Assembly (NCBI RefSeq): GCF_027924565.1
Contig: NZ_AP027041.1
Location: forward strand, 3,794,748 to 3,858,747
Direction of reading: 5' to 3'
Length of the DNA stretch: 64,000 nucleotides
DNA from: Lysobacter auxotrophicus
GTDB lineage: Bacteria > Pseudomonadota > Gammaproteobacteria > Xanthomonadales > Xanthomonadaceae
Each line of letters opens with the position of its first letter. The stretch's first letter is position 1. Below are positions 1 through 64,000 of this stretch, one piece after another. A model generated the notes under the pieces. The model worked only from the letters and a program-made list of their open reading frames with translations. It did no database searches and was not told where the DNA came from. Both the position numbers and the translations under genes were made by a program.

Positions 1-1071
1 GATTTCAGCTTCAGCGTCACGCGCCGCTCGCACGACGAACTCGACGACCTGGTCGAAGCGCATAACGAACTGGGCCGCGTGTTGCGCGATGAGCGCCAGT
101 CGCTGTTCCAGCGCGAACTGCTGCTCGACACCGTCGTGCAGAACACGCCGACCGCGTTGTTGCTGATCGAGAGCCGCGGCGCGATCGTGTACGGGAACGT
201 CGCGGCGCGCCAGCTGTTTCACGACGGCCGCAAGGTCGAAGGACTGAAGTTCCCGCAGTTGATGGAGAACACGCCGGCGCCGTTGCGCGAAGCACTCGGC
301 GAAGGTCGCGACCGCCTTTTCAGCTTCGAACACGCGGGGCAGGAAGAGACGTACCACCTCGCGCGCCGCGATTTCCATCTCAACGGCCGCGTGCATACGC
401 TTTTCATGTTCAAGCGGCTGACGGCGGAGTTGAACCGCCAGGAAGTGGCGACGTGGAAGAAGGTCATCCGCGTGATCAGCCACGAGCTCAACAACTCGCT
501 GGCGCCGATCACGTCGCTGGCGCACTCGGGCGCGGAACTGTTGCGGCGCGGAGACCACGAGAAGCTCGGCCGCATCTTCGAAACCATCGAGGAACGCGCG
601 CGGCACCTGCACGGCTTCCTGCGCGGCTATTCGAGCGTCGCGAAACTGCCGGTCCCGGAACTCGAATCGGTGGAATGGGCGCCGTTCCTGTCGCGCCTGC
701 AGCAGCATTACGGGTTCGAGCGCGGCCCGATCCCGTCGGAGCCTGCGCGCTTCGATCCGGCGCAGGTCGAGCAGGCGTTGATCAACGTGCTGAAGAACGC
801 GCACGAGTCCGGATCGAAGGAAGACGAGGTCACGCTGACGGTGCGGCAGATTGGCCGCGTCGTGCGCGTGGAGGTGAGCGATCGCGGGCCCGGCATGTCG
901 GACGCGGTACTCGCGAATGCGCTGGTGCCCTTCTATTCGACCAAGCGCAGCGGGAGCGGCCTCGGGCTGGCGCTCGCGCGCGAGATCTGCGAGGCGCATG
1001 GCGGACGGATCGGGCTGGCGAACCGCGATGGCGGCGGCTTGACGGTGAGTTTGACGTTGCCGGTGGAGTGA
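1..1071 (+). CDS. Sensor histidine kinase, C-terminal part (gene starts upstream of the window); HAMP-like segment, HisKA and HATPase_c
   Basis: The frame is open from base 1 (DFSFSVTRRSHDELDDLVEAHNELG...). H-box 'SHELNNSLAPI'. ATPase motifs 'DRGPGM' and 'GSGLGLALA' near the C-terminus. Confidence 0.8.
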   Translation, partial: DFSFSVTRRSHDELDDLVEAHNELGRVLRDERQSLFQRELLLDTVVQNTPTALLLIESRGAIVYGNVAARQLFHDGRKVEGLKFPQLMENTPAPLREALGEGRDRLFSFEHAGQEETYHLARRDFHLNGRVHTLFMFKRLTAELNRQEVATWKKVIRVISHELNNSLAPITSLAHSGAELLRRGDHEKLGRIFETIEERARHLHGFLRGYSSVAKLPVPELESVEWAPFLSRLQQHYGFERGPIPSEPARFDPAQVEQALINVLKNAHESGSKEDEVTLTVRQIGRVVRVEVSDRGPGMSDAVLANALVPFYSTKRSGSGLGLALAREICEAHGGRIGLANRDGGGLTVSLTLPVE

Positions 1072-1383
1072 GGCGTGTTACGAGCGCGGTCGTGCTCGCC
1101 ATCCCTACAGCGCTCGTCAACTTCTCTTCCGTCGCCTTCTTTCGCCGGCGCCTTCTTTTGCCGTCACCTTCTTTTGCCGTCGCCTTGTTTATCCGTCATC
1201 CCGGCGAAGGCCGGGATCCAGGCTGGCAAGGCGTCCGTCGCCGACGGTTTCATCGCGTAAGGCGAGGCACTGCAAACGTCAGCCGAACGGGCCTGGGTCC
1301 CGGCCTTCGCCGGGACGACGGGTTGAGTGGACGAACGAGCTGCGCACGTCAACGCACCGCGCGCGATGCGGCTACGAAAACCA

Positions 1384-2754
1384 TCAAACCTTCGGCTTCT
1401 TCTTCGGCCGCTGCCAGCCCGCGATCGTCGATTGCCGCGCACGCGCCACGGTGAGCTGGCCTTCCGGTGCATCGCGCGTGACCACCGAACCGGCGGCGAT
1501 CGTCGCTTCGCGGCCGATGGTCACCGGTGCCACGAGCGAGGAGTTCGAACCGATGAACGCGCCGTCCTCGATCGTCGTCGTCGACTTGTTCACGCCGTCG
1601 TAGTTGCAGGTGATCGTGCCCGCCCCGACGTTGACGCCCGCGCCGATCACGGTGTCGCCCAGGTACGTGAGGTGGTTGGCCTTGCTGGTGACGCCGATGC
1701 GCGCGTTCTTGGTCTCGACGAAGTTGCCGACGTGCACGCCGTCGGCGAGCACGGTGCCCGGGCGCAGTCGCGAATACGGGCCGATCTGCGCAGCGCCTTC
1801 GACGATGACGCCGTCCAGGTCGCAATGCGCGCGCACTTCGGTGCCAGGGCCCAGGGTCACGTCCTTGAGCCGGCAGAACGGTCCGATACGCACGCCATCG
1901 CCGAGCACGACTTTGCCTTCGAGCACCACGTCCACGTCGATCTCGACGTCATGCCCCACGCGCACCTCGCCACGCTGATCGAAGCGTGCCGGATCGGCCA
2001 GTCGTGCGCCCTGCACGCACAGCGCGCGCGCCGCGCGCCGCTGGAACGCGCGTTCGAGCTGCGCGAGCTGCCACGAATCGTTCGCGCCTTCGACTTCGAT
2101 GGGGTCCTGCACGTGCACCATCTCGGCCGCGTTGAACTCGGCGGCGGCCGATGCGAAGACGTCGGTGAGGTAGTACTCGCCCTGCGCGTTGTCGTTGCCC
2201 AGGTGCTGCAACCAGCGACGCAACGCCTCGCCGTCCGCGACGAGGATGCCGGTGTTCACCGTGCGGATCTCGCGCTGCTCGTCGTCGGCGTCCTTGTGCT
2301 CGACGATGCGACCGACGCGGCCCTGAGGATCGCGCACGATGCGGCCGTAACCGGTGGGGTCTTCCAGGTCGGCGACCAGCACCGCGATGCGGCCCGGCGC
2401 GGCGAGCAGACGCTGCAGTGTTTCGGCGGTGATGAGCGGCACGTCGCCGTAGAGCACGAGCACGCGCGCATCGACCGGCACGGACGGCATCGCCTGCTGG
2501 ACGGCATGCCCCGTGCCCAGACGCTGCTCCTGTTCGGTCCAGTGCAGGTCGGCCTGGTCGGCGAACGCGGCGCGGACCTGCTCGCCGCCGTGCCCGTACA
2601 CGACATGGATACCGGCCGCGCCAAGTTGGCGCGCGGTGTCGATCACGTGACCGAGCATCGGCTTGCCGGCGATCTTCTGCAGCACCTTGGCCGTGACGGA
2701 CTTCATGCGCTTGCCCTCGCCGGCGGCGAGGATGACGACGTGGAGTGGATTCAT
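1384..2754 (-). CDS. glmU: Bifunctional UDP-GlcNAc pyrophosphorylase / GlcN-1-P acetyltransferase
   Basis: N-terminus [19 protein letters not shown] (nucleotidyltransferase). C-terminal left-handed beta-helix hexapeptide repeats. 456 aa from the ATG at 2754. Confidence 0.9.
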
Positions 2755-2868
2755 GCGGTGGGACGACTCGTGGGCGTGACCGCAGGATCTTATCAACGTG
2801 AACCGGAATGCGCCGTGCGTGTGGGTCGCGTGCAGGGTGGCGTTCCGCCGGGCGACTAGAATTCACGC

Positions 2869-3273
2869 ATGCGCCGACGTCCCAACCATTCCAGCCTGGC
2901 CCGGCATGGCAGCCGCTACATCGCGGTCGGCGCGGTGCAGCTGCTCGTGGACTGGGCGGTCTTCGTCGCCCTCAGCGCGGCCGGCGTGCTGGTGGAACCG
3001 GCGAACATCGTCGGACGCATCAGCGGCGCGGCGATCGGCTTCTGGGCGAACGGACGATTCACGTTCGCAAGCGACGACACCGCGCTGGGCGGCCGGCAGT
3101 TCGCGCGCTTCGCGGTGATGTGGCTGGCGACCACGGCGATCAGCACGTGGGCCGTGGGCCATATCGACGATACGGTGGGCTTGAAGTGGGCATGGCTGGC
3201 GAAGCCGGCGATCGACGTGGCGGTGAGCGCGATCGGCTTCGTGCTGTCGCGGCACTGGGTGTATCGGCGGTAG
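2869..3273 (+). CDS. GtrA-family membrane protein (polysaccharide synthesis / flippase-associated)
   Basis: 134 aa with 4 predicted TM helices and a GtrA-like pattern (LLVDWAVFVALSAAG ... FVLSRHWVYR). Divergent from glmU. Confidence 0.65.
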   Translation: MRRRPNHSSLARHGSRYIAVGAVQLLVDWAVFVALSAAGVLVEPANIVGRISGAAIGFWANGRFTFASDDTALGGRQFARFAVMWLATTAISTWAVGHIDDTVGLKWAWLAKPAIDVAVSAIGFVLSRHWVYRR

Positions 3274-3582
3274 GTCGGCGATCTGGCGCCGAACAGTGCG
3301 TCATCCCGGTGCGGGCCGGGACAAGGGCGCGCAGCCGATGGGCACTCCCTGACGGTTCCCACATTGCGCCGTCGGTCCAGCGAAGGCTGGAACCCATCCT
3401 GATCTTCGCTCTTTCGTGGGAGCCCCGGCGCATGCGCGTCCGCCCTCTGAAACAGATGCGCTGACAGCAGAAGGATGCGTACCTGCCTGTAGCAACGCGG
3501 GAAGCGTGCATGGCGAGTGCGAGCGTCGGCCCTCCGCCGACCCTCACCCAGTGAGAGAGGGCTCAAAATCTCCACAAACAAA

Positions 3583-3612
3583 AAAGGCGACGGGTTCGCC
3601 GTCGCCTTCTTC
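3583..3612 (-). terminator. Rho-independent terminator of the atp operon
   Basis: GC-rich hairpin GGCGACGG-GTTC-GCCGTCGCC followed by a T-run on the minus strand, immediately 3' of atpC. Confidence 0.7.
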
Positions 3613-3673
3613 CGCAGTGCTGGAGGTTCGCTCTTCGAATATCGAATCCCGAATCGCGACTCCGCTCCCGCGT

Positions 3674-4099
3674 TTAGTGCTTCATGTTCTTGCGCAGACG
3701 CTCCAGCGCGCTGAGCTGGGCGATGCTCATGGCCAGCTGGGCCTGGGCTTCTTCCATGCTCATCTGCGGGTCCTTCTTCGACAGGATGCGCTCGGCCTCT
3801 TCCTTCGCGGCGCGAACGGCGGCTTCGTCGATGTCCTGGGCGCGCACGGCGGTGTCGGCCAGCACGGTGACCACCGTCGGCTGCACTTCGAGGATGCCGC
3901 CCGAGATCGCGAAGTCGAGTTGCTCGCCACCCGGCAGGGTCACCACGACCTTGCCCGGCTTGAGGCGGGTGATCAGCGGCGCGTGCTTCGGCGCGATGCC
4001 GAGCTCGCCGATCTCACCGGTGGCGACCACCAGCTCGGCCTCGCCGTGGAAGATTTCCTGCTCGGCGCTGACGATGTCGCAACGAATCGTGGATGCCAT
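3674..4099 (-). CDS. atpC: F1 ATP synthase epsilon subunit
   Basis: 141 aa, [29 protein letters not shown]...; last gene of the atp operon. Confidence 0.9.
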
Positions 4100-4222
4100 G
4101 TAGTAACGCCTTTGTACTTTGTCCCCCTCCGCCGCGCGCGACGGAGGGTTGGAATGCGGATGCGGGCCGGGCCCTCATCCTGACCCTCTCCCGCACGCGA
4201 GAGAGGGAGCAAGACCGACGGA

Positions 4223-5698
<1,476 letters not shown>

Positions 5699-6562
5699 TC
5701 AGACCGCCGCGGCGCCGCCGACGATTTCCGAGATTTCCTGCGTGATCGCCGCCTGGCGGGCCTTGTTGTAGACCAGGTTCAGCGTGCCGATCAGCTTGGT
5801 GGCGTTGTCGGAGGCGGCCTTCATCGCGACCATGCGCGCGGCATGTTCCGACGCGACGTTCTCGAGCACCGCCTGGTACACCAGCGACTCGATGTAGCGG
5901 TTGAGCACGTGGTCGAGCACGGTCGCCGCATCGGGTTCGTAGATGTAGTCCCAGTCGTGCTTGGCGACCTGCGTCTCCGCCGGCGGCAGCGGCAGCAGCT
6001 GGTCGAACGCCGCACGCTGCGTCATCGTGTTGACGAAGTCGTTGTAGCAGACGAACACGCGGTCGAGATTGCCGGCGCTGTAGCCGTCGAGCATCACCTT
6101 GATGACGCCGACCAGTTGCTCCAGCTTCGGCTGGTCGCCCAGGTGGGTGACCGAACCGACCATGTTGACCTTGATGCGACGGAAGAACACCGAGGCCTTC
6201 TGGCCGATGGTGACCACGTCGATCTCGACGCCCTGCTCCTGCCACTTGCGGAATTCGCCCAGCAGCTTGCGGAACAGGTTGTTGTTGAGGCCGCCGGCGA
6301 GGCCGCGATCGGACGACACGATGATGTAGCCGACGCGCTTCACGTCCTGGCGCTCGACTAGGTACGGATGCTGGTAATCGGAATTGGCCTGCGCCAGGTG
6401 GCCGATCACCTGCTTCATCACGCGAGCGTACGGACGCGAGACCTTCATGCGTTCCTGCGCCTTGCGGATCTTGGAAGCCGAGACCATCTCGAGCGCGCGC
6501 GTCACCTTGCGGGTGTTCTGCACGCTCTTGATCTTGGATTTGATTTCGCGTCCGCCTGCCAT
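5699..6562 (-). CDS. atpG: F1 ATP synthase gamma subunit
   Basis: 287 aa, [31 protein letters not shown].... Confidence 0.93.
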
Positions 6563-6664
6563 GCTCTACTCGCTTCGCTCGCTTCGGGAATGGGGAACCG
6601 GGAATGGGGAACCGTGAGAGCGCCTGCTTCTACGATTCCCGACTCTCGTCGATCGATTCCCTGC

Positions 6665-8215
<1,551 letters not shown>

Positions 8216-8261
8216 GGGTTGAGTCCCTTGATCCGGTTGCCCGGAATTGCAGATGAATTCG

Positions 8262-8789
8262 TTATTGCGACAGCGTCGACTGCAGGCGCTCGAGCTTGCC
8301 CTTCAGCGAGCCGTCGATGACCACGTCGCCCGCGTCGATCACGGCGCCGCCGATCAGCGAGGCGTCCACCGCCGTCTCGATCTCGACCTCGCGGCCGAAG
8401 CGCTTCTTCAGCGCGGCCTTGATGGCGTCGAGTTCGGCGGTCGGCAGTTCGCTCGCGGCCGTGACCTTGGCCTTGACCACGCGCTCGGCTTCGGCGCGCA
8501 GCTCCTCGAACTGGCCGGTGATCTCCGGCAGCAGCGCGAGGCGACGGTTGTCGGCGAGCAGCCCGAGGAAACGGGTGAAGGCCTCATCGGCGCCGTCGGG
8601 CGCGAGCAGGCCGACCGCATCGGCCGGGTTCAGCAGCGGGTGGCCGAGCAGCGCCTGGGCCTGCGGATCGGCGGCCACGCGCGAAGCGAAGGCGAGCGCC
8701 TGCGACCACGCAGCGGTGCGACCGCCCTCGCGCGAAAGCGCGAAGGCGGCACGTGCGTACGGACGGGCGAGGGTCAGGGCCTGGGTCAT
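8262..8789 (-). CDS. atpH: F1 ATP synthase delta subunit (OSCP)
   Basis: 175 aa, [19 protein letters not shown].... Confidence 0.88.
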
Positions 8790-8837
8790 TTCAGATCATT
8801 CCGCTCGAGCGAGCCTGGGTGATGCCGCGTACACAGA

Positions 8838-9308
8838 TCAAAGCTGGGCTGCCAGCTCGTCGAGCAGCGCCTTGTGGGCGTTGGCGTCGATTTCGCGCTT
8901 GAGCAGCTTTTCGGCGCCGGTCACGGCCAGCGTGGAGACCTGCTTGCGCAGCTCCTCGCGGGCGCGGTTGGACGCCGCGGCGATCTCGGCTTCGGCCGCC
9001 GACTTCTGTCGGTTGGCTTCGGCGATCGCGTCGTTCTTGGCCTGGTCGATGATCTGATTGGCGCGCTGGTGCGCCTGCTCGATGATCTCGTTGGCCTTCG
9101 TACGCGCGGTGCGCAGCTCGGCATCGACGCTCTGCTGGGCCTGTGCCAGGTTCTTCTGGCTCTGCTCGGCAGCGGCCAGACCCTCGGCAATCTTTTGTTG
9201 ACGTTCTTCGATCGCCTTGTTCAGCGGCGGCCAAATGAACTTCATCGTGAACCAGATGAGCACGATGAACGTGATCATCTGGCCGAAGAAGGTCATGTTG
9301 AGATTCAT
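8838..9308 (-). CDS. atpF: F0 ATP synthase subunit b
   Basis: 156 aa. N-terminal TM helix, then a long charged coiled coil. Confidence 0.88.
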
Positions 9309-9397
9309 GACAGCTCCGATGGAACGCTTTTTTCGGGCTTACGCCCGGGAGAGCCGCCCGGCATGGCCGGACGGCTCAACGGTTGCTTGTGCAGCAA

Positions 9398-9700
<303 letters not shown>

Positions 9701-9777
9701 CTACTGAAACGTTTTGGTTTGGAAGGGTGAAGCTGAAAGGGTGGAGCGAAAGCGGTGACGCGGCGTTCCGAACAGGC

Positions 9778-11017
<1,240 letters not shown>

Positions 11018-11245
11018 AGCGCCCGGTAGAGCCGCAAAAGTATAAAGGTCCCCTTAAGTCCGGGCAACCTGCGAGGCTCGCCGCGGACGGATTTCGCCCG
11101 GATTCGGGCCAATCGGCACGATTTCGGAAGGCCGCGACATTTTCTCGAACAATAGGCGCCCCCTATCGTTCCGCACGGAACATTCGATTGGACCGGTACA
11201 CGGCGACCCCCATAATGAGAACCACTCTCATCTAAGGCATTCGCC

Positions 11246-11464
11246 ATGGCCAAGACCTTCAGCTTTGCCGCCGTGCACTTCAGCGTCGCCTTTACCGTGG
11301 GCTACCTGATGACGGGCAGCGTCTGGGTAGGCGGCGCCCTGGCCCTGGTCGAGCCCGCCTGCAACACGGTGGCGTTCCACTTCCACGAGAAGATCTGGAA
11401 GCGCATCGAGGCCCGCCGCCACGCGGCACGTGGTGCGTCGGGGACCAACGCCGTCGCTTTGTGA
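11246..11464 (+). CDS. DUF2061-like small membrane protein
   Basis: 72 aa, two TM helices. Divergent from the atp operon. Confidence 0.5.
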   Translation: MAKTFSFAAVHFSVAFTVGYLMTGSVWVGGALALVEPACNTVAFHFHEKIWKRIEARRHAARGASGTNAVAL

Positions 11465-11852
11465 CGGCCGTCCGGTTTCGCAATCCCCGTCGCGGAATGC
11501 GGAACCTTTCCGCAGCCCCCCGGTCCCATCTGTTGATCGCCCGCCGACGCTCTCTCCTCGTCAACGGCAGTCCCGGTGGGCCCTCCGAAGCCCCGGCTCG
11601 CGCCGGGGCTTCTCCTTTTCTGTTTCTGCACCTGTGCATTGCGCGTCGCCAATGCGTTCCGCGGATCGACGTGCGCGATGTCGCAACCACTTCGCGCAAC
11701 CACGAAGCGATGCACGTGAGTCGCATGTGATCGTGCGTGCGCTTCATCGCATCGACGCGGCATCAACGCATGCATCGCGGCGACTTTCACTTTTGCTGCA
11801 TCGCTCATAAGGCTCCATTACGCACTCGCAATCGCCTCGATGGAGTGGACTG

Positions 11853-12659
11853 ATGATGGAGTTGAAGCGTTTGGGCCTTGCGTTGGCCCTGTCTTCCGTG
11901 TTTTTTGCCGGCGCCGCGCAGGCGCAACAGAACGATCGATTCACCCTTCGCATCGGCGCAATGGATGCCGATGCGTCCAGCGAACTCACTGCCAACACGA
12001 CCTTCATGGGGCAGGACTATCGCTACAGCCAGGACTTCGATTTCGGCAGCAACGAAGTGTCGCCGCGCATCGACGGCACGTTCCGTTTCAGCGACCGCCA
12101 GCGCCTGGTGTTCGACTACTTCCAGTACGACAAGGAAAACACCACCACGCTCGACCGCGATCTGTCGTACGACCAGTACACGATCCCGGCCGGCAGCTTC
12201 GCGCGCGCCGAGGTGGAGTTCACGCTGGCCAGCCTGATGTACGACTACGCCGTGGTCGACACCGACACCTTCGAGCTGGGCCTGCAGGTCGGCGCAGAGT
12301 GGGCGAAGCTCGACGGCAAGCTGCTCGCCGAGGCAGGCCCCTACCGTTACGCGGACAGCGACCAGGAAGACGGCTACGCGCCGGTGGTCGGTGCGCGCTT
12401 CACGTTCACGCCGAGCGAGAAGTGGCTGATCAACGTGCAGGGCCAGTACCTGGACGCCGACTGGGGCGACTTCGGCGACTACGACGGCAGCATCTCGCGT
12501 GCGAACGCCGCCGTGGAATATCGCTTCACGCCGGTGTTCGGCGCGTTCGTGGGCTACGACTGGTTCAAGCTCGATGCGCGTCGAAACGGTCGCGATGCCT
12601 CGCTGGGCCTCGACCACCGCTTCAAGGGTCCGGTCGCGGGCGTGTCGTTCTCGTTCTGA
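11853..12659 (+). CDS. Outer-membrane beta-barrel protein, family uncertain
   Basis: Signal peptide (LALALSSVFFAGAAQA). Alternating amphipathic beta strands. C-terminal Phe (…VSFSF). Confidence 0.7.
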   Translation: MMELKRLGLALALSSVFFAGAAQAQQNDRFTLRIGAMDADASSELTANTTFMGQDYRYSQDFDFGSNEVSPRIDGTFRFSDRQRLVFDYFQYDKENTTTLDRDLSYDQYTIPAGSFARAEVEFTLASLMYDYAVVDTDTFELGLQVGAEWAKLDGKLLAEAGPYRYADSDQEDGYAPVVGARFTFTPSEKWLINVQGQYLDADWGDFGDYDGSISRANAAVEYRFTPVFGAFVGYDWFKLDARRNGRDASLGLDHRFKGPVAGVSFSF

Positions 12660-12735
12660 TCGACGCCGCAAACGCGTGAAACGAAACAGGCGCGGAGTTC
12701 CGCGCCTGTTTCGTTGATGCCGCCTGCAACCCCGC

Positions 12736-14556
12736 TTACTTCTTCTTCGGGATGTACAGGTCGGTGATCGTGCCTTCGTAGACTTCGGCCGCCATCGCCA
12801 CCGTTTCGCTGAGCGTCGGGTGCGGATGGATGGTCGCACCGATGTCGCCGGCTTCCGCGCCCATTTCGATGGCAAGCGCCACTTCGCTGATCAGGTCGCC
12901 CGCGTGCACGCCGACGATGCCGCCGCCAATGATGCGATGCGTCTTCTCGTCGAACACCAGCTTGGTGAAGCCTTCGCCGCGGCCGATACCGACCGCACGA
13001 GCGGAGGCCGCCCAGGGGAACTTGCCCACGCCGACGTGCAGGCCCTTGGCCTTGGCTTCGGTTTCGGTGACGCCGACCCAGGCGATTTCCGGATCCGTGT
13101 ACGCCACCGACGGCACGACGCGCGCGACCCACTCGCGCTTCTCGCCGGCGGCGACTTCCGCCGCGAGCTTGCCTTCGTGCGTCGCCTTGTGCGCCAGCAT
13201 CGGCTGGCCGACCAGGTCGCCGATGGCGAAGATGTGCGGCACGTTCGTACGCATCTGGCGATCGACCGGGATGAAGCCGCGATCGGTCACCTGCACGCCC
13301 GCCTTGTCGGCGTCGATCTTGTTGCCGTTCGGCGCGCGGCCGACGGCGACGAGCACGCGATCCCACGTGCCGTTTTCCAGCGCGGGCGTCGCGCCGGCTT
13401 CGGCCGCTTCGAACGACACGTTGATGCCGGCCTTCGAGGCTTCGACCTTCGCCGCCTTGGTCTTGAGGTGGACGATGACGCCCTGCTTCTTGAGGCGATC
13501 GGCCAGCGGCTTGACCAGGTCCTTGTCGGCGCCCGGCATCAGCTGGTCCATGAACTCCACGACCGTCACTTCACTGCCCAACGCGCGATACACCGTCGCC
13601 ATTTCCAGGCCGATGATGCCGCCGCCGACAACCAGGAGCCTTTTCGGCACGTCGGCCAGTTCCAGCGCATCGGTCGAGTCCATGATGCGCGGGTCGTCCC
13701 ACGGGAAGTTCGGCAGCTTCACCGCCTGCGAACCGGCGGCGATGATGCACTGCTCGAAACGCAGCAGCTGCGTCTTGCCGTCTTCGGCGGTGATCTCCAG
13801 CTCGTTCGGCGACACGAACCGGCCGACGCCCTGCACCGTGCGCACCTTGCGCTGCTTGGCCATGCCGCCCAAGCCCTTGGTGAACTGGCCCACGACCTTG
13901 TTCTGCTTGAAGTCGCGCAGCTTGTCGATGTCGATCTTCGGCTTGCCGAAGCTGATGCCGATGTCGGCCGAATGCGCGGCTTCCTCGATCAGCGCCGCGG
14001 CATGCAGCAGCGCCTTCGACGGGATGCAGCCGACGTTGAGGCAGACGCCGCCGAGGCTGGCGTAGCGCTCCACCAGGACGGTATCCAGGCCCAGGTCGGC
14101 GGCGCGGAACGCGGCGGTGTAGCCGCCGGGGCCGGAACCCAGCACGACGATGCGGCATTCGATATCGGCCTTGCGCCCGGTGCCCAGCGCGGGCTTGGGC
14201 GCTTCGCTCGGCGGTGCGGCCGGCGACGGCGCGACGGGCGGCTTCGCGGTTTCGGGCGACGGCGCGGCTGCGGGCGCGGCGGCCTTCGGCGCCTCGGCCT
14301 TCGGCGCAGCGGCTTCGCCGGCGCTTTCCAGCACGACGATCACGGCGCCCTCGGCGACCTTGTCGCCGACCTTGACCTTGATCTCCTTCACCACGCCTTC
14401 GTCCGACGACGGCACTTCCATCGTCGCCTTGTCCGATTCCAGCGTGACCAGGCCCTGGTCCTTCTTCACCGTGTCGCCGACGGCGACGAGCAGCTCGATC
14501 ACCGGCACGCCGTCGTAATCGCCGATGTCCGGCACCTTGACTTCAATGGTCGCCAT
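12736..14556 (-). CDS. lpdA: Dihydrolipoyl dehydrogenase (E3) with an N-terminal lipoyl domain
   Basis: 606 aa. Lipoyl domain (ESDKATMEVP) then an Ala/Pro linker. FAD site GSGPGGY. Redox-active CLNVGCIPSK. Confidence 0.93.
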   Translation of the reverse strand: MATIEVKVPDIGDYDGVPVIELLVAVGDTVKKDQGLVTLESDKATMEVPSSDEGVVKEIKVKVGDKVAEGAVIVVLESAGEAAAPKAEAPKAAAPAAAPSPETAKPPVAPSPAAPPSEAPKPALGTGRKADIECRIVVLGSGPGGYTAAFRAADLGLDTVLVERYASLGGVCLNVGCIPSKALLHAAALIEEAAHSADIGISFGKPKIDIDKLRDFKQNKVVGQFTKGLGGMAKQRKVRTVQGVGRFVSPNELEITAEDGKTQLLRFEQCIIAAGSQAVKLPNFPWDDPRIMDSTDALELADVPKRLLVVGGGIIGLEMATVYRALGSEVTVVEFMDQLMPGADKDLVKPLADRLKKQGVIVHLKTKAAKVEASKAGINVSFEAAEAGATPALENGTWDRVLVAVGRAPNGNKIDADKAGVQVTDRGFIPVDRQMRTNVPHIFAIGDLVGQPMLAHKATHEGKLAAEVAAGEKREWVARVVPSVAYTDPEIAWVGVTETEAKAKGLHVGVGKFPWAASARAVGIGRGEGFTKLVFDEKTHRIIGGGIVGVHAGDLISEVALAIEMGAEAGDIGATIHPHPTLSETVAMAAEVYEGTITDLYIPKKK

Positions 14557-14575
14557 TGTGGGGGTCTCCTGCGGC

Positions 14576-15226
14576 TCAGCCGGTGGCGCCGGCGAGCGTC
14601 TGTTCCAATTGCAGTTCGAGTTGGTCCAGCGACTCTTCGAGTTCGCGCCAACGCTTGAAGCGCTTTTCGTCGCTGTCGTCGGTCGCCTCGATCAGCAGGC
14701 CGACCTGCTCCATGAGTTCGGCGGCCGGGCCGCAGCCGGGCTGCAGGCCGCTGAAACGCAGCGGCTGGCCGGTGGCCGTGTCGTCGACGACGAACAGCAG
14801 GACTTCGCCGTCGTGGAACTGCGCGGCGCGATCGGCCGGCACCTGCGTGCCGAGCGCGCGCTGCCAGTCGGTGACGACGCGACGCGCGAGCGCGGCCGGC
14901 ATCGGCACTTCGACCACGTCGGGCTGCTGGCCCACGCGCAGTTCGCGTTTGCCGCCGCTCCAGACCTCGACGCGCTCGTCGGCCTGCGTGAAGCGCAGGC
15001 GCCAGTCGCCCTCGCCTTCGCCGGCATAGAGCTGCACGCCGCTTTCCACGCTGCGCGCGGGCAGGCGGGTCAGGCTCAGCACGGGCCGGGTGCCCCCGAA
15101 GAACAGCTGCTCCACGGCGGTGCCGTAGTTCTCCGTCGCCGGCGGCCAGCCGCGGCCGATGTCGAGCGTGCATGCATCCTGCGCGTGCACGGCGGACGTC
15201 GTTGCCAGGGCGGCCAATGCCGCCAT
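14576..15226 (-). CDS. Secreted protein of unknown function, lying between aceF and lpdA
   Basis: C-terminal ~216 aa of the 465-aa ORF reads like real protein (signal peptide MAALAALATTSAVHA-QD). A GTG at 15253 overlaps the aceF stop (GTGA) and is an alternative start. Confidence 0.55.
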   Translation of the reverse strand: MAALAALATTSAVHAQDACTLDIGRGWPPATENYGTAVEQLFFGGTRPVLSLTRLPARSVESGVQLYAGEGEGDWRLRFTQADERVEVWSGGKRELRVGQQPDVVEVPMPAALARRVVTDWQRALGTQVPADRAAQFHDGEVLLFVVDDTATGQPLRFSGLQPGCGPAAELMEQVGLLIEATDDSDEKRFKRWRELEESLDQLELQLEQTLAGATG

Positions 15227-15249
15227 CGCCAGGCCCAGCGCGCGCTGCG

Positions 15250-16695
15250 TCACAGCAGCACGCGCCGCATGTCGGCCAGCAGCTGCGCCAGGTATGCGGT
15301 GAAACGTGCGGCCGCGGCGCCGTCGATGACGCGGTGGTCGTAGCTCAGCGACAGCGGCAGGATCAGGCGCGGCGCGAACTGCTTGCCGTCCCACACCGGG
15401 CGGATCGCCGACTTGGACACGCCGAGGATCGCGACTTCCGGTGCGTTGACGATCGGCGTGAACTTGGTGCCGCCGATGCCGCCCAGCGAGCTGATCGAGA
15501 AGCAGCCGCCGCTCATGTCGGCGGGGCCGAGCTTGCCGTCGCGGGCCTTCTTCGCCAGCTCCGAGGTTTCCTGCGCGATCTGCAGCACGCCCTTCCTGTC
15601 GACGTCGCGCACCACCGGCACGACCAGGCCGTTGGGCGTGTCGGCGGCGAAGCCGATGTGGAAGTATTTCTTGAGCACGAGGTTCTCGCCCGAACCGTCG
15701 AGCGAGGCGTTGAACGTCGGGTACTTCTGCATCGCCGCCACCGACGCCTTCATCAGGAAGGCGAGCATGGTGAGCTTGACGCCGCTCTTCTCGTTTTCCT
15801 TGTTGAGCGCGACGCGCAGCTCTTCCAGGTCGGTGATGTCGGCATCGTCGTGCTGCGTGACGTGCGGGATCATCGCCCAGTTGCGCGCGAGGTTCGCGCC
15901 GGACAGCTTCTGGATGCGCGACAGCGGCTTGCTTTCGATTTCGCCGAACTTGGCGAAGTCGACCTTCGGCCACGGCAACAGGTTGAGCCCACCGCCACCG
16001 GCGATCGGCGCGGCGCCGGCCGACGGTGCAGCGCCGCCTTCCATGACCGACTTCACGAACTTCTGCACGTCCTCGCGGCTGATGCGGCCACCGCGTTCGC
16101 TGCCCGAGACCTGCGACAGGTCGACGCCAAGCTCGCGCGCGAACAGGCGCACCGACGGGCTGGCGTACGGCACCTTGTCGGGCATCAGTTCGTTGGAGTC
16201 GAAAGTGACCGGCGGGCTGCGCGGCGGCATGGCTTCCGGGTCCACGCCCGGACGCGAGGCGTCGATGGACGCCTGGGCGATGCGGTCGGCCTGCTGCGGC
16301 ACGACGACGGGCTCGACACTGGTGCCGGTCTCGGATGCCTTGACCTGCTGCGATGGCGCGGCGGGTTCGGCACGGGCCGGGGCGGCGGCCTTCGCCGGCG
16401 CGGCTTCGGCCTTCGGTGCTTCCGCCTTCGGCGCTTCGGCGGCAGGCGCGGCGTCGGTCGGCTCGATCAGCGCCACCACGCTGCCTTCGGCGAGCTCGTC
16501 GCCGATCTTGACCTTGATCTCGCGGATGACGCCGGCGAACGGCGCCGGAACCTCCATCGTGGCCTTGTCCGATTCGAGCGTGACCAGTCCCTGGTCCAGC
16601 TTCACCGTGTCGCCTACCGCGACCAGCAGTTCGATCACCGGCACGCCGTCGTAGTTCCCGATGTCGGGAACGCGTGCTTCTTTGAGCTCAGCCAT
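15250..16695 (-). CDS. aceF: Dihydrolipoamide acetyltransferase (E2) of pyruvate dehydrogenase
   Basis: 481 aa from [13 protein letters not shown]. One lipoyl domain, E3-binding domain, catalytic DHRVIDG. Confidence 0.92.
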   Translation of the reverse strand: [481 protein letters not shown]

Positions 16696-16786
16696 TGTGG
16701 GGGGTCCCGCAGACGCGAAAACCCTATTGTGCGGTTTGCCGGCCCATGCGCCAACCAAGACTTCCGTACGTACCGGTATCCGGTAC

Positions 16787-17605
16787 TCAGCGTGTCGTCT
16801 CGCCCTGCTCGCCCGCCCGGGCGGCCTCTTCGGCGGCGTCGGCGGCGGGCGTGGGATCGCCGGACCGGTGGGCCCGGAGCATGGACAGCGGTTGCCCGTC
16901 GGCAAGGCGGAACTCGAGCGCATCGTCGATGCGGTCCAGTTCGACCAGGCGCCGGCACAGACCGTCGGCGCGTGCTTCCAGCGCCCGGGCACGGGGTTCA
17001 ACGCGGGCATCGATCTGCGCGTCGAGATCCTCCAGCCGCTTGAGCCGCGACGCGTCGCCACTGAAGGCGGCGCCGATCGCCCCGGACACGATGTCGCCGA
17101 TCATGCTCGGGATCACCTCGGCGACCGCTTCGCCAATGCCGTCGCCGAGCTCGCGGCCATTGAACCGGGTGGGGGTGACCGACCGCGCCAGCCGCGCGTC
17201 GATCTGCGAGCGCGCGCGATCGAGCTTCTGCTTCACCAACTTGGGGTCGCTCGCAAACCCGGCGGCCACCTCGCCCAGCACGGTGAAGGCGATGTCGGCG
17301 GCGTCGCGCCCGATCGCCTGCGCTTCCGGCATCGCGGCACGCGCGCCGCGTTCGAAGTCGGCGATGCGTTGCCGGTCGGCGGCGTTCAACTCCACCCAGC
17401 GGTCGTCGACGAACAGCTTCCCCTGGCGCATCACGATGGCGTGCGGCACGCCCGATTCGCGGGTGAGGATGACGCTGCGTTCGTCGATGGTCAGGTCGTA
17501 GTCACTGTCGATCTCGCACGACGCGTTGAGCTCGACGTCCGCCGCCATCGCCGGCGGGACGACGAACGCGATGCACAGCGCGCACGACGCTAACTGTCGA
17601 TTCAT
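16787..17605 (-). CDS. Periplasmic hypothetical protein (DUF2884-like)
   Basis: Signal peptide MNRQLASCALCIAFVVPPAMA. ~270 aa, no catalytic motifs. Confidence 0.55.
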   Translation of the reverse strand: MNRQLASCALCIAFVVPPAMAADVELNASCEIDSDYDLTIDERSVILTRESGVPHAIVMRQGKLFVDDRWVELNAADRQRIADFERGARAAMPEAQAIGRDAADIAFTVLGEVAAGFASDPKLVKQKLDRARSQIDARLARSVTPTRFNGRELGDGIGEAVAEVIPSMIGDIVSGAIGAAFSGDASRLKRLEDLDAQIDARVEPRARALEARADGLCRRLVELDRIDDALEFRLADGQPLSMLRAHRSGDPTPAADAAEEAARAGEQGETTR

Positions 17606-17923
17606 GGAGCGCTCCCCCGTCCTTTCCGTGGGTTTCCATCTTGCATCCTGCGCGGCGCGTTGTCCTCCACCGCGTTTACACACCGCCCCGTGCGCCGGGC
17701 CGTCGAGCTTTCGTCAACGATGCGCGACCGCGGTCAAGCGCGATTCATCACGAAAGTGGCAAGCACGCGCGCCGCGTTGACCCGAGTCGACCGCGCGAAA
17801 GTTCCGTGATCGCGCGATCGCGACGCAAGAACGGTTCATTCGCCGGTCGCTACGTTGGCGCCGCCTTTCCAAGGCAGCCTCCCCCAAGGCGTGATCGCTA
17901 GACCAATAACAGGAGATTTCTCC

Positions 17924-18574
17924 ATGAAGCACTTTCGTCAGTTGACCCTGGCCGTCGTGGCCACCCTCGCCATCGCCCCTGCCTTTGCGCAGGAGATCAC
18001 CGGCCCCGATACCAGCGGCAAGCGCTTCGCCGTCGTGGGCGGCTACACGCTGGCCGAACCGACCAAGAATCCGCTGATCGCCGGCGAGCGCACCACCGTG
18101 GACGGCGACGGCGCCGCCACCCTGAGCGCGAACTACTACGTCACCGACAACATCGCCATCGAGGCGTGGGGCGCGGCCGACAAGTTCGGCAACCGCGTGC
18201 GCACGCCCAACGGCAAGATCGCCAGCGTCGACACGCAGCCCTACGCGCTGAGCGGCCAGTACCACTTCGGCAACACGCAGAGCATCGTGCGTCCGTTCGT
18301 GGGCCTGGGCTATTTCGAAGCCAACACCGACGGCGAGAAGGCCGAGCCGACCGGCGCGCTCGCCGGCCAGCGCATCGGCGTGGAAACCGCCAAGGGCGCG
18401 ATGGCCACCGCCGGCGTGGACGTCAACATCACCCCGACCTGGTTCGCGCGCGCCGACGTGCGCTACATGCACGACACCACCGGCCAGCCGAACGTCACCG
18501 TCGACGGCGCCAACGTCGGCAAGGCCGAGCTGAATCCGGTCACGGTCGGCGTGGGCGTGGGCGCCCGCTTCTAA
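17924..18574 (+). CDS. ompW: OmpW-family outer membrane protein
   Basis: Signal peptide MKHFRQLTLAVVATLAIAPAFA. 8-strand beta-barrel pattern. C-terminal …GVGARF. Confidence 0.85.
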   Translation: MKHFRQLTLAVVATLAIAPAFAQEITGPDTSGKRFAVVGGYTLAEPTKNPLIAGERTTVDGDGAATLSANYYVTDNIAIEAWGAADKFGNRVRTPNGKIASVDTQPYALSGQYHFGNTQSIVRPFVGLGYFEANTDGEKAEPTGALAGQRIGVETAKGAMATAGVDVNITPTWFARADVRYMHDTTGQPNVTVDGANVGKAELNPVTVGVGVGARF

Positions 18575-18758
18575 GGCGCATCGTTCCATGCATGACGAAA
18601 CGGGCCCCGATCGGGGCCCGTTTTGTTTCGGTGGCGTCATGGCTTCACGCCGGGCACGCGCCGCGCTCGACCGCGCGCTGAACGTGTTCACGCCACCCTA
18701 ACCGCGTCCCCGTAGGGTCGCGGTGACCCACGGAATTCACCCCTGCGAGGAGTTGCGC

Positions 18759-18953
18759 ATGACCACGAAGCTCGACAAGCCCCTGCGTCGCGAAATCCAG
18801 ATCGAGGAACGCGCCTACACCCTGACCATCGACGCCGATGGCCTGAAACTGGTCGAGAAGGGCCGCCGCAACGGCCAGGAACTGCGCTGGGCCGACCTGG
18901 TCAGCGGCAACGCGCAGCTGAACGCGGCGCTGTCGGCCAGCACCGAGCGCTGA
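18759..18953 (+). CDS. Small hypothetical protein (64 aa)
   Basis: ATG at 18759 (MTTKLDKPLRREIQIEERAYTLTIDADGLKLVEK...). Ends 8 nt before nei. Confidence 0.45.
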   Translation: MTTKLDKPLRREIQIEERAYTLTIDADGLKLVEKGRRNGQELRWADLVSGNAQLNAALSASTER

Positions 18954-18960
18954 TCCGCCC

Positions 18961-19866
18961 GTGCCTGAAGGCCCGACGATCGTCATCCTTCGCGAGGAGG
19001 CGGCAGGGTTTCAAGGGCGCGTGGTGAAGCAGGTCACCGGCAACAGCCGGCTCGACCTGCAGCGCATGCGCGGTGAGCGCATCACCGCGCTGTGCAGCTG
19101 GGGAAAGCATTTCCTCATCCGCTTCCCCTCCTTTGCGATGCGCGTGCACTTCATGCTGTTTGGCAGCTACCGCATCAACGAGCGCCGCGAAGCCGCCCCG
19201 CGCATGAGCCTGCAGTTCGCCGATGGCGATGAACTGAACTTCTACGCGTGCTCGCTTCGTTACGTCGAAGGCGACCTGGACACCGTCTACGACTGGAGCG
19301 CGGACGTCATGGCCGACGCCTGGGATCCGAAGAAGGCACGCCGCAAACTCAAGGCCAGGCCGAAGCTGCTCGCCGCCGACGCGTTGCTCGACCAGACGAT
19401 CTTTTCCGGCGTCGGCAACATCATCAAGAACGAAGTGCTGCACCGCATCCGCGTGCATCCGGAGAGCCAAATCGGTGCGCTGTCCCCGCGCAAGCTCGGC
19501 GAACTGGTGACCCAGGCGCGCGAGTACAGCTTCGATTTCCTGCGCTGGAAGAAGGAATACGTCCTTCGCAAGCACTATCAGGTACATACCAAGACGATCT
19601 GCCCGCGCGACGGCACGCGGTTGACGTACCGCGCAAAACTCGGGCATTTCCAGCGCCGCGCATTCTTCTGCGAGACCTGCCAGGTGTTCTACGGCGAACG
19701 CCTGCCGCCGCCGGAACCGATCAGTCGCGTGAGGAAAGCGGTCCCGAAAGTAGCGACGAAAGCGCCCGCGAAGGCCGTCAAGAAGGCCGCGAAAAAGATC
19801 GCCAAGAAAGCCGTCAAGAAGGTGGCTAAAACCGCGACGAAGCGGACCACTGCCCGACGCGTGTGA
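18961..19866 (+). CDS. nei: Fpg/Nei-family DNA glycosylase (endonuclease VIII-like) with a Lys/Ala-rich histone-H1-like C-terminal tail
   Basis: N-terminal MPEGP (catalytic Pro2/Glu3). Zinc finger CPRDGTRL…FFCETC. Tail AVPKVATKAPAKAVKKAAKKIAKKAVKKVAKTATKRTTARRV. Confidence 0.8.
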   Translation: MPEGPTIVILREEAAGFQGRVVKQVTGNSRLDLQRMRGERITALCSWGKHFLIRFPSFAMRVHFMLFGSYRINERREAAPRMSLQFADGDELNFYACSLRYVEGDLDTVYDWSADVMADAWDPKKARRKLKARPKLLAADALLDQTIFSGVGNIIKNEVLHRIRVHPESQIGALSPRKLGELVTQAREYSFDFLRWKKEYVLRKHYQVHTKTICPRDGTRLTYRAKLGHFQRRAFFCETCQVFYGERLPPPEPISRVRKAVPKVATKAPAKAVKKAAKKIAKKAVKKVAKTATKRTTARRV

Positions 19867-19878
19867 TGCGCTTACCGC

Positions 19879-20766
19879 TCAGGGATGCTCCGCTTCGGCG
19901 TGCACCTTCTCGCGGCGGATCAAATACAGCCCGCTGGCGACGATGATCGCCGCGCCGATCCAGGTGATCGCATCGGGCAACACGCCCCAGAAGGTCAGGT
20001 CGAACAGCACGCCCCACACCAGCGCGGTGTATTCCAGCGGCGCGATCGCCGACGCCTCGCCCATGCGGAACGCCTCGGTGATCGCGTACTGTCCCAGCGC
20101 CCCGGCCACGCCGATGCCGGCGATCAGCCAGAAGTCCTCGCGACGGATTGCCACCCATTCCGGCCACGCCAGCACGCCCGCGCCGACCGCGATCATCGCC
20201 ATCAGCCAGACCATCATCGACTGCGTGCTGTCGGTGCGCGCGAGGATGCGCACGGTGATCGCGCTGACCGCGTACATCACCGCCGCCACGAGCACCGCCA
20301 GCGCGGCGAGGCTGATCATGCCCTCGCCGGTCGGTCGCAGCAGCACGATGACGCCGACCAGGCCGATGGCGATCGCGGTCCATCGACGCGGCCCGACCTT
20401 CTCGCCGAGTACCGGCACCGACAGCGCGGTGATCAGCAGCGGCGCGACGAAGAAGATCGAATACGTCGTCGACAGGGGCAGCTTGGAAACGGCGAAGACG
20501 AAGGTCGCCATCATCGCCACGCCCAGCACGCCGCGCAGCAGGTGCAGCGACCAACGCACCCGCAGCAGCGGCGCGACGCCGGCCGTCGCGATCGCCCACA
20601 CCAGCACCAGCGGGAAGGAGGCCGCGCCGCGCAGCGAGGCCACCTGGAACGGCGGATAGTGCGTGGAGAGCTGCTTCAGGCCCGCATCCATCATCGCGAA
20701 CATCGCCACGGCGACCAGCATGGTCAGCATGGCGCGGCCCTGGTGCGCGTTGCGGGAGGGGGACAT
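19879..20766 (-). CDS. DMT/EamA-family transporter
   Basis: 10 TM helices, two EamA repeats. Confidence 0.8.
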   Translation of the reverse strand: MSPSRNAHQGRAMLTMLVAVAMFAMMDAGLKQLSTHYPPFQVASLRGAASFPLVLVWAIATAGVAPLLRVRWSLHLLRGVLGVAMMATFVFAVSKLPLSTTYSIFFVAPLLITALSVPVLGEKVGPRRWTAIAIGLVGVIVLLRPTGEGMISLAALAVLVAAVMYAVSAITVRILARTDSTQSMMVWLMAMIAVGAGVLAWPEWVAIRREDFWLIAGIGVAGALGQYAITEAFRMGEASAIAPLEYTALVWGVLFDLTFWGVLPDAITWIGAAIIVASGLYLIRREKVHAEAEHP

Positions 20767-20920
20767 GGCGGGAACCGGCGGGTGGGGCCCGGCACTATAG
20801 CGGGCCGCAGCGGCCGGCATGCGCCCCGGTGGCCCGGGTAAGCGAAGCGCATCCGGGTTGCGCGTGACAGGACCCGGGTGCGCTTCGCTTCCCCGGGCTA
20901 CGAAAGCGTGGGGCGTTGCG

Positions 20921-21991
20921 CTACTTCAGGCTAGCCAGGTCGATCACGAAGCGGTACCGCACGTCCGACTTCAGCATGCGCTCGTAGGCCTCGTTGATCT
21001 GGTCCATGCGGATCAGTTCGATGTCCGACGCGACGCCATGCGCGGCGCAGAAATCCAGCATTTCCTGCGTTTCGGCGATGCCGCCGATCATCGAACCGGC
21101 CAGGCGGCGACGCTTGCGGATCAGCACGCCCGCGGCGACCGACTCCGGCGCTTCCGGCAGGCCGAGCAGGACCATCGTGCCGTCGAGCCTGAGCAGGTTG
21201 AGGTAGGCGTTGTAGTCGTGTTCGGCCGAGACGGTGTCCAGGATGTAGTCGAAGCTTCCCGCGAGCGTCTTGAACACCGTGCCGTCGCGCGTGGCGGCGA
21301 AATCCTGCGCGCCCAGTGCGAGCGCGTCGTCGCGCTTGGATTCGGACGTGCTCAGCACCGTGACGTGTGCGCCCATCGCGGCGGCGAGCTTCACCGCCAT
21401 GTGGCCGAGCCCGCCCAGGCCGACGACGGCCACGCGGTCGCCCGGCTTGACGCCGAAATGCTTCAGCGGCGAATACGTGGTGATGCCGGCGCACAGCAGC
21501 GGCGCGGCGCGATCGAGCGGGATCGACTCCGGAATGCGCAGCACGTAGCCCGCGTCGACGACGATCTGAGTCGAATAGCCGCCGTAGGTCGGCCGGCTGC
21601 GGTCCTGCCGGCGACGATCGCCCGGGTCGCGCTCGAAGCTGTTGTACGTGGCGGTCATGCCGAAATCGCAGTACTGCTGCTCGCCGGCGTCGCACGAGGG
21701 GCACTGGCGGCACGAATCGACGAAACAGCCGACGCCGACCGCCTCGCCGATCGTGAACGCGGTGACCTCACTGCCGAGCCTGGCGACGCGGCCGACGATC
21801 TCGTGGCCCGGCACCATCGGGAAGGTCGCGCCGCCCCAGCCGTCGCGCGCCTGGTGGATGTCGGAGTGGCAGACGCCGCAGTACAGGATGTCGATCAGCA
21901 CCTCGCGCGGACCGGGCTCGCGGCGCTCGACGGTGAACGGTTCCAGCGGCGTGGTGGCGCTGAGCGCGGCGTAGGCGGGCGTGGCGGACAT
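20921..21991 (-). CDS. Zn-dependent NADP alcohol dehydrogenase (YahK / cinnamyl-ADH-like)
   Basis: GHEIVGRV zinc site, Cys cluster [15 protein letters not shown], Rossmann [11 protein letters not shown]. Contains an Arg-rich insertion ([10 protein letters not shown]). Confidence 0.88.
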
Positions 21992-22151
21992 CGGTGTTCC
22001 TGGATGCGGGAGAATCCGGAAAGTCTAGTGGCGCCGATGTTCCCGCGCCGTGCGCCAATGGTCGGCACGCCGTCGACACAGCGTTCCAGCGCTGCAGCTT
22101 CGCGCCCGCTGCGCTACCCTTTGCGCCCCCGAAACAGCCGCGGAGCGACCC

Positions 22152-22634
22152 ATGCCTTCCTTCGACATCGTCTCCGAAGTCGAGAGCCACGAACTGACCA
22201 ACGCCGTCGACCAGGCCAATCGCGAACTGGGCACGCGTTTCGATTTCAAGGGCGTGGACGCGAAGTTCGTGCTGGAAGACCAGGTCATCACACAGTCCGC
22301 GCCGAGCGATTTCCAGCTCAAGCAGATGAACGACATCCTGCGCGCGCGGTTGATCGCGCGCGGCATCGACGTGCGTTGCCTGGAATTCGGCGACGTGGAA
22401 ACCAACCTCGCCGGCGCGCGCCAGAAGATCACCGTCAAGCAGGGCATCGAGCGCGAACTGGCGAAGAAGATCCAGGCCTCGATCAAGGACGCCAAGCTGA
22501 AGGTCGAAAGCCAGATCAACGGCGACAAGCTGCGCGTCACCGGCAAGAAGCGCGACGACCTGCAATCGGCCATTGCGCTGCTGCGCGGCGTGGAGTTTGA
22601 GCGCCCGCTGCAGTTCGAGAACTTCCGCGATTGA
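22152..22634 (+). CDS. yajQ: YajQ-family (UPF0234) nucleotide/c-di-GMP-binding protein
   Basis: MPSFDIVSEVESHELTNAVDQANRELGTRFDFKG…. Confidence 0.9.
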   Translation: MPSFDIVSEVESHELTNAVDQANRELGTRFDFKGVDAKFVLEDQVITQSAPSDFQLKQMNDILRARLIARGIDVRCLEFGDVETNLAGARQKITVKQGIERELAKKIQASIKDAKLKVESQINGDKLRVTGKKRDDLQSAIALLRGVEFERPLQFENFRD

Positions 22635-22650
22635 TCCGCGTGCCGGCGCG

Positions 22651-23187
22651 ATGAACACAGACGACCCCATCGCGCAGACCCGCCGCTGGCTGGAGCGCGC
22701 GGTGATCGGGCTCAATCTGTGCCCGTTCGCCAAGGCGGTGTACGTGAAGCAGCAGGTGCGCTTCGTGCTAAGCGAAGCGACCACGCAGGAGTCCCTGCTC
22801 GATGAACTCGCCGCGGAGCTGTCGCTGCTGGCCGCCGCCGAGCCCGAGGCCATCGATACGACGCTGCTCGTGCACCCGCACGTGCTGGCGGATTTCCTCG
22901 ACTACAACGACTTCCTCGATCGCGCCGACGCGGCCGTCGTCGCGCTCGGACTGGAAGGCGAGATCCAGGTCGCGAGCTTCCATCCGCAGTACCAGTTCGC
23001 CGGCACCTATGCCGACGAGATGGGCAACTTCACCAACCGCTCGCCGTTCCCGACGCTGCACCTGTTGCGCGAGGCGAGCATCGACCGCGCGGTGGCGGCG
23101 TTTCCCGATCCGGACGTCATCGTGGAGCGGAACATCGCGACCCTGGAAAACCTTGGCCGCGAGGGCTGGGACGAGCTGATGCGCTGA
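22651..23187 (+). CDS. DUF1415-family protein
   Basis: WLERAVIGLNLCPFAKAV motif. 178 aa. Confidence 0.7.
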   Translation: MNTDDPIAQTRRWLERAVIGLNLCPFAKAVYVKQQVRFVLSEATTQESLLDELAAELSLLAAAEPEAIDTTLLVHPHVLADFLDYNDFLDRADAAVVALGLEGEIQVASFHPQYQFAGTYADEMGNFTNRSPFPTLHLLREASIDRAVAAFPDPDVIVERNIATLENLGREGWDELMR

Positions 23188-23191
23188 GTGT

Positions 23192-23863
23192 TCAGCGACG
23201 CAGCGCGGGCTCGATCAACGCCCGCGCGTGCACCAGCGAATCGACGATGCGATGGCCGAGCGCGCGCACGGCGTCGTCGGGAATCACGAGGTCCGGCACC
23301 TGGATCGGCGTCATCCCCGCCGCGAGCGCGGCACGCACGCCGGGCACGGAATCTTCCAGCACGACGCATTGCGACGGCGCCACGCCGAGGCGCTTCGCCG
23401 CGAGCAGGTAGATGTCGGGCGCCGGCTTGGTGTGCTGCACTTCGTTGCCGGCGACGACTTCGTGGAAATGCGGAAGCAGTCCGGTCGTGGTGAGCTTCTG
23501 CAACGCGCGCTCGCGACGCGTCGAGGTGACGACCGCGCGCGGGATGCCGCGCGCTTCCAGCAACGCGAGCAGTTCGAGCACGCCCGTCTTCAGCGGCAGG
23601 CCGGCCTCGACGTGTGCGTCGTAGCGCACCTGCAGCCCGTGCAGCAGCGCCTGCAGCGTTTCTTCGTTGCCGAAGCGCTGCCGCAGCAGGTCATGGCACG
23701 CCCGATCGGAGAGGCCGACGAACGACAGCCACAGCGCGTCCTCCACCTCGAGCCCCAGTTCCTGCGATGCCTCGCGCCAGCATTGCAGCAGCGCGCGCTC
23801 GCTTTCGATCATCAGGCCGTCCATGTCGAACAGCACCGCGGCGGGGGTGAACTCCAGCTTCAT
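23192..23863 (-). CDS. HAD-IA family hydrolase
   Basis: Motif I FDMDGLMIESE. 223 aa. The start (ATGA) overlaps the rsuA stop. Confidence 0.85.
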   Translation of the reverse strand: MKLEFTPAAVLFDMDGLMIESERALLQCWREASQELGLEVEDALWLSFVGLSDRACHDLLRQRFGNEETLQALLHGLQVRYDAHVEAGLPLKTGVLELLALLEARGIPRAVVTSTRRERALQKLTTTGLLPHFHEVVAGNEVQHTKPAPDIYLLAAKRLGVAPSQCVVLEDSVPGVRAALAAGMTPIQVPDLVIPDDAVRALGHRIVDSLVHARALIEPALRR

Positions 23864-24567
23864 GCCTTGCCTCCGAACAGCGCGTCCAGGTCGCCCGCGT
23901 CGAGCAGCCGCCACTGCCCGGCGGGCAGGTCGCCCAGCGACAGTCCACCGATGCGGCTGCGATGCAGCGCGTCCACGTGGTTGCCGACCGCCGCGAACAT
24001 GCGCCGCACCTGGTGATAGCGGCCCTCGGTGAGCGTCAGCGCGGCGTGGCGCGCGTCGCGCACGTCGAGCGACGCGGGCGCGAGCGGCGTGGTTTCCGAT
24101 TCGAGCATCAGCGTGCCGCTGGCGAACACCTCGCCCTCGTCGCCGCGCAGGTCCTGCGCGAGCGTCGCCTCGTACACCTTCGCGAGCTTCGCCTTCGGCG
24201 AGACGATGCGATGCAGCAGCGCGCCGTCGTCGGTCATCAGAAGCATCCCGCTGGTGTCGCGATCCAGGCGGCCCACGCTCGACAGCAGCGGCGAGCGCGC
24301 ACGGAAACGCAGCGGCAGCAGGTCGTAGATCACACGCCCCGGATCCTTCGTCGAACACGTGTAGCCGACGGGCTTGTGCAGCATCAGAGTCATGCCGGCG
24401 GGCGGATCGAGCGGCTCGCCGTCGATGCGGATGACCTCGTGGCCGACCTTGTCGTCGGCGTAGAGCACCTCGCCCTGCGCATCGGTGATGCGGCCTTCGC
24501 GGAACATCGCCGCGACCTCTTTCCGGCTTCCGTAGCCGAGGTTGGCGATGAGTTTGACCAGCTTCAT
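23860..24567 (-). CDS. rsuA: 16S rRNA pseudouridine synthase, RsuA family
   Basis: S4 domain. Catalytic GRLDRDTSGMLLMTDDG. Confidence 0.85.
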   Translation of the reverse strand: MKLVKLIANLGYGSRKEVAAMFREGRITDAQGEVLYADDKVGHEVIRIDGEPLDPPAGMTLMLHKPVGYTCSTKDPGRVIYDLLPLRFRARSPLLSSVGRLDRDTSGMLLMTDDGALLHRIVSPKAKLAKVYEATLAQDLRGDEGEVFASGTLMLESETTPLAPASLDVRDARHAALTLTEGRYHQVRRMFAAVGNHVDALHRSRIGGLSLGDLPAGQWRLLDAGDLDALFGGKA

Positions 24568-24578
24568 TCAGTGAATCC

Positions 24579-25625
24579 TCATGGCGAACGCATCGCCTCG
24601 ACCACCTTGAACCCGCCGTCCTGCGCGACGGTGCGCACACGCGTGAAATGCGCATCCAGCTCGGCCTCGTACGGCAGGTGGCGATTGGCCACCAGCCACA
24701 GGCGGCCGCCCGGGTTCAGCGCCTGCGCGGCGACGGCGATGAAACGACGCCCGATATCGGGACGATCGCCGCGCCCCTGCGCATGGAACGGCGGATTGCA
24801 GACGATGACGTCGTAGCGCCCATCGATGCCGCGCGTGACGTCGTGCCAGTGGAACTGCAGCGCGACGCGCCCGGCGAACGACGCGAGGTTCGTGCGCGCC
24901 AGATCCAGCGCGCGACGCTCCGCTTCGTAAAGGTCGACGGCGCGGATGCCCGGGCAGCGCGTCAGCAGTTCCGCGGTGAGATAGCCGTAACCGGCGCCCA
25001 GGTCGGCCGCGTGGCCGGCGAGGTCGTGCGGCAGGTGCGAGGCGAGCAGTCGCGATGCGGCGTCGATGCGGTCCCACGCGAACACGCCGGGGCGGCTGGT
25101 GAAGCGGCCCTCGGCGATGGGACGCGGCGCATCGGCCCGGGCCCACTGCGTGGCGAGCGCGGCGTCGGCGGGCCCGTCGATGGGCGCCGTCCAGAACACG
25201 CGGCATTTGTTCTTCGACAGGCTCGATACCGGCCCCGCGATGCGCGCCAGGTCCGCTTCACCGGATTTCGCGCCCTCGTTGTTCGGCACGCACGCGACGA
25301 CGCGCCCGCCCGGCGCGCAGCGGGCAACGGCGCGCGCGAGGAGCGCACGGGCTTCGTCGCGCTGGCGCGGCGGCAGCACGAGCACGAGCGGCACGCGCGA
25401 GGTCTCGTTTTCATCGGCCAGCGACAGGCCCGAGCGTTCCAGCGCCTCGGCGGCAGGTCGGAAACTCTGCTCGCAACGCAGGCCCGGCCAGGCGCGCTGA
25501 TGCAGCGGCCAGCCGTCGCGCGCGCGCAGGAACAGCGCGCCGCCGGACGACGGCCACGCGAGCGTGGCGTCGATGAACGGCAGGAACAAGGTTTCCAGTG
25601 CGTCGTCGCCGACGTCGGCGCGCAT
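24579..25625 (-). CDS. rsmC: rRNA (guanine-N2)-methyltransferase, RsmC-like
   Basis: DLGAGYGYL SAM-binding site and VIVCNPPFH motif in the C-terminal domain. ~348 aa. Confidence 0.75.
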   Translation of the reverse strand: MRADVGDDALETLFLPFIDATLAWPSSGGALFLRARDGWPLHQRAWPGLRCEQSFRPAAEALERSGLSLADENETSRVPLVLVLPPRQRDEARALLARAVARCAPGGRVVACVPNNEGAKSGEADLARIAGPVSSLSKNKCRVFWTAPIDGPADAALATQWARADAPRPIAEGRFTSRPGVFAWDRIDAASRLLASHLPHDLAGHAADLGAGYGYLTAELLTRCPGIRAVDLYEAERRALDLARTNLASFAGRVALQFHWHDVTRGIDGRYDVIVCNPPFHAQGRGDRPDIGRRFIAVAAQALNPGGRLWLVANRHLPYEAELDAHFTRVRTVAQDGGFKVVEAMRSP

Positions 25626-25749
25626 GGGCAGGTCCGAAGGTGTGATGGGGGTCAATTCTACCTGTGCGCGATGCGGCGGCCGGCCACGGCTTCATGCCGA
25701 TTCAACGCGCGGCGGGCCACCATCGCCGAAAGCCAAAAGGAGAATCGCG

Positions 25750-26010
25750 ATGCGCGCCCTTTTCGTCGGCGGTACGGTCGACAACAGCGAACTGGACATC
25801 GACGGCGCCGAGCCGCCGCTGCACTACCCCGAGAACACCGGCGGCGGCCGCCCGCGCTACCGGTTGCACCAGATCGGGGTTCGCGACGGCGAGATCGCCT
25901 ATGCCGTGTACGGCGCGCCGGAACTGGCGACGGAAGAAGTGGACCGCGTCATCGACGAGCGCGATTACGCGCGCCGCTTCAGCGCGAAGCCGCAGGCGGT
26001 GATGCAGTAG
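25750..26010 (+). CDS. Small hypothetical protein (86 aa)
   Basis: Strong RBS AAAAGGAG 8 nt upstream of the ATG. Codon usage consistent with the genome. No recognisable domain. Confidence 0.55.
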   Translation: MRALFVGGTVDNSELDIDGAEPPLHYPENTGGGRPRYRLHQIGVRDGEIAYAVYGAPELATEEVDRVIDERDYARRFSAKPQAVMQ

Positions 26011-26245
26011 GTTTTCTAGCCGACGACCCAGCGCTCCTGTAACCGGGGCAAGGCCGGAGGGCACGCCCAGGTTGCCGCCACGGTGACGCCGAGCGCATCG
26101 CCTGGGGAAGCGACCCTTCTCCCGTTCGCGGGAGAAGGTGCCGGCAAGCGGATGAGGGCGCAAGCGCACTGCACCGACGTGCCGAGGCTGCCGCTCCCAC
26201 CCCGGGCACGCTTCGCACATCCGGGCGACCAAGGCGTCAACGACG

Positions 26246-28753
26246 TCAGCTCTGCAACTCCCGCAACGTCACCGACGGCGGTGCATCCAGCACGCGCCGC
26301 GTCGCGAACATCCCCGCGAGTAGCGCCGCGAGCACGCCCGCCACTGCGCCGACAGCCGCCATGCGCCAATCCGCTTCCCACGGCAGGTCGAACACCTGCG
26401 TGGCGACCACGCCGGCGAGCAGCGATGCCGCGATCGCCGCGACGAGGCCCGACAGCAGCCCGATCGCGATGAATTCCGACGCCTGCGCCAGCCGCAGCTG
26501 CCGGCGGCTGCCGCCGATGGCGCGCATCACGCCGCCTTCGAGCAGGCGCTCATCCTGGCTCGCACTCACCGCCGCCATCAGCACCAGCAGGCCGGCGACC
26601 AGCGAGAAGTAGAAGACAACCTCGACCACCGTCGACACCTGGTCCGCCGTGCTGCGTACCTGCTTGAGCACCGCGTCGATGTCGATGACCGACAGGTTCG
26701 GGAAGCGCTCGACCAGGTCCGCGGTGAAGCGCGTGCGCTGCGGCGGCACGCTCACCGCCGTGATGTGGCTGGCAGGGAAACCGTCCATCGAGCCCGGCGA
26801 GGCGATCACGAAGAAATTCGGCCGGAAGCTCTCCCATTCCACGCTGCGCAGGCTGGTGATGGTCCCCTCGAACGGCTGGCCGGCGATGTCGAACGCGATG
26901 CGGTCGCCGATCTTCCAGCCCAGCCGCTTGGCGAACTCCTCCTCGACCGACACTTCGGGTTTGGCGGGCTTGCCCGTCCAGAACGTGCCTTCGGTGACGC
27001 GGTTGTCGTCGCGCAGATGGTCGGCGACGGACAGGTTGAACTCGCGTTCGGCCAGGCGCTGCGCGCGCTCGCCCTGCTCCTGGTAATCCTTGCCGGTGAC
27101 GGGCTTGCCGTTGTGTTCGACCAGGCGTCCGCGAATCATCGGATACAGCGTCGGCGCGGCCACGCCCTGTTCGGCGATGAACGCGCGCACCGCGTCGACC
27201 TGGTCGTCCTGCACGTTGATGATGAAGCGGTTCGGCGCGTCGCTTGCGAGCGCGAGCTGCCAGCGGTCCAGCAGGTCCGTGCGCACGAAGGTGAGCAACA
27301 ACAACGCCATCAGGCCCAGGCCAAGCGCCGACACCTGCGCGATGCTCGTGCCGGCGCGGCGGCTCACGTTCGCCAGTCCGTAGCGCAGGCTGCCGCGCAG
27401 GCGCGATCGCACGCGCCTCACGACGAGGATCAGCGCCCACGCCAGCAGCCCGAGCACGAGCAGCGTCGCGGCGATGCCGCCGAGCATCGAGAAGCCCAGC
27501 GCGGCCGAACCCGCCTTCCACCACAGCAATGCGGCGAGGCCGACGAAGCCGGCGATGCCGACCAGCCACGCGCTCGGCTCGGTGGGATCCAGGTCGCGAC
27601 GCAGCACGCGCAGCGCCGGCACGCGGCGCAGCGCGAGCACCGGCGGCGCGCCGAACGCCATCAGCACCACCAGCCCCACGGCGTATCCCTGCAACGCCGG
27701 CATCAGGCTCGCCGGCGGAATCGAGAGCTTGAGCGCCTGCGCGAGCCAGCCGCCGATCGCCCATTGCAGCGCGAACGCGAGCAGCACGCCGATGGTGCTC
27801 GCGATCACGCCGAGCATCAGCAGTTCGCCGACCTGGATGCCGACCAGCGTGCGCTGGCTCGCGCCGAGGCAGCGCATGACGGCCGTGCCCGACAGGTGGC
27901 GCGCACTGTGGCGTCGCGCGGCCATCGCCACGGCGACGGCGGCGAGCACGACCGACACGAGCGCGGCGAGGCCGAGGAAACGGCCGGCGCGATCGAGCGC
28001 GGAGCGGATCTCGGGCCGTGCATCGGAAATGGTTTCCAGCCGCTGGCCGCGACCGAGCGCGGGCTTCGCCTCCTGCACGAAGGTTTCCACCGCCGATGCG
28101 GGGCCGGCGACGACGAGGCGATAGCGGATGCGGCTGCCTTCCTGCACCAGCCCCGTCGACGGCACGTCGGCGAGGTTGAGGAACACCTTCGGCGCGACGT
28201 TGAAGTAATCCAGCGTCGCGTCGGGCTCCTGCACGACGAGTGCCGCGAGACGGAACTTCGCATCGCCCAGCGCGATCTCGTCGCCGGTTTTCGCGCCGAG
28301 CGTGTCGGCGCCGGCGCGGCTCATCCAGATCGTGCCGCGTGCGGGCACGGCATCGGCATCGCGCTCGACGCCGTCCGCGCCGCTCACGCGGAACGCGCCG
28401 CGCAACGGAAAACCTTCGCCCAGCGCGCGCAGATCGCCGAGTTGCAGTCGCTCGCCGACGCGCACCATCGTCTGCAGTTCGATGGTTTCGGTGCGTTGCA
28501 GTTGCGGCGCGTTGGCGGCCTCGCGAATGGCGCCGGCGATGGGCGCATCCGCGCGCACCACCGCATCGCCGCCGAGCAGGCGGTTGGCTTCGATCGCCAG
28601 CGCGCGTTCGGCGCGATCGGTGACGAAGCCGACCGCGGTAACGGCCAGCACCGCGAGCACGAGCGCCGCGATCAGGATGCGCACGTCGCCGGCCGCGAGA
28701 TCGCGACGCAGCTGGCGCCACGCGAGCGCGAACGCGTTCGGGGCGGCGCTCAC
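26246..28753 (-). CDS. ybbP: ABC transporter permease, YbbP family (two FtsX domains)
   Basis: 835 aa. 10 TM helices arranged as duplicated FtsX modules. The start (ATGA) overlaps the ybbA stop. Confidence 0.88.
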   Translation of the reverse strand: MSAAPNAFALAWRQLRRDLAAGDVRILIAALVLAVLAVTAVGFVTDRAERALAIEANRLLGGDAVVRADAPIAGAIREAANAPQLQRTETIELQTMVRVGERLQLGDLRALGEGFPLRGAFRVSGADGVERDADAVPARGTIWMSRAGADTLGAKTGDEIALGDAKFRLAALVVQEPDATLDYFNVAPKVFLNLADVPSTGLVQEGSRIRYRLVVAGPASAVETFVQEAKPALGRGQRLETISDARPEIRSALDRAGRFLGLAALVSVVLAAVAVAMAARRHSARHLSGTAVMRCLGASQRTLVGIQVGELLMLGVIASTIGVLLAFALQWAIGGWLAQALKLSIPPASLMPALQGYAVGLVVLMAFGAPPVLALRRVPALRVLRRDLDPTEPSAWLVGIAGFVGLAALLWWKAGSAALGFSMLGGIAATLLVLGLLAWALILVVRRVRSRLRGSLRYGLANVSRRAGTSIAQVSALGLGLMALLLLTFVRTDLLDRWQLALASDAPNRFIINVQDDQVDAVRAFIAEQGVAAPTLYPMIRGRLVEHNGKPVTGKDYQEQGERAQRLAEREFNLSVADHLRDDNRVTEGTFWTGKPAKPEVSVEEEFAKRLGWKIGDRIAFDIAGQPFEGTITSLRSVEWESFRPNFFVIASPGSMDGFPASHITAVSVPPQRTRFTADLVERFPNLSVIDIDAVLKQVRSTADQVSTVVEVVFYFSLVAGLLVLMAAVSASQDERLLEGGVMRAIGGSRRQLRLAQASEFIAIGLLSGLVAAIAASLLAGVVATQVFDLPWEADWRMAAVGAVAGVLAALLAGMFATRRVLDAPPSVTLRELQS

Positions 28754-29451
28754 GACGCCACCAGTCGGCCGCTGTCCAGGCGCAGCAGTCGTCCGCAGCG
28801 CGACGCGAGGTGCTCGTCGTGCGTCACCAGCACGAGCGTCGTGCCGGCCTGCGCATTCAGTTCGAACAGCAGTTCAATGATCGCCTGGCCCGTATGCGTG
28901 TCGAGGTTGCCGGTGGGCTCGTCGGCAAACAGCAGCGACGGTCGCGTGACGAACGCACGCGCGAGCGCGACGCGCTGCTGCTCGCCGCCGGACAGCTGGC
29001 GCGGATAGTGGTTGAGACGTTGTCCGAGCCCGACCTTCTCCAGGATGGCGCGTGCCGGCGCGTCTACGTCGCGATCGCCGCGCAGTTCGAGCGGAAGCAT
29101 CACGTTTTCCAGCGCCGTCAGCGACGGCAGCAGCTGGAAGTTCTGGAACACGAAGCCGACCTTCTCGCCGCGAACGCGCGCGCGGCCGTCTTCATCCAGC
29201 GTCGACAAGGCCTCGCCGTCCAGCACCACGCGGCCGCTGCTGGGCGTATCCAGGCCCGCGAGCAGCGACAGCAGCGTGCTCTTGCCCGATCCGGAGGCGC
29301 CGACTATCGCCACCGTATCGCCAGGCGCGATGTCGAACGTGACCTCGTCCAGGATGATCAGCTCGCCCGAGGGCAGCATCACGCGCTTGCCGAGGCAGGC
29401 CACCTGAAGCGCCGCTTGAGTCCGCGTGCGCGGTGCGATGGAATCGGCCAT
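28750..29451 (-). CDS. ybbA: ABC transporter ATP-binding protein, YbbA/LolD-like
   Basis: Walker A GASGSGKST, signature LSGGEQQR, Walker B LLFADEPT. Confidence 0.9.
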   Translation of the reverse strand: MADSIAPRTRTQAALQVACLGKRVMLPSGELIILDEVTFDIAPGDTVAIVGASGSGKSTLLSLLAGLDTPSSGRVVLDGEALSTLDEDGRARVRGEKVGFVFQNFQLLPSLTALENVMLPLELRGDRDVDAPARAILEKVGLGQRLNHYPRQLSGGEQQRVALARAFVTRPSLLFADEPTGNLDTHTGQAIIELLFELNAQAGTTLVLVTHDEHLASRCGRLLRLDSGRLVAS

Positions 29452-29509
29452 GTTCGTCCTTATGCTCTGTTCGTTCATCGTCCACATCATGATTGGGAGC
29501 GCGGATTAA

Positions 29510-30232
29510 ATGTTCTTTAAGAAGACCACCGCCCGCGGTTCAGGCACCGCCCATAGGGGATATGCGCGCCTTGCGCACCGCCTGCAATGTGCCATCGGCT
29601 GGGTCGCGGCCGCGTCGCTGATGCTGGCGGTGGCCTTTCCCGCCTTCGCCCAGTCGGCCAAGGCTGCGCCCGCCGCGCAGCCCGCGCGCGCGGTGCTGGT
29701 GATGGGCGATTCGCTGTCGGCCGGGTACGGGCTCGCGGCGTCGCAGGGATGGGTCGCGCTGACCGCGGACCGCATCGCGAAGACGAAACCCGGCTGGCGC
29801 GTGGTGAATGCGAGCATCAGCGGCGAGACCACCGCCGGCGGCGCATCGCGCATCGAGGGCGAACTCAAGCGCAACAAGCCCGCGGTCGTGGTGATCGAGC
29901 TCGGCGCGAACGACGGCCTGCGCGGATTGCCGCTGGCGCAATCGCGCGCGAACCTCGACCGCATGATCGTCGCGTCGAAGAACAGTGGCGCGAAGGTGCT
30001 TCTGATCGGCATGCGCATGCCGCCGAACCTTGGGCGCGAATACACGCAGGCCTTCAGCGACAACTACACCGCACTGGCGAAACAGCACGGCGTGGCGTTG
30101 CTGCCGTTCCTGCTGGAACCCATCGCGACCGATCGCACCGCGTTCCAGGACGACAACCTGCATCCGGTCGCGAGCGCGCAACCGAAGTTGCGCGATCACG
30201 TGTGGACGCAACTCGCGCCGCTGTTGCGTTGA
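29510..30232 (+). CDS. tesA: SGNH/GDSL arylesterase / acyl-CoA thioesterase I
   Basis: GDSLSAGYG motif, GANDGLRG, DxxH near the C-terminus. Divergent from ybbA, as in E. coli. Confidence 0.88.
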   Translation: MFFKKTTARGSGTAHRGYARLAHRLQCAIGWVAAASLMLAVAFPAFAQSAKAAPAAQPARAVLVMGDSLSAGYGLAASQGWVALTADRIAKTKPGWRVVNASISGETTAGGASRIEGELKRNKPAVVVIELGANDGLRGLPLAQSRANLDRMIVASKNSGAKVLLIGMRMPPNLGREYTQAFSDNYTALAKQHGVALLPFLLEPIATDRTAFQDDNLHPVASAQPKLRDHVWTQLAPLLR

Positions 30233-30881
30233 TTCGCTGATCGCATTGCATGCATACGACCGTTCATTTCCCGACGAACGGTCTTGCATTCGTTTTTACG
30301 AATGCGTAACTTGCGCGACCTTCGTTGCACCACAAACTTTTCGAGTCAGTCGATCCTCATGAACGCCGTCGCCCACATCGCCAAGCGCCACGCACTGCAG
30401 CCGAACGGCCGCGGTCTGTGCGCGTTCGCGCCGCGACTGCGGGACGAAGGCACGTCCATCGACTGATCTCCTGCACACGGGAGATCGGTCACCCCGATCT
30501 CCCCGAGGCAATGCGAACGCCCTCGGGTCCACACCCGGGGGCGTTTTGTTTCCAGCGTTCGCAAAGGCCAGTCACACACGATCACAACGCGATTGCATCG
30601 CGCATCCCGAAGCATCCGGAGCATTGCTGGTTCCGATGAGGGGAATGCCGTGAAGCGCATCGGCGCTGCGCCTGGATGCTTCGGCGCGGGCGGCGGGCGG
30701 GTGCATTCGCAAACAGGATTGACGCTTCGGCCATCGTTCGCGATGGAACGCGGCGGCAATGAACGACGCATCACGCAGTACATCCACAGCGGTGCAGGTT
30801 TGCGGCGGAAGCCGTGCCTGCCCGGTGCGCGCGGCCGTGCCGTGGCGCATGCCGTGCATGCATTGCGGTGCGTCGTGCCAA

Positions 30882-30951
30882 GGGCAGTAGCTCAGCGGGA
30901 GAGCAATGGCGCATGCCATCGGTCGCCGGTTCGAGTCCGGCTTGCCCACCA
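30882..30951 (+). ncRNA. tRNA-like element 1 (likely tRNA mimic or pseudo-tRNA; truncated anticodon arm)
   Basis: U8-A9, D-arm GCTC-AGCGGGA-GAGC, variable CGGTC, T-arm GCCGG-TTCGAGT-CCGGC, 6-bp acceptor + ACCA. The anticodon arm is only ATGGC-GCAT-GCCAT (4-nt loop). Confidence 0.5.
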
Positions 30952-31022
30952 CTGGATAGCTCAGTCGGGTAGAGCATCAGGCCAATAACCTGAGAGTCGC
31001 GGGTTCGATTCCCGCTCCAAAC
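30950..31022 (+). ncRNA. tRNA-like element 2 (pseudo-tRNA; defective acceptor stem, no CCA)
   Basis: D-arm GCTC-AGTCGGGTA-GAGC, anticodon arm TCAGG-CCAATAA-CCTGA (C33, 'AAT'), variable GAGTC, T-arm GCGGG-TTCGATT-CCCGC. The acceptor strands pair at only 4 of 7 positions. Confidence 0.45.
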
Positions 31023-31436
31023 GACCTTTCACGTCGTTGCACACCGGGACGAAAGTCCCTCCACGGAAACACCCCTTGCGGTGTTCCGCCGAACGCGTCG
31101 CTTCGTGCGTCGCGCGAAACGGAAACCGCAGCGGTGGATCCGCCGGGCTGCCGCCCTAGGGCGTGCCTGCGCTGGTGGTTCGCGTTTCGATCGCACGGCG
31201 TGTTCGTGCATCGGGGTTCGACGGCCTTCGCAGTGCATGCATCGAACGCGACGTGCTCCGCGGGTTCGGCGTCACGGGGTGTTTCCAACTTTTTCGATGT
31301 GCGCTGCGCCTGGCATTTCAGCGCTGTGCACCTCACGCCTCCTGCGCACTCGCGCAAGGAGCGAGCTACACGCGGCGACCGATCCCTCGCGCACCAAGCG
31401 GATCGGACCACCAGAGCCAACAAGGAGGACATTCCG

Positions 31437-32564
31437 ATGTTCTGGACCAAGAAGGTCGTGATCGGTGACGGCGAGCGCGGCCTGGTGTATCGCAACCGTC
31501 AATTCGCAGGCGTCATCGCGCCGGGCGTGCACAAGTGGTTCGACCCGTTCGGCGCGGTCGAAGTGAAGGTGCACAACATCGCGCTGCGCGCCGAGTACGT
31601 CGGCAGCGACGAGAACGCGCTGGTCGATGCACTGGGCGCGCGCCTAGCCGAAACCTTCGTGCTCGCCGACATCGGCGTGGACGAGGTCGGCCTGGTGATG
31701 AAGAACGGCCGTCTCGAGGAGGTGCTCGCGCCGGGCTCGCGCCGGTTGTACTGGAAGGGCCCGATCGCCGTGGCGATCCGCACGCTCGCGCTGCAGGACG
31801 AGCCGGACGTGCCGAACGATGTCGCCACGCGCCTGCGCCAGCTCGGTGTGCTCGAAAAGGTCGCCGTCGTGCTGGCGGTGCCGGCCGAGTTCGCCGGCCT
31901 GGTGTTCGTCGACGGCAAGCTCGCGCGGGTCGTCGGCGCGGGTTCGTACGCCTTCTGGAATTTCCGGAAGAACGTCGTCGTGCAGGCGGTCGATCTTCGC
32001 GTGCAGTCGCTCGAGGTCTCCGGCCAGGAGCTGCTCACGCGCGACAAGGTCAGCCTGCGCGTGAACCTTGCCGCGAGCGTGCGCATCGTCGATCCGGTGG
32101 CCGCGATCACGAAGGTCGCCAAGTACGGTGACTACGTGTACCGCGAACTGCAGTTCGGCCTGCGCAAGGCGGTGTCCGCCAAGACGCTGGACGAACTGCT
32201 CGGCGACAAGGCGTCGCTGGATGCGGACATCTTCGCGTACGTGCGCGGTCGCGTCGGTGAGGTCGGTGCCGAGTTGCTCGGCGTCGGCGTCAAGGACGTG
32301 ATCCTGCCGGGCGAGATGAAGGACATCCTCAACGCGGTCGTGCAGGCGGAGAAGTCGGCGCAGGCCAACGTGATCCGCCGTCGCGAGGAGGCCAACGCCA
32401 CGCGTTCGCTGCTCAACACCGCGCGACTGATCGAGGAGAGCCCGGTGCTCATGCGCCTGAAGGAGCTGGAGGCGCTGGAGAAGATCACCGAGAAGATCGA
32501 CAAGCTCACCGTGTTCGGCGGCCTGGACGGCGTCATGAGGCAGCTGGTGAGCCTGAAGCAGTAA
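31437..32564 (+). CDS. SPFH/band-7 (stomatin/prohibitin-like) domain protein, no TM anchor, C-terminal coiled coil
   Basis: Perfect SD AAGGAGG upstream of the ATG. 375 aa. SPFH core followed by a coiled coil (AEKSAQANVIRRREEANATR…). Confidence 0.8.
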   Translation: MFWTKKVVIGDGERGLVYRNRQFAGVIAPGVHKWFDPFGAVEVKVHNIALRAEYVGSDENALVDALGARLAETFVLADIGVDEVGLVMKNGRLEEVLAPGSRRLYWKGPIAVAIRTLALQDEPDVPNDVATRLRQLGVLEKVAVVLAVPAEFAGLVFVDGKLARVVGAGSYAFWNFRKNVVVQAVDLRVQSLEVSGQELLTRDKVSLRVNLAASVRIVDPVAAITKVAKYGDYVYRELQFGLRKAVSAKTLDELLGDKASLDADIFAYVRGRVGEVGAELLGVGVKDVILPGEMKDILNAVVQAEKSAQANVIRRREEANATRSLLNTARLIEESPVLMRLKELEALEKITEKIDKLTVFGGLDGVMRQLVSLKQ

Positions 32565-32617
32565 GCTGCGTGCAGGCGAACGGATTCGCCTGCACGCCTT
32601 TCACAAGGAATGGAACC

Positions 32618-33844
<1,227 letters not shown>

Positions 33845-34004
33845 AGCAGGCCGCTTACGCGGCACGGCCGCGTGGCCTGCCGAATGCCCAGCCATGGAGG
33901 GCCGGGCTGGGCTTTCCGGAAGCCGGGTGCGTGACGCCATGGATGGCATCGGCGCTTCCTTCGAAGTGGCTTTCGTTCGAGGCGCCGCTTCGATCTTCAT
34001 CAAG

Positions 34005-34095
34005 CCGCTTTGTAGCCCGGGTAAGCGAAGCGCACCCGGGTTTCAGCCGCCTCGGCGAAGGCTCCCCGGGTGCGCTTCGCTTACCCGGGCTACAA
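34005..34095. repeat. REP inverted doublet (GTAG-type REP, REPIN-like)
   Basis: TGTAGCCCGGGTAAGCGAAGCGCACCCGGG …30 nt… CCCGGGTGCGCTTCGCTTACCCGGGCTACA. Other copies at ~20833-20910, 48925-48965, 54712-54795, 55168-55200, 60488-60578 and 61738-61835. Confidence 0.85.
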
Positions 34096-34240
34096 GAGCG
34101 GGCCCGGAAGGTTGGATTGCGCTTCGCCGGGAAACGACGGGTTCTTTCATGCATGGGAATGCGTGCGTGATCGCGCGCGCCGACCCTCACCCCAACCCCT
34201 CTCCCGGAGGGAGAGGGGCTCAACACAGGCGGCTTGAGCG

Positions 34241-34762
34241 CTACGCCAGCCCGCGCGGCAACTCCACATCCGCGCGCATCAACCGCGCGACACCCTGCCA
34301 GGCCAGCGACACCGCGAGGCAGCCGACGAGCAGGCCCGCCCAGTCGGCCGATTGCGGCGACAGCGTCGGCCACACGCGTTCGAACGCCGGCATCCACTGC
34401 GCGCCGTAAGCCGACACCGCGTAGAGCACCGCGATGGCGAGCGCCACGCCGAGCAGGCGAAGCAGCCAGCGTTCCAGCAGTTCGCCGGCCGCCGGCGTGC
34501 CTTCGACGTGACGCACGATCTGTGCGGCGAGGTCGTAGGGCACCGGCTCCATCGCGGGCGTGCGCAACGCGCGTGCGATGAGGCGGTATTCGGCCAGTCG
34601 CGAATCGGCCGGATCCAGCGGCTGTCCGCGCCGCTCCTGTTCCAGCGCGCGTTCCTGCGCCTGCCATTCGGCTTCCAGGCGCAGGGCGTCGAGGTTGCGC
34701 CAGGCGTTGCGGTTCATCGGCGGCTCGTCGCGGTCGGGCTTGCGATCGTCGGGTGTGTTCAT
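34241..34762 (-). CDS. Anti-sigma factor (single TM), partner of the upstream ECF sigma
   Basis: 173 aa. Cytoplasmic N-terminus, one TM helix (LLGVALAIAVLYAVSAY). 4-nt overlap with the sigma gene. Confidence 0.65.
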   Translation of the reverse strand: MNTPDDRKPDRDEPPMNRNAWRNLDALRLEAEWQAQERALEQERRGQPLDPADSRLAEYRLIARALRTPAMEPVPYDLAAQIVRHVEGTPAAGELLERWLLRLLGVALAIAVLYAVSAYGAQWMPAFERVWPTLSPQSADWAGLLVGCLAVSLAWQGVARLMRADVELPRGLA

Positions 34763-35331
34763 GCGGTCACTCCCATCCGGGCCTGCAGGCGTTCGCGCAG
34801 TCGCGCCCGGGTCCGGAACAGATGGCTCTTGATCGTACCTTCGGCGAGACCGGTGATGCGGGCGATCTCGACGATGGGCACTTCATCCAGGTGATACAGC
34901 GTCAGCAGCGTGCGCTGCAACGGCGGCAGCGATTCGATTTCCTCATGGAGACCGGCAGCGATCTCGGCATCGGCGCAGGCGGTTTCCAGATCGAAGCCAT
35001 CGCTCATCTGGTCCAGCAGCGAGATGCCGTCGTCCTCGTCGCCCACCGGCTCGACGATCGCGATGCGGCGCTTCTCCAGGTGCCGCTTGGCGACCGAATA
35101 GGCCACCTGTCCGATCCACGATTTCAGCGCGCTCTCGCCCCGGTACTGATGCAGGCACTGGTGCACGCGGAGGAAGGCCTCCTGGCACAGCTCGCGCGTG
35201 TCCTCCGGCTGGCGGACCATGCGCTGGATGATGTGCCAGCACAGGCCCTGGTACTCGCGCACGAGGCGTTCGAACGCGCCGGGCACGTTGCCCAGCACGG
35301 CGTCCACCAGCTTGCGGTCGTCCTCGGTCAC
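34759..35331 (-). CDS. ECF-type RNA polymerase sigma-70 factor
   Basis: Region 2 (LCQEAFLRVHQCLHQYRGESALKSWI) and region 4 HTH (EIARITGLAEGTIKSHLFRTRARLRE). Confidence 0.88.
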   Translation of the reverse strand: MTEDDRKLVDAVLGNVPGAFERLVREYQGLCWHIIQRMVRQPEDTRELCQEAFLRVHQCLHQYRGESALKSWIGQVAYSVAKRHLEKRRIAIVEPVGDEDDGISLLDQMSDGFDLETACADAEIAAGLHEEIESLPPLQRTLLTLYHLDEVPIVEIARITGLAEGTIKSHLFRTRARLRERLQARMGVTA

Positions 35332-35483
35332 GGGGTTTCACCGGTCATGACCTTTGTGGATACGTTCAGGGGCGCGATGGTTGCAACGCGGCCTTCACGA
35401 AATCGCGCAGGCCCGGTGCAACCGACCGGGCGGCGGCCGTATCTCTCGTCCCGTACCCCACATCACGGCCCCGGAAGACACCC

Positions 35484-35810
35484 ATGAACTTCGAAATCCT
35501 GATCCCGATCACCCTGTTCATCTGCGTCGTCTACGCCATCAAGGTGGTGGTGGACGCCCGCACCCGCGCCAAGCTGATCGCGAGCAACGGTTCGGAAGAC
35601 CTGATCCGCTCGCTCGTGCAGGCCGAAGCGCTGCAGCGCCGCCACGCCTCGCTGCGCTGGGGCATCCTGCTGCTGGCGGTCGGCCTGGGGTTCGCGCTGA
35701 TCGAAGCCTTCGGCTGGAACGAGATCACCCCCGGCGTCGTTGCCGTGCTGCTCGGCGTGACGGGCCTCGGGAACCTGGCCGCCTACGCAGCCTCGCGGAA
35801 GCTGGGGTGA
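35484..35810 (+). CDS. Small membrane protein (108 aa), function unknown
   Basis: Two TM segments. Plausible codon usage. Confidence 0.45.
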   Translation: MNFEILIPITLFICVVYAIKVVVDARTRAKLIASNGSEDLIRSLVQAEALQRRHASLRWGILLLAVGLGFALIEAFGWNEITPGVVAVLLGVTGLGNLAAYAASRKLG

Positions 35811-35948
35811 GGCCGCGCGCTCGCGCGGCACTGCCGCGCGACCCGACGAACGCCCGGCCATGGATGGCCGGGCCGGGCGATCCGTAGCCCCTCGCGTACC
35901 GCCACGGATGGCGGCGCCGCATGTACCGAGCGCGGCTAAATCAACTAA

Positions 35949-36383
35949 TCATCGTCGATCCAGCATCGTGCGCAGCACCGGCACGGTGGTGACGTCGTCC
36001 ACGCCCTTGAACGCGGCGACGCGTTCGCGCAGATCGGCGAGTTCGCCGGGCGACTCGGCCTGCACCAGCACCAGCAGATCGATCTCGCCCGCCACGCTGT
36101 GGCACAGGCGCACCTGCGGCATCGCGACCAGCAACGGCATGACGTCGTCGCAGCTGAAGCCGTCGGCGTAACGCAGCATCAGCCAGGCCTGCAGCGGGTC
36201 GCCGCTGCTGCCCAGGCGCACCGTGTACTGGGCGATCACGCCGGCGTTTTCGAGACGTTGCAGGCGTTCCTGCACGGTGCTTCGGCCGAGCCCCACGGCT
36301 TTGGCCAGCGCGACCGCCGACAGGCGCGCGTTGTCTTGCAGCAGCGCGATCAGCTGGCGGTCGATGGCGTCGAGGGTCTTCAT
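35949..36383 (-). CDS. Lrp/AsnC-family transcriptional regulator
   Basis: 144 aa. HTH (LSAVALAKAVGLGRSTVQERLQRLE) plus RAM domain. Divergent from the isochorismatase gene. Confidence 0.88.
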   Translation of the reverse strand: MKTLDAIDRQLIALLQDNARLSAVALAKAVGLGRSTVQERLQRLENAGVIAQYTVRLGSSGDPLQAWLMLRYADGFSCDDVMPLLVAMPQVRLCHSVAGEIDLLVLVQAESPGELADLRERVAAFKGVDDVTTVPVLRTMLDRR

Positions 36384-36483
36384 CGCAACGTCGGTGCCGG
36401 TGTGGCCGGCATTCTGCCGGGTTGAGACCGGCGCTGGCGAGCGCGCATCGTGGCGTCCACTCCCACGGCAGCCGCGCGAACCC

Positions 36484-37107
36484 ATGAACGCCCCCCGCTC
36501 ACCCTTCGAACTGCACGCACGCAGCGCGCTCCTCCCCATCGACGTGCAGTGCGGTTTCGACCTGCCGCCGTGGCCGCGGCGCAACAACCCGTCGATGGAA
36601 GCCAACGGCCTGCGCGTGCTCGATGCGTGGCGTCGCACGGGCCTGCCGCTGATCCACGTGCGCCACGATTCGGTGATGGAAGGCTCGGTGCTGGCGCCAG
36701 GGCATCCGGGCAATGCGCATCGCCCGGGCTTCGTTCCGCTGGAAGGCGAGCCGCTGGTGACCAAGTCGGTCAACGCCGCTTTCATCGGCACCGATCTCGA
36801 CCTGCGCCTGCGCCGCCTCGGCGTCGACACGGTCGTGCTGTTCGGCATCGCCACCGACATGTGCGTGTCGACGACGGCGCGCGTCGCGGCGAACCTGGGC
36901 TATCGCACGATCGTCGTCGGCGATGCGTGTGCGTGTTTCGACTTGAAGGATGCCGACGGCTCGGTCATTCCGGCCGAGGAGATCCATCGCGCGCATCTGG
37001 CGACGTTACGGGCCGAATTCGCGCAGGTCGTGGAAACGCTCGACGTTATCGAAGCGCTAGAGGCCCTTCTCGCGTCGGGAGAGGAGTCGATGAAGCGGCC
37101 AGGGTGA
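36484..37107 (+). CDS. Isochorismatase-family cysteine hydrolase
   Basis: LLPIDVQCGF, catalytic Cys in GIATDMCVSTT. 207 aa. Confidence 0.85.
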   Translation: MNAPRSPFELHARSALLPIDVQCGFDLPPWPRRNNPSMEANGLRVLDAWRRTGLPLIHVRHDSVMEGSVLAPGHPGNAHRPGFVPLEGEPLVTKSVNAAFIGTDLDLRLRRLGVDTVVLFGIATDMCVSTTARVAANLGYRTIVVGDACACFDLKDADGSVIPAEEIHRAHLATLRAEFAQVVETLDVIEALEALLASGEESMKRPG

Positions 37108-37208
37108 ATGAGCGGGCGCGTGACACGCGGTCCTCGCTGGGCATGCCGCCCAGGATTTCACCCCTCGCCAGCCCTCCCCTGCACGCAGGGGAGGGAGCAG
37201 GCGCGTGC

Positions 37209-38879
37209 TTACTTCCGATCGCCCGCCGTCTGATCGCGCGCCGCGCGGAACTCGCTCGACGCGTCCCAGTTCGGCCAGCGGTCCGAATCGGCGAGGTTGC
37301 GGCCGACGGTGTAAAGCAGCCCCAGGTCGCGCGCCATGCCGAGGAACGTCCAGTCGGCTTCCCATTCGTCGGCCGGCTGGTGGTAGCGGTCGGCGACGTA
37401 GGCGTCTTCCATCTTCTTGCCCGCTTCCAGGCCGCCATCGACCAGGTCGTTGCCGGAGCCGAACGAAATCGCCGGCACGCCGCGCTTGGCGAACGGGAAG
37501 TGATCGGAGCGGAAGAAGTGGCCGGCTTCGGGCTTCGGATCGGTCACGTAATCCAGATTGGCGACCTTCTTCGCGGTGTCGATCAACTCGTCGAGCAGTT
37601 CCTGCTTCGCGCTGCCGGAGGTGGTGAAGTTGCGCGCGGGCCCATGCGGGTCGAGCGCATCCATGTTGATCACGGCCACGGTCTTGCCCAGCGGATACAG
37701 CGGCTTGGAGGCGTAGTACTCCGAGCCCAGCAGGCCCTTTTCTTCCGCGGTGACGGCGAGGAACACGACCGAACGCTCCGGCTTGGGCGCCTTCGCGAAC
37801 GCGCGGCCGAGTTCGATCAGCGCGGCGGTACCGGTCGCGTTGTCGACGGCGCCGTTGTAGATCTTGTCGCCCTTCGCGTCCGGCTGGCCCACGCCGAGGT
37901 GGTCCCAGTGCGCCGAATAAACGACGGTTTCATCCGGGCGCCGGGTCCCGTCGATGCGGCCGACGATGTTATGCGAGGTGATGATCTGGCGATCCACGTC
38001 GTATTTCGCGCTCAACGTCGCGTCCTTCAGTTCGACCGGCTTGAACGCCTTCGTCTTCGCCTGCGCCTTCAGCGCGTCGAAATCCAGGCCCGACTGCTTG
38101 AACAGCTGCGTGGCGAAATCGCGCGTGATCCAGCCTTCCAGCTTCGGATGCACCGACGCCGGCTTGTCGCGCACGACGTCGAACATCGTGTTGGTGTTGG
38201 AATTCTTGACCGTCGCCCAGCCGTAGGACGCCGGGTCGGTTTCGTGCACGATCAGCAGGCCCAGCGCGCCCTGGCGCGCGGCCTCTTCGTACTTGTAGGT
38301 CCAGCGGCCGTAGTAGGTCATCGCCTTGCCGCCGAAGTCGCCTTCGCCGCCGTCGAAGTCCGGATCGTTGATCAGGACCACGGCGATCTTGCCCTTGAGG
38401 TCCACGCCCTTGAAGTCGTCCCAGCCGCGCTCCGGCGCGCTGACGCCGTAGCCGGCGAACACGAGCGGCGCCTTGCTGATGTCGATGGCGGTCGAGCCGT
38501 CCTGCGCGGCGCGCACGGCGATCTGCTCGCCCTGCGTCAGCGCCTGGGTCTTGCCCTTCACGGCGACGGAGAGGGTCGGCGTGCCCTTGATCTCGGCGCG
38601 CGCCAGCGGCACGGCCTGGGTCCATTCGCGCTTGCCGTCCTTCAGGTCGCCGCCCGGCTGCAGGCCGGCGGCCTTCATCTGCGCGACGACGTAATCGATC
38701 GTCCTGGTTTCGCCGGCCGTGGCGGGGCCGCGGCCCTCGAATTCATCGGAGGAAAGCACCTTCACGTCCTGCGAGAGGCGCTGGGGATCGATGTCGGTCG
38801 CCGCCGGCTTGCCGGCGAGCGCGGGGTTGAGGGCGAGCGAAAGGGACAGCGCGAGCAGCGATACGGCCGGTAGCTTCAT
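37209..38879 (-). CDS. M28-family secreted aminopeptidase with a PA domain
   Basis: Signal peptide. Zn ligands in HWDHLG, NGAVDNATG and EEKGLLGS. Confidence 0.85.
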   Translation of the reverse strand: MKLPAVSLLALSLSLALNPALAGKPAATDIDPQRLSQDVKVLSSDEFEGRGPATAGETRTIDYVVAQMKAAGLQPGGDLKDGKREWTQAVPLARAEIKGTPTLSVAVKGKTQALTQGEQIAVRAAQDGSTAIDISKAPLVFAGYGVSAPERGWDDFKGVDLKGKIAVVLINDPDFDGGEGDFGGKAMTYYGRWTYKYEEAARQGALGLLIVHETDPASYGWATVKNSNTNTMFDVVRDKPASVHPKLEGWITRDFATQLFKQSGLDFDALKAQAKTKAFKPVELKDATLSAKYDVDRQIITSHNIVGRIDGTRRPDETVVYSAHWDHLGVGQPDAKGDKIYNGAVDNATGTAALIELGRAFAKAPKPERSVVFLAVTAEEKGLLGSEYYASKPLYPLGKTVAVINMDALDPHGPARNFTTSGSAKQELLDELIDTAKKVANLDYVTDPKPEAGHFFRSDHFPFAKRGVPAISFGSGNDLVDGGLEAGKKMEDAYVADRYHQPADEWEADWTFLGMARDLGLLYTVGRNLADSDRWPNWDASSEFRAARDQTAGDRK

Positions 38880-39005
38880 GGAGTGGACCTGGGGTCGGAG
38901 TGCCGGCCGATGGTACGGAGGGCGTGGGCGGCGTGCCAGTCACGAACGGCACGCCGCCCGAGCCCTCTCCAGCTTGCGGGGGGCCGATGTGCGGGAACGA
39001 GGCGA

Positions 39006-39437
39006 TCAGTCCTTTTCCTTGCCGATCACCTTGCCGGTCGTCGGGTCGATCTTGAGCTCGACGTCCTTGCCGGCCGGATCGTCGGCTTCCGCGTTCCAGA
39101 TGCCGTCCTCGTAATCGACGTCGTGCACGTTGGTGTAGCCCTCGGCGGACAGGCGCGCGCGCACGTCGGCCTCGCTGAGGTTGGCGACCTGCTGGTCCGG
39201 ATAGACCTGGCCCGTCTTCGCGTCCAGGCGCAGATCCACGCGCTCGCCTTCGGCGCTGCGGGCGTCGGCCTTCCACACGCCGTCCTCGAACTTCACGTCG
39301 TTGACCTTGGTGTAGCCCTGCTCGGTCAGGCGCGCACGGACCTGCGCCTCGGTGAGCGGCGCCTTGGGCGCGGCGTCCTGGGCGAAGGCGACAGTCGACA
39401 GCGACAGCAGCGCGGTCAGCACGATGGTCTTGTTCAT
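39006..39437 (-). CDS. Periplasmic protein with two PepSY domains
   Basis: Signal peptide from MNKTIVLTALLSLSTVAFA. Tandem PepSY repeats (TEAQVRARLTEQGYTKVNDVKFEDGVWKA / SEADVRARLSAEGYTNVHDVDYEDGIWNA). Confidence 0.8.
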   Translation of the reverse strand: MNKTIVLTALLSLSTVAFAQDAAPKAPLTEAQVRARLTEQGYTKVNDVKFEDGVWKADARSAEGERVDLRLDAKTGQVYPDQQVANLSEADVRARLSAEGYTNVHDVDYEDGIWNAEADDPAGKDVELKIDPTTGKVIGKEKD

Positions 39438-39734
39438 TCCACATCTCCTCCTGTGCAGTGGCACTGGAGTCTTCTGCCGATGGCGCGAACCGTGGGTGAA
39501 TCCGACCGCCCTCGCGCGATGCGCGTTCGGCTGGGGTCAGCATGGTGATCCGCCCGTGAAAGCACACCCGAAGCGACGTGGAACCCAGCGTTGCCGCGTG
39601 CGCGGTGGTCCCGCGCGCATCGATCCCGCACACTTCACGCCTCACGTCGCCGGCCGCACGCTCGCTCACGCGCGACATCGATCCGCTCGTCTTCGTCCCG
39701 CCTCATCCGCGCGGGATGCACAGGATTTCCCGCA

Positions 39735-41009
39735 ATGAATGCACCCTCCCTCGCCGCCCCGCTCGCCCGCCCGCTGTGGCGCGATCGCGCGCTCGTGCTG
39801 GCGGGCATCGCGATGTCGGCCTTCAACCTGCGCACGGCGGTCACCTCGCTCACTCCGCTGCTCGACACGCTCGGCGAAACCTTCGGCTTCGGCCCGACGA
39901 TGACCGGCGTGCTCGGGATGGTGCCGACCGCCGCGTTCGCGGTGTTCGGCGTGGTGACGCCGGCCATCGCGCACCGCCTCGGGCTCGAGCGCACCGCGCT
40001 GGTCGCGATGGCGCTCGCGGCGATCGGCCTGTTCGCGCGCGCGTTCGTCGGCGACACGGCGATGCTGCTGGTGACCTCCGCCGTGGCGCTGTCGGGCATG
40101 GGCATGGGCAACGTCGTGCTGCCGCCGCTGGTGAAGCGTTATTTCGCCGATCGCGTCGGCACGGTGAGCACGCTGTACATCACGGTGCTGCAGCTGGGCA
40201 CGATCCTGCCGGCGCTGCTCGCGGTACCGATCGCCACCGCCGCCGGCTGGCGCGTATCGCTGGGCGCGTGGTCGCTGGTCGCTGCGGCTGCCGCGATGCC
40301 GTGGATCGGCGTGCTGTGGATGGAGCGCTTCGGCCGTTCGCGCCAGGCGGAGGCGCTGTCGGACGCGCACGATCGCGCGGTCGCCTGCGGCGATCGGGCG
40401 CCCGAACTCGACGGCGTCGAGCCCGTGACGGGTCGCGTCTGGCGATCGCCCGTCGCATGGGGCCTCACGCTGATGTTCGGCATGACGTCGCTGACGACGT
40501 ACTCGATGTTCACCTGGCTGCCCAAGCTGCTCACCGAAGCCGGCGGCTCGCCGGCGCTGGGCGGTTCGATGGTCGCGCTGTTCTCGACGATGGGCCTGCT
40601 GAGCGCGCTGTTCCTGCCCGCGCTCGCGGTGCGCATCCGCAATCCGTTCCCGATCGTGGTCGCGTGCGGCGTAGCCTACCTCGCCGCGTTCGCGGGCCTG
40701 CTGATCGCGCCGATGGCCGCGCCGCTGCTGTGGGTCGCGTTTCTAGGCCTGGGCCCGAGCACGTTCCCGCTCTCGCTCACCCTCATCAACCTGCGCACGC
40801 GCACGCCCAGCGGTTCCTCGCGGTTGTCGGGCTTCGTGCAGGGCGTGGGCTACAGCCTCAGCTGCCTGGGCCCGCTGTTGTTCGGCTGGCTGCACGAAGC
40901 CACGCACGGCTGGACGTGGCCGTTCGCGTTCCTGACGTTCTGCCTGCTCGCGCTGCTCTACGGCGGCTGGCTGGCGAGCCGCCCGCGCATGCTCGAGGAC
41001 ACCTGGTAG
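39735..41009 (+). CDS. MFS transporter (CynX/NimT-like)
   Basis: 12 TM helices. 424 aa from MNAPSLAAPLARPLWRD. Confidence 0.8.
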   Translation: MNAPSLAAPLARPLWRDRALVLAGIAMSAFNLRTAVTSLTPLLDTLGETFGFGPTMTGVLGMVPTAAFAVFGVVTPAIAHRLGLERTALVAMALAAIGLFARAFVGDTAMLLVTSAVALSGMGMGNVVLPPLVKRYFADRVGTVSTLYITVLQLGTILPALLAVPIATAAGWRVSLGAWSLVAAAAAMPWIGVLWMERFGRSRQAEALSDAHDRAVACGDRAPELDGVEPVTGRVWRSPVAWGLTLMFGMTSLTTYSMFTWLPKLLTEAGGSPALGGSMVALFSTMGLLSALFLPALAVRIRNPFPIVVACGVAYLAAFAGLLIAPMAAPLLWVAFLGLGPSTFPLSLTLINLRTRTPSGSSRLSGFVQGVGYSLSCLGPLLFGWLHEATHGWTWPFAFLTFCLLALLYGGWLASRPRMLEDTW

Positions 41010-41119
41010 GCGCGTGGCGCGCGGTTCTTCGCGCAACGCTTACATCATCGCGACGGCAGGTTCAGGCCGATCCGCGCACGCTCGTCGCACGTTTTCGATC
41101 GCATGCGAAGGAGAGTGAG

Positions 41120-41320
41120 ATGGCCCAGCCGCGCGAACCCCAACCGCACCGCACGCCCGACACCGCAGGCAAATCGCAGCGCGAGTACGAACACAGCTCC
41201 GGCGATCGCAACACCAAGAAGCACGAGACCGACTGGCAGGGTTTCCGCGGCGGCGCGCAGCGCGACGCGACACCGGGCGCTCCGGGCGTCGAATCGGAAG
41301 GCAAACCCGACGACGAGTAA
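41120..41320 (+). CDS. Small hydrophilic stress-like protein (66 aa)
   Basis: RBS GAAGGAGAG. Highly charged, no TM. Confidence 0.4.
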   Translation: MAQPREPQPHRTPDTAGKSQREYEHSSGDRNTKKHETDWQGFRGGAQRDATPGAPGVESEGKPDDE

Positions 41321-41385
41321 CCCGCGCGCGCGAAGGCTCGCCCCTCGCGCGCGGTGCGATTCGGCTACCCTGTCGCGGCTTTCCC

Positions 41386-42171
41386 ATGCCGCGACCCATG
41401 CCACTTCGTACCGTAAACGCCGCCCGTTACGTCACGCCGCTGCGCGAAGGCGGTTCGCTGCCCGCGATCATCGAAGGCGATGAAGACGGCCTGTATGTCC
41501 TGAAATTCCGCGGCGCGGGCCAGGGCGTGAAGGCGCTGGTCGCCGAGCTCGTCGCGGGCGAGATCGCACGCAGGCTCGGCTTGCCCATTCCGGAACTGGT
41601 GTTCGTCGAACTCGATGCCGAACTCGCGCGCACCGAGCCCGATCCGGAAATCCAGGAGCTGATCAAGGCCAGCGACGGCCTCAACCTCGCACTCGACTAC
41701 CTGCCCGGCGCGATCAATTTCGATCCCGTGGCCGAGCACGTGCCGGGCGGGCTCGCCTCCGACATCGTCTGGTTCGACGCTTTCGTGAGCAACGTCGACC
41801 GCAGTTTCCGCAATCCGAACCTGCTGGTCTGGCACCGCAACACGTGGCTGATCGACCACGGCGCGGCGCTGTATTTCCACCACGGCTGGGACGGCTCGCC
41901 GACGCATGCCGGCAGCGCATTCCCGATGATCCGCGAGCACGTGCTGCTGCCGCAGGCGGACGATATCGCCGGCGCCGACGCGCGGCTGTCGGGCAAGCTG
42001 GCGCGGACCGATTTCGACGCGATCCTCGCGCTCGTGCCCGACGCGTGGCTCGTCGGGGCCGACACGCCGGCCGATCCGGACGAACACCGCGCGGCGTACG
42101 TCGAACACTTCATGCAGCGGCTGGCGCAGCGGCAGCGCTTCGTCGAGGAGGCGATCCATGCACGCGCCTGA
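41386..42171 (+). CDS. HipA-like / atypical-kinase-fold phosphotransferase (no HipA N-domain), partner of DUF3037
   Basis: LKFRGAGQG… and LIDHGAALYFHH motifs. 261 aa. 14-nt overlap with the downstream gene. Confidence 0.55.
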   Translation: MPRPMPLRTVNAARYVTPLREGGSLPAIIEGDEDGLYVLKFRGAGQGVKALVAELVAGEIARRLGLPIPELVFVELDAELARTEPDPEIQELIKASDGLNLALDYLPGAINFDPVAEHVPGGLASDIVWFDAFVSNVDRSFRNPNLLVWHRNTWLIDHGAALYFHHGWDGSPTHAGSAFPMIREHVLLPQADDIAGADARLSGKLARTDFDAILALVPDAWLVGADTPADPDEHRAAYVEHFMQRLAQRQRFVEEAIHARA

Positions 42172-42568
42172 GACGCCCCGCCGCGATACCTACGACTACG
42201 CGGTGATCCGCGTGGTCCCGCGCGTGGAACGCGAGGAGTTCGTCAACGTCGGCATCCTGCTCTCGTGCCCGACGGCGAAGTTCCTTCAGGCGCGCATCGA
42301 AGTCGACGAGGCCCGGCTGCGGGCGCTCGACCCGGACATCGACCTGGAAACGGTACGTCGGCACCTCGCGGCGATCGAAGCCATCTGCGCCGGCGGCCCC
42401 GGCAGCGGCCCCATCGGCCTGCTGCCACAGCGCGCGCGGTTCCACTGGCTTACGGCCAAGCGCAGCTCGATCATCCAGACCTCGCCCGTCCACCTGGGCC
42501 GCTGCGTGCATGCCGGCAATGCGGTGGAGCACCTGATGGACCGGATGGTGCGGGTGCGGCGGGGCTGA
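42158..42568 (+). CDS. DUF3037-family protein
   Basis: YDYAVIRVVPRVEREEFVNVGILLSCP motif. 136 aa. Confidence 0.65.
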   Translation: MHAPETPRRDTYDYAVIRVVPRVEREEFVNVGILLSCPTAKFLQARIEVDEARLRALDPDIDLETVRRHLAAIEAICAGGPGSGPIGLLPQRARFHWLTAKRSSIIQTSPVHLGRCVHAGNAVEHLMDRMVRVRRG

Positions 42569-42599
42569 TCTTCGGCCTTACCCAATGAAAAGCCCGGCC

Positions 42600-42660
42600 G
42601 AAGCCGGGCGACATACGCAATAAAAAAAGCCCAGCCGAAGCCAGGCTTTTCGGTAACGCT
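42600..42660. terminator. Bidirectional rho-independent terminator (two hairpins) between the DUF3037 gene and cspA
   Basis: Hairpin GCCCGGC-CGAA-GCCGGGC. Second hairpin AAAAGCC…GGCTTTT, flanked by A-runs on the plus strand and T-runs on the minus strand. Confidence 0.6.
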
Positions 42661-42673
42661 TGGTGCGAGAGGC

Positions 42674-42883
42674 TTACAGCGCCTGCACGGCGTCGGCCTG
42701 CAGGCCCTTCTGGCCCTGGACGACGGTGAAGGACACCTTCTGGCCTTCCTGCAGGCTCTTGAAGCCCGAGCCCTGGATCGAACGGAAGTGGACGAACACG
42801 TCCTCGCCGTTCTCGCGGCTGATGAAGCCGAAGCCCTTGGCATCGTTGAACCACTTGACGGTACCGGTTTCACGGTTCGACAT
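42674..42883 (-). CDS. cspA: Cold-shock protein, CspA family
   Basis: [15 protein letters not shown] (RNP1) and VFVHF (RNP2). 69 aa. Confidence 0.95.
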
Positions 42884-43117
42884 GACTTTCTCCTATACGG
42901 ATGGTGAGACCGCTAACGCGGCTATGGAGCTGGTCGCAAGGAGAAAGCGAGGTGCAACGATGGAGAACGGAATCCACATCGGGTCACATTCACCGTGACC
43001 CTTGGCTAACGCAGCGCAGGGCATGTTGGACGTGTTTGGTCGGATTTGCAAATCCCGACCGGGCCGGGCGGTTCAGATACGATCCCCGTTCAGGTTTTCC
43101 AGGATCCCTGCGCTGCG

Positions 43118-43402
43118 ATGACGGTTTATGTCGATGATGCGGTCCATCTCTGGCGCGGCCGCCGCTGGGCCCACCTGATGGCCGACACCCTCGACGAGCT
43201 GCACGCGATGGCCGACCGGCTGGACATCCCCCGGCGCGCCTTCCAGAACAAGACGTCGGGGGCGCACTACGACGTCCCGTCGGACCTGCGCGAGAAGGCA
43301 ATCGGGTTCGGCGCGGTCGCGATCTCGCGACACCGCGATCGCGCCCAGGTCCGGGCGGTGATCGCGCGCGCCAAGGCGCAGGGGCGCGGCGAGCATCCGT
43401 GA
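43118..43402 (+). CDS. DUF4031-family protein
   Basis: MTVYVDD…HLMADTLDELHAMADRLDIPRR. Confidence 0.6.
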   Translation: MTVYVDDAVHLWRGRRWAHLMADTLDELHAMADRLDIPRRAFQNKTSGAHYDVPSDLREKAIGFGAVAISRHRDRAQVRAVIARAKAQGRGEHP

Positions 43403-43493
43403 CGACCCGCCCGAGGCTGCGTGTTCGCGGAACCGCACGTATCCTGTGCGGCCCCGGCGCACGCGCCCGGTTTCAACCGCACGGATCCACGCC

Positions 43494-43746
43494 ATGACCG
43501 ACACCCCGCCCGACCGCCTCTCCAACGACGCGCGCAGCCCGTTCTATGACGAGGCGGTGCTCGAACGCGGCATCGGCATCCGCTTCAACGGCGTCGAGCG
43601 CACCAACGTCGACGAGTACTGCATCAGCGAAGGCTGGGTGCGCCTGCCGGTCGGCAAGGCGCTGGATCGCCGCCGGCAATCCGATGACGATGAAGCACAA
43701 GGGCACGGTTGAGGCCTGGTACCGCGACGCCGAAGAGGCGCAGTAA
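43494..43746 (+). pseudogene. DUF3297-family gene interrupted by a +1 frameshift (or sequencing error) in a CGCCGCCGGC run
   Basis: Frame 0 gives MTDTPPDRLSNDARSPFYDEAVLERGIGIRFNGVERTNVDEYCISEGWVRLPVGKALDRR, then a stop. The natural continuation GNPMTMKHKGTVEAWYRDAEEAQ is in the +1 frame (ORF 43546..43746). Confidence 0.5.
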
Positions 43747-43749
43747 GCC

Positions 43750-44469
43750 TCAGAGCCCCGCCAGGTAGCGGCCCGGATCGATCCGCTGGCCGTACTGGCG
43801 CACTTCGAAATGCAGGTGCGGACCGGTCGAACGGCCGGTCGAGCCCATTTTCGAGATCTCCTGCCCCGCCAGCACCACGTCGCCGGGGCGGACTTCCAGC
43901 CGGCTGTTGTGCGCGTACAGCGTCACGATGCCCTGGCCGTGGTCGATCATCACCACGTTGCCGTAATCCTTGCTGTAGCGCGCCTGCACGACGACGCCGT
44001 CGCCGACGGCGTGCACGGGCGTGCCGAGCGCCCCGGCGAAATCGATGCCGCTGTGGAACGCGTCGCCGTGGCCGAACGGATCGTGCCGGCGGCCGAAGCC
44101 GGAGGTGATCCGCACCGGCGCCACCGGCAGCAGGCTGAGCAGGCGATCGCGCCAGCCGCGTTTCACCGGGTTCCAGGCGACGGACGAGAGTTCGACCGCG
44201 TCGTCGGCCTTTCGCAGCGGTGCGGCCTCCATGCGCGACAGATCGGCGACGAGGTCGTAGTGCGGCGCCTGCGCGGCCGGAATATACGGCCCACCCATGC
44301 CAGCCTCGGTCACGGCCGTCCGGGTCGGCACGGCGACATGCGAACGCGCCCAGCCGGATCCTGCGCTGGTGGCGGCGGTCATGACCGCGGCGGCGCAGAT
44401 CAGCTGGAGGCTGCTGCGCCAACCGCAGCGGATGGGACGGGTTCGGGCGTTGCGTACGGCGGGGGACAT
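43750..44469 (-). CDS. M23-family metallopeptidase (LytM/lysostaphin-like)
   Basis: HxGxD (FHSGIDFAG) and HxH (LHFEVR) motifs. Signal peptide. Confidence 0.85.
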   Translation of the reverse strand: MSPAVRNARTRPIRCGWRSSLQLICAAAVMTAATSAGSGWARSHVAVPTRTAVTEAGMGGPYIPAAQAPHYDLVADLSRMEAAPLRKADDAVELSSVAWNPVKRGWRDRLLSLLPVAPVRITSGFGRRHDPFGHGDAFHSGIDFAGALGTPVHAVGDGVVVQARYSKDYGNVVMIDHGQGIVTLYAHNSRLEVRPGDVVLAGQEISKMGSTGRSTGPHLHFEVRQYGQRIDPGRYLAGL

Positions 44470-44768
44470 GGACGACTCCGTGAAACGATCGGCGGCGTCC
44501 GGCGACCGGACGCAAGGACTCCTGGCTGGGTTCCCGGCGAGACCTGGCTGCCGGACGATGGCGCCGCGAGGCGCAGGGAGAAGTCTCCGGATCCGGCCCC
44601 GGCGTCGATATGAGACACGTCCGAAAAAGTCTCAGCGCGCGCCCTTGACGCGTTAAGGATTCATGGGTCCGAACCGGAAACGCCGGCTGTACGCCGCCAG
44701 CGTCGGCACCGCCGGGGCGTGCGCGCGGTGGGAGAATCCGATCGCTCCCATCCCTTGCGGAGGTCGCC

Positions 44769-45311
44769 ATGAAACTGCGCCTCGTCGTTCTGTCCCTCGC
44801 GCTCGCGCTGGCTTCCACGGCCCACGCCGCGGCGCGCAACGTCACCGACCCACAGGCCCCGCGCGCCTTGCCCGAAAGCGATTCGGTCAACGTCCGATGG
44901 GAAGATCCTTCGCGCTTCAGCGAACTGCGCTACAGCGGCAACCGCTGGGAAGCCTCGCGCGGCGACTGGGTGCAGGAACTGGCCGCGTACATCCGCGAGC
45001 GTGCCGACAAGCGCCTGCCCGCCGGACAGCGCCTGGACGTCGACATCCTCGACATCCGCCGCGCCGGGGGATTCGAGGGGTGGCACGGCCCGAACCTGCA
45101 GAACACGCGCATCATCCGCGACGTCTATCCGCCGCGCATGACGCTCAACGTGCGGCTCACCGACGCCGGTGGCAACGTGATCGCGCAGGGCGAGCGCAAG
45201 CTCAGCGACCCGGGCTTCCTGATGGGCGACACGTCATCGCTCGATACCGATCCGCTGCGCTTCGAAAAGCGCCTGATCGATCGCTGGCTCTCGCAGGAAC
45301 TCAAGAGCTAG
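44769..45311 (+). CDS. DUF3016-family periplasmic protein
   Basis: Signal peptide MKLRLVVLSLALALASTAHA. 180 aa. Confidence 0.6.
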   Translation: MKLRLVVLSLALALASTAHAAARNVTDPQAPRALPESDSVNVRWEDPSRFSELRYSGNRWEASRGDWVQELAAYIRERADKRLPAGQRLDVDILDIRRAGGFEGWHGPNLQNTRIIRDVYPPRMTLNVRLTDAGGNVIAQGERKLSDPGFLMGDTSSLDTDPLRFEKRLIDRWLSQELKS

Positions 45312-45370
45312 GCGCACGAAGCGGCGACGCCTCGCACGAGGTTCCAGTGCCTGCTTTCTTCCCCTCGTTC

Positions 45371-47094
<1,724 letters not shown>

Positions 47095-47159
47095 GCCGTG
47101 GTCCTTTTCCTGCGGTGAACCCGCGGCATCGTACCGGAGCGGCGTTCGCGGCATGTCGC

Positions 47160-47438
47160 TCATCCCATGCGCCCGAGGCGTTGCGACGAACCGGCCGCCT
47201 GGGTGCACGCCTTCGTCACGCGTGCCAGCAGTGCGCGCACGCCGGGCAGGATCACCCACGCGGCAGGCAGCGCGACGGCGAACGCGACGGGCCATCCGCG
47301 CAGCCACGCGGAGATCAGGCCCGGGCCGAAACCGCGCTGCAGCGCGATCATGGCGAAGCTCATCACGCCCGACATCAGCGTGACGACGAGGGGGACGAAG
47401 GCGAACTGGGCCTGGCGCGGCGTGAGCATTGCGGGCAT
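47160..47438 (-). CDS. DUF2798-family small membrane protein
   Basis: ~92 aa, two TM helices. Confidence 0.5.
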
Positions 47439-47612
47439 TCCGTTGCGACGGGGGAAGCGACAGGGTAGGCAGCCGATGCAATCCCGATAAGCCCGCATCG
47501 CGGGGAAGAACCGTCCCATCAGCGGGCGAATGCGAGCTGTGCCTTCCGGTACATCGCGGCGCAGTCCGCATGGGCGACAATGCGCGCTCCCAGGACGCAT
47601 CGCCGGAGCCCC

Positions 47613-47987
47613 ATGAAATTCCTGCTGATGATCTACACGGACCAGACGTTGCTGGACGCGTTGCCGGCCGGCGAATACGACCGGCTGATGAAGGACTGCA
47701 TCGAGAAGGCCGATGCGCTGCGCGAGCGCGGCGTGCTGCTGGATTCACAGCAGCTTGAGGTGCCCAGCACGGCGCGCTCGGTGCGCACGCGTGGCGGCAA
47801 CACGCACGTGTACGACGGCCCGTTCGCCGAGGCGAAGGAAGTCTTCGCCGGCTTCAACCTGATCGAGGCGCCGGACATCGAGTCCGCGGTGGACATCGCG
47901 CATTCGTTCCCGTGGTCGCGCTTCGGTTCGATCGAAGTGCGCCCGGTGCGCGATTTCGCGGCCGTGCGGGAACGCGTGGGCGCGTAA
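47613..47987 (+). CDS. YciI-like / DGPF-domain protein
   Basis: [11 protein letters not shown]…DGPFAEAKE motif. Confidence 0.75.
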
Positions 47988-47995
47988 GGCCGACG

Positions 47996-48880
47996 TCAGC
48001 GCAGGCGCTTTTCGAACCAGTAGTCCGCGTACGGATTGTCGTTGTAGCGCGGGATCTCGACGTAGCCGTTGCGCGCGTACAGCGCGCGCGCCTCCAGCAG
48101 CGTGCGGTTGGTGTCCAGCCGCAGCGTGTGCAGGTGCATCCGGTGCGCGTGTGCTTCCAGCGCGTCGAGCATGCGTTGCGCGATGCCCAGGCCGCGTGCC
48201 TCCGGCGCGACCCACATGCGTTTGATCTCGCCGACGCCGTCGCCCAGCACCTTGAGCGCGCCGCAGCCGAGCGCCTCCTCGTCCAGTCGCGCGAGCAGCA
48301 GCACGCCCGAGGGCGGCACGAGTTCCTGCGGATCGGCGCTCGGCCCGCGCGTGGCGTCGAAGCCGGTGTCGAAGCGTTCGTCGAGTTCGCGCAAGTAGGC
48401 GTCGATGCACGCGCGTGCGTCGGCGCTGGCCGGATCGGCCGGTTCGATGACGACCGCAGCGGCGCGCATCAGGCGTTCGACTTCGGCCATCGCCCGGGTC
48501 AGGCGCTCGCGCTGCGCATCGCCGAGCGGCGAGAGCAGCGAGGTCGCGAAGTCCTGCGAAAGGCGGTCGAGCGCTTCGAATTCGCGTCGCCCCTTTGCCG
48601 TGAGCAGCACGCGCCGGACGCGCGCGTCGTCGGGCGCCGGTTGGGAGGTCGTCAGTCCCTGCGCCTCCAGGCCGCGCAGCAGGCGGCTGAGGTAGCCCGA
48701 ATCCAGCGACAGCCGCGCGCGCAGGTCGCGCACGTCGGCGCCCTCGCGGCCGATCTCGAACAGCAGGCGCGATTCGGCCAGCGGCCGGCCACGCCCGAGG
48801 AAATCGTCCGACAGCGCACCGATCCGTCGCGTCACCGCCCGGTTGAAGCTGCGGACCTGCTGTACCTGGCGCTCGTTCAT
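47996..48880 (-). CDS. MarR-family regulator fused to a GNAT N-acetyltransferase
   Basis: N-terminal wHTH (SGYLSRLLRGLEAQGL). C-terminal GNAT (RGLGIAQRMLDALEAHA, YARNGY). Confidence 0.8.
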   Translation of the reverse strand: MNERQVQQVRSFNRAVTRRIGALSDDFLGRGRPLAESRLLFEIGREGADVRDLRARLSLDSGYLSRLLRGLEAQGLTTSQPAPDDARVRRVLLTAKGRREFEALDRLSQDFATSLLSPLGDAQRERLTRAMAEVERLMRAAAVVIEPADPASADARACIDAYLRELDERFDTGFDATRGPSADPQELVPPSGVLLLARLDEEALGCGALKVLGDGVGEIKRMWVAPEARGLGIAQRMLDALEAHAHRMHLHTLRLDTNRTLLEARALYARNGYVEIPRYNDNPYADYWFEKRLR

Positions 48881-48924
48881 TGCCTGACTTTAGTCAGGTA
48901 AGTGGGCGGGCGCAAGCGGTGGCA

Positions 48925-49140
48925 GGCGCCCCGCCCTTGTAGCCCGGGTAAGCGAAGCGCACCCGGGAGGGACGATTCCGAAGACGGCCACCCGGATGCC
49001 GCCGTCCGCCCGACCGTCCCCAATTTTCCGTCATCCCGGCGAAGGCCGGGATCCAGGCCCGCAGCGGGACAACTCACGATGCCGCGCTTCTACGGATGAC
49101 GTGACAGCCTGGGTCCCGGCTTTCGCCGGGATGACGGTTC
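48925..49140. repeat. Composite repeat cluster: a GTAG-REP half plus an inverted pair of the 'GTCATCCCGGCGAAGGCCGGGATCC' element
   Basis: CCGTCATCCCGGCGAAGGCCGGGATCCAGG at ~49026 and the inverted CCTGGGTCCCGGCTTTCGCCGGGATGACGG at ~49097. The same family occurs at ~1193/1296, 55110/55215 and 59160. Confidence 0.8.
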
Positions 49141-49188
49141 TGGGGGTTTCCGATTTAGGGAGCGAGCTCGGCACACAGACCCTTCCGC

Positions 49189-49410
49189 TCACGTCCGCTC
49201 CAACACCGCCCCACGCCGCCGCGCCAGATACGGCAACGCGAACAGGTACAACCCGCTGAGCAGCAGCAACGCCAACGGCACCAGCGTCGCGAAACCCACC
49301 CACAGCGCGATGTCCCCGCGCCCCATCACGGCGAAGTTGGCAATGACGCACAGCGTGAAGGCAATCGACAGCCAGCGGTGGGCCTGGCGGATCCACGTGT
49401 TCCAGTTCAT
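49189..49410 (-). CDS. Small membrane protein (73 aa)
   Basis: Two TM helices. Lies upstream of the amidohydrolase gene. Confidence 0.45.
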   Translation of the reverse strand: MNWNTWIRQAHRWLSIAFTLCVIANFAVMGRGDIALWVGFATLVPLALLLLSGLYLFALPYLARRRGAVLERT

Positions 49411-49523
49411 GGGAGCGCTCCTGATGGGGCCCGCACCGTGCGGGCCCGTGGAACGATCCTGACGCGGCGTTCGCGTCGCCGCTTCTCGAAAACTGATCGA
49501 TATCGCGACGCGGCGTCGGCCGC

Positions 49524-50849
49524 CTACGGCCCGCGCACCACCGCGCCCTGCTTCATCACCAGCAGCGGCTTCTGCGTGGCGCGGATGTTTTCCAGCACGT
49601 TACCCGGGACGGCGACGATGTCGGCGAACTTGCCGGCTTCCAGCGTGCCGGTTTCGTTGTCGATGCCCAGCAGCTTCGCCGAGCCCTGGCTGCTGGTGAG
49701 CAGCGCCGCCGCGGGCGTCATGCCGAGGTCGACCATGTCGCCGAATTCCTGCGCGTTCATCCCGTGCGGATACACCGCTGCGTCGGTGCCCAGCGCGATC
49801 GGCACGCCCACGCGAAGCGCTTCCTTGAACATCTTCTGGTGCGCCGCGCCGGCAGCGCGCGCCTTGGCGCCGATCTGCGGCGGGTAGGTGTCGGCCTTCT
49901 CGACCACCCACACCTGCGTCATGCGCGTGGGCACCAGGTAGGTGCCCTTGCTCTTCATCAGCTGCAGCGTCGGCGTGGTGAGGAAGCTGCCGTGCTCGAT
50001 CGAATCCACGCCGGCTTCCACGGCGAGCTTCGCGGCGAGGTCGCCATGGCTGTGCGCGGCGACCTTGCGGCCCCAAGTGTGCGCTTCGGTGACGATCGCG
50101 CGCAGTTCCTCGGGCGTGAGCTGCGGAACGTCCACCGGATCGGCTTCCGACAGCACGCCGCCGGAGGCGCAGATCTTGATGAGGTCGGCGCCGTACTTCA
50201 TCTGCTCGCGCGTCGCCAGGCGGCACTGTTCGGCGCCGTTGCACACGCCGTCGCGCGGGCCGAGCGGCGTCACGCGCTCCGGCGGGAACGGCGCGGCATC
50301 GCAGTGCCCGCCGGTGGAACCCAGTGCATGGCCCGCGACCAGCATGCGCGGGCCTTCGGTGAGACCGTCGCGAATGGCGTTGCGCAGCGCGATGTCGACG
50401 AAGTCCGGCGCGCCGACTTCGCGCACCGTGGTGAAGCCCGCCTCGAGGGTCAGCTTCGCGTTGCGCGCGGCGTGGAAGGACTGCTCGGTCGGGAAGCGCA
50501 GCATGTTCTCGTAGAAGCCCTGCGCCCAGTTGTCGTCGTGGTTGGACGCGATGTGCGTGTGCGCGTCGATGAAGCCCGGCAGCAGCGTGGCGTCGCCCAG
50601 GTCGATCACCTTCGCGCCGGCCGGCACCGCGGCGTCGCCGACGGCGGCGATGCGCCCGCCCTGCACGACGAGGGTGCCCGGCGACACGAGCCGCCCGCTG
50701 CGACCGTCGAACAGATGCGCGGCCCGCAACACGATCGGCGGTGCGGACGCGGGCGCCGCGGGCGGCGCCTGTTGCGCCGGGGTCGCGGTGGTGATCGACA
50801 GCAGGGCAACCGACAGGCCCGTCAGGGCCGCCATGGCACGACGCTTCAT
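49524..50849 (-). CDS. Secreted metal-dependent amidohydrolase (Xaa-Pro dipeptidase / imidazolonepropionase-like)
   Basis: Signal peptide. HxH (FIDAHTHI). Conserved His/Asp metal ligands. Confidence 0.85.
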   Translation of the reverse strand: MKRRAMAALTGLSVALLSITTATPAQQAPPAAPASAPPIVLRAAHLFDGRSGRLVSPGTLVVQGGRIAAVGDAAVPAGAKVIDLGDATLLPGFIDAHTHIASNHDDNWAQGFYENMLRFPTEQSFHAARNAKLTLEAGFTTVREVGAPDFVDIALRNAIRDGLTEGPRMLVAGHALGSTGGHCDAAPFPPERVTPLGPRDGVCNGAEQCRLATREQMKYGADLIKICASGGVLSEADPVDVPQLTPEELRAIVTEAHTWGRKVAAHSHGDLAAKLAVEAGVDSIEHGSFLTTPTLQLMKSKGTYLVPTRMTQVWVVEKADTYPPQIGAKARAAGAAHQKMFKEALRVGVPIALGTDAAVYPHGMNAQEFGDMVDLGMTPAAALLTSSQGSAKLLGIDNETGTLEAGKFADIVAVPGNVLENIRATQKPLLVMKQGAVVRGP

Positions 50850-51181
50850 TCCCTTCCCCTCAGGTGTTCACGTTTGCGCCGAGTGTAGGAGGCCGCGCGG
50901 CGCGGCGTCTCGTCCCCTGCGACGGTCGGCGGCCACACTGCACGCACTCCTCGTCAGGGAGATTGCCGGGGCGGCGCGCGACTGGGCTCGCGCGCCGCCC
51001 CGGTGTTTTTTTGTCCGGCACGCGCGTTGTAAGCGCTTACCTAAAGGCCGGGTGAAGGATTCGGGGCCCAAACCGCGAACTGCGTCATGGTTTGATGCGG
51101 ACCCGACTTGCCAGCACGACAGGCGCAGTCAGGATCGAGCGCACAAGAACCACCACGCACTCGCATTCAACAGGGGATTCC

Positions 51182-51526
51182 ATGAAGCGCCTGATTTCGA
51201 CCCTCGCCGTCGGCTTCCTGCTGCTCTCGCCAGTCGTCGCGTCCGCGCACGGCAAGGGCCACGGCCACGGCCGCGGTCACGATCATCACGACCGCTACGA
51301 CGACCATGACGACCGCCACGACCGCGGCCGCAAGAACGGCCACTACAAGCACGACTACCGCCGCGGCGTGGTCTATGTCGAGCGCCGCGTCTATGTCGAC
51401 GACTACCACCACTACGACCTGCGCGAGCCGCCCCGCGGTCACCGCTGGGTGCGAAGCGACGATGGCCGCTACGTGCTGATCGCCGTGGCCACCGGCATCA
51501 TCGCCGACGTGCTGCTGCATCACTGA
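51182..51526 (+). CDS. RcnB-like His-rich periplasmic protein
   Basis: Signal peptide. (H/D)-rich tract GKGHGHGRGHDHHDRYDDHDDRHDRG. C-terminal …RGHRWVRSDDGRYVLIAVATGIIADVLL. Confidence 0.65.
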   Translation: MKRLISTLAVGFLLLSPVVASAHGKGHGHGRGHDHHDRYDDHDDRHDRGRKNGHYKHDYRRGVVYVERRVYVDDYHHYDLREPPRGHRWVRSDDGRYVLIAVATGIIADVLLHH

Positions 51527-51688
51527 TCCACGCGCGTTCGATCTGCGTCGTACGAAGGGCCCCGGATTCCGGGGCCTTTTTCGTTATCCGGCTGAATGCG
51601 CCGCGGTAACGAAGGGCTTACATCCCGGTGCGCCGCACCTAACGGCGCAACTCCTACGGTGAGCCTTCCCCCACCACGCGGAGACACC

Positions 51689-51898
51689 ATGGGCACCAAC
51701 AAGCACGCGCAGGACCGGGTCAAGAGCGGCCACAGCACGCCACCGTCGGGCGGCAATCGCGACACCGACCGCGACCACGCGATGCGCGCGGGCCACGACG
51801 GGCCGAGCCAACGCAAGCACGCGGTGCACAAGGAGCCGTCCACGCGCGAGGAAGGCCGCGACGACCACCGCTCCGGCAGCGACAAGCGCCATCACTGA
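51689..51898 (+). CDS. Small basic hydrophilic protein (69 aa)
   Basis: GGAGACACCATG start context. Composition like KGG/stress-induced small proteins. Confidence 0.4.
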   Translation: MGTNKHAQDRVKSGHSTPPSGGNRDTDRDHAMRAGHDGPSQRKHAVHKEPSTREEGRDDHRSGSDKRHH

Positions 51899-51908
51899 GG
51901 AGGACGCC

Positions 51909-52088
51909 ATGCGACCGGACAAGCCAAAACTCCAGGCCCAGCAGAAATCGGGCTCCAAGGACCAGAAGAAGGACCTGGAAGAGCGCAACCAGCCTAAGGC
52001 CGCCTCGACGCCGGCGAACGATTCCTCCGACGACAACGCGCTGGCGAAGGTGCGCCATCGCGAGCAGAAGGGGCCGACGCTGCACTAG
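51909..52088 (+). CDS. Small hydrophilic protein (59 aa)
   Basis: MRPDKPKLQAQQKSGSKDQKKDLEERNQ… Starts 10 nt after the previous gene. Below the ORF-track length cutoff. Confidence 0.35.
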   Translation: MRPDKPKLQAQQKSGSKDQKKDLEERNQPKAASTPANDSSDDNALAKVRHREQKGPTLH

Positions 52089-52220
52089 CGCTGCGCCCGC
52101 CGCGCACGACACGCGGCCTTCACTTTTCCGTGCACACACTGAACCGCGCCGCCCCGAACCGGGCGGCGCGTTGCCGTCGCGCGTCCGCGCGATGCGCGCC
52201 CACACCGCACGGAGGACGCA

Positions 52221-52823
52221 GTGAAGACTTCCCCGCTCCCGCTCCGCCCCGTTTTCCTCGCCATCGCCCTGGCCCTCGCCACCTCGGCCACGTACGCCGC
52301 CAAGCCGACCCCGCCCGACCCGGATCGCAGCGAGACCGCCGCGGTCGCCGTCACCGTCGAAGGCAAGGTCACCGACATCGACACGCCCAACCGGCTCATC
52401 ACCGTCCAGGGCCCGGATGGCAACGAAGTGGAAGTGCACGCGGACGAAACCGTGCGCAACTTCGAGCAGGTGCGCGTCGGCGACACTGTGTCGCTGGACT
52501 ATCTGCGCGCGGTCACCGTGGACATCCAGCCGGCCGGCAGCGCCGAACCGGGCGCGTACATCAAGCAGAAGGAAGACATCGCGAAGAAGGGCGAGAAGCC
52601 GCGCGCCGGCGCCGCGGAAGTGGTCACCGTGCTCGCGCCGATCCGCGCCATCGACACGGCAAACAACACCATCACCGTCGAAGGCCCGCGCGGAAACGTC
52701 GTCACCCTGGACGTGCGAAAGCCGGAATACCAGGCGCGCCTGTCGAAGCTGAAGGTGGGCGACATGCTGCGCGTCGCCTTCACCGAAGCGGCGGTGGTGC
52801 AGGTACGGCCGAAGGGGCAGTAG
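52221..52823 (+). CDS. Periplasmic protein with two homologous ~70-aa repeats
   Basis: Signal peptide. The repeats are VEGKVTDIDTPNRLITVQGPDGNEVEV and LAPIRAIDTANNTITVEGPRGNVVTL. Confidence 0.6.
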   Translation: MKTSPLPLRPVFLAIALALATSATYAAKPTPPDPDRSETAAVAVTVEGKVTDIDTPNRLITVQGPDGNEVEVHADETVRNFEQVRVGDTVSLDYLRAVTVDIQPAGSAEPGAYIKQKEDIAKKGEKPRAGAAEVVTVLAPIRAIDTANNTITVEGPRGNVVTLDVRKPEYQARLSKLKVGDMLRVAFTEAAVVQVRPKGQ

Positions 52824-52901
52824 TCGTTCCGCTTCTGTAGCCCGGTCAAGCGACCCCGACCCTCTCCCGCACGCGGGAGAGGGGCCGGCGCTACAACGTC
52901 C

Positions 52902-53888
52902 TCAAGACGCGACGGGATACGGGCCGTCCTCGAACACCGCGTCGTGATACCCCTTGCTGCCGACCGCCTCGGCGAGAGGGCTGCGGAATTCCTCCCCGCT
53001 ACGCAGCGCGGCGAGCACGCGCGCGAAGTCGTACTTCGGCTGCCATCCCAGCTGCTCGCGCGCGAGCGCGTTGACGTACACGCGATCGATCTGCGGGAAC
53101 ATCCGCCATCCGCGCGACGCATACAGCGCCGGCGCATCGGGGAAATGCCGCGCGAGCACGGTCGCCGGATCGCGCCGAAGTTCCGCAAGATCCTCGCGCG
53201 TGAACGGCGTGGTGGCCGAAATGATGTAGCGGCCAAAGCCAATGGCCTTCGCGCGCTCGACCGCGAGCAGGTGCGCGTCCACCGCATCGGCGATGTCGAC
53301 GCGGCGATAGAGCAGCTCGTTCGCCTGCGCGTTCGCCGTCGAGAACCCGTTGCGCACGTCGATGCTGTCGTCGGGCTCGGGGAAGAAGCGCGAGGTGCGC
53401 AGCACCAGCACGGGCAGGCGGCGCTTGCGGTAGAACAGCTCGCACAGCTGCTCGGCCGACAGCTTGGTCACGCCGTAGATGTTCTTCGGGATCGGCGCGA
53501 CGTGCTCGTCGATCCACGCCGCCGGCTCGCCCAGCGCGGGCGTGAGCGCGGCGCCGAACGTGCTGGTCGTGCTGGTGAACACGAACGCTTCGACGTTCGC
53601 GGCGAGGGCTTCCTCCAAAAGCGCCAGCGTGCCGCTGACGTTGGTGTCGATGAAGTCCTGGTGCGGATGCGTCGCCACGTGCGGCTTGTGCAGCGTCGCG
53701 GCGTGGATCACCGCACGCACGCCCTTCATGCGGCGGCGCACGAAGTCGCGGTCGGTGATCGAGCCGACGTGGTCGGTGAATGCGGAAGGCTTGATGTCGA
53801 TGCCGACGGCGTCGCGCCCGGTGGCGCGCAACTCGCGCATCAGTCCTTCGCCCAGATGGCCGGCGCTGCCGGTCACGAGAAGGGTCAT
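52902..53888 (-). CDS. NAD-dependent epimerase/dehydratase (SDR-extended)
   Basis: TGSAGHLG Rossmann motif, YxxxK (YGVTK). Confidence 0.88.
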   Translation of the reverse strand: MTLLVTGSAGHLGEGLMRELRATGRDAVGIDIKPSAFTDHVGSITDRDFVRRRMKGVRAVIHAATLHKPHVATHPHQDFIDTNVSGTLALLEEALAANVEAFVFTSTTSTFGAALTPALGEPAAWIDEHVAPIPKNIYGVTKLSAEQLCELFYRKRRLPVLVLRTSRFFPEPDDSIDVRNGFSTANAQANELLYRRVDIADAVDAHLLAVERAKAIGFGRYIISATTPFTREDLAELRRDPATVLARHFPDAPALYASRGWRMFPQIDRVYVNALAREQLGWQPKYDFARVLAALRSGEEFRSPLAEAVGSKGYHDAVFEDGPYPVAS

Positions 53889-54067
53889 GGAAGCGGCTCC
53901 GATGACGTGTGGGGCATTCGATTATGCGGGGGATTTGTGGCGGGGCGGCGGCAGGCGACGCGTCCGGGCGGGGCCGGATTGGCCCTGTGGAACCCTCCGG
54001 TTTTGGCTCTTCAACGGTGCCGCTTGCGCGCCTACCGTCGTCCTGCCCCCATGTCGAGGACACGACG

Positions 54068-54547
54068 ATGACGATCCGCCCGCTCCTGCGTCGCTGCATT
54101 CCCGCCGCCACCTGCCTGCTGCTCCTGTCCGCCTTCGCGCCCGCCTTCGCCGGCGGACACGGCGACGGCCGCGCCCGCGGCTGCGCGCGCCAGTTCGAAC
54201 TGGCCCAGCGCATGGACATGGAGTCCTTCCGCGACTACGACGCCGACACCTTCCGCGCCGTGCACGACGAACGCGCGATCACCGTCTTCGCCAGCGGCCA
54301 CAAGTTCGTCGGCATCGACGCGATCATGACCGCGCTGGCGAGCCACTTCGCCAACCGCGAGGCGCAGTGGACGTGGACGGAGGTCTACCGCGTGGTCGAT
54401 GGCTGCAACGCCGCGTTCATCCTGTACGAGACGGTGTACGAAATCCCCCGCATCGGCTTCCGCCAGCACGCCTACACCGGCGTGACCTACAGCCACGACG
54501 GCCACCGCTGGCTGGCGATCGCGGACCAGGGGACGGCGTTGCCGTGA
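54068..54547 (+). CDS. NTF2-like (SnoaL/DUF4440-type) secreted protein
   Basis: Signal peptide. ~160 aa. Confidence 0.55.
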   Translation: MTIRPLLRRCIPAATCLLLLSAFAPAFAGGHGDGRARGCARQFELAQRMDMESFRDYDADTFRAVHDERAITVFASGHKFVGIDAIMTALASHFANREAQWTWTEVYRVVDGCNAAFILYETVYEIPRIGFRQHAYTGVTYSHDGHRWLAIADQGTALP

Positions 54548-55099
54548 GGTCGGGCGGTTGACGCGGCGTACGCGAGCGTCACCCGCCGCACGATATGCGC
54601 CGCTCTTGCGTGGCGGTGCTGTATGCGGTGCTTGCGATGTTGCCCTCTCCTGCGGGAGAGGGGTTGGGGTTGGGATGCGCGATCTCGCTGGCACGCGCGA
54701 TGCGTTTGCTCTGGTAGCCCGGGTAAGCGAAGCGCACCCGGGACGCGACCGCCCTGCCACCCCGGGTGCGCTTCGCTTACCCGGGCTACAAACGCGTGGC
54801 GCTTTGGTGTTGCGCTTCCTGTTGCTGTTGCTGTCGCTGTCGAACAGCCAATCAGGTCCCTAGCCCCAACGGGCGCCCCACAGGACGTGCGGCGGTGAGC
54901 GCCGAGCCATGGAAGGCGAATCGCGAACGCGCCCTTGCTCTGTCCGGTCGTGGGATTGATTTGTCGGGGAGCTGCCCTTTCTTTTGGTTACTTTTTGACC
55001 GAAGGGAATCCAGTAGGACTTGGGCAAGCAAAGAAAAGTGACCCGGGCGCCGCAGGCGATCGGAAGCTTGGCTGGTGATTCTTCTTCTGAAAAGCAACG

Positions 55100-55255
55100 G
55101 GAAAGCATGAAAAGTCCCGGCATCCCCGCCTTCGCGGGGATGACGATCAAGCGCAACGGCGATGGCTCTTGTAGCCCGGGTAAGCGAAGCGCACCCGGGG
55201 GCTTGGTCAGCAAGAGCAAATGGGTTCCAGCTTTCGCTGGAATGACGGTGAGGTG
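55100..55255. repeat. Nested repeat: a GTAG-REP unit inserted between the two inverted halves of a 'CCCGCCTTCGCGGGGATGAC' element
   Basis: Half A at 55113-55148, REP at 55168-55200, half B inverted at 55215-55250. Confidence 0.7.
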
Positions 55256-55337
55256 GTTCCGCGCCAGAAGCGTGCCCTTCGCGCTACGAGCGCAGGTCCC
55301 ACCTTCGCCCAAGGGACGCCGCGCATAAAAACAAACC

Positions 55338-55736
55338 TCAACCCGCCGCTTCCAACGTCCGCTTCATCACCCCAAGCCCCTCCGCGATCATCCCCTCCAC
55401 CTCCGGCGCCGCCGAATCCGGCAGCAGGTCCGCGATCCACCGCAGACGCGTGCGGCCTTCGCCCAGGTCGAATGCCTGCACCGACGCGTTGTAGTGCTCG
55501 AACGAGCCGCCGACCGCGGCCCACGCCACGCGATGCCGATCCTCGTCGATGACGAGGATTGGCTCGCGCACCACCATGCCGTTGCCGAAGGTGACCACGC
55601 GCACGCGGCCCTCCATGCGGCAGTCGGCGACGAAGCCCGGCACCAGGCGTTGATGGATGCTCCCGACATCGCGCAGCGCATCCCACGCGTCGCGCAACGC
55701 GATGTCCACGTCGATCTCGCGCTGGATCGAGGCCAT
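55338..55736 (-). CDS. SRPBCC (START/Bet v1-like, polyketide cyclase-like) family protein
   Basis: 132 aa from MASIQREIDVDIALRDAWDALRD. Confidence 0.65.
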   Translation of the reverse strand: MASIQREIDVDIALRDAWDALRDVGSIHQRLVPGFVADCRMEGRVRVVTFGNGMVVREPILVIDEDRHRVAWAAVGGSFEHYNASVQAFDLGEGRTRLRWIADLLPDSAAPEVEGMIAEGLGVMKRTLEAAG

Positions 55737-56028
55737 GGCGCACGCTCCCGGCAACTGAGATGTCGGCAGCGTGATCCCGCGAACGAAGCCGCGCCATGCG
55801 CGGCGCGAGCCTTCCGACGGATGGCGTTTTCGGATTCGTCCCATGGAGGGCGCACGAGCGCTGCGCAACGCTGGCGTCGGCCGCTGCGAGTCGGCCAGGA
55901 CGCCCACACTCCCCCGGGGCGTCCACTCCTTTCAGGGCTGCCGGACCTTCGGCAGCCTTCTTTTTTGCCCGCACGCCCCGCCGCCGCATCGCGCCGTATC
56001 CTGTGCGCCCCACTCGCGGGCCCGCGCC

Positions 56029-56559
56029 ATGCATTCCGAATACGACCCCGACGACAACTTCGCCCGCTCCTTCCACGACGACGCCGACCTCGACGAGGAT
56101 GCCGCGCAGGAAGCCGTGGCCTGGCAGTTCCTGCTACTCATCAATCCCGGCGACGACGACGCGGCGATGGAGCAATTCGGCCGCTGCCGCGAGGCCCTTA
56201 TCGACGGCGAGGACCCCGTGCAGGCGTTGCGCGACGCGATCGACTGGCGCGCCGGCTTCCACGTGGAGGAGTCCGATGCCGCCGGGCTGATCGAAGTGCT
56301 CGACGAGCTCGCTTCGCGCTTGGGCCTGCGTATCGACTGGGGCTTCGATGCGGACGACGACGACGCGCTGGCCGACGCCGAAGTGCCCGCGCTGATCAAC
56401 GTCGCCTTCGACCGCCTGCGCGAACACCACTACACGCTGTGGACGTACGAAACCGGCGACCACACGCAGGCCGGGTTCATCGCGCGCCAGCGCGACGACG
56501 AAGCGCTGCGCATGGTGGCCGGCGCGCTCGGCTTCCACGTGAGGACCGGCGCGCTGTAG
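56029..56559 (+). CDS. Acidic hypothetical protein (176 aa)
   Basis: MHSEYDPDDNFARSFHDDADLDED… (pI ~4). No TM. Confidence 0.5.
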   Translation: MHSEYDPDDNFARSFHDDADLDEDAAQEAVAWQFLLLINPGDDDAAMEQFGRCREALIDGEDPVQALRDAIDWRAGFHVEESDAAGLIEVLDELASRLGLRIDWGFDADDDDALADAEVPALINVAFDRLREHHYTLWTYETGDHTQAGFIARQRDDEALRMVAGALGFHVRTGAL

Positions 56560-56562
56560 GCG

Positions 56563-57729
56563 TCAGTGCACCGGGAAGCGCACCACGAACTGGCTGCCTT
56601 TCCCCACGCCCTCGCTGCGCGCCTGCACGGTGCCGCCGTGCAGTTCGATGATCTTCTTCACCAGCGCCAGGCCGAGCCCGAGTCCGAGTTTCGAACTGTC
56701 CAGGCGCGGCAGGGTGAACATTTCGAACAGCCGCTCCAGCCGGTCCGGCGCGATGCCGATGCCTTCGTCGGTCACGCGCACGATCGCCTCGTGCCCTTCT
56801 ACCGTGCCGCTGACCCATATGCGCCCCGGCATAGGCGTGTAGCGCAGCGCGTTGGCGATCAGGTTCACGAACACCTGCTGCATGCGCATCGGATCCACGT
56901 CCACTTCGATCTCATGCTGCGGCAGCAGCACGCGCACCAGCCGCGATTCCTCTTCCATCTGGCGCTTCGCGATGGACGTGGACGTCTCCAGCATCTCGCG
57001 CAGCTTGCAGCGCGTCTTGTCGAGCTGGAACCCGTCCGACGCGACCTTGCTGTGCTGCATCAGGTCTTCGATCAGGCGCACGGCCAGTTCGACGTTGCGC
57101 TCGATCACGTCGATGGGATCGGCCGCCGACGGCACGTCGTCGCCGATGCGGCGCTTCAACATGCCCGCCGCCAGGCTGATGCCTGACAGCGGATTGCGGA
57201 GTTCATGCGCGAGCAGCGCGATGGCCGCGCTCTTCTTGTCGCTGGCCTCGCTCGCGGCGCGACACCGTTTGCGGCTGCTTTCCAGCTGCATCTTCACTTC
57301 GGTGAGGTCGCGGAACAGCTTGAGGTACGCGCAGCAATCCATCTCCTGCACGAACGGACCGAGGTACACCGTGACGCCGGACGCCCAGAAGCGCGAACCG
57401 TCAAGCCGCGACAGCCAGCGATCGTCCGACGCCGTGCCGCGGCTGCGCGCTTCGACGCGTTCGTGCTCGGGAATGCCGGCCGCAAGGTCGCGCCGGGTGA
57501 AGAAGGAGCCCATGTTGCGCCCGATCAGGCCGCCGGGCTCGGCACCGAGGATCACTTCGGCGCCCGAGTTGGTCCATGTGATCGTGCCGTCGTTGCCGAT
57601 CAGCAGCGCGGCGTGTTCGGGCGATCGCACGGCGAACGCCCACAGCATGTCCTTGATGACCTGGTTGTCGATCGTGCCCGGACCGACTGGCGTGCCCTCG
57701 CCCGGCGTGGCGCGCGTATCGTCATTCAT
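56563..57729 (-). CDS. PAS-domain sensor histidine kinase (cytoplasmic; orphan)
   Basis: PAS (ITWTNSGAEVILG). H-box HELRNPLSGI. N/G1/G2 boxes (NLIANALRYT, DEGIGI, GLGLGLALV). Confidence 0.88.
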   Translation of the reverse strand: MNDDTRATPGEGTPVGPGTIDNQVIKDMLWAFAVRSPEHAALLIGNDGTITWTNSGAEVILGAEPGGLIGRNMGSFFTRRDLAAGIPEHERVEARSRGTASDDRWLSRLDGSRFWASGVTVYLGPFVQEMDCCAYLKLFRDLTEVKMQLESSRKRCRAASEASDKKSAAIALLAHELRNPLSGISLAAGMLKRRIGDDVPSAADPIDVIERNVELAVRLIEDLMQHSKVASDGFQLDKTRCKLREMLETSTSIAKRQMEEESRLVRVLLPQHEIEVDVDPMRMQQVFVNLIANALRYTPMPGRIWVSGTVEGHEAIVRVTDEGIGIAPDRLERLFEMFTLPRLDSSKLGLGLGLALVKKIIELHGGTVQARSEGVGKGSQFVVRFPVH

Positions 57730-57887
57730 CGGCGGCCCCAGCGGAGTTCGGCTTGAGTCTGCGCCCGCGAAACCGCGTTGTCCGTGAAGGTTCGCGGTGC
57801 GCGCAAGCGGGCCGAAAAAAGGTTTCATCGCTGCAACATGCACCCGCGCAGGCTAGGCTTGGGGCGCCCCCGATTCCGAGCGACCTC

Positions 57888-59102
57888 ATGCGCGTGATCC
57901 GAACGATGGCCCTCGTCCTCCTGCTCGCCATGCTCGCGGCGCCTGCGAGCGCGGTGCCACCGGTTGCGAGCGTGCGGATCGCGTTCGACCGTGACGGCAC
58001 GACCGGCACGCAGGTGCATGGATACGCCGACCTCGCGGCCAAACGCGCGGTGACGGCGGACGATCCGGTGCGCGTCGCGTCGATCAGCAAGCTCGTCACC
58101 GCGATCGGCGCGATGCGGCTGGTCGAGCAAGGCAAGCTCGACCTCGATGCCGACCTCTCGCCGCTGCTCGGCTGGAGGCTGCGCCATCCGGCGTTTCCCA
58201 AGACACCGATCACGCTGCGGCTGCTGCTCTCGCATCGCGCCGGCCTGACCGATGCGGCCGGCTACTGGGCGGTGCCGCTCGACGGCGCGCTGCGCGACAT
58301 CACCGACAATCCGCGCGCGTGGGACGACGCGCACGCGCCCGGCACGTTCTTCCGTTACGCGAACATCGACCTGCCGATCGTCGCCTCCGCGATGGAAAAG
58401 GCCACCGGCGAGCGGTTCGACAAACTCATGCAACGCCTGGTGTTCGCGCCGCTGAAGATCGAGGCATGCTTCAACTGGGAAAGCTGCAGTCGCGACTTCG
58501 CCGCGCGCGCGGTCGTGCAGTACGACGCGGCGGGCGCGCCGGTGTACGACAACCTGCGCGGGCGCAAGCCGGATTGCGCGGTGATCCGTTCGACGAAGCG
58601 CGAGTGCGACCTGTCGCAGTGGACACCCGGCCGCAACGGCGCAATGTTCTCGCCGCAGGGCGGGCTGCGCATTTCGGCCAATGGCCTGGCGCGGATCGGC
58701 CGCATGCTGCTGCGCGAAGGCGAACTCGATGGCGTGCGCGTGCTTTCCGCCGCATCGGTTCGCACGATGATGACGCCGCAATGGACGTACACGGCCGACA
58801 ACGGCGTCACCGCCGAGGAAGACGCGAGCGGGCAGTCGCGCAACGGCTTCTTCTGTCGCTACGGCCTGGCGGTGCAGACGCTGGCGACCAAGCGCGAGGG
58901 CTGCCGCGACGATCCGTTCGGCGACGGCGTGGAGCGCAGCGGCCATGCGGGATCCGCTTACGGGTTGCTGTCCGGGCTTTGGATCGATCGCGCGTCCGGC
59001 AGCGGCGTCGTCTATTTCGCCACCGGCATGGAAGATGCGCCGCGCGGGACGCATTCGGCGTTCACCGAAGTGGAAGAGCGGCTGGCTCGCGGCGCCCGGT
59101 GA
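57888..59102 (+). CDS. Secreted serine hydrolase, class-C beta-lactamase / PBP-like fold
   Basis: Signal peptide. SxxK motif (ASISKL). 404 aa. Confidence 0.8.
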   Translation: MRVIRTMALVLLLAMLAAPASAVPPVASVRIAFDRDGTTGTQVHGYADLAAKRAVTADDPVRVASISKLVTAIGAMRLVEQGKLDLDADLSPLLGWRLRHPAFPKTPITLRLLLSHRAGLTDAAGYWAVPLDGALRDITDNPRAWDDAHAPGTFFRYANIDLPIVASAMEKATGERFDKLMQRLVFAPLKIEACFNWESCSRDFAARAVVQYDAAGAPVYDNLRGRKPDCAVIRSTKRECDLSQWTPGRNGAMFSPQGGLRISANGLARIGRMLLREGELDGVRVLSAASVRTMMTPQWTYTADNGVTAEEDASGQSRNGFFCRYGLAVQTLATKREGCRDDPFGDGVERSGHAGSAYGLLSGLWIDRASGSGVVYFATGMEDAPRGTHSAFTEVEERLARGAR

Positions 59103-59203
59103 CGGCGCGCTCGATCGGTCATTGCCTGACGGCGCTTTCGTGCACCGGATCGCGACGATTGACGGCTGGATTCCCGCCTTCGCGGGAATGACGATCGGGG
59201 GCG

Positions 59204-60418
59204 TTACGCCGCCTCTTCCACCACCACCGCCGCGCTGCGCCGCAGATCCGCGCGGGCCCACGCGTAGATCAGCAAACCGCACACTGCCGTGGCTGCGCCG
59301 ACGATGCCCGTCGACGTCCAGCCGTAGCCGGCGGTGATCGCCATGCCGCCCAGCCACGGGCCGAGCGCGTTGGCGAAGTTGAACGCCGAGTGGTTCGACG
59401 CCGCGGCGAGCGTCTGCGCTTCGCGCGCGACGTCCATCAGGTGCGCCTGCAACACCGTCGCCAGCGCGCCCATGGTGCCGACCGCGAGCACCGCCGGCAG
59501 CACGGTCCACGGCGACTTGGCCGCGAAGGGGAACACCAGCAGCACGACGATCGACCACACCAGCAGCATCGGCACCGCGCGGAACTGGAAGCGATCGAAC
59601 ATCCAGCCGCCGCCGAGCGTGCCCAGGATGCCGCCGATGCCGAACGCGACCAGGCCGAACGGCACGAAGGTTTCGCGCACGCCGGTCACGTGCACCAGCG
59701 TCGGCGTGAGGTAGCTGAAGACGCAGAACATACCGGCGAATCCGATCGCGCCGATGCCCAGCGCCAGCCACACCGGCTTGCGGTTGAAGTCGCGCAGTTC
59801 GCGCAATGCATCCGGCCGCGGCGCGTTCATGCCGCGCGGCAGCACGCGCATGGTCATGATCACCGTGGCGATCGCGAGGATCGTCACGAGGCCAAACGCC
59901 CATCGCCAGCCGAACGTCTGCCCCATCCACGTCGCGAGCGGATTGCCGACGAGCAGCGAGATCGCCAGGCCGAGCATCACGCGGCCGACCGCGGCGCCGC
60001 GCTGTTCCGGCGGCGTGATGCGCGCGGCGACCAGGGCTGCGATGCCGAAATACGCACCGTGCGGCAGACCGGCGATGAAGCGCGCACCCATCAGGGTGAA
60101 ATAGCCCGGCGCGAGCGCGCTGGCGAGGTTGCCCAGCGCGTAGAAGCCCATCAGGCACAGCAGCAGGCTGCGGCGCGAGAGCCGGTTGCCCAGGATCGCC
60201 AAGGTGGGCGCGCCGACGACCACGCCGAGCGCGTAGGCGCTGATCACGTGGCCGACCTGCGGCTCGTTGACGCCCAGGCTGCGCGCGATGTCGCTGATCA
60301 GCCCCATCACGACGAACTCGCTGGTGCCGATGGCGAAGCCGCCCATCGCAAGGGCGAACAGGACGAGGGTGACCTGGCGCGGGCTCAGCGCCGGCGCGGC
60401 TGGGGATACGGCGGACAT
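59204..60418 (-). CDS. MFS transporter (YdhP/sugar-efflux-like)
   Basis: 12 TM helices. Start at MSAVSP, computed from the ORF frame. Confidence 0.8.
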   Translation of the reverse strand: MSAVSPAAPALSPRQVTLVLFALAMGGFAIGTSEFVVMGLISDIARSLGVNEPQVGHVISAYALGVVVGAPTLAILGNRLSRRSLLLCLMGFYALGNLASALAPGYFTLMGARFIAGLPHGAYFGIAALVAARITPPEQRGAAVGRVMLGLAISLLVGNPLATWMGQTFGWRWAFGLVTILAIATVIMTMRVLPRGMNAPRPDALRELRDFNRKPVWLALGIGAIGFAGMFCVFSYLTPTLVHVTGVRETFVPFGLVAFGIGGILGTLGGGWMFDRFQFRAVPMLLVWSIVVLLVFPFAAKSPWTVLPAVLAVGTMGALATVLQAHLMDVAREAQTLAAASNHSAFNFANALGPWLGGMAITAGYGWTSTGIVGAATAVCGLLIYAWARADLRRSAAVVVEEAA

Positions 60419-60584
60419 GCGGCCATTATGTTGCATTGCAGCAGGCGGCGCGACCGATGAGGCTGAACGGGCTCGGCTGTAGCGTGGCTTTTGTAGCCCG
60501 GGTAAGCGCAGCGCACCCGGGGATTCAGCCATCCCAGCGCAGGTTTCCCGGGTGCGCTGCTTACCCGGGCTACAAGAGCCGTCA

Positions 60585-61217
60585 CTACGACGCCAGTCGC
60601 CCCAGCTCCGGCACCGTCTCGAAGAACTCCTCCGCACCCATCGCGCGCAGCGTATCCGCGTGCGAATACCCCCAGCCGACGGCGCCGAACGCCACGCCCA
60701 CGCGACGTGCCGCTTCGCCGTCGCTGACCTGATCGCCGATGTAGATCGCCTCCGACGCCCCGGTTTTCGCCAGCTTCAACATGCGGGCGATGCGCCGATG
60801 CTTGCCGAGCACGTGCGCGCCACCGTCGATCAGTTCGATCGCTTCCATCAGCTCGGCGTCGAGCACGCGCCGCACGTTGTCGACGGAGTTCGAGGTGAGG
60901 ATCGCCAGGCGCGCGCCGCGATCGCGCAGGTGCCGCAGCGTGTCGGCGACGCCGGGAAACAGCGGCACCGGCGGTGCGCCGCGCATCATGCGGACGAAAT
61001 CCGCCGCGACGATCGGCACCTTCCACGTCGGAAACTTCAACTCGCGCAGCAGCTCGCGCGTGCCGAGGCGACGCAGCGCATCGACGCGGTCGTCCTCGAT
61101 CGCGGTGAATCCGTGCCGCTGCGCGAGCGCGTGCTGCGCCTTCACGAAGAACGGGAAGGAGTCGGCCAGCGTGCCGTCGAAATCGAAGATGACCAGGGGA
61201 TAGCGCATGCGCCGCAT
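60585..61217 (-). CDS. HAD-family hydrolase (phosphoglycolate phosphatase-like)
   Basis: Motif I FDFDGTLADS, motif II ILTSNS, motif III/IV GDQVSDGEAA. Confidence 0.85.
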   Translation of the reverse strand: MRRMRYPLVIFDFDGTLADSFPFFVKAQHALAQRHGFTAIEDDRVDALRRLGTRELLRELKFPTWKVPIVAADFVRMMRGAPPVPLFPGVADTLRHLRDRGARLAILTSNSVDNVRRVLDAELMEAIELIDGGAHVLGKHRRIARMLKLAKTGASEAIYIGDQVSDGEAARRVGVAFGAVGWGYSHADTLRAMGAEEFFETVPELGRLAS

Positions 61218-61270
61218 TGTGCATGAGCCCGCGTGAGCGGCATGGGCCATGGGTTGGCTACAGTGCCGCC

Positions 61271-61672
61271 ATGAACCCCGCGTTTGCCGGAAAGCTCGCC
61301 GATGCGATCCTCGTCGTGCACGTGGGCATCGTCGCGTTCGTGATCCTGGGTGCCGTCGCCATCTTCGTCGGGCGATCGCGATGGCGTTGGGTGCGCGGCG
61401 TCCGCTGGCGGCTCACGCACGTGTTGCTGATGGCGTTCATCGCGCTGCAGGCGTGGCTCGGCGCGTTGTGCCCGCTCACGGTGTGGGAGCAGGCGCTGCG
61501 CCGCCGCGCAGGCCAGGCGAGTTACGGCGAATCGTTCATCGAACACTGGCTCTCGCGGCTCATCTTCTTCGACGCGCCGTGGTGGAGTTTCGTCGCCGCG
61601 TACAGCGCGTTCGCGGCGCTGGTGATCGCGGCGTGGTTCATCGTGCCGCCCGTTCGGAAAGCGCACGATTGA
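61271..61672 (+). CDS. DUF2784-family membrane protein
   Basis: 4 TM helices. 133 aa from MNPAFAGKLADAILVVHVG. Confidence 0.6.
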   Translation: MNPAFAGKLADAILVVHVGIVAFVILGAVAIFVGRSRWRWVRGVRWRLTHVLLMAFIALQAWLGALCPLTVWEQALRRRAGQASYGESFIEHWLSRLIFFDAPWWSFVAAYSAFAALVIAAWFIVPPVRKAHD

Positions 61673-61846
61673 GCGCCTCTCCGCCGGGAGAGGGGTTGGG
61701 GTGAGGGACAACGAAGCGCCAGCGTGTTTGCGACGCTCTTGTAGCCCGGGTAAGCAAAGCGCACCCGGGGAACCGATCGCCACCACGTCTGCAACCCGGG
61801 TGCGCTAGCGCTTACCCGGGCCACAAACGCGTTCTTCGATCGGCCA

Positions 61847-63250
61847 TCACTTCGCCTGCAACTGATGCCCGTACACCCAGTCCGCCACCTTGTTGCCGGC
61901 CTTCAACCCGGCAAGGCAACCCTCGGTGAAGTGGATGCCCGCGTACACGCGTCCCATCGCCTGCTCGTGCTCCGCGGTAGTCAGCGACGGGTACGTGCGC
62001 GTGATCGCCTTGATCGGCAGTTCCACCATCGGCGGGGGCAAGGCCACCGCCGGCGCATTGACCGTTCGCGTGAACCGCACCGCGTCGCTCTTGAATAAGC
62101 GCCGCATCGTCTGCGCCGCCGCGCCGGTGAGCGAGGTCGATGCGCACGGGTAATCCGGATACGGCGGCGTCTGCAGGAAGGGTCGCCACGTCGCGTCGCT
62201 CTTCGTGAACGGGTTGCCGTCGTCGGGCCAGCGGATCGCCGTGACCGGCCGCCAGAAGTTGTAGCCGTACTTGTCGGCGATGTTGGTGATGGCCGCATCG
62301 GCGAGCGCCATGTTCACCAGCGCGAACAGGCGCGCGTTCTGCCAGCGATCGAGCGGTCGCGACAGCGCGATGATGCGCACGTTGCCATTCCAGTCGAGTC
62401 CACCGCCGGCCCAGAACCGCGGGATGTCGCTGAGCGGCGAGTTCGGCTGCGCGCCGCGCACGCGCGCGTCGCCGATCGACTTCACCAGGTTGTACTCGGA
62501 CGCGTACTTCGCGCTGGTGACCTTGAAGATCTTCGCCGGCGGCGAATGGAACTGCGCCGCGCTCTCCACGGCGAACGGCGTCACGAACGCCCATCCCATG
62601 AACGCGGGCGTGGTCGAAGCGGGGAACTCCGGCGCGGGCGTCGGCTGGTGCACGCCCACCGACGGCGGCAGCGCATACGCCGGCAGGTTCGGCGTGCCCG
62701 ATCCGTCGGTCGGCACGAGCCCACCCGATCCGTTGTCGTCATAGCGCAACGCGAGCAGCGTCTCCGCCGCCGATTCGCCCGCGGCGATGCCTGCCGCTTC
62801 GGATGCATCCGGTGCACCGGGGCCGATCGACGCGTCGTACATCGCGTTGATCGCGGCGATGGCGGCAGCGCGCGCGGTGGCTTCGGCCGGCGTGGGCGCA
62901 GTGGGCAGCGCATCGATCATCGCAAGCAACGCGGTGCGATTGGCCGCGGCGACGGCGGCATCGGGCGATGCGTTGCCCGGCGCGCTCGCGACGGGGCGAT
63001 AGGTGTTGTAGCGCGACTGGATCGAGTTGAGCGCGTCGTGCACCGACAGCGAGACGATCGCCATCGCGCGCGACTGCTGCTGCGGTCCGCCGAAGCGCGG
63101 CGCCACCGTGGGGCCGCTGGCGAGTGCGTTCCAGTCGGTCACCGAATCGGCGTGCGACGGCAGCGCGATGCAAAGCGCGAGCGCGGCCGCCATCGACGTG
63201 CACGCACGCCGCGAGAGCGTGCGCGCGTGGAGCGAGCATGTGGAGTTCAT
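61847..63250 (-). CDS. Secreted PAP2-superfamily protein, vanadium-haloperoxidase / acid-phosphatase-like
   Basis: Signal peptide. PAP2 motifs (PSGH-like region …YPDYPCASTS…, GRVYAGIHFTEG). Confidence 0.7.
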   Translation of the reverse strand: MNSTCSLHARTLSRRACTSMAAALALCIALPSHADSVTDWNALASGPTVAPRFGGPQQQSRAMAIVSLSVHDALNSIQSRYNTYRPVASAPGNASPDAAVAAANRTALLAMIDALPTAPTPAEATARAAAIAAINAMYDASIGPGAPDASEAAGIAAGESAAETLLALRYDDNGSGGLVPTDGSGTPNLPAYALPPSVGVHQPTPAPEFPASTTPAFMGWAFVTPFAVESAAQFHSPPAKIFKVTSAKYASEYNLVKSIGDARVRGAQPNSPLSDIPRFWAGGGLDWNGNVRIIALSRPLDRWQNARLFALVNMALADAAITNIADKYGYNFWRPVTAIRWPDDGNPFTKSDATWRPFLQTPPYPDYPCASTSLTGAAAQTMRRLFKSDAVRFTRTVNAPAVALPPPMVELPIKAITRTYPSLTTAEHEQAMGRVYAGIHFTEGCLAGLKAGNKVADWVYGHQLQAK

Positions 63251-63447
63251 GGCGATGTCCTGTGGGGGAAGGAGGACGCGCCTGTCCGAAGCGCCGGGCA
63301 GGCGCATGGGTTCCAACGCAGAGCCCGCACGAAACGGCCGCCCGGACGTCGCTCAGTGGCGACCGGGCGACGGGCGGGCGGTTGGTGGCATGGATGTTGG
63401 CGGGGTCGCGCTATCGGCCGAAGGCCCAAGGGCGCGAGGCGACTGCC

Positions 63448-63897
63448 TCAGGGAAAGCGCTCCCGTAGGGATGCACGCGCTTTTTCGACGTCCTGCGCTT
63501 CCCATTCGCTCAAGTCGCGGTGCTCGATGAAGTCGAGGAAATGCGCAACCGCCTGGCGCTGTTCCTTCGTGTAAGGCCTCGCCGGCGCCCAGCGATGATC
63601 GGAGTTCAACGCAAACAGGAGGTTCCACACGTAGTCGCCCGCCCACTGGCCGTCATCCAGCGCCTGCAGCATCCATGCGGGCAGGTAGTGCTGCTTGGCG
63701 TCGTCCGACAGCAGGGTCATGTCCCATCGGTGGTCGTCGAGCACGTTGACCGGCACGTCCTGCCACGCGTAGGGCGCAAGCGCGTCCCGCAACTCGTCGC
63801 ATTCGTCGCAGCGGTGCGTGGTGATGTTCTCCCGCGCAGGTCGAATGACGTCCACGAACGCGCGCGCGATGTGCAGGCGAAGCTGTTCGACATCCAT
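63448..63897 (-). CDS. Hypothetical protein (149 aa)
   Basis: Full-length ORF. HRCDECDEL Cys/His pair near the N-terminus. Confidence 0.45.
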   Translation of the reverse strand: MDVEQLRLHIARAFVDVIRPARENITTHRCDECDELRDALAPYAWQDVPVNVLDDHRWDMTLLSDDAKQHYLPAWMLQALDDGQWAGDYVWNLLFALNSDHRWAPARPYTKEQRQAVAHFLDFIEHRDLSEWEAQDVEKARASLRERFP

Positions 63898-63909
63898 TAC
63901 GCGATCGTC

Positions 63910-64000
63910 CTATCGAGACCAGAGTTCGTTCACCGCATCGGCGACCGCCTGCGGCGCATCGATCTGGATGTCATGCGATGCATTCGGAACCGCGACAACG
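63910..64000 (-). CDS. C-terminal end of an alpha/beta-hydrolase-like gene (gene continues past the window end)
   Basis: The reverse frame reads …VVAVPNASHDIQIDAPQAVADAVNELWSR*. Confidence 0.4.
   Translation of the reverse strand, partial: VVAVPNASHDIQIDAPQAVADAVNELWSR

Follow-up and report, generated by a model that had tools for sequence, protein, structure and literature searches.

A locus of Lysobacter auxotrophicus, in which two tandem tRNA-like units lie upstream of the genes for a slipin-family protein and RtcB, bears on the questions of which RNAs bacterial RtcB ligases repair and why RtcB travels with tRNA-like RNAs such as Y RNAs and b7a-tRNA. We analysed the 64,000-nt stretch of DNA that contains this locus (the window), in which a first-pass annotation had read a pair of tRNA mimics or pseudo-tRNAs that look unable to decode. 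The reading we lean towards is that the units are functional, non-decoding, tRNA-shaped RNA domains, a Lysobacterales form of the b7a-tRNA class, and likely an RNA partner or decoy of slipin or of slipin and RtcB.

Two tRNA-like units and their conservation

The two units occupy adjacent positions on the forward strand.

30881..30951, + strand: tRNA-like unit 1, with a 6-bp acceptor, complete D and T arms, an encoded A-CCA and a 4-nt loop, GCAU
30953..31019, + strand: tRNA-like unit 2, with a 4-bp acceptor, without CCA, and with a hypervariable 7-nt loop that is CCAAUAA here

All tRNA hallmarks and defects that the first-pass annotation had listed for both units were located in the sequence. 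Unit 1 has U8-A9 at 30888-9, a D stem GCTC/GAGC with G18G19, intact elbow nucleotides, a 5-nt variable loop (CGGTC) and the T arm GCCGG-TTCGAGT-CCGGC. Unit 2 has U8-A9 at 30957-8, the same D stem GCTC/GAGC, the variable loop GAGTC and the T arm GCGGG-TTCGATT-CCCGC. The departures from a canonical tRNA differ between the two. In unit 1 the acceptor has 6 bp (30882-87 with 30942-47) followed by ACCA (30948-51), and the anticodon arm ATGGC-GCAT-GCCAT leaves only the 4-nt loop. In unit 2 the anticodon arm TCAGG-CCAATAA-CCTGA carries C33 and an 'AAU' triplet, the acceptor consists of four pairs (TGGA, 30953-56, with TCCA, 31016-19), CCA is absent, the would-be positions 1-3 (30950-52) overlap the CCA of unit 1, and another hairpin follows directly.

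With Infernal and the Rfam tRNA model RF00005, unit 1 matched at 30881-30949 with 43.7 bits (E 5.5e-6 in the 64-kb window), its 4 nt standing against the model's 7-nt loop, and unit 2 matched at 30953-31019 with 51.0 bits (E 5.3e-8) as a local match to model positions 4-67 only. Both scores are above the gathering score of 29; for comparison, the tRNAs in arrays of related loci score about 55-67 bits. ARAGORN reported unit 1 as 'tRNA-??? anticodon (ca)' and left unit 2 uncalled. Two canonical high-scoring tRNAs, the outcome that the annotation had named as contrary to its reading, were not returned. Single-sequence minimum-free-energy folding did not reproduce the cloverleaves (z = -1.9), which is usual for tRNAs and hence uninformative.

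A covariance model recovered the tandem pair, placed ahead of a slipin gene, in a further 49 genomes and in 100 metagenome contigs with scores of 99-177 bits, and a tRNA-like element was found in every related locus with enough sequence. This recurrence is far beyond chance. Across 50 genomes, 98.5% of stem cells are paired, compared to at most 47% in controls with slid partners, and compensatory changes occur in 29 of the 38 pairs. The same covariation picture was obtained from a MAFFT-only alignment, and both cloverleaves were recovered de novo when RNAalifold was applied to the whole 560-nt region. We therefore regard the existence, conservation and structure of the pair as established.

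In the 50 genomes the acceptor and anticodon stems of unit 1 covary, its loop is a tetraloop in 21 (GCAU, GAAA, GCAA, GGGA and others) and has 7 nt in 10, and its encoded end is kept as (A/G)CCAC in 21. Unit 2 is the most conserved element of all, with an invariant D stem, a near-invariant T arm, covariation in 5/5 anticodon-stem pairs and invariant U8, A14, G18G19, C48 and T54-A58. Its acceptor is TGGA/TCCA in 39 of the 50 genomes, with covarying variants in others. The comparison of homologous loci that the annotation had proposed thus finds the defects of both units conserved. The loop of unit 2 behaves differently from its body, and almost every species has its own anticodon there: 42 distinct loops occur among 50 genomes and 27 'anticodons' among the 44 seven-nt loops, of which only 27 have U33 and 42 have A37. 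Five cases of an identical 62-nt unit 2 body with different loops were seen in the metagenomes, and one genome (L034) has a GNRA tetraloop on both units.

That these are ordinary or unusual decoding tRNAs, or tRNA pseudogenes in decay, is hardly credible. Both units do score above the Rfam tRNA gathering score, and distant relatives have a single unit with a 7-bp acceptor and CCA that ARAGORN calls as a tRNA. However, decoding is difficult to reconcile with the 4-nt loop of unit 1, with C33 and the 4-bp acceptor of unit 2, with an anticodon that differs between orthologues and even between near-identical RNAs, and with anticodons that carry A34, of kinds unused by bacteria. Decay, which the annotation had left as an alternative, is excluded by strong purifying selection together with compensatory changes: the stems stay paired, the D arm of unit 2 is invariant, other arms are nearly so, and 29 pairs covary across the 50 genomes. 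The conserved defects and the free anticodon of unit 2 instead suggest that the units do not decode, in agreement with the annotation.

The loop of unit 2 diverges about three times as much as four-fold degenerate sites at low divergence (0.42 vs 0.15), and about three times faster than other unpaired positions of the unit. Positive selection was considered and set aside, since four-fold sites are compositionally constrained in these GC-rich genomes and the species pairs are non-independent. For the same reasons we conclude that the loop is at least under relaxed constraint, diversifying selection being unproven. We also rejected the idea that the loop pairs with a co-varying 'specifier' elsewhere in the RNA, as a kissing loop or in a cis T-box-like manner, as complementary sites were found in 18 of 44 cognate cases vs 22.1 +/- 2.9 for non-cognate ones.

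A larger structured RNA around the units

Alignments and predicted folds place the units in the middle of a conserved, structured RNA with several domains and a length of about 500-560 nt. It is composed, in order, of a 5' domain, the two tRNA-like units, a hairpin resembling an anticodon stem-loop, a GNRA hairpin and a 230-nt 3' domain, and its whole-RNA fold of about 560 nt has 117 predicted pairs. The covarying 5' and 3' domains match no family in Rfam, which makes the RNA one of the larger conserved bacterial RNAs outside that collection. The features that flank the units, including a hairpin in the slipin leader, are as follows.

30788..30852, + strand: core of the 5' domain; RNAalifold on 29 genomes gives 38 pairs, 22 with compensatory changes
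31020..31038, + strand: hairpin abutting the unit 2 acceptor, with a 6-bp stem AACGAC/GUCGUU and a 7-nt anticodon-loop-like loop, CUUUCAC
31046..31059, + strand: GNRA-capped hairpin GGGAC-GAAA-GUCCC, present in 25/25 aligned genomes, with 2 covarying pairs
31065..31298, + strand: 3' domain of about 230 nt; RNAalifold on 25 genomes gives 37 pairs, 26 with compensatory changes
31379..31428, + strand: leader block with the hairpin CCGAUCC/GGAUCGG (31379-85 / 31400-06), conserved in a 27-genome leader alignment

The 5' domain contains a hairpin at 30790-30798/30817-30824 (CAGCGG...CCGG) and a near-invariant one at 30825-30850 (GUGCGCGCGGC..UGCC..GCGYAUGC), and its helices recur in the whole-RNA fold. 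In relatives it reaches about 50 nt further 5'; the outer part in the window (about 30740-30787 with 30853-30880) is less clear. The tRNA-like pair lies downstream in each of the 112 metagenome contigs that were found with an exact 30-nt signature of the domain. A sigma-54 promoter read by eye at 30843-58 (TGGCGC-N5-GTGCA) was discarded, because it lies inside the near-invariant hairpin and is not conserved as a promoter.

A hairpin with a 7-nt loop follows unit 2 in 42 of 50 genomes. Its loop is partly conserved, since 24 of the 50 have UGU at loop positions 2-4, and the consensus of the relatives, CUGUCAC, is the anticodon loop of tRNA-Asp. The stem covaries (CAUGAC/GUCAUG, ACUGC/GCAGU, CCAGA/UCUGG). 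In the 3' domain 92.4% of positions are paired, compared to at most 48% with slid partners, and the domain was recovered again in the whole-RNA fold. It is predicted to be closed by a long-range helix between 31065-31075 (GGAAACACCCC) and 31276-31286 (GGGGUGUUUCC), inside which lies a 16-bp long-range helix (31131-31148 with 31255-31272); a pyrimidine/U tract (31287-31298) comes after the helices. Two mutually exclusive pairings are possible, as GGAAACACCCC has a local partner, GCGGUGUUCC, and a distal one, GGGGUGUUUCC. In Lysobacter sp. TAF61 (L005) the 3' domain is deleted and both tRNA-like units are kept. Further downstream, the leader hairpin is followed by ACCACCAGAGCCAACAAGGAGG, which contains the Shine-Dalgarno sequence (31422-28).

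Slipin as the genomic partner of the RNA

Two genes follow the RNA on the same strand.

31437..32564, + strand: slipin-family SPFH/Band-7 protein of 375 aa (Pfam Band_7, 9.6e-31)
32570..33844, + strand: RtcB RNA ligase (Pfam RtcB, 6.7e-125)

The slipin start codon (ATG 31437) lies 417 nt past unit 2, which agrees with the distance of about 400 nt given in the annotation. The protein, 100% identical to the Lysobacter auxotrophicus slipin, has three copies of an SPFH N-terminal beta-hairpin motif, then the SPFH domain and long C-terminal helices; we predicted no membrane segment in it and recognised no RNA-binding domain. By sequence it matches the cage-forming proteins stomatin and QmcA in the PDB. 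Its AF2 model has a pLDDT of 63, a confidence too low for fold searches. The RtcB reading frame is listed from GTG 32570, and its true start may be ATG 32618.

Of the slipin loci, 75 had 700 nt or more of sequence upstream, and in all 75 one or two tRNA-likes precede the gene on the same strand. Conversely, in all 72 metagenome contigs that were found via the 5' domain and have at least 900 nt downstream, a slipin gene follows on the same strand at 486-1184 nt. RtcB comes after slipin in 45 of 73 related loci, and the other 28 have no RtcB nearby. The obligate genomic partner of the RNA is therefore the slipin gene and not rtcB. The link to an SPFH-rtcB pair drawn in the annotation holds up, with rtcB as a common neighbour that is missing from some loci.

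The genes at the locus code for a GDSL esterase, an ABC transporter, slipin, RtcB, an ECF sigma factor, a DUF6249 protein and an AsnC regulator. An origin in a mobile element or defence island was considered and dropped: slipin had no homologue in phage records and one marginal plasmid match, and neither slipin nor RtcB belongs to a PADLOC family.

A search of 30000-32000 gave nothing resembling a promoter or terminator, and in L005 the RNA and the start codon are only 93 nt apart. Both observations hint that the RNA is probably transcribed together with the slipin gene immediately downstream. The same arrangement raises the possibility, which deserves some weight even if we think it rather unlikely, that the tRNA mimics belong to a cis-acting sensor in the 5' UTR that controls slipin-rtcB expression. 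Cleavage by RNase P or by an anticodon-loop nuclease, or a titratable tRNA-binding protein (mimicry of the thrS-operator type), would refold the downstream RNA and turn on read-through or translation. The RNA invariably precedes the gene on the same strand, within a constrained distance, with no separate promoter or terminator detected in the interval above; the 3' domain offers mutually exclusive pairings, the distal one with GGGGUGUUUCC being followed by a U-rich tract; and a conserved hairpin adjoins the Shine-Dalgarno sequence. In addition, no rtcR-like regulator was seen beside the locus among the neighbours scanned, and therefore another mechanism of sensing RNA damage would be needed. 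The invariable upstream position on the same strand, the conserved hairpin at the ribosome-binding site and the competing pairings in the 3' domain agree with a cis-regulatory leader just as well as with an RNA partner of slipin.

Other observations do not favour such a leader. The distance between the units and the start codon, 350 to more than 1000 nt, is well beyond the range of mimicry-type operators, and about half of the species have a poor U tract. L005 has lost the whole 3' domain and still keeps the tRNA-likes, which are thus not dependent on the putative switch in that domain. The size and modularity of the RNA are more typical of a functional non-coding RNA. Both the E. coli thrS operator and tRNA-mRNA co-transcripts processed by RNase P have a tRNA-like structure 5' of a coding region on the same transcript; however, mimics of the thrS type are single arms at the ribosome-binding site and the co-transcripts contain genuine tRNAs, whereas the units in the window are complete cloverleaves, apparently non-decoding, more than 400 nt upstream in a large structured RNA.

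Punctuation by tRNA-like structures is well established in mitochondrial transcripts and in tRNA-mRNA co-transcripts such as the tufB operon, and the units could likewise be cleavage signals for RNase P, RNase Z or RNase E in the maturation or stabilisation of the slipin-rtcB mRNA or of the RNA domains around them, with no later function of their own. We consider this improbable. Although unit 1 encodes an RCCA end, which bacterial RNase P recognises and which is kept in the 21 genomes noted above, RNase P needs the acceptor/T-arm minihelix alone, yet the D arm, elbow and anticodon stems are conserved or covary. The 4-bp acceptor of unit 2 makes it a poor RNase P substrate, yet no element is more conserved, and two different units are kept side by side.

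The rtcB gene in the neighbourhood had also led the annotation to liken the units to YrlA, the tRNA mimic of rsr-yrlBA-rtcBA operons (RF02553), which is likewise non-decoding, lies beside rtcB and preserves the T-loop/D-loop elbow. One role proposed for YrlA is that of an RNA-repair cofactor or of a competitive inhibitor of an anticodon nuclease (PMC7790460). Infernal did give a weak RF02553 match from the T arm of unit 1 to the D arm of unit 2, with 29.4 bits (E 1.3e-4 in a 301-nt stretch and 8.6e-4 in a 2-kb stretch), but the gathering score is 69 and a T arm followed by a D arm is a documented false positive of dimeric tRNAs (PMC4201824). The tRNA-like module of YrlA is circularly permuted, its acceptor stem is closed, and it is joined to a Ro-binding helix. 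In our units the acceptor strands that would have to pair, the 3' one of unit 1 (UUGCCCA...) and the 5' one of unit 2 (...UGGA), are non-complementary, so that no closed permuted tRNA-like module is possible, and the units fold as separate cloverleaves of normal order. The Ro-binding helix is absent and no TROVE/Rsr gene was found among the flanking genes scanned. We therefore rejected membership of the YrlA family, and action of the units as Y RNAs through binding of Ro60 (Rsr) is very improbable.

Related systems and a proposed role

Burroughs and Aravind are said to have proposed in 2016 that a tRNA-like RNA is to Band-7 what Y RNA is to Ro60. As recounted in 10.1101/312249, they predicted a b7a-tRNA beside a Band-7 protein and RtcB, which 'strongly resembles an authentic tRNA' and was still unvalidated in 2018. 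The closest known kind to which our units can be assigned is this b7a-tRNA, as it is described second-hand there. The likeness lies in a tRNA-like RNA beside a Band-7/SPFH gene and often RtcB, which is exactly the neighbourhood in the window: tRNA models recognise the cloverleaves, a Band-7/SPFH gene adjoins them and RtcB is next. The quoted resemblance applies to the single unit of distant relatives, with its 7-bp acceptor and CCA; in the window, unit 1 has a 4-nt loop and unit 2 a 4-bp acceptor. Further differences from that description are that two unlike units are arranged in tandem here, that a conserved structured RNA of about 0.5 kb surrounds them, and that their association is obligate with slipin and not with RtcB.

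In our preferred reading, that of non-decoding domains partnering slipin, selection keeps the body of the tRNA, namely the stack of acceptor and T arm, the elbow formed by the D and T loops, and an anticodon stem of constant length, and does not keep the anticodon. A stable tetraloop takes its place in unit 1, and the 7-nt loop retained by unit 2 is generic (YNNNUAA-like, with A37 conserved), its positions 33-35 being free. The likeliest mode of action would be that the RNA offers tRNA-shaped surfaces to proteins for which shape is the means of recognising a tRNA. It would be a partner of a slipin assembly, and of RtcB where present, and could serve either as a scaffold or cofactor or as a decoy that enzymes attacking tRNA anticodon loops are unable to cleave, in analogy to Y RNA and Ro60 beside rtcB in enterobacteria. 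We infer that such an RNA would be co-transcribed with the slipin gene, processed and bound by protein. A role tied specifically to RNA ligation would not be general, because 28 of the 73 loci have no RtcB nearby.

A bolder version, which we regard as doubtful, is that the 0.5-kb RNA is an obligate subunit of a soluble slipin cage, a Ro- or vault-like ribonucleoprotein. Its tRNA-shaped domains would be bait or uncleavable decoys for anticodon-loop nucleases, and the fast-changing unit 2 loop and the tRNA-Asp/Tyr/Asn/His-like loop of the hairpin behind it would track the specificities of the toxins that each lineage encounters. Vaults similarly couple a cage-forming protein of SPFH type (the shoulder of MVP) to a small structured RNA, and the succession of beta repeats, SPFH domain and long helix in slipin loosely parallels the repeats, shoulder and cap helix of MVP, as a resemblance only. 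Vault RNAs differ in not being tRNA-like, and slipin is known here from its sequence and a low-confidence AF2 model. If this version were true, a widespread orphan SPFH family would gain a function, and the Ro and vault particles would have a bacterial counterpart.

Extra tRNA genes, RtcB and a slipin-family protein are also grouped in a translational-stress response in Anabaena, where the TrcR regulon contains stress-induced tRNA arrays co-regulated with rtcB and a slipin; the genes are dispersed, the tRNAs decode, and no tRNA-like slipin leader is reported there (PMC10272220).

With more than 150 aligned examples, a structure supported by covariation and conserved 'anti-decoding' features, the locus is a sharply defined object for the question of RtcB and tRNA-like RNAs, and it points to slipin rather than RtcB as the true partner of the RNA. 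Tractable hosts for this RNA are available in Xanthomonas, Stenotrophomonas and Lysobacter. As a separate observation, arrays of 5-17 tRNA genes are located just upstream of the RNA-slipin module in five related loci.

Tandem tRNA-like units and their conservation

We scored the two tRNA-like units against the Rfam tRNA model. Their sequence at 30881-31019 agrees exactly with its description in the first-pass annotation, and the matches were as follows.

30881-30949, + strand: unit 1, 43.7 bits, with 4 nt in place of the model's 7-nt anticodon loop
30953-31019, + strand: unit 2, 51.0 bits, matched only locally, over model positions 4-67

The unit 2 match is only local because merely four acceptor pairs (UGGA/UCCA) exist. 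Genuine tRNAs from arrays in related loci, scored for comparison, reach about 55-67 bits, and this model has no third match anywhere in the 64-kb window. ARAGORN reported unit 1 as 'tRNA-???' with a two-base 'anticodon' and did not call unit 2. The programs thus do not see two high-scoring canonical tRNAs, and the observation of two tRNA-like elements therefore stands.

From a species-representative genome collection we took 80 loci encoding relatives (44-94% identity) of the downstream slipin, an SPFH/Band-7 protein (31437-32564, + strand) that is 100% identical to a Lysobacter auxotrophicus protein. These loci include Lysobacter, Luteimonas, Pseudoxanthomonas, Xanthomonas, Stenotrophomonas, Dyella, Rhodanobacter, Arenimonas, Steroidobacteraceae, Competibacter and others. 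ARAGORN calls one or two tRNA-like genes on the same strand, 350-550 nt 5' of slipin, in nearly all the loci, with an 'anticodon' that differs almost every time; among these are A34 anticodons, which to our knowledge bacteria do not use. With 25 tandem pairs as input we built a covariance model, which found the complete tandem in the window and in 49 genomes, scoring 99-177 bits. In the resulting alignment 98.5% of stem cells hold standard pairs and 29 of the 38 pairs show changes on both sides, whereas sliding the partners by 1-3 columns as a control gave at most 47% pairing. A plain MAFFT alignment had the same outcome, and RNAalifold recovered both cloverleaves de novo on the whole region. 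With such covariation and conserved pairing the units are not decaying pseudogenes, pseudogene decay being among the readings we consider much less likely or excluded.

Loss of decoding features

Across the 50 genomes unit 2 has a D arm without any variation and a nearly invariant T arm, and its elbow and core nucleotides (U8, A14, G18G19, C48, T54-A58) are all intact. The defects are conserved in homologous loci as well. The short acceptor of unit 2 is TGGA/TCCA in 39/50 genomes, with covarying alternatives (GAGA/TCTC, AAGA/TCTT, TCCA/TGGA) in others, and the anticodon loop of unit 1 is a tetraloop (GCAU, GAAA, GCAA, GGGA and others) in 21/50 and 7 nt long in 10/50. Both the acceptor and anticodon stems of unit 1 covary, an encoded (A/G)CCA follows it in about half of the genomes, and one genome (L034) has GNRA tetraloops on both units.

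The anticodon stem of unit 2 covaries at all five pairs and its loop is 7 nt in 44/50 genomes; the 50 genomes together carry 42 different loop sequences. In these 7-nt loops A37 (42/44), A38 (30/44) and U36 (27/44) are frequent; U33, otherwise universal in tRNA anticodon loops, occurs in only 27/44. A further 100 metagenome examples contain 49 different loops, including five cases in which an identical 62-nt unit 2 body carries a different loop. Between little-diverged sequences, differences in the loop are about three times as many as at four-fold degenerate codon sites, and likewise about three times as many as at the other unpaired positions of unit 2. As four-fold sites are compositionally constrained in these GC-rich genomes and the species pairs are not independent, this shows relaxed constraint at least. 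No co-varying complementary partner of the loop was found in the surrounding RNA. Conserved defects combined with variable anticodon loops argue that selection keeps the tRNA shape and discards decoding. This conservation pattern backs the earlier claim that the units are unable to decode, and makes real decoding much less likely or excluded.

The larger RNA around the units (about 0.5 kb)

The two units form only the centre of an extended conserved RNA of about 0.5 kb, for which RNAalifold predicts 117 pairs over the whole region, 66 of them with compensatory changes. Apart from the tRNA hits, Rfam has no family for it. The parts outside the units are listed below.

30790-30824: hairpin of the 5' domain, the structured domain upstream of unit 1
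30825-30850: near-invariant hairpin of the 5' domain
31020-31038: 6-bp hairpin with 7-nt loop directly 3' of the unit 2 acceptor, with an equivalent in 42/50 related loci
31046-31059: GNRA hairpin following the previous one
31065-75 with 31276-86: long-range closing helix of the 3' domain (about 230 nt, 31065-31298), followed by a pyrimidine/U tract

Of the 38 pairs predicted in the 5' domain 22 are compensatory, and related motifs stand before a single tRNA-like unit in distant lineages. The loop of the hairpin abutting unit 2 has the consensus CUGUCAC in the relatives (variants CUGUUAC, CUGUGAA and CUGUAAA; CUUUCAC in the window), with UGU in 24/50 loci. The consensus is that of the tRNA-Asp anticodon loop and the variants correspond to those of Asn, His and Tyr; these queuosine-family anticodons are targets of tRNA-guanine transglycosylase and colicin E5.

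In the 3' domain 92.4% of positions are paired and 26/37 pairs are compensatory. Here GGAAACACCCC (31065-75) has two possible partners, the adjacent GCGGUGUUCC (31078-87) and the distal GGGGUGUUUCC (31276-86), and GCGGUGUUCC can alternatively pair with GGAAACCGC (31121-29). That both alternative pairings (31065-31129 and 31276-31298) are kept from species to species hints at a possible conformational switch, placed before the U-rich tract. The main rival to our reading of the RNA as a partner of slipin, namely that it is a cis-acting sensor leader, draws on these pairings, on the fixed upstream position and on a hairpin at the ribosome-binding site.

Lysobacter sp. TAF61 (L005, 2920-3000) is a natural deletion variant in which the whole 230-nt 3' domain is gone. 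It keeps both tRNA-like units and the three hairpins that come after them and leaves only 93 nt to the slipin start codon, which argues for probable co-transcription with slipin. Neither a sigma-70-like promoter nor an intrinsic terminator was detected in 30000-32000. On a 1.1-kb metagenome contig (L081), two copies of the 5'-domain signature (45-74 and 537-566, - strand) lie about 490 nt apart, which could be an RNA duplication or an assembly artefact.

Genomic partners and known systems

Every one of the 75 slipin loci with 700 nt or more of sequence upstream carries tRNA-like units there (48 tandem, 27 single), whereas RtcB (in the window 32570-33844, + strand) lies within 3 kb in only 45/73 loci. 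Starting instead from the RNA, a search with a 30-nt signature of the 5' domain yielded 112 metagenome contigs. The two T arms stand at the expected distance in each contig long enough to hold them, and the 72 contigs that extend 900 nt or more downstream all have a same-strand slipin 486-1184 nt away. The obligate pair is therefore RNA and slipin, with RtcB a frequent third member. No rsr, rtcR or rtcA was seen among the neighbours scanned beside the locus.

No membrane segment is predicted for the slipin. Its sequence carries an SPFH N-terminal motif in three copies, an SPFH domain with cage-forming stomatin and QmcA as relatives, and long helices at the C-terminus. The motif G-x-x-G-L-V-x-x-x-G-x-x-x-x-V-L-x-P-G-x-x-x-x-W occurs three times in residues 1-185 (31437-31990), around residues 12-35, 83-106 and 152-175; the N-terminus thus contains two extra partial SPFH N-terminal beta-hairpin copies ahead of the full domain. 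An ECF-type sigma factor (Sigma70_r2/r4; 34759-35331, - strand) lies convergent with rtcB about 0.9 kb downstream, followed by a DUF6249 protein (35484-35810, + strand); in 33845-34750 none of the frames tested matched a Pfam family.

In single-unit lineages (L057-L068 Competibacteraceae, L053, L056, L060, L066) the tRNA-like unit has a 7-bp acceptor and often CCA. In front of it stands a CAGCGG...GCGUGUAUC domain, a relative of the 5' domain of the window; behind it, in the stretch about 20-60 nt after the unit, come a small hairpin and next a free-standing T-arm-like hairpin (GCGG-UUCGAMU-CCGC). Its anticodons again vary from one close relative to the next (Met, Ile, Arg, His, Cys, Thr). In five related loci, 5-17 tRNA genes of canonical appearance form an array 1-2.5 kb upstream of the RNA-slipin module.

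L030, 297-1043: tRNA array
L039, 1-590, - strand: tRNA array
L053, 32-971: tRNA array
L063, 35-840: tRNA array
L066, 164-1715: tRNA array

These recall the stress-induced array of Anabaena, where tRNA array, rtcB and slipin belong to one stress regulon (PMC10272220). In Pseudomonas aeruginosa an SPFH gene lies inside the rtc locus (PMC13086221).

The first-pass annotation had likened the units to the YrlA mimics (bacterial Y RNAs, RF02553) beside rtcB/rsr. The match is weak (29.4 bits vs 69) and runs from the T arm of unit 1 into the D arm of unit 2; it is the artefact, known from dimeric tRNAs, that the YrlA survey removed by filtering (PMC4201824). YrlA has a permuted topology and a Ro-binding helix, whereas the RNA of the window has neither, and YrlA membership is therefore ruled out. 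What fits instead is the b7a-tRNA (for a tRNA associated with Band-7), a tRNA-like RNA beside a Band-7 protein and RtcB that, according to the passage on it in Wang et al. (10.1101/312249), was predicted by Burroughs and Aravind in 2016 and is functionally parallel to YrlA/Ro60, without experimental validation. We found no further mention of it in the literature searched. The window shares the features that define it in that passage (tRNA-like fold, Band-7 and RtcB neighbours) and differs from the description there in that its units stand in tandem, their loss of decoding and acceptor features is conserved, large domains flank them, and slipin takes precedence over RtcB. The element is real, conserved and well defined, its anatomy, conservation and genomic coupling being what the data show, and is a variant of a predicted kind never studied experimentally. 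The earlier interpretation was essentially right, once re-addressed to b7a-tRNA, to slipin and to the larger RNA.

As for transcription, processing, binding and function, we infer that the RNA would be made together with the slipin message or just ahead of it and would fold into independent domains, of which the tRNA-shaped ones may engage proteins reading tRNA shape. It may thus be a partner of the slipin assembly, and of RtcB where present, as scaffold or cofactor or as a non-cleavable decoy; pure processing punctuation we consider much less likely or excluded. The decoy idea, earlier raised for YrlA (PMC7790460), would fit unit 1, whose anticodon loop is swapped for a tetraloop. Interest would climb sharply if an RNA-slipin particle or a decoy or sensor role were demonstrated.

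Elsewhere in the window, a match to the cspA thermoregulator (RF01766; 42622-42926, - strand; 81.5 bits, just over the gathering score of 78) overlaps an apparent cold-shock protein gene.
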